Assembly: GCA_034190465.1 (NCBI GenBank)
Contig: JAXINV010000019.1
Location: 1-15,072, forward strand
Reading direction: 5' to 3'
From: Candidatus Asbonarchaeum danakilense
GTDB taxonomy: Archaea; Nanohalarchaeota; Nanosalinia; Nanosalinales; Nanoanaerosalinaceae
DNA: 15,072 nt
The translations under genes and the position numbers were made by a program. Shown here piece after piece: positions 1-15,072 of this stretch (position 1 is its first letter; each line of letters begins with the position of its first letter). Under the pieces are notes generated by a model. It was not told the DNA's origin and ran no database searches. It saw only the letters and a program-made list of their open reading frames with translations.

Positions 1-865
1 CATCGTATCGGTGGAAGTAGTCCAGCTGCGTCCCGTCCGGCGTGGCGAAGCGGAGGTCGTCCAGCCCGGGACCGGAGGGGCTTTCTGCCATGGAACGGAT
101 CGTTCCCTCCTTGAGAGCTCTGTTGTACAGCTTGACGTCATCGATCGCCCCGGCATAGCCGTAGCCGCCGCCGATATAGTTCCCGATCCTGCTCGTCCCC
201 GAGCTCTGGTCGATACCGCCGGACATCGAGCCGTCGTGCTGCTCCTCCAGCAGCCGTCCCTTACTGTTGAACAGGTAGGCGCTCAGCGTCTCCCCGTCGT
301 ACGTCATCGCCGCCAGGTACCACGTCCCCTGCTGCAGCGGCGTGTCCATCGTGAAGAAGTGAGAATTTCCGCTGATCGTGATCCCTGGCTGGAGCTTCTC
401 CGTCCTGTCCTGCTCCTTCAGCCAGAACTCGTGGTTGCGGCCGTCGTACAGGTATTCTTTCTCCTTACTGCCCGTCGGCTTCACCCAGACCAGCAGCGTC
501 AGCGTGGACGGCCCGAGTTCCGGTTCGGTTCCCAGCGCGACATGGTCCCCGCCCTGAAGCCGGACGGCCGACCGGGTCCCGGTCGTCCATGCCCCACCGT
601 TCAGCCTGCCGTGGTTCGCATGGCCGGAGAAATCCCTGGCGTGGTCGCCGTCTCCAGCGGAGAAATGCCAGCTCCCGACCAGGCCGTTGGTCGGGAACAG
701 TCCCGGATTGATTGACACCGCGTAGTCCTGCAGCGTCCTGCCTGACTGTTCCGTCACGTTGATCGGCTTCCGGTACTGCCAGCCCGAATCCCACCAGGCG
801 GCCCCGGTGGCTGCAAAAAACGCTACCAGTAGTACAAGTACTAACGTGCGTGTGGTGCTCCCCAT
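1..865 (-). CDS. Secreted/surface protein (N-terminal part; runs off the window) with DUF2341-like and LamG/concanavalin-like jellyroll domains
   Basis: Not in the ORF track because it is truncated. Manual translation from ATG at 865 is open to position 1: MGSTTRTLVLVLLVAFFAATGAA (signal peptide), WWDSGWQYRKPINV..DYAV (DUF2341-type start), GLVGSWHF..DFSGHANHG..TLLVWVKP..WYLAAMTYDG..IG..GAIDDVKLYNRAL (LamG-like), then DDLRFATPDGTQLDY. Confidence 0.85.
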   Translation of the reverse strand, partial: MGSTTRTLVLVLLVAFFAATGAAWWDSGWQYRKPINVTEQSGRTLQDYAVSINPGLFPTNGLVGSWHFSAGDGDHARDFSGHANHGRLNGGAWTTGTRSAVRLQGGDHVALGTEPELGPSTLTLLVWVKPTGSKEKEYLYDGRNHEFWLKEQDRTEKLQPGITISGNSHFFTMDTPLQQGTWYLAAMTYDGETLSAYLFNSKGRLLEEQHDGSMSGGIDQSSGTSRIGNYIGGGYGYAGAIDDVKLYNRALKEGTIRSMAESPSGPGLDDLRFATPDGTQLDYFHRYD

Positions 866-940
866 CCTGCGGTCATCCTCGCGACGGTAGATGTCAGATA
901 GTGCGGCCGGACCGCATTAAAAGGTTGCGTCGGTCCCTGA

Positions 941-1396
941 TCAACGCGGGGTCAGGCCCTGCTGCTGGACGGTCGTCCGGCGCGGCGTCGAGCTGAAGAT
1001 GTAGTCGCCGTCCGGTGAGACGTAGAACGTCACCACGCGTTGCCGGGTCGTGTTGGTCGCCCAGGAGCCGAAACTGTTCGGCTCAACGGTCAGGGCCGCG
1101 GTCCAGTTGTACAGGTAGTCCACGCCCTCGATCCTCGCGTCCTTCGAGATGCTGACAGTCGAGATGTTGGTCACGAACGGTGGGAACTGTGCAGCGAGGA
1201 ACTGCCGGGCCGCATCGATTGCCTCCTGCTGGGCAGCATACGAGGTCGGTCCGTCATCTCCGTCCGCGGTCGCTGTACCGGTTGCGCCCGGAGCGGACCC
1301 CATGAAACCGTTGAGAAGGAAGCCTGCGACGAAGAACAACGCCAGACCCACACCGTAGAGGAACGCCGGATCAATATCGTCGCGAGTCATATCCAT
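941..1396 (-). CDS. Small membrane-anchored hypothetical protein (~151 aa) with a DsbC-N-like YVSPDGDYIF motif
   Basis: One N-terminal hydrophobic helix (FLYGVGLALFFVAGFLL), a GATGTATA linker and sequons NIS/NWT/NTT. Start placed at ATG 1396 (or 1390) because TTTTTAAG lies at 1423-1430 on the minus strand. Confidence 0.75.
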   Translation of the reverse strand: MDMTRDDIDPAFLYGVGLALFFVAGFLLNGFMGSAPGATGTATADGDDGPTSYAAQQEAIDAARQFLAAQFPPFVTNISTVSISKDARIEGVDYLYNWTAALTVEPNSFGSWATNTTRQRVVTFYVSPDGDYIFSSTPRRTTVQQQGLTPR

Positions 1397-1422
1397 CTTC
1401 CGACCAGTTTTCCCCACCGATG

Positions 1423-1459
1423 CTTAAAAATATTCCTCGAACTCGCCGAGATTTTTAAA
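1423..1459. promoter_or_regulatory. Back-to-back TATA boxes of divergent promoters
   Basis: TTTTTAAG (minus, 1423-1430) is ~27 nt before ATG 1396. TTTTTAAA (plus, 1452-1459) is ~23 nt before ATG 1482. Both sit in an AT-rich gap in GC-rich DNA. Confidence 0.7.
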
Positions 1460-1481
1460 CCAGCGATGCGTCTTCAGCGAC

Positions 1482-2717
1482 ATGGACCCGGGCGACGAGG
1501 CCTTCCTCTGGGGTGCGGCAACCGCAGCCCACCAGGTCGAGGGCGGGAACGAGAACGACTGGACCCGATGGGAGCGGCAGGCAGCGGAGTGGCTCGCGAG
1601 GACGGCTCCCGACGAGTTCGGTGACATCCCGGTCTGGGCCGAGGTGGCCGACCGGGCCACGGATCCGGGGAACTACGTCAGCGGCGAGGCTGTCCGGCAC
1701 TACGACCGGTACGAGGAAGACATCGCGCTGCTCGACGACCTGGGACTGGACGCGTTCCGTTTCTCCCTGGAATGGTCCCGCCTGGAGCCGGAGCCTGGCG
1801 AGTTCGATGAGGACGCCATCCAGCACTACCACGATGTGCTCGACGAGCTGGAGTAGCGGGACATCGAGCCGGTGGTCACACTGTGGCACTTCACCAACCC
1901 GCAGTGGTTCGTCGACCAGGGCGGCTGGACGGCGGAGGACGCGCCCGAGCAGTTCGAGCAGTACGCGGAGCGGATGGTGGACGAGTTCGGCGACCGTGTC
2001 GACCACTGGATCACGCTGAACGAGCCGGTCGGTTACGTCTACCACACGTTCTGGAAGGAGTCATGGCTGGACCGTGAGGGCGGTCTCCTGCCGACGTACC
2101 GGGCGTCGAAGAACGTCATCGAGGCGCACAACACCGCCTACGACGCGATCAAGGAGGAGAACGAGGACGCGAAGGCCGGCACGGCGAACAACATCACCTA
2201 CTTCGAGCCCTACGAGGACCGACTGATCAACAAGGGGTTCGCCCGGCTGTTCGAATGGCTTGAACGCGGCCTGTTCCTCGACAGGACAGAGGACCGCCAG
2301 GACTTCATCGGTGTCAACTACTACCTGCACCGACAGGCCGATCACCGGTACCGCGGCGATGAACGGGAGGAGTCGGACATGGGCTGGCCTGTGTCGCCGG
2401 AGGGCTTCCACGAGGTGCTCACACAGCTCGACGAGAAGCACGACCAGTCGATTTTCGTGACGGAGCACGGCATCGCGGACCGGGACGACACGCAGCGCGG
2501 CGACTACATCGAGGAATCGATCGACGCGATGTCAGCGGCGGCCGATGACGGGGTCGACGTGATGGGCTACATGCACTGGTCGCTGCTGGACAACGTGGAA
2601 TGGGACAAGGGCCGGTGGCCGCGGTTCGGCCTGATCGAGGTCGATTACGATGACATGACCCGGACGGTGCGTGACAGTGCGGAGCGGTATGCCGATATCG
2701 TCGCTGAGAAGAGCTAG
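1482..2717 (+). pseudogene. Glycoside hydrolase family 1 (beta-glucosidase/beta-galactosidase) interrupted by an in-frame TAG at 1854-1856
   Basis: ORFs 1482-1856 and 1872-2717 are in the same frame (..DELE*RDIEPVVTLWHF..). GH1 motifs: WGAATAAHQVEG, FRFSLEWSRLEP, TLWHF, TLNEP (acid/base), FVTEHG (nucleophile), GYMHWSLLDNVEW..RFGL. Read through, it is 411 codons. Confidence 0.9.
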
Positions 2718-3664
2718 CCGAGCCGTTCCAGCCCGATCCGGATCTGCACCACCCCGTTTTCGACGCCCTCGTTGACGATCTGGAGGCTGTGGATACCGCC
2801 TCCGATCGAGCCCTGGAAGCCGGTGATGTTGATGTCGCTGCCGCTGTAGTCCAGCACGACACGGACGTGCTTCTTCTCCGGCGGCTCGTAGCCGATGACC
2901 GGGACGGTCTGTCGCAGGAACGTCCGCCCGCTGAATGTGGAGACTGTCATGCTGTCCTGGTGCTGCTCCAGCTCGAACACGTCCGCCCGGGTGAACGGCA
3001 GCAGGTACCGGTTATCTGTGAACGCCTGCGTCATGTTCGCCCAGTGCCAGTCGCTGGTGGCGCTGTACGCGAGCCGCTGGAACGGTCCGTAGTTGATCAG
3101 GCCAGCCAGGAGCGGGTCGTCGACCGCAGCGAAGTACGGGAACGACAGGTCGGTGTACGTGCCCGGCTCAGCCTGCTGGTCGTCGATAAAGCCGGTCCAC
3201 GCACCGGGGAACCGTACAGCCAGGGTCGACGCGGCGAACGTCTGGACCTGGAACCCGGTCGTGTTCGTCGCCAGCGTGCCGTTCTCATCCACGGCAGCCA
3301 CCGTCACGTTCCAGCTGCCTGTCGGTGCTCCGGCCGGGATGCGGTACTTGCCGCGGACCCGGTAGCCGTCGGAGATATTCCCGACGATCGAGAGGTCCAT
3401 GAACGATGCTTCCGTCCCGTCGGGCGAGCTGACGTTGGCGTAGAACGATCCGATGTCGCTCTGGCCGTCGCCGTCGGTGACGTCGGCCGTGACCGCGAGC
3501 TCGTCCCCGGGTCTGAAATGGGTGGCCGACAGGTTCCACGCTGCGGCGATCGCCGTCGACTGGTCCGTGACGGACGGTGCAGCAGCCATCCCGGACTGTG
3601 CAAATAGGACGAACGCGAACCCTAGGAGGAGCCACTGGACGTTGGTGCCGGGTGTGTGGACCAT
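2714..3664 (-). CDS. Secreted/surface glycoprotein with a probable Ig-like beta-sandwich N-terminal domain
   Basis: Signal peptide (WLLLGFAFVLFAQSGMAA|A), beta-strand-rich region (VTADVTDGDG..GSWNVTVAAVD) and eight N-x-S/T sequons. 316 aa. Confidence 0.8.
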   Translation of the reverse strand: MVHTPGTNVQWLLLGFAFVLFAQSGMAAAPSVTDQSTAIAAAWNLSATHFRPGDELAVTADVTDGDGQSDIGSFYANVSSPDGTEASFMDLSIVGNISDGYRVRGKYRIPAGAPTGSWNVTVAAVDENGTLATNTTGFQVQTFAASTLAVRFPGAWTGFIDDQQAEPGTYTDLSFPYFAAVDDPLLAGLINYGPFQRLAYSATSDWHWANMTQAFTDNRYLLPFTRADVFELEQHQDSMTVSTFSGRTFLRQTVPVIGYEPPEKKHVRVVLDYSGSDINITGFQGSIGGGIHSLQIVNEGVENGVVQIRIGLERLG

Positions 3665-3712
3665 CAGGGTACCTGTGCGGGGTGCTGCGTGAAAAAGGTA
3701 ACGAGCAGGGGA

Positions 3713-5551
3713 TCACCCGCCGAAGAACGCCCGGACGTCCTGCCACGGTGCCTTCGTCGCCCGGTAATCGCCCGGCGGCATCGCCTTCCGGTACTTGCCC
3801 CACTTGTACCGCTCATCCATGAACACGATCACGCCCCGGTCGTCTTCCGACCGGATGCACCGTCCTGCCGCCTGCAGCGCCCGGTTGACAGCAGGATAGT
3901 TGTACGCGTAGTCCCAGCCCTGCCCGAACTTCTCGTCGTAGAAGTCGATCAATGCCTCCGTCTTCAGGTCAGGACGCTGCAGCGGCAGCCCCACGATGAA
4001 CACGCCCGACATCAGCTGGCCGGGGAAGTCCACGCCCTCACCGAAGCTGCCGCCGACCACGCCGAGCAGGGCCGCTCCTTCGTCCGTCTTCTCCGCAAAC
4101 CGGTCCAGAAAGTCCTTCTTCTCCTCCTTGTCCATCCTGCGGTCCTCCAGGAACAGGGCGGTGTCCGTCCGGTCCTTCAGCCGCTTGTGCACCTTGTCAC
4201 GCAGATCGTACGACGGGAAGAAGATGCCGACATTGCCGTCGACGTGCTCCATCGTCTTCAGGATGTACCACGCGATCTTCTGGAACATGTCGTCGCCACG
4301 CTTCTTGTACCGGGTCGTCACCTTGTCCACCACCAGGTTGAGCTGGTTCTCCTCCGGGAACGGCGATCCGAACGTCTCCGCGTATGTCTCGTCCTCGTCC
4401 AGCCCGAACAGGTCCATGTACATGTCGACAGGCGTCAGCGTCCCGGACATCGCGATGGAGGTGTGGCTCTGGTTCATCGGCTCCCGGCAGGCGAACTGCG
4501 GGTCCAGACAGGCGTACGACAGCTTCAGGTAGGCGTCGCCGTGGCCGGGCTGCACGCGCTCCAGCACGCGCACAAAGCCCTCGTCCTCGCCCTTCCACCG
4601 GTCCAGGAAGTTCGCGATGTCCCCGCAGGTGGATTCGTCGCCCTCATCGCGGACCTCCTTCGCCACGGAGCCCAGGTTGTCGACCAGGGTGTCGTAGCCG
4701 GTGATGTCTGCGACGCGGTCCATGAACGCCTGCTTGTCGATCTCCGCCTCGCGCTCCATGCCCAGTTCGTGCTTCGCCATCCGCTGCAGCTCCTCCTGCA
4801 GCCGTTCAAGCATCGATTCCTCGTCGTAGTATCCCATCCGCGAGGCCTCGGTCGCGCCACGGTCAAGCATCCGCTCGGTCACGACCGCTGAGTTCAGCGA
4901 CCGGGTCCTGCCCGGCAGGTTGTGCGCCTCGTCGACGATCAGCAGGCAGTCGGAGAGACTCAGCTCCGACTTGGCGAAGATCGCCTCCCTGACGCCGGGG
5001 TGGAAGATGTGGAAGTAGTCGCCGACCACCACGTCCGCGTCGGCCGCCATGTGCATCAGGATCTCGTAGGGACAGACCTTGTCGCACCGTTCCTTGATCT
5101 CTTCCGCCCGCAGGATCTCGTGTTTCAGCTCCACGATCTTCCGCTGCGCCCGCTCGGTGAGTTGATGGTTCTCGTCGTATGTGTTGTCGTGTCGCGGGCA
5201 TTTCTCGTCCTCCTCGCCTTCCAGGTAGACGTGGCCTCCCTGCTCTCCCTCGCACAGCCACCGTTTCCCGATCAGGTCGACGGCCCTGAACGTCGCTCCA
5301 TGTTCCTCCTTGACCTCCTGCAGGGTCTCGACCGCTATCTCGTGCTGGGAGTGGCGCGGCGTCAGGAAGAACGTCGTCTTGCCGTTCTCCAGGCCGTAGG
5401 CGAGGCACTGGGGCAGGGTGGCGGCGGTCTTTCCCAGGCCTGTCGGTGCGTGCGCCACGACGTTGCCGCCGTCCTCCAGGGCCTGCTCAACGTCCTGCTT
5501 CAACTGTGACTGGCTGTCCCGGACCTGAGAATAGGGGAAGAGGTCCTGCAT
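3713..5551 (-). CDS. xpd: XPD/Rad3 (DinG family) Fe-S SF2 DNA helicase
   Basis: Q-motif FPYSQVRDSQ, Walker A APTGLGKT, four Cys in the Fe-S region (WLC, KCP, ERC, VCPYE), DEAH, MSGTL, GSFGEGVDFPG and QAAGRCIRSEDDRG. Confidence 0.95.
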   Translation of the reverse strand: MQDLFPYSQVRDSQSQLKQDVEQALEDGGNVVAHAPTGLGKTAATLPQCLAYGLENGKTTFFLTPRHSQHEIAVETLQEVKEEHGATFRAVDLIGKRWLCEGEQGGHVYLEGEEDEKCPRHDNTYDENHQLTERAQRKIVELKHEILRAEEIKERCDKVCPYEILMHMAADADVVVGDYFHIFHPGVREAIFAKSELSLSDCLLIVDEAHNLPGRTRSLNSAVVTERMLDRGATEASRMGYYDEESMLERLQEELQRMAKHELGMEREAEIDKQAFMDRVADITGYDTLVDNLGSVAKEVRDEGDESTCGDIANFLDRWKGEDEGFVRVLERVQPGHGDAYLKLSYACLDPQFACREPMNQSHTSIAMSGTLTPVDMYMDLFGLDEDETYAETFGSPFPEENQLNLVVDKVTTRYKKRGDDMFQKIAWYILKTMEHVDGNVGIFFPSYDLRDKVHKRLKDRTDTALFLEDRRMDKEEKKDFLDRFAEKTDEGAALLGVVGGSFGEGVDFPGQLMSGVFIVGLPLQRPDLKTEALIDFYDEKFGQGWDYAYNYPAVNRALQAAGRCIRSEDDRGVIVFMDERYKWGKYRKAMPPGDYRATKAPWQDVRAFFGG

Positions 5552-5574
5552 GGTGACGGCTTCGCGGGCAACGG

Positions 5575-5670
5575 TTTAAAACCTACCGCATGTTCACGGC
5601 CCGCGACCAGGTGAGAACGCCTGTCCTGCCGCTCAACGGCGGCGTGGGGTGTCCCGGCAACCTTTTTATA
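5575..5670. promoter_or_regulatory. Divergent TATA boxes for xpd and the KaiC-GTPase operon
   Basis: TTTTAAA (minus, 5575-5581) is ~24 nt before ATG 5551. TTTTTATA (plus, 5663-5670) is ~23 nt before ATG 5693. Confidence 0.7.
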
Positions 5671-5692
5671 GAGGGGCCGCCAAGTATCTGGT

Positions 5693-6862
5693 ATGTCGAA
5701 AGTATCCCTTCCTCTGCCGAAGCTGAACTCGCTGCTCGACGGAGGGGTGGAGGATGGCTCCAACGTGCTCATCCTCGCCGACCTCGTCGTCGACAAGATG
5801 AAGTTCGGCTCGTCGCTGGTCAACTACCGGATGGACGAGGAGGACAACGTCGTCTACTTCATCAACAACAAGCTACCCAAGTACGCGAAGGACTATATCA
5901 AGGACTACGATGCAAAGCAGGACAGCATCTCGTTCATCGACGGCTTCTCAGCGACGATCGACAAGGAGAGCGAGGAGGACTTCCAGATCCCGGTCAAGAT
6001 CACGGAGAGCAAGGAACAGTATATCCAGGAATCCATCGACGTGGTGACGGACGCGCTGGAGGAGCAGGAGGGCTACGGCTCGACGTTCGTGCTCGACTCC
6101 ATCGATTCCTGGGTCGGTCACTGGGACGCGCTGGAGGAGTTCCTGGACGAGGTCAAGCCCACGCTGGAGGATACGAATACTGTCGGCTACTATCTGCTCC
6201 CGAACCTCGGGTTCGAGGAGGAGGACGGTAACTTTGAACGACTCAACGAGATGTTCGACTACGTGCTCCACCTGAAAGGTCTGGAGCGGTCCGGCATCAC
6301 GCTGAAGTACGTCGATATCCGGAAGCCGGAGACGGACACCAAGGTCCCGTTCGACATCACGCCGAGCGGCCTGGTGATGTACGTGCCGAAGATCCTCGTC
6401 ACCGGCCCGTACAACGCCGGCAAGTCGACCACGGTCAAGAACATGTCGGAGACCAGTGTCTCCGTCGACCGGCTCGGCACCACCGTCGCACTGGACCACG
6501 GCAAGGTCGAGCGGAAAGGGCTGAAGGCGGACATCTTCGGCACACCGGGCCAGAAGCGGTTCGACTGGGCGCTGAACTTCCTCGGCCGCTCCATCTTCGG
6601 CTGCTTCCTGATCGTGGACTCGCGCAACCCGGACTATGAGCGCGCCCACGAGATGCACCGTGAGCTGAAGGCGAAAGGCATCCCGACGATCGTGCTGGCC
6701 AACTTCCAGAACAAGGAGGACGCGATCCCGCCCGAGACGATCGAGGAGGAGATGGGCATCGAGACCGTGGGCGTCGACGCGCTGCACGGCGAAGGCCTGG
6801 ACGAATCACTCGACGAACTGTTCGAGAAGATACTCAGCGAACATTCCTGGTACTACACATAA
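5693..6862 (+). CDS. Fusion protein: degenerate KaiC/RAD55-like RecA-fold domain plus C-terminal MglA/CvnD-type small GTPase
   Basis: N-terminal LNSLLDGG..NVLIL with an eroded Walker A (ADLVVDKM), FVLDSID Walker-B-like strand and FDYVLHL..PFDITPSGL KaiC-like C-terminus. C-terminal GPYNAGKST (G1), TTVALDHG (G2), IFGTPGQKRF (G3), LANFQNKEDA (G4 region) and DALHGEG (G5 region). Confidence 0.9.
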   Translation: MSKVSLPLPKLNSLLDGGVEDGSNVLILADLVVDKMKFGSSLVNYRMDEEDNVVYFINNKLPKYAKDYIKDYDAKQDSISFIDGFSATIDKESEEDFQIPVKITESKEQYIQESIDVVTDALEEQEGYGSTFVLDSIDSWVGHWDALEEFLDEVKPTLEDTNTVGYYLLPNLGFEEEDGNFERLNEMFDYVLHLKGLERSGITLKYVDIRKPETDTKVPFDITPSGLVMYVPKILVTGPYNAGKSTTVKNMSETSVSVDRLGTTVALDHGKVERKGLKADIFGTPGQKRFDWALNFLGRSIFGCFLIVDSRNPDYERAHEMHRELKAKGIPTIVLANFQNKEDAIPPETIEEEMGIETVGVDALHGEGLDESLDELFEKILSEHSWYYT

Positions 6863-6871
6863 GGCGATACT

Positions 6872-7237
6872 ATGGCGAGCAAAGAAGAGAAACTGAAGGA
6901 GCCGCTCGGTGACCTGGATGACATCCAGGGCGTCAAGGGGGCGGCAGTTGTACGGCGTGACGGGCTGTTGATCGTGTCGAACCTGCCAGAAGATATCGAC
7001 GCAGACCAATTAGCCGCAATGACAGCATCAACCGTCGGCTCCGGCGAGACCGCCAGCGAAACCCTGGAAATCGGCACCGTCGAACAAGTCACCGTCGAAT
7101 CAGAACAAGGCAAACTCATCTCCACCGGCGCGGGCGACGAAGGCATCCTCACCATCCTCACCGACCCCGACGTCAACATGGGCCTCGTCCTCGTCCAAAT
7201 GAAAAAAGCAACCAAGAAAATCAAACGCGTCCTGTAG
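6872..7237 (+). CDS. Roadblock/LC7 domain protein (MglB-like, putative GTPase regulator)
   Basis: GVKGAAVVRRDGLLIVSNLP..LAAMTAS..VTVESEQGKLI..NMGLV is a typical Roadblock/MglB pattern. It starts 9 nt after the GTPase gene. Confidence 0.92.
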   Translation: MASKEEKLKEPLGDLDDIQGVKGAAVVRRDGLLIVSNLPEDIDADQLAAMTASTVGSGETASETLEIGTVEQVTVESEQGKLISTGAGDEGILTILTDPDVNMGLVLVQMKKATKKIKRVL

Positions 7238-7239
7238 CG

Positions 7240-7659
7240 ATGTACGAAGGCGACCTTCTCTACGACCTTACCGTCGCCAGATTGACGGACGCGCTGGACA
7301 GCGAGGACAGGAACTACGTCATTGAGTCACCTGACGGCGCGGAAGACACCGTCGATGTCGCCTGGCGGGACGGGGATCGTGCCAAGGCGCTGCAGTTCCG
7401 GTTCAGCGACACCGACGACCGGTACGGCTTCGAGCTGCACGGCTACGTCTGGGAGGACGACACCGAGTTCCCCCCGCTCGGCAGCAAGGAATGGGAAGGT
7501 GTCGGGACGGATCTGCTCGCATTCCACGACGACCGCGACCTCCACCGGACGTTCCCTGCGGCGCTGTACGGGGACGAGGAGGCGTTCGAGGAGGCGGACG
7601 ACTACGTGAACGCGCTGGTCGTGGAGAAGTACTCGATGCTGGACGATGACGTGCTCTAG
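7240..7659 (+). CDS. Acidic hypothetical protein (139 aa), probably co-transcribed with the GTPase/Roadblock pair
   Basis: Starts 2 nt after the Roadblock stop, has halophilic D/E-rich composition and host-like codons, and its stop overlaps the nreA stop. Confidence 0.75.
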   Translation: MYEGDLLYDLTVARLTDALDSEDRNYVIESPDGAEDTVDVAWRDGDRAKALQFRFSDTDDRYGFELHGYVWEDDTEFPPLGSKEWEGVGTDLLAFHDDRDLHRTFPAALYGDEEAFEEADDYVNALVVEKYSMLDDDVL

Positions 7660-8903
7660 AAGAAGTCCTTCACGCTCTGCTGTGTGCCTTCCATCATCTC
7701 GCTCTTCTGCCGCACCCTGTCCAAATCGACGGAGATGTTGCCGTCGATGGTCTGGACCGCCTGACTGAAGTTCTGCGGGATGGAGTATTCCTCGTCGAAC
7801 GCGTTCCGCACCGTCTCACGGATCACCCAGACACCGAGCGGCGCCCAGTACTTATCGGTCACGTCCCGGACGATCAATGCCTTGGCCTGGCGCTGGATAT
7901 CGTGCAGGTACTCCAGCACACCGAGCCGTGCCGCGTAGTAGGCCCCTGCTGTCTCGGCCGCGTACTGCGTCCTGCCGTCGTAGGTCTCATGGTTGGCTGC
8001 GAGGTAGGCGTCGTCGCCCGGGTTCCAGACCGAGCCAGCGCCCTTGATCTCGACCAGCTCGTACTCCCACTGACCGGGGATGAGCAGGACGTTGAAGAAG
8101 TTGCCGTTGTACTCGTTCGTGAACAGCCGCATCTCGCCCAGTTCCTGGTACTGCTTCACATCGCGGCGGAGGCCTTTGCCCAGGGTGTCGTCGGTCGCGG
8201 TGATCGACCACCGGGTCGGGACCAGCCGCCGGTTGTCCTGCTCGCCGAGCAGCCCGGCGCTGAGCACGCGCTGGATCTGGTAGGTGTCCAGGTCCTTCCG
8301 GTACAGGTACCGTGCCGCGCCTTCGGCCTTCCAGTCGTCGTCGGAGACCGCTTTCTCCACGGCACGGGCGACGGACGGGTTCTCAGTGATGTCGACCTCT
8401 TCAACCTGCTCCGCGGGGCCGAACGGCTGGGACCGTTCCTGGAAGTTGAGCTCGAAGTCCGGTGTCTTCGCGAGTTCGACCTCGACGTCGACCGGTGTGG
8501 ACGCCATCGCGATCTCCTTCGCCTCGTCCTGGAACGTGTCGACCTCGGTGACCTTGGCCGTGCTGCGGGAGTTGACCAGGTTGCTCCGGTAGCCGATGAC
8601 CTCCTCGATCGCTGCGTTGTCGCCGTACCAGGTGTCAGGCGAGTCGAACACGGCGCTGTCCCGGTGCTCGACAGGGGAGAGGATGCCGGCGTTGACCTTG
8701 GGGTAGCCGTGCCTGCCGACGAAGATGGAGGGCGGTGAGGCACCGAAGAAGCTGTCGTCCAGCGAATCCTTGGTCGGGGAGAACTCGTCGTACTTCTGGT
8801 AGACCCTGTTCTCCAGCCACTGCCGGCGCTGCCGCGGATCCATCCGTGCAAGCCGTTCACTGCTGAGTTCCCGGTCGTCGAACGTGTCCTCGTCCACGTG
8901 CAT
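7656..8903 (-). CDS. nreA: Archaeal DNA repair protein NreA (PCNA-interacting)
   Basis: PPSIFVGRHGYPKV, LSAGLLG..RRLVPTRWSITATDD, GAYYAARLGVLEYL and YWAPLGVWVIRETVRNAF motifs, with a C-terminal PIP box QQSVKDFF. Confidence 0.93.
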   Translation of the reverse strand: MHVDEDTFDDRELSSERLARMDPRQRRQWLENRVYQKYDEFSPTKDSLDDSFFGASPPSIFVGRHGYPKVNAGILSPVEHRDSAVFDSPDTWYGDNAAIEEVIGYRSNLVNSRSTAKVTEVDTFQDEAKEIAMASTPVDVEVELAKTPDFELNFQERSQPFGPAEQVEEVDITENPSVARAVEKAVSDDDWKAEGAARYLYRKDLDTYQIQRVLSAGLLGEQDNRRLVPTRWSITATDDTLGKGLRRDVKQYQELGEMRLFTNEYNGNFFNVLLIPGQWEYELVEIKGAGSVWNPGDDAYLAANHETYDGRTQYAAETAGAYYAARLGVLEYLHDIQRQAKALIVRDVTDKYWAPLGVWVIRETVRNAFDEEYSIPQNFSQAVQTIDGNISVDLDRVRQKSEMMEGTQQSVKDFF

Positions 8904-9019
8904 GGCTTGACGCCGAAACGATTTAAGGTTTGAGGCGCGCCACCCTGACTAGTTCAGGATGTCTAACGCTCTCCGGCCAAGTGCTAAACGAATTTAAAGG
9001 TTGGGTGCCATTTGAGTTT

Positions 9020-9083
9020 ACACTGGTTCACGATTTCCGGAAGATTTATAAGCAACCAGTGTTACCACGTTGTTGTGATAACA
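9020..9083 (+). promoter_or_regulatory. TATA box (TTTATAA 9045-9051) with two operator-like inverted repeats
   Basis: ACACTGGTT (9020-9028) and AACCAGTGT (9054-9062) form a perfect inverted repeat. TGTTACCAC (9060-9068)-N6-GTGATAACA (9075-9083) matches 8/9. Confidence 0.6.
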
Positions 9084-10303
9084 TGTTGCCTGATGAGCGC
9101 CAGGTGGTGGAAGCAGCACTCGTCGATGAACACTCCCTTGAGAGCGCGGTCTACCTCGAGGACGGCGGGACGATCGCGGTCTACGACGAGGACGGCGAGG
9201 AACTAGCCAGCACCAGCTACGACGTCGAGACGATGACATCGTTCAGGGAGGCGCTCCAGGGCGACTACGATGCAGACGAAGCGGTCGAACGGCTCGACGG
9301 GGAGGACCTCTACGTCGAGGTCGACGCCCCGGCGGACAGTGCCGCGGTCGAGGAACACGAGCTCGCTGCCTACATGGAGGCCGACGGGATCAGGGAGGAG
9401 ATCTCCCAGGACGTGATGGAGCACGAGTACGACACCGCGATGTGCCACCAGTGCCACAACGAGCTCGACGTGATGGAGGCCGACCCTGAACGGGAGGGCC
9501 TCAAGGTCAGGATGTACAGCTGCGACGACTGCGGCTACCACGACCACGAGTTCGTCGAGGAAGAGATAACGGAGGATGGCCCGGTCGTCGTCTCGACCAC
9601 GATCACCGACGAGGACGACCTCCGGCGGTTCGTCGACGTCCGTGAGGACGCGGCGTACAAGCTCGTGGACCTTGACGAGCTCGAGGAGGTGCAGGACCGG
9701 TTCAGGGTCCAGGCCGGGCTTGAACGCGAGTCCGACCTTGACCGTCGGGTCCAGGCCGACGACGGCACCGAGGTCACGGTGTACGGGATCGACGGCAAGC
9801 ACCGGACCGAGCTCGCCAGCCGCGAGTTCGAGGAGCAGGCAGCGGTGACCCCGCGCGAGATGCTTGTCGACGAGCTCCAGGACGATCCTGACGCGTTCGA
9901 CGAGGTCCGGGACTACGTGGAGGATATGGAGACCGGGACCTACGCGATGGTCGAGGTCGACGGGATCCAGGACACCGCTGTCGCGGTGGACACGCAGGGC
10001 CTCGACGAGGTCGAGCGCCAGGAAGAGGAGGACCTCGCGACGATCTACGAGAAGCCCAACTCCCGGCCGACACAGGTCCCTGTCGAGGGGCTCCTCGCAC
10101 AGCTGACCGACCGGCACACGATGCTCCGCGACGGGACGCGGCAGAAGGTCGAGGAGCACCGGGAGGACCCCAACTTCGAGCTCCGCATCCACGACCGGTC
10201 CGGCGGCTCGGACGTGGAGCACGATGAAGAGGACGAGTACGTGAAGGTCGTGGAGGAGCACGACGTCAGGCTCGGCTCGCTCGGCGACGGTGCCCCGCAG
10301 TAG
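9083..10303 (+). CDS. Highly acidic hypothetical protein (~406 aa) with an internal duplicated domain and a central Zn ribbon
   Basis: Start placed at ATG 9083 (MLPDERQ) because the upstream ORF extension is AT-rich promoter DNA. Contains CHQC-x22-CDDC and two similar segments (DGGTIAVY..ELAS..VEVD and DGTEVTVY..ELAS..VEVD). Confidence 0.85.
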   Translation: MLPDERQVVEAALVDEHSLESAVYLEDGGTIAVYDEDGEELASTSYDVETMTSFREALQGDYDADEAVERLDGEDLYVEVDAPADSAAVEEHELAAYMEADGIREEISQDVMEHEYDTAMCHQCHNELDVMEADPEREGLKVRMYSCDDCGYHDHEFVEEEITEDGPVVVSTTITDEDDLRRFVDVREDAAYKLVDLDELEEVQDRFRVQAGLERESDLDRRVQADDGTEVTVYGIDGKHRTELASREFEEQAAVTPREMLVDELQDDPDAFDEVRDYVEDMETGTYAMVEVDGIQDTAVAVDTQGLDEVERQEEEDLATIYEKPNSRPTQVPVEGLLAQLTDRHTMLRDGTRQKVEEHREDPNFELRIHDRSGGSDVEHDEEDEYVKVVEEHDVRLGSLGDGAPQ

Positions 10304-10327
10304 TGCGGGGCGGGCGATACCTTTTTC
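10292..10327 (+). terminator. Possible terminator: GC hairpin over the stop codon, followed by a T-run
   Basis: GCCCCGCA-GTAG-TGCGGGGC (10292-10311, 8-bp stem, stop codon in the loop), then TTTTT at 10322-10326. The T-run may instead be the TATA element of the next gene. Confidence 0.3.
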
Positions 10328-10351
10328 ACTCTTCTCGGGACAGCCACGGGT

Positions 10352-11293
10352 ATGGATATCGAGTACGTCGCCTTCGATTCGATGGGTGTCCAGGGCTCGT
10401 GCTTCCGCGTGTCAGGCGGCGATGACCGGGTGATCGTGGATCCCGGCATCTCGATGGAGACGGACGCGTTCCCGCTCAGTGAGTCTGAGCGGATGTATCT
10501 CCGGTCGACGATGAAGAACCGGCTGACGAAGAAGGCGAAGCAGGCGAACGTCGCCGCGATCAGCCACTACCACTACGACCACTATACCGAGGAGCCTGAC
10601 AGGAAGATCTACGGCCGGAAACGGCTCCTGCTGAAGGACCCGGAACAGGACATCAACGACGAGCAGCGTGAAAGGGCGGCGGAGCTTCTCGACGGGGTGA
10701 AGGGCCTTGCGGACCGGATCGACCACGCGGACGGCAGGACGTTCTACTTCGACGGCTTCAAGCTGTCGTTCGGCGACGCGATGTGGCACGGCGGCGCAGG
10801 CACCGGGATGGGCAAAGTCGTTCCCATGGTGTTCAAGGACAACGCGACCGGCCGCTCGGTGCTGTACACGTCCGATCTGGACGGGCCGGTGGAGGATGAT
10901 GCGGCTGACTGGATCGTGGAGCAGGAGCCGGATGTCATCATCCATAACGGCGCGCCGACGTACATGCTGGATCTGGTACTCGACTACCAGGGGTACGCGA
11001 AGGGCGTTCTCAACCTGAAGCGGGTCATCGAGGAGGTAGGTCCGTCGAAGATCGTGCTGGACCACCACCTGCTCCGTGACTACCGGTACCGGGACCTGTA
11101 CCGGGTGGCGTTCGATGCGGCCCGGGACAACGGGGTGACGATGAACACGGCAGCGGAGGAGCTTGGCGACCAGCCGAAGGTCCGTGAAGCGTACGAAGAA
11201 GCGGACGAGGCACGGTGGAGCGACTGGCCGACACCGGATGAGAGCCAGCTTGAACGGTTGGCGGCGGGCGAGGACCCGGACACGGTGCTCTAG
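10352..11293 (+). CDS. Metallo-beta-lactamase-fold hydrolase, UPF0282-like
   Basis: AFDSMGV..IVDPG..ISHYHYDHY (HxHxDH)..LLKDP..WHG..YTSD..LDHHLLRD is the pattern of the archaeal UPF0282 family. Confidence 0.88.
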   Translation: MDIEYVAFDSMGVQGSCFRVSGGDDRVIVDPGISMETDAFPLSESERMYLRSTMKNRLTKKAKQANVAAISHYHYDHYTEEPDRKIYGRKRLLLKDPEQDINDEQRERAAELLDGVKGLADRIDHADGRTFYFDGFKLSFGDAMWHGGAGTGMGKVVPMVFKDNATGRSVLYTSDLDGPVEDDAADWIVEQEPDVIIHNGAPTYMLDLVLDYQGYAKGVLNLKRVIEEVGPSKIVLDHHLLRDYRYRDLYRVAFDAARDNGVTMNTAAEELGDQPKVREAYEEADEARWSDWPTPDESQLERLAAGEDPDTVL

Positions 11294-12021
11294 TTCTCTT
11301 CAAGTTCAAGCAGCATGCTTGGGTTGACCAGCAGGACGTACAGGTTGATGACGGAGCTGACCAGCCGTCCGAGTACGAAGCCGATGAACCCGATCCGCTG
11401 CAGCCCGCCCTCAAGCAGTGTGGTGACAGCGAGGAGTACGAAGGAGAGCAGTGCGATACCGGTGACGGGACGGAGATGGTGCCGTGACTGTCGGTAGCCC
11501 CGCTTGAACTCCTCGATGAAACCACTGTCGCCGAGGACGACGGAGACAGGAGTGAAGTAGAACAGGATCGTGACGACCAGCAGGCCTGCAGATGCGAGGA
11601 CGAGGCCGGCCGCCTGGTAGAGCAGGTTGCCGTTGAGCTGGCCGAGGATGAACAGGCTGCTGCCGGGGACGGCGACGAGCGAGCCGACGATGAACGGGAT
11701 GAAGAACGCGCCAAGTCCCTGCGGTAGTTTGCCGAGTCCCTGCCTGAACGCGGACCATATGTCGACGGTATCGGTATTGTACTGCCTGACGATGATGAAG
11801 TAGGCGTTGTAGACGAGGATCTGGACGGGGACGAGGAGGAGCATGTAGCCGAGCAGCCGTCGGGCCTGGGCGGGCTGCATGGCGATCGGCTGGGTGACGC
11901 CCTGGATGAGCTGGATCCAGAACAGGCTCCAGACCGCTGTCATGAGGAGCTTGGGAAGGAAGAGGAGTGGTCGATCGCGGAGGAGCTGGAAGGCGGAGCG
12001 GAGGACGGTGCGGAACTCCAT
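11290..12021 (-). CDS. Polytopic membrane protein (about 6 TM), function unknown
   Basis: Multiple long hydrophobic segments, plus a 'PVSVVLGDSGFIEEFKRGY' segment resembling the 'P..vv.....al..s' pattern of small archaeal membrane families. Confidence 0.85.
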   Translation of the reverse strand: MEFRTVLRSAFQLLRDRPLLFLPKLLMTAVWSLFWIQLIQGVTQPIAMQPAQARRLLGYMLLLVPVQILVYNAYFIIVRQYNTDTVDIWSAFRQGLGKLPQGLGAFFIPFIVGSLVAVPGSSLFILGQLNGNLLYQAAGLVLASAGLLVVTILFYFTPVSVVLGDSGFIEEFKRGYRQSRHHLRPVTGIALLSFVLLAVTTLLEGGLQRIGFIGFVLGRLVSSVINLYVLLVNPSMLLELEEN

Positions 12022-12043
12022 ACGCCTGTCTTGCCCCGGCAGG

Positions 12044-12051
12044 TTTTTATA
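12044..12051. promoter_or_regulatory. Probable bidirectional TATA box
   Basis: TTTTTATA lies ~25 nt before ATG 12076 (+). Its complement TATAAAAA lies ~23 nt before ATG 12021 (-). The intergenic gap is 54 nt. Confidence 0.6.
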
Positions 12052-12075
12052 GCTGGCAGCCGCCTGTTGCTGTAT

Positions 12076-12636
12076 ATGCCGGCCTCAGAGGTCGTGGACG
12101 CGGTCACTGACAACGATGTCCTGTTCGTGCTTGTCAACTACAATAATTTCCGGGATGTCGCGGATCAGATCACTTGCAGGCTGCTGGAGGAGGACTACGC
12201 CTGTATCTTCCTGACAGCGGACAGGACGTTCGATGAGGTCCGGGAGGAGCTGGAGTACCGTGGAGCGGACACCAGCGATGTCTACGTCATCGACCTGACT
12301 GCGGCGCGGAAGGGGATCGAGTCGGCGGATGAAAAGACCACGCTGATCAGTTCGCCGACTGCCTACAACGACATCAACCTGGCGTTCTCCGACATGTACG
12401 ACCGCATCAAGTCGGAGAAGCTGTTCGTGATGCTGGACTCGTTCACGGCGTGGCTGCTGTACGGTGAGCTGAAGGAGACCGGCAACTTCGTCAAGCGGCT
12501 GACCGACAAGGCACAGGAGCACGGTGCGAAGTTTGTCGTCATGGCGATGCACAACCAGCTGGACGACGATGCGGTGGACCGGTTCATGACGTTCTGCGAT
12601 GAGAAGTTCGATTTTAGCGATGAGGGCCGGCCTTAG
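12076..12636 (+). CDS. Stand-alone degenerate KaiC/RecA-like protein lacking Walker A
   Basis: Start at ATG 12076 (MPASEV). Contains CIFLT, VYVIDL, FVMLDSFTAWLLY (Walker-B-like LDS) and C-terminal FCDEKFDF, with no GxxxxGK[ST]. Confidence 0.75.
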   Translation: MPASEVVDAVTDNDVLFVLVNYNNFRDVADQITCRLLEEDYACIFLTADRTFDEVREELEYRGADTSDVYVIDLTAARKGIESADEKTTLISSPTAYNDINLAFSDMYDRIKSEKLFVMLDSFTAWLLYGELKETGNFVKRLTDKAQEHGAKFVVMAMHNQLDDDAVDRFMTFCDEKFDFSDEGRP

Positions 12637-12947
12637 ACCTGCTTGGCGGCTTCGGTCGCGTCGTCATCGTCGTCATCGTCCGGCCGCTTGACCTCGCTGC
12701 CCTGGCCCTTGAGCTTCCGCACCAGGCTGGAGGTCTCGCATTCGGAGCATTTGATGTAGTACGGCCTGTTGGGCATGTGCTTCTTGCCCTCGGTCTCCGC
12801 GCCGCAGTACGGGCATTTCATCTCGTAGTGGAAGTTCTCGCCGTCGTACGAGTACATCTTGATGTGGCCCGTCATCTCCCCGTCGTCGTTGGGGAGCTTG
12901 CGGTTGGTCGCGTACTCGACGCGGTCGAAGTCGATGTCGTCGCTCAT
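12633..12947 (-). CDS. Small Zn-ribbon protein (~104 aa) with an acidic tail
   Basis: Start at ATG 12947 (MSDDIDF), with TTTTTATG at 12973-12980 on the minus strand. Contains CPYC-x18-CSEC and a poly-Asp tail. Confidence 0.82.
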   Translation of the reverse strand: MSDDIDFDRVEYATNRKLPNDDGEMTGHIKMYSYDGENFHYEMKCPYCGAETEGKKHMPNRPYYIKCSECETSSLVRKLKGQGSEVKRPDDDDDDDATEAAKQV

Positions 12948-12991
12948 GTTATCCCAGTGTTGCAGGGTGGTGCATAAAAAGGTTTCCGCTT

Positions 12992-13882
12992 TTAAACGCG
13001 CGGGACCGCGATGGCTGCGTACTGTTCGAGCACTTCCTCCTCGGAGAGACTGCATGTCGGTGTCAGCACGCTCCGTTCGTATATCTCGGGGTCGAAGTCC
13101 TCGATCTCGTCGAACGTGAGGCCGACACCGATCGCTGTGGCGTCGAACTGCTCTGCTGCGGCGTTGATCGCGTCCACGTCGCTGTCCCGGTCCATGGTCA
13201 CGAGCTTGATCCCGGGGTCGTACGCGGACAGCACGGTCACTGCTTCGTCCGCCTCCGGTGGATGGTTGCCGTTGTAGACTGGGGCGACGGTGCAGCCACG
13301 TTTCATCAGCAGGTAGCCTGCGTACACGTCGACACGGTCCCGGACGGGGACGACGACAACGCTGTCACGCGAGATCGGCACGCCGCCGACGCCGTCGAAG
13401 ACACGGGTGTAGACGTAGGCGTTCTCGTACCGGGCCTCGATGGAGACGGTGAGATCGGGGTCGTCCAGGTCGACGTCCCAGCCTTTCTCGTCGACGATCC
13501 GCTGCCCGATCTCGTTCTCCAGGTCTTTGCTGGTGTAGTCGTGTTCTTCGCCGGTCCTTCTGGCGTCGACGGCGAAGGAATCTGGTTCCTCGCCCTGGAT
13601 GGCTTCCTGGACCGCGTCCCAGATGCTGTCGATGTCGAGGTCGGTCTCAAGCGCGGGGGCGATGAGCTTGATGCCGGGTGTGCGTTCCAGCGCTTCGACA
13701 GCGTCAGGGACGTCGTCTTCCTCGGCCTTGACGAACATCCGGCCTTCCTGCTGGATGACGGCGGCCTCGATGTCGCGCCTGGCGAGCTGCTCCCGGATCC
13801 GGTCTGTGAGCCGGTCGGTCATCTTCCGCTCGACGGGCGGGCTCTTGAGGCTGAGCTCGGAGCTGGAGACGATGATCTTCAT
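12992..13882 (-). CDS. thiI: ThiI-like THUMP-domain protein with a degenerate PP-loop domain
   Basis: ThiI-type N-terminus (SELSLKSPPVERKM), THUMP (SFAVDARRTGEEHDYTSKDL..VDLDDPD), GVGGVP and LLMKRG. The SGGxDS PP-loop position reads VRDRVD. Confidence 0.85.
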   Translation of the reverse strand: MKIIVSSSELSLKSPPVERKMTDRLTDRIREQLARRDIEAAVIQQEGRMFVKAEEDDVPDAVEALERTPGIKLIAPALETDLDIDSIWDAVQEAIQGEEPDSFAVDARRTGEEHDYTSKDLENEIGQRIVDEKGWDVDLDDPDLTVSIEARYENAYVYTRVFDGVGGVPISRDSVVVVPVRDRVDVYAGYLLMKRGCTVAPVYNGNHPPEADEAVTVLSAYDPGIKLVTMDRDSDVDAINAAAEQFDATAIGVGLTFDEIEDFDPEIYERSVLTPTCSLSEEEVLEQYAAIAVPRV

Positions 13883-13906
13883 CGCTGGCGGGATGCGGCG
13901 GGAAGC

Positions 13907-13916
13907 TATTTAAATA
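13907..13916. promoter_or_regulatory. Palindromic bidirectional TATA box TATTTAAATA
   Basis: Perfect 10-bp palindrome between divergent ATGs at 13882 (-) and 13937 (+), ~25 and ~21 nt away. Confidence 0.7.
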
Positions 13917-13936
13917 TCGCCGGGCCGGTTGTCACC

Positions 13937-14653
13937 ATGCCCGAAGCAGTGACACCGGCGACGCTGGAGGGAAGCGGCCGACGTATCTTCCAGTGGCCGG
14001 AATACGAGCTTGATGAGCCGGATATCTTCCAGGCGGTGGTGATGGAGCATTTCGACCGGCACCGCGACCGTGGCCTTGACCTGGAGATCGACAGCGGGTC
14101 GCTCCGGCTGGAGATGGAGGATGCGACGGACGAGGCGGAGCGCCGCCACACGTACATCATCGACAGTGACGGCGATTTCACCAGTCTGTACGATTCGCCG
14201 CTGCTGGAACGGAAGCCGGAGGACGAGGTCTCCCGGCACGAGACGATCACGACCAGCCGTTTCAACGCGCTGTACGGCCGCGCCCGGAAGGCGACGGAGC
14301 TGGCGGACTACATCCAGGAGTTCGAGCAGTACGGTGTCGCGGACCAGGTGCTGGACAGGTTCCAGGACGCACCGGTCCTTGCGCCGGAGGAGCTGGACGC
14401 AGCTGTCGATACGGACGAGGTGCCGGAGGAGCTGTACCAGCGGGTCGGCGAGGTGGACCTTGCCGGCGAGGACTACGATGAGGCGCTGGAGGAGCTGCTG
14501 GAAGAGGACAGCACCCGGGAGGAGCTGGATACGGAGATGTACACGAAGGGCCGCGACCTCTCTGACTATGATGAGGAGTTCCAGTACGGCGAGGAGATGC
14601 GCGAGATCTACGACAGCATGATGGACTTCGTCACCGTCCGCTTCAACGACTGA
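13937..14653 (+). CDS. Highly acidic hypothetical protein (~238 aa)
   Basis: Start placed at ATG 13937 (MPEAVT); the upstream part of the 13262 ORF is an antisense shadow of the ThiI-like gene. D/E-rich with host-like codons. Confidence 0.8.
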   Translation: MPEAVTPATLEGSGRRIFQWPEYELDEPDIFQAVVMEHFDRHRDRGLDLEIDSGSLRLEMEDATDEAERRHTYIIDSDGDFTSLYDSPLLERKPEDEVSRHETITTSRFNALYGRARKATELADYIQEFEQYGVADQVLDRFQDAPVLAPEELDAAVDTDEVPEELYQRVGEVDLAGEDYDEALEELLEEDSTREELDTEMYTKGRDLSDYDEEFQYGEEMREIYDSMMDFVTVRFND

Positions 14654-14724
14654 TACACCGGCGACGTTGGGCGGTGTCCGACGGGTTCGCCAGAACCCGT
14701 CCATCGCCCTCGCCGATCTGCGAG

Positions 14725-14747
14725 GGGTCCGTGGTCTAGTTGGTCAG
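14725..14747 (+). repeat. Exact 23-bp copy of the 5' end of tRNA-Val
   Basis: GGGTCCGTGGTCTAGTTGGTCAG occurs at 14725-14747 and at 14844-14866. Confidence 0.95.
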
Positions 14748-14843
14748 CTCGGGTTACGCTCCGAGGACGCAAAGCCGGGATTCGCTGACGCGAACCCGGC
14801 AAAGGTCCGCAAGAGGGCGAGGGACGTAGGAAAGATATTGGAT

Positions 14844-14917
14844 GGGTCCGTGGTCTAGTTGGTCAGGACGTCTCCCTTACGAGGAGAAGGCCAGCGGTTC
14901 GAATCCGCTCGGACCCA
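14844..14917 (+). tRNA. trnV: tRNA-Val(TAC), CCA not encoded
   Basis: Acceptor GGGTCCG/CGGACCC with discriminator A; D-arm GTCTAGTTGGTCAGGAC; anticodon arm TCTCC-CTTACGA-GGAGA; T-arm AGCGG-TTCGAAT-CCGCT. Confidence 0.96.
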
Positions 14918-14948
14918 TTCTGTAAAGCGGACCCTTCCTTTAGCAATC

Positions 14949-15072
14949 ACAGCACCGTTCGGTGCTGTTCGAACCTGCTTCCTCGTGAAGCAGGTGAGGT
15001 CCATCAGGTTCCACTCCTCGTGAAACCCTCGACAGAGGGGTTTCACTTCGGAAACTCTGTCCAAGAGTTTCC
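14949..15072. other. Array of four strong hairpins downstream of tRNA-Val (runs to the window edge)
   Basis: ACAGCACC/GGTGCTGT (14949-14968); ACCTGCTTC/GAAGCAGGT (14973-14995); GTGAAACCCTC/GAGGGGTTTCAC (15020-15046, one bulge); GGAAACTCT/AGAGTTTCC (15050-15072). Confidence 0.7.

Follow-up and report, generated by a model that had tools for sequence, protein, structure and literature searches.

A multi-copy double-hairpin insertion behind a duplicated tRNA-Val 5′ end in a nanohaloarchaeal genome

The results described here reveal that positions 14748-14843 of the window, by which we mean the whole stretch of 15,072 nucleotides that was analysed (the entire contig C23 of G000, a 1.2-Mb, 92% complete assembly of Candidatus Asbonarchaeum danakilense), are an insertion that occurs in multiple copies, in which both hairpins show covariation, the 5′ end is fixed, and the tail varies (Table 1). 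We consider it likely that the insertion is a copy of a small non-coding mobile element, present in Nanohaloarchaeota-like and other small archaea, which either can be spliced out of its host tRNA or is accommodated by re-creation of the tRNA 5′ end, the latter being the form seen here. The insert is framed by a 23-bp direct repeat, which the initial annotation of this DNA had noticed together with its 119-bp period and which is indeed exact (E 7e-6 within the genome); the second copy, 14844-14866, is the 5′ end of a complete tRNA-Val(TAC) gene recognized by ARAGORN and by Rfam (71.4 bits), and in an Rfam search of the window the tRNA alone passes.

Table 1 Features of the window around the duplicated tRNA-Val 5′ end.
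Feature	Position	Strand	Remarks
TATA-like box of the upstream ORF	13908..13915	+	4 overlapping matches at one place; 0.35 expected
238-aa acidic ORF, ATG at 13937	13937..14653	+	Matches no Pfam family
Older hairpin unit adjoining tRNA position +1	14655..14724	-	Also in G001
Duplicate of tRNA-Val positions 1-22 (23 nt)	14725..14747	+	Starts precisely where the mature tRNA does
5′ strand of the proposed symmetric bulge-helix-bulge (BHB), partner 14851-14865	14732..14746	+	Probably not used
Conserved 53-nt element head	14748..14800	+	Hairpin 1, linker, hairpin 2
Head hairpin 1, conserved loop	14748-14765	+	Within head
Head linker, 7 nt, conserved	14766-14772	+	Within head
Head hairpin 2	14774-14800	+	Within head
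Variable tail, 43 nt, purine-rich	14801..14843	+	Joined to tRNA +1; source not found
tRNA-Val(TAC), complete, without intron	14844..14917	+	ARAGORN, Rfam
3′ trailer, many hairpins	14918..15072	+	14926-14934 can pair with the duplicate

The TATA-like box of the upstream ORF is the sole one between 13100 and the contig end and, to judge from the sequence, is probably also the promoter of the tRNA transcript, while the 3′ end of the ORF serves as the orthology anchor with G001, a genome of the same genus. The older hairpin unit, when read on the minus strand, consists of a short hairpin, a linker, and a second hairpin resembling the head of the insert, and was judged by eye to be a sister family of that head; the covariance model R1 (see below) matches its long hairpin alone (E 0.015), and the MFE structure of the unit is one long hairpin. 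A THUMP/ThiI-like gene, with a weak match to the ThiI catalytic part, lies divergently from the upstream gene (12992-13882, minus strand).

The repeat is not an artefact of assembly, because single contigs of runs X1 and X2 cover 13900-14930 without a gap, X1 or X2 possibly being the source sample of the assembly, and because a contig of X3, from a second study and a relative about 96% identical, covers 14774-14918 and thereby the second junction. A joint skipping the insert was absent from the contigs listed from four DNA runs, contigs being apt to drop rare variants. An empty site, for which the initial annotation had proposed to search related genomes, is present in G001, where the orthologous upstream gene and the upstream hairpin unit are followed by a tRNA-Val(TAC) gene with one copy of the 23-mer. 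The reverse case is also found, Val(GAC) and two Ala genes being filled in G001 and empty in G000, and Val(CAC) and a Lys gene are filled in both genomes. From this one genome pair, loss in G001 rather than gain in G000 is a possible alternative. The duplicate always has the letters of its host tRNA, for example the C/T variant of Val(CAC), and the head in the window is identical at 52/53 positions to that of the Lys copy and at 48/53 to that of the Val(CAC) copy, both of G000. In addition, 114 trailer bases are identical between the two filled Val loci of G000 (14903-15016, and G000:C5:40-153 in the tRNA-Val(CAC) trailer), a sign that sequence has probably passed from one Val gene to another through identical ends; the element may thus have reached Val(TAC) from another Val gene via the shared 23-nt 5′ end. 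The tails of both G000 Val copies have no match elsewhere in that genome. In the window (14835-14837) and in three other Val tails, ATA (once ATG) stands 5-6 nt before tRNA position +1, after a purine run; such a tail resembles the canonical intron 3′ ends of G000 and may be a relic intron end.

The family to which the insert belongs was surveyed in 70 genomes of the phylum, all of one order; its size, together with acidic proteins, sequencing runs from salt lakes, and relatives of about 1 Mb, indicates Nanohaloarchaeota. A pattern of loop plus linker matches 17 of the 70 genomes, the reversed control giving four matches, and in a 31-copy alignment drawn from the pattern matches, whose copies are kin, 75% of the stem cells are paired, compared with 55% after shuffling and 33-46% in slid controls, with 110 two-sided stem changes versus 46.5. 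The covariance model R1, built from 31 sequences, yields 242 matches in 44 of the 70 genomes and none in the other 26; 132 of the 242 were examined in context, and since the genomes are kin, these counts do not represent independent events. In a rule-based sort of the 132, 35 copies mark an intron start, 32 lie past a tRNA 3′ end, 17 adjoin a 5′ end in antisense orientation, and 12 occupy a D-loop; seven are at possible ORF ends and 29 elsewhere. Following the removal by eye of five miscalls (two ORF starts among the 17, and L153, L172, and L204 among the 35), 91 of the 132 copies stand at a tRNA site, namely, 32 past the 3′ end, 15 antisense at +1, 32 at an intron start, and 12 in the D-loop; about 20 of the 29 others adjoin partial copies of tRNA ends, as judged by eye.

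Copies occur on either strand relative to the tRNA, and their 5′ hairpin end nearly always adjoins a tRNA boundary: it follows nucleotide 72/73, lies antisense at +1, coincides with the 37/38 splice site, or falls within the D- or T-loop. The first stem base is the discriminator itself (A in 19, G in four), with a matching partner, in 23 of the 32 copies past the 3′ end, an identity that selection for the discriminator could explain, and none of the 32 has CCA between the tRNA and the head. Several copies lie past stop codons. The placement of the head at such boundaries may in part be due to selection or later deletion and not to targeting. In four genomes (L149, L166, L195, and L204), different head variants are found antisense at the start codon of one conserved gene, which from its N-terminus we take to be probably that of the clamp-loader small subunit. 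At L177 and L178 of G015, the element is accompanied by duplicated protein-gene ends, an ORF analogue of the tRNA 5′ duplication.

The combination seen in the window, the head together with a duplicate of the host 5′ end, recurs at Val(CAC), Val(GAC), Lys, Ala, Met, and Pro genes. Nine of the 132 copies were classed as insertions into the D-loop accompanied by a 5′ duplicate of 18-26 nt, at periods of 118-257; this duplicate begins exactly at +1 in seven loci and matches from 2 and 6 nt upstream in the other two. These nine, one Met locus, and three less clean cases make up 13 duplication loci, across which the duplicates measure 14-26 nt and the periods 117-317 bp; most copies of the element have no duplicate. 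Metagenomes supplied seven further D-loop insertions with a second tRNA 5′ end behind them, of whose duplicates four begin at +1 or -1, two are too diverged, and one begins about 31 nt upstream (L288).

Elsewhere, the same head marks the start of introns. Of the 32 anticodon-loop copies, 23 can form a BHB with an outer helix of 4-7 bp and give a spliced product recognized by ARAGORN, these 23 introns, of 69-267 nt, belonging to nine amino-acid types, with the predicted cut lying at most 4 nt ahead of the head or 2 nt past it; the other nine show no strict BHB within the limits of the script. A metagenome scan with one head variant returned at least 122 loci, mostly on low-GC contigs with archaeal genes, from which 80 were taken and 77 distinct copies examined. 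Among 30 metagenome copies tested, seven have a strict T-loop BHB with a recognized product, and a relaxed test of 11 retested copies gave plausible junctions in seven more, five of them in the T-loop and two in the D-loop, a count that leaves out L220, L230, and L245, whose best matches are not true junctions. The head therefore starts T-loop and D-loop introns in other, low-GC archaea, where 5′ duplicates are found too, and in a number of the intron-form copies from other archaea the last 5-8 nt are complementary to the head. As in transposed tRNA introns, similar sequence is thus present in the introns of several tRNA types, with BHB ends. An insertion within a tRNA survives either as an intron, with splicing predicted at a BHB formed by the element's own ends, or by a tRNA 5′ end re-created behind it. 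The intron-like nature that the initial annotation ascribed to the spacer accordingly holds at the level of the family, but the introns concerned use a BHB at the ends of the element and not one between duplicated copies. At L176 (G049:C74), the element lies in the D-loop of a tRNA-Glu(CTC) with neither a 5′ duplicate nor a strict BHB, possibly as a relaxed intron or in a pseudogene. In G000, the 37/38 introns of 19 tRNA genes are unusually numerous and long (31-265 nt), with nested hairpin modules and, in many cases, inner helices of 0-3 bp.

For the copy in the window, the simplest processing would be by trimming. The precursor, read from the promoter of the upstream gene, would probably cover both copies of the repeat, and RNase P would cut at 14844, so that the duplicate and the insert would be discarded as a leader and EndA, the archaeal splicing endonuclease, would be unneeded. 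Because the downstream tRNA is complete, trimming by RNase P suffices; G000 encodes RNase P RNA (81.9 bits, just below the 84-bit cut-off) and Rpp29. Such trimming may not be efficient, however, since in the ensemble predicted without the trailer the acceptor stem is formed with the duplicate more often than with the real 5′ strand (P 0.6-0.9). With the trailer, the real tRNA fold is favored (P 0.65), because 14926-14934 can pair with the duplicate.

A different route was proposed in the initial annotation, in which the two copies pair with each other in a symmetric BHB and are cut by EndA at 14741/14742 and 14860/14861, releasing a 119-nt RNA that is possibly circular. Ligation would then fall to RtcB. 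We regard this route as unlikely. The structure can be drawn as described, with 4+4+4 pairs, all 12 of them standard or G-U (four G-U), and with UUG bulges at 14740-14742 and 14859-14861, giving on paper the 4-bp helix between two 3-nt bulges of a BHB. The excision is also exact, removal of 14742-14860 (119 nt) rebuilding an identical tRNA, as would any cut at matching positions of two direct copies. Shuffled versions of the 23-mer can form a symmetric BHB with 4-bp flanks in 12.5% of cases and random genomic 23-mers in 2.8%, the geometry alone being only moderately unusual; among the 39 tRNA 5′ ends of G000, it is possible in only three genes, all for Val, and Val provides four of the 13 duplication loci, these four not being independent. 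Both EndA and RtcB are encoded in G000, and the weak inner helices (0-3 bp) of its introns make EndA seem tolerant. Here, the full motif lies 17.1 kcal/mol above the ensemble (P about 1e-12), worse than all 17 genuine G000 introns that could be scored (0.2-12.5 kcal/mol; two of 19 have no strict motif). The penalties at other Val loci are 15.4, 10.5, and 8.7 kcal/mol, and the last two, from the Val loci of G001, fall within the range of genuine introns, as does a relaxed form at the present locus with only the outer and central helices (11.3 kcal/mol); the folding penalty is thus only a moderate argument against copy-to-copy splicing.

Further observations speak against copy-to-copy splicing. 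Four of the 13 duplication loci (Ala twice, Pro, and L142) have no BHB for exact excision, and the Met loci have 2-bp flanks only. The symmetry predates the insertion, as the Val(GAC) gene of G000 has it with no duplicate. The introns of the family have their predicted cuts within 4 nt of the head and can do without a duplicate, whereas the proposed cut lies 6 nt before the head, and UUG differs from the 17 3′ bulges of G000, of which 16 have a purine first, although nine of 23 in relatives have a pyrimidine first. Finally, nothing at the locus requires splicing: a tRNA intron has to be removed, whereas 14844-14917 is already a complete tRNA. It is most likely that the BHB is a by-product of the Val D-arm, because 4 of 13 duplication loci have none, and the splicing idea, which found no positive support and is not needed, is probably wrong. 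Copy-to-copy splicing could still act as a rescue route where the duplicate has taken the acceptor stem, which it does in 60-92% of the predicted ensemble without the trailer; we think this unlikely. The single EndA of G000 (176 aa; G000:C4:41837-42337, L036:1474-2004, minus strand) keeps the Tyr and His of what we take to be the Tyr/His/Lys catalytic triad, with other residues aligned at the conserved Lys position, and has a 7-residue insertion between the Tyr and the His, like the ARMAN-2 enzyme.

It is less probable still that the duplicate and the hairpins constitute a kept small RNA released by RNase P, such as a stabilized 5′ Val-tRNA fragment that dampens translation. PMC3544259 gives a precedent from Haloferax volcanii, where translation is inhibited by a 5′ piece of tRNA-Val measuring 26 nt, the Val duplicates here being 23 and 26 nt, and the loop and linker are conserved phylum-wide; against a retained function stand the patchy presence between two genomes of the same genus, the many copies antisense to the tRNA transcript, and the 26 of 70 genomes without a match.

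The initial annotation had also offered an alternative, namely, that the repeat is the att scar of an element integrated at the tRNA 5′ end and the BHB a by-product of D-arm symmetry. An insertion footprint at the tRNA 5′ end, as seen from the empty G001 site, and the by-product nature of the BHB are both retained, but the participation of an integrase is not: that the 23 bp are attL/attR of a tyrosine-integrase element, later deleted to 96 bp, is very improbable, slightly more so than a kept small RNA. A tRNA-end direct repeat around foreign DNA with an empty site is what such an element would leave, G000 has one tyrosine integrase, and 5′-terminal tRNA repeats of Caldiarchaeum lie beside a recombinase (PMC3293823). 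Likewise, a complete tRNA gene and a partial direct copy around an insert are shared with attL/attR of the pNOB8 type (PMC3293823 and PMC9897764), from which the present loci differ in having no integrase or cargo, in a repeat that varies with the host tRNA, and in that most copies are repeat-free. The same 53-nt head occurs at six tRNA types, and the 14-26-nt duplicates, taken from Val, Lys, Ala, Met, Pro, and others, match each host, which largely refutes a scar with a fixed core; no copy brackets a gene-bearing island. The presence of an integrase-bearing or larger element between the repeats, another check proposed with the annotation, gave a negative result at every locus read, including the 13 nanohaloarchaeal and seven metagenome duplication loci. 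The integrase of G000 is on a different contig, with no head match there among the matches listed; at G000:C45:600-4722, a tyrosine integrase is followed by two Cdc6/Orc1-like ORFs, probably forming a small integrated element. Theta ribozymes sit at phage tRNA 3′ ends, and most sense copies start within about 2 nt of RNA processing sites, but that the head is an unrecognized self-cleaving ribozyme cutting at its own 5′ end, and is found at processing sites for that reason, is highly improbable, as it has no Rfam match, at least 15 of the 132 copies are antisense to the tRNA, and cleavage behind a dead duplicate would be useless.

The mobile element that we favor is worth comparing with known systems, although a search of the open-access literature found no description of the double-hairpin family. 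Its behavior resembles that of the transposed BHB tRNA introns of Thermoproteales (Fujishima et al. 2010, as summarized in PMC4090602), but the element also lies past 3′ ends, antisense at +1, and at ORF ends, and occurs with a duplicated 5′ end, and the copy in the window is not an intron by need. Like the CGTC-tagged REP/REPIN sequences of PMC3733652, the element has short hairpins at whose foot a conserved tag is left unpaired, its linker reading CGTC on the minus strand. In those REPs, however, the stems measure 8-9 bp and the loops 4-5 nt, and the tail is CCA-like; they have been described in five bacterial phyla and have no known dedicated transposase, whereas the element has a variable stem of 5-7 bp, a conserved 6-nt loop, and tRNA boundaries as targets, so that it is not one of them despite the tag. 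A long target duplication at an archaeal tRNA gene, of 15 bp in their case, is also left by casposons, but these (PMC5137440) have terminal inverted repeats, genes for Cas1 and a polymerase, and a duplication of fixed size, none of which the element has, and Cas1 gave no match in G000. A MITE is likewise excluded, since 14748-14843 has no inverted ends and the duplication ranges from 0 to 26 nt. The tRNA-linked repeats behind E. coli tyrT are short units with a copy of the tRNA end, trimmed from the precursor; they differ from the element in being confined to the 3′ end and in not being known as introns.

As to how the element moves, an enzyme supplied in trans would attach the 5′ hairpin end to a 3′ end that is free in the target. 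Copying or recombination in the tRNA sequence would resolve the opposite end; if resolution is homologous, the duplicate is expected to stop at +1 where donor and target loci differ. We tentatively place single-strand DNA (HUH-like) chemistry first, with a chance somewhat below even; reverse transcription with template jumping is possible, and some other route is rather unlikely. HUH transposases perform one-ended joining on single-stranded DNA, which fits the fixed hairpin end, the variable tail, the missing CCA, and the many antisense copies, the last two in particular favoring a DNA-level step. A polymerase that copies RNA as far as its end and then jumps template is compatible with the opposite-strand junctions at RNA 5′ ends, leaderless start codons among them. 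Selection and later deletion may sharpen both junction patterns. Of the signs of a retroelement, RVT_1 gave no match in G000 and CCA stands at none of the 32 3′ junctions, whereas duplicates and antisense copies do end at RNA 5′ ends.

Searches for the enzyme itself gave no match to RVT_1, Y1, IS110, or Cas1 in G000, at its 92% completeness. Y1 is found at six loci in four of the 70 genomes, none with the head as a flanking end; the same holds for one metagenome locus, and mobilization by IS200/IS605 or RAYT enzymes finds no support in these loci. An IS200-like tnpA near one of the 80 metagenome loci (L233) was set aside because it has end hairpins of its own. RT occurs at eight loci in seven of the 70 genomes, most of them DGR-like and none beside the head; in several relatives (L096-L099, L103), DGR-like cassettes carry an Avd-like ORF upstream of the RT. 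Among 408 ORFs at 110 loci, no protein family other than ordinary neighbors recurs beside the element. G000 has two weak primase matches, and a fused primase with reverse-transcriptase activity, as described in PMC3973330, would be a conceivable copying enzyme. No viral carrier was found, one set of viral-contig patterns giving 11 matches without head or tRNA and three other patterns being blank, and a scan of a genome collection gave four matches, three without the head and one being the Met locus of G006.

According to PMC4090602, it is not known how introns transpose in Thermoproteales, and a 2026 preprint on Asgard archaea (10.64898/2026.10.13.758758) tested copying, mobile elements, and reverse transcription and arrived at no general route to tRNA introns. 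Here, one recognizable element is met in three states, as an intron, as a harmless neighbor of tRNA ends, and as a D-loop insertion rescued by a new 5′ end; together with filled and empty sites in one genus, they make the origin of tRNA introns testable in the nanohaloarchaeal lineage. This lineage has cultivated members. New here are the 5′-duplication form, the filled and empty sites within one genus, and the phylum-wide census of sites. A bolder proposal, which we put forward with less than even confidence, is that this family of 55-130 nt double hairpins may represent an undescribed one-ended joining to the exact ends of tRNAs and leaderless genes and may be a direct source of 37/38, D-loop, and T-loop introns, with the gene start rebuilt where the insertion cannot be spliced and the Val copy-to-copy BHB as a possible second way out. 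As the start of many tRNA introns in related tiny archaea, the double-hairpin element bears on the origin of such introns.

G000 contains further 5′ duplicates of 13-16 nt with other hairpin inserts, at Cys, Pro, Ser, and Leu genes, as well as many tandem 3′ duplicates, so that the feature in the window belongs to a genome-wide pattern. At Cys on C3, Pro on C31, C5, and C11, and Ser on C17, 5′ duplicates of 13-15 nt are followed by hairpins and an inverted copy of the duplicate, an arrangement that mirrors that of the 3′ units. Next to short ORFs lie two divergent tRNA-like sequences (G000:C11 31556-31706 and C22 6569-6718) that resemble each other upstream and possibly represent another repeat family. 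The tandem 3′ units, found at G000:C9:25176-25500 and C5:47294-47700 and on C13, C29, C31, C46, C21, and C18, each combine a hairpin with two copied parts of the host tRNA, namely, the T-arm, inverted and with a one-base bulge, and the 3′ end in direct orientation.
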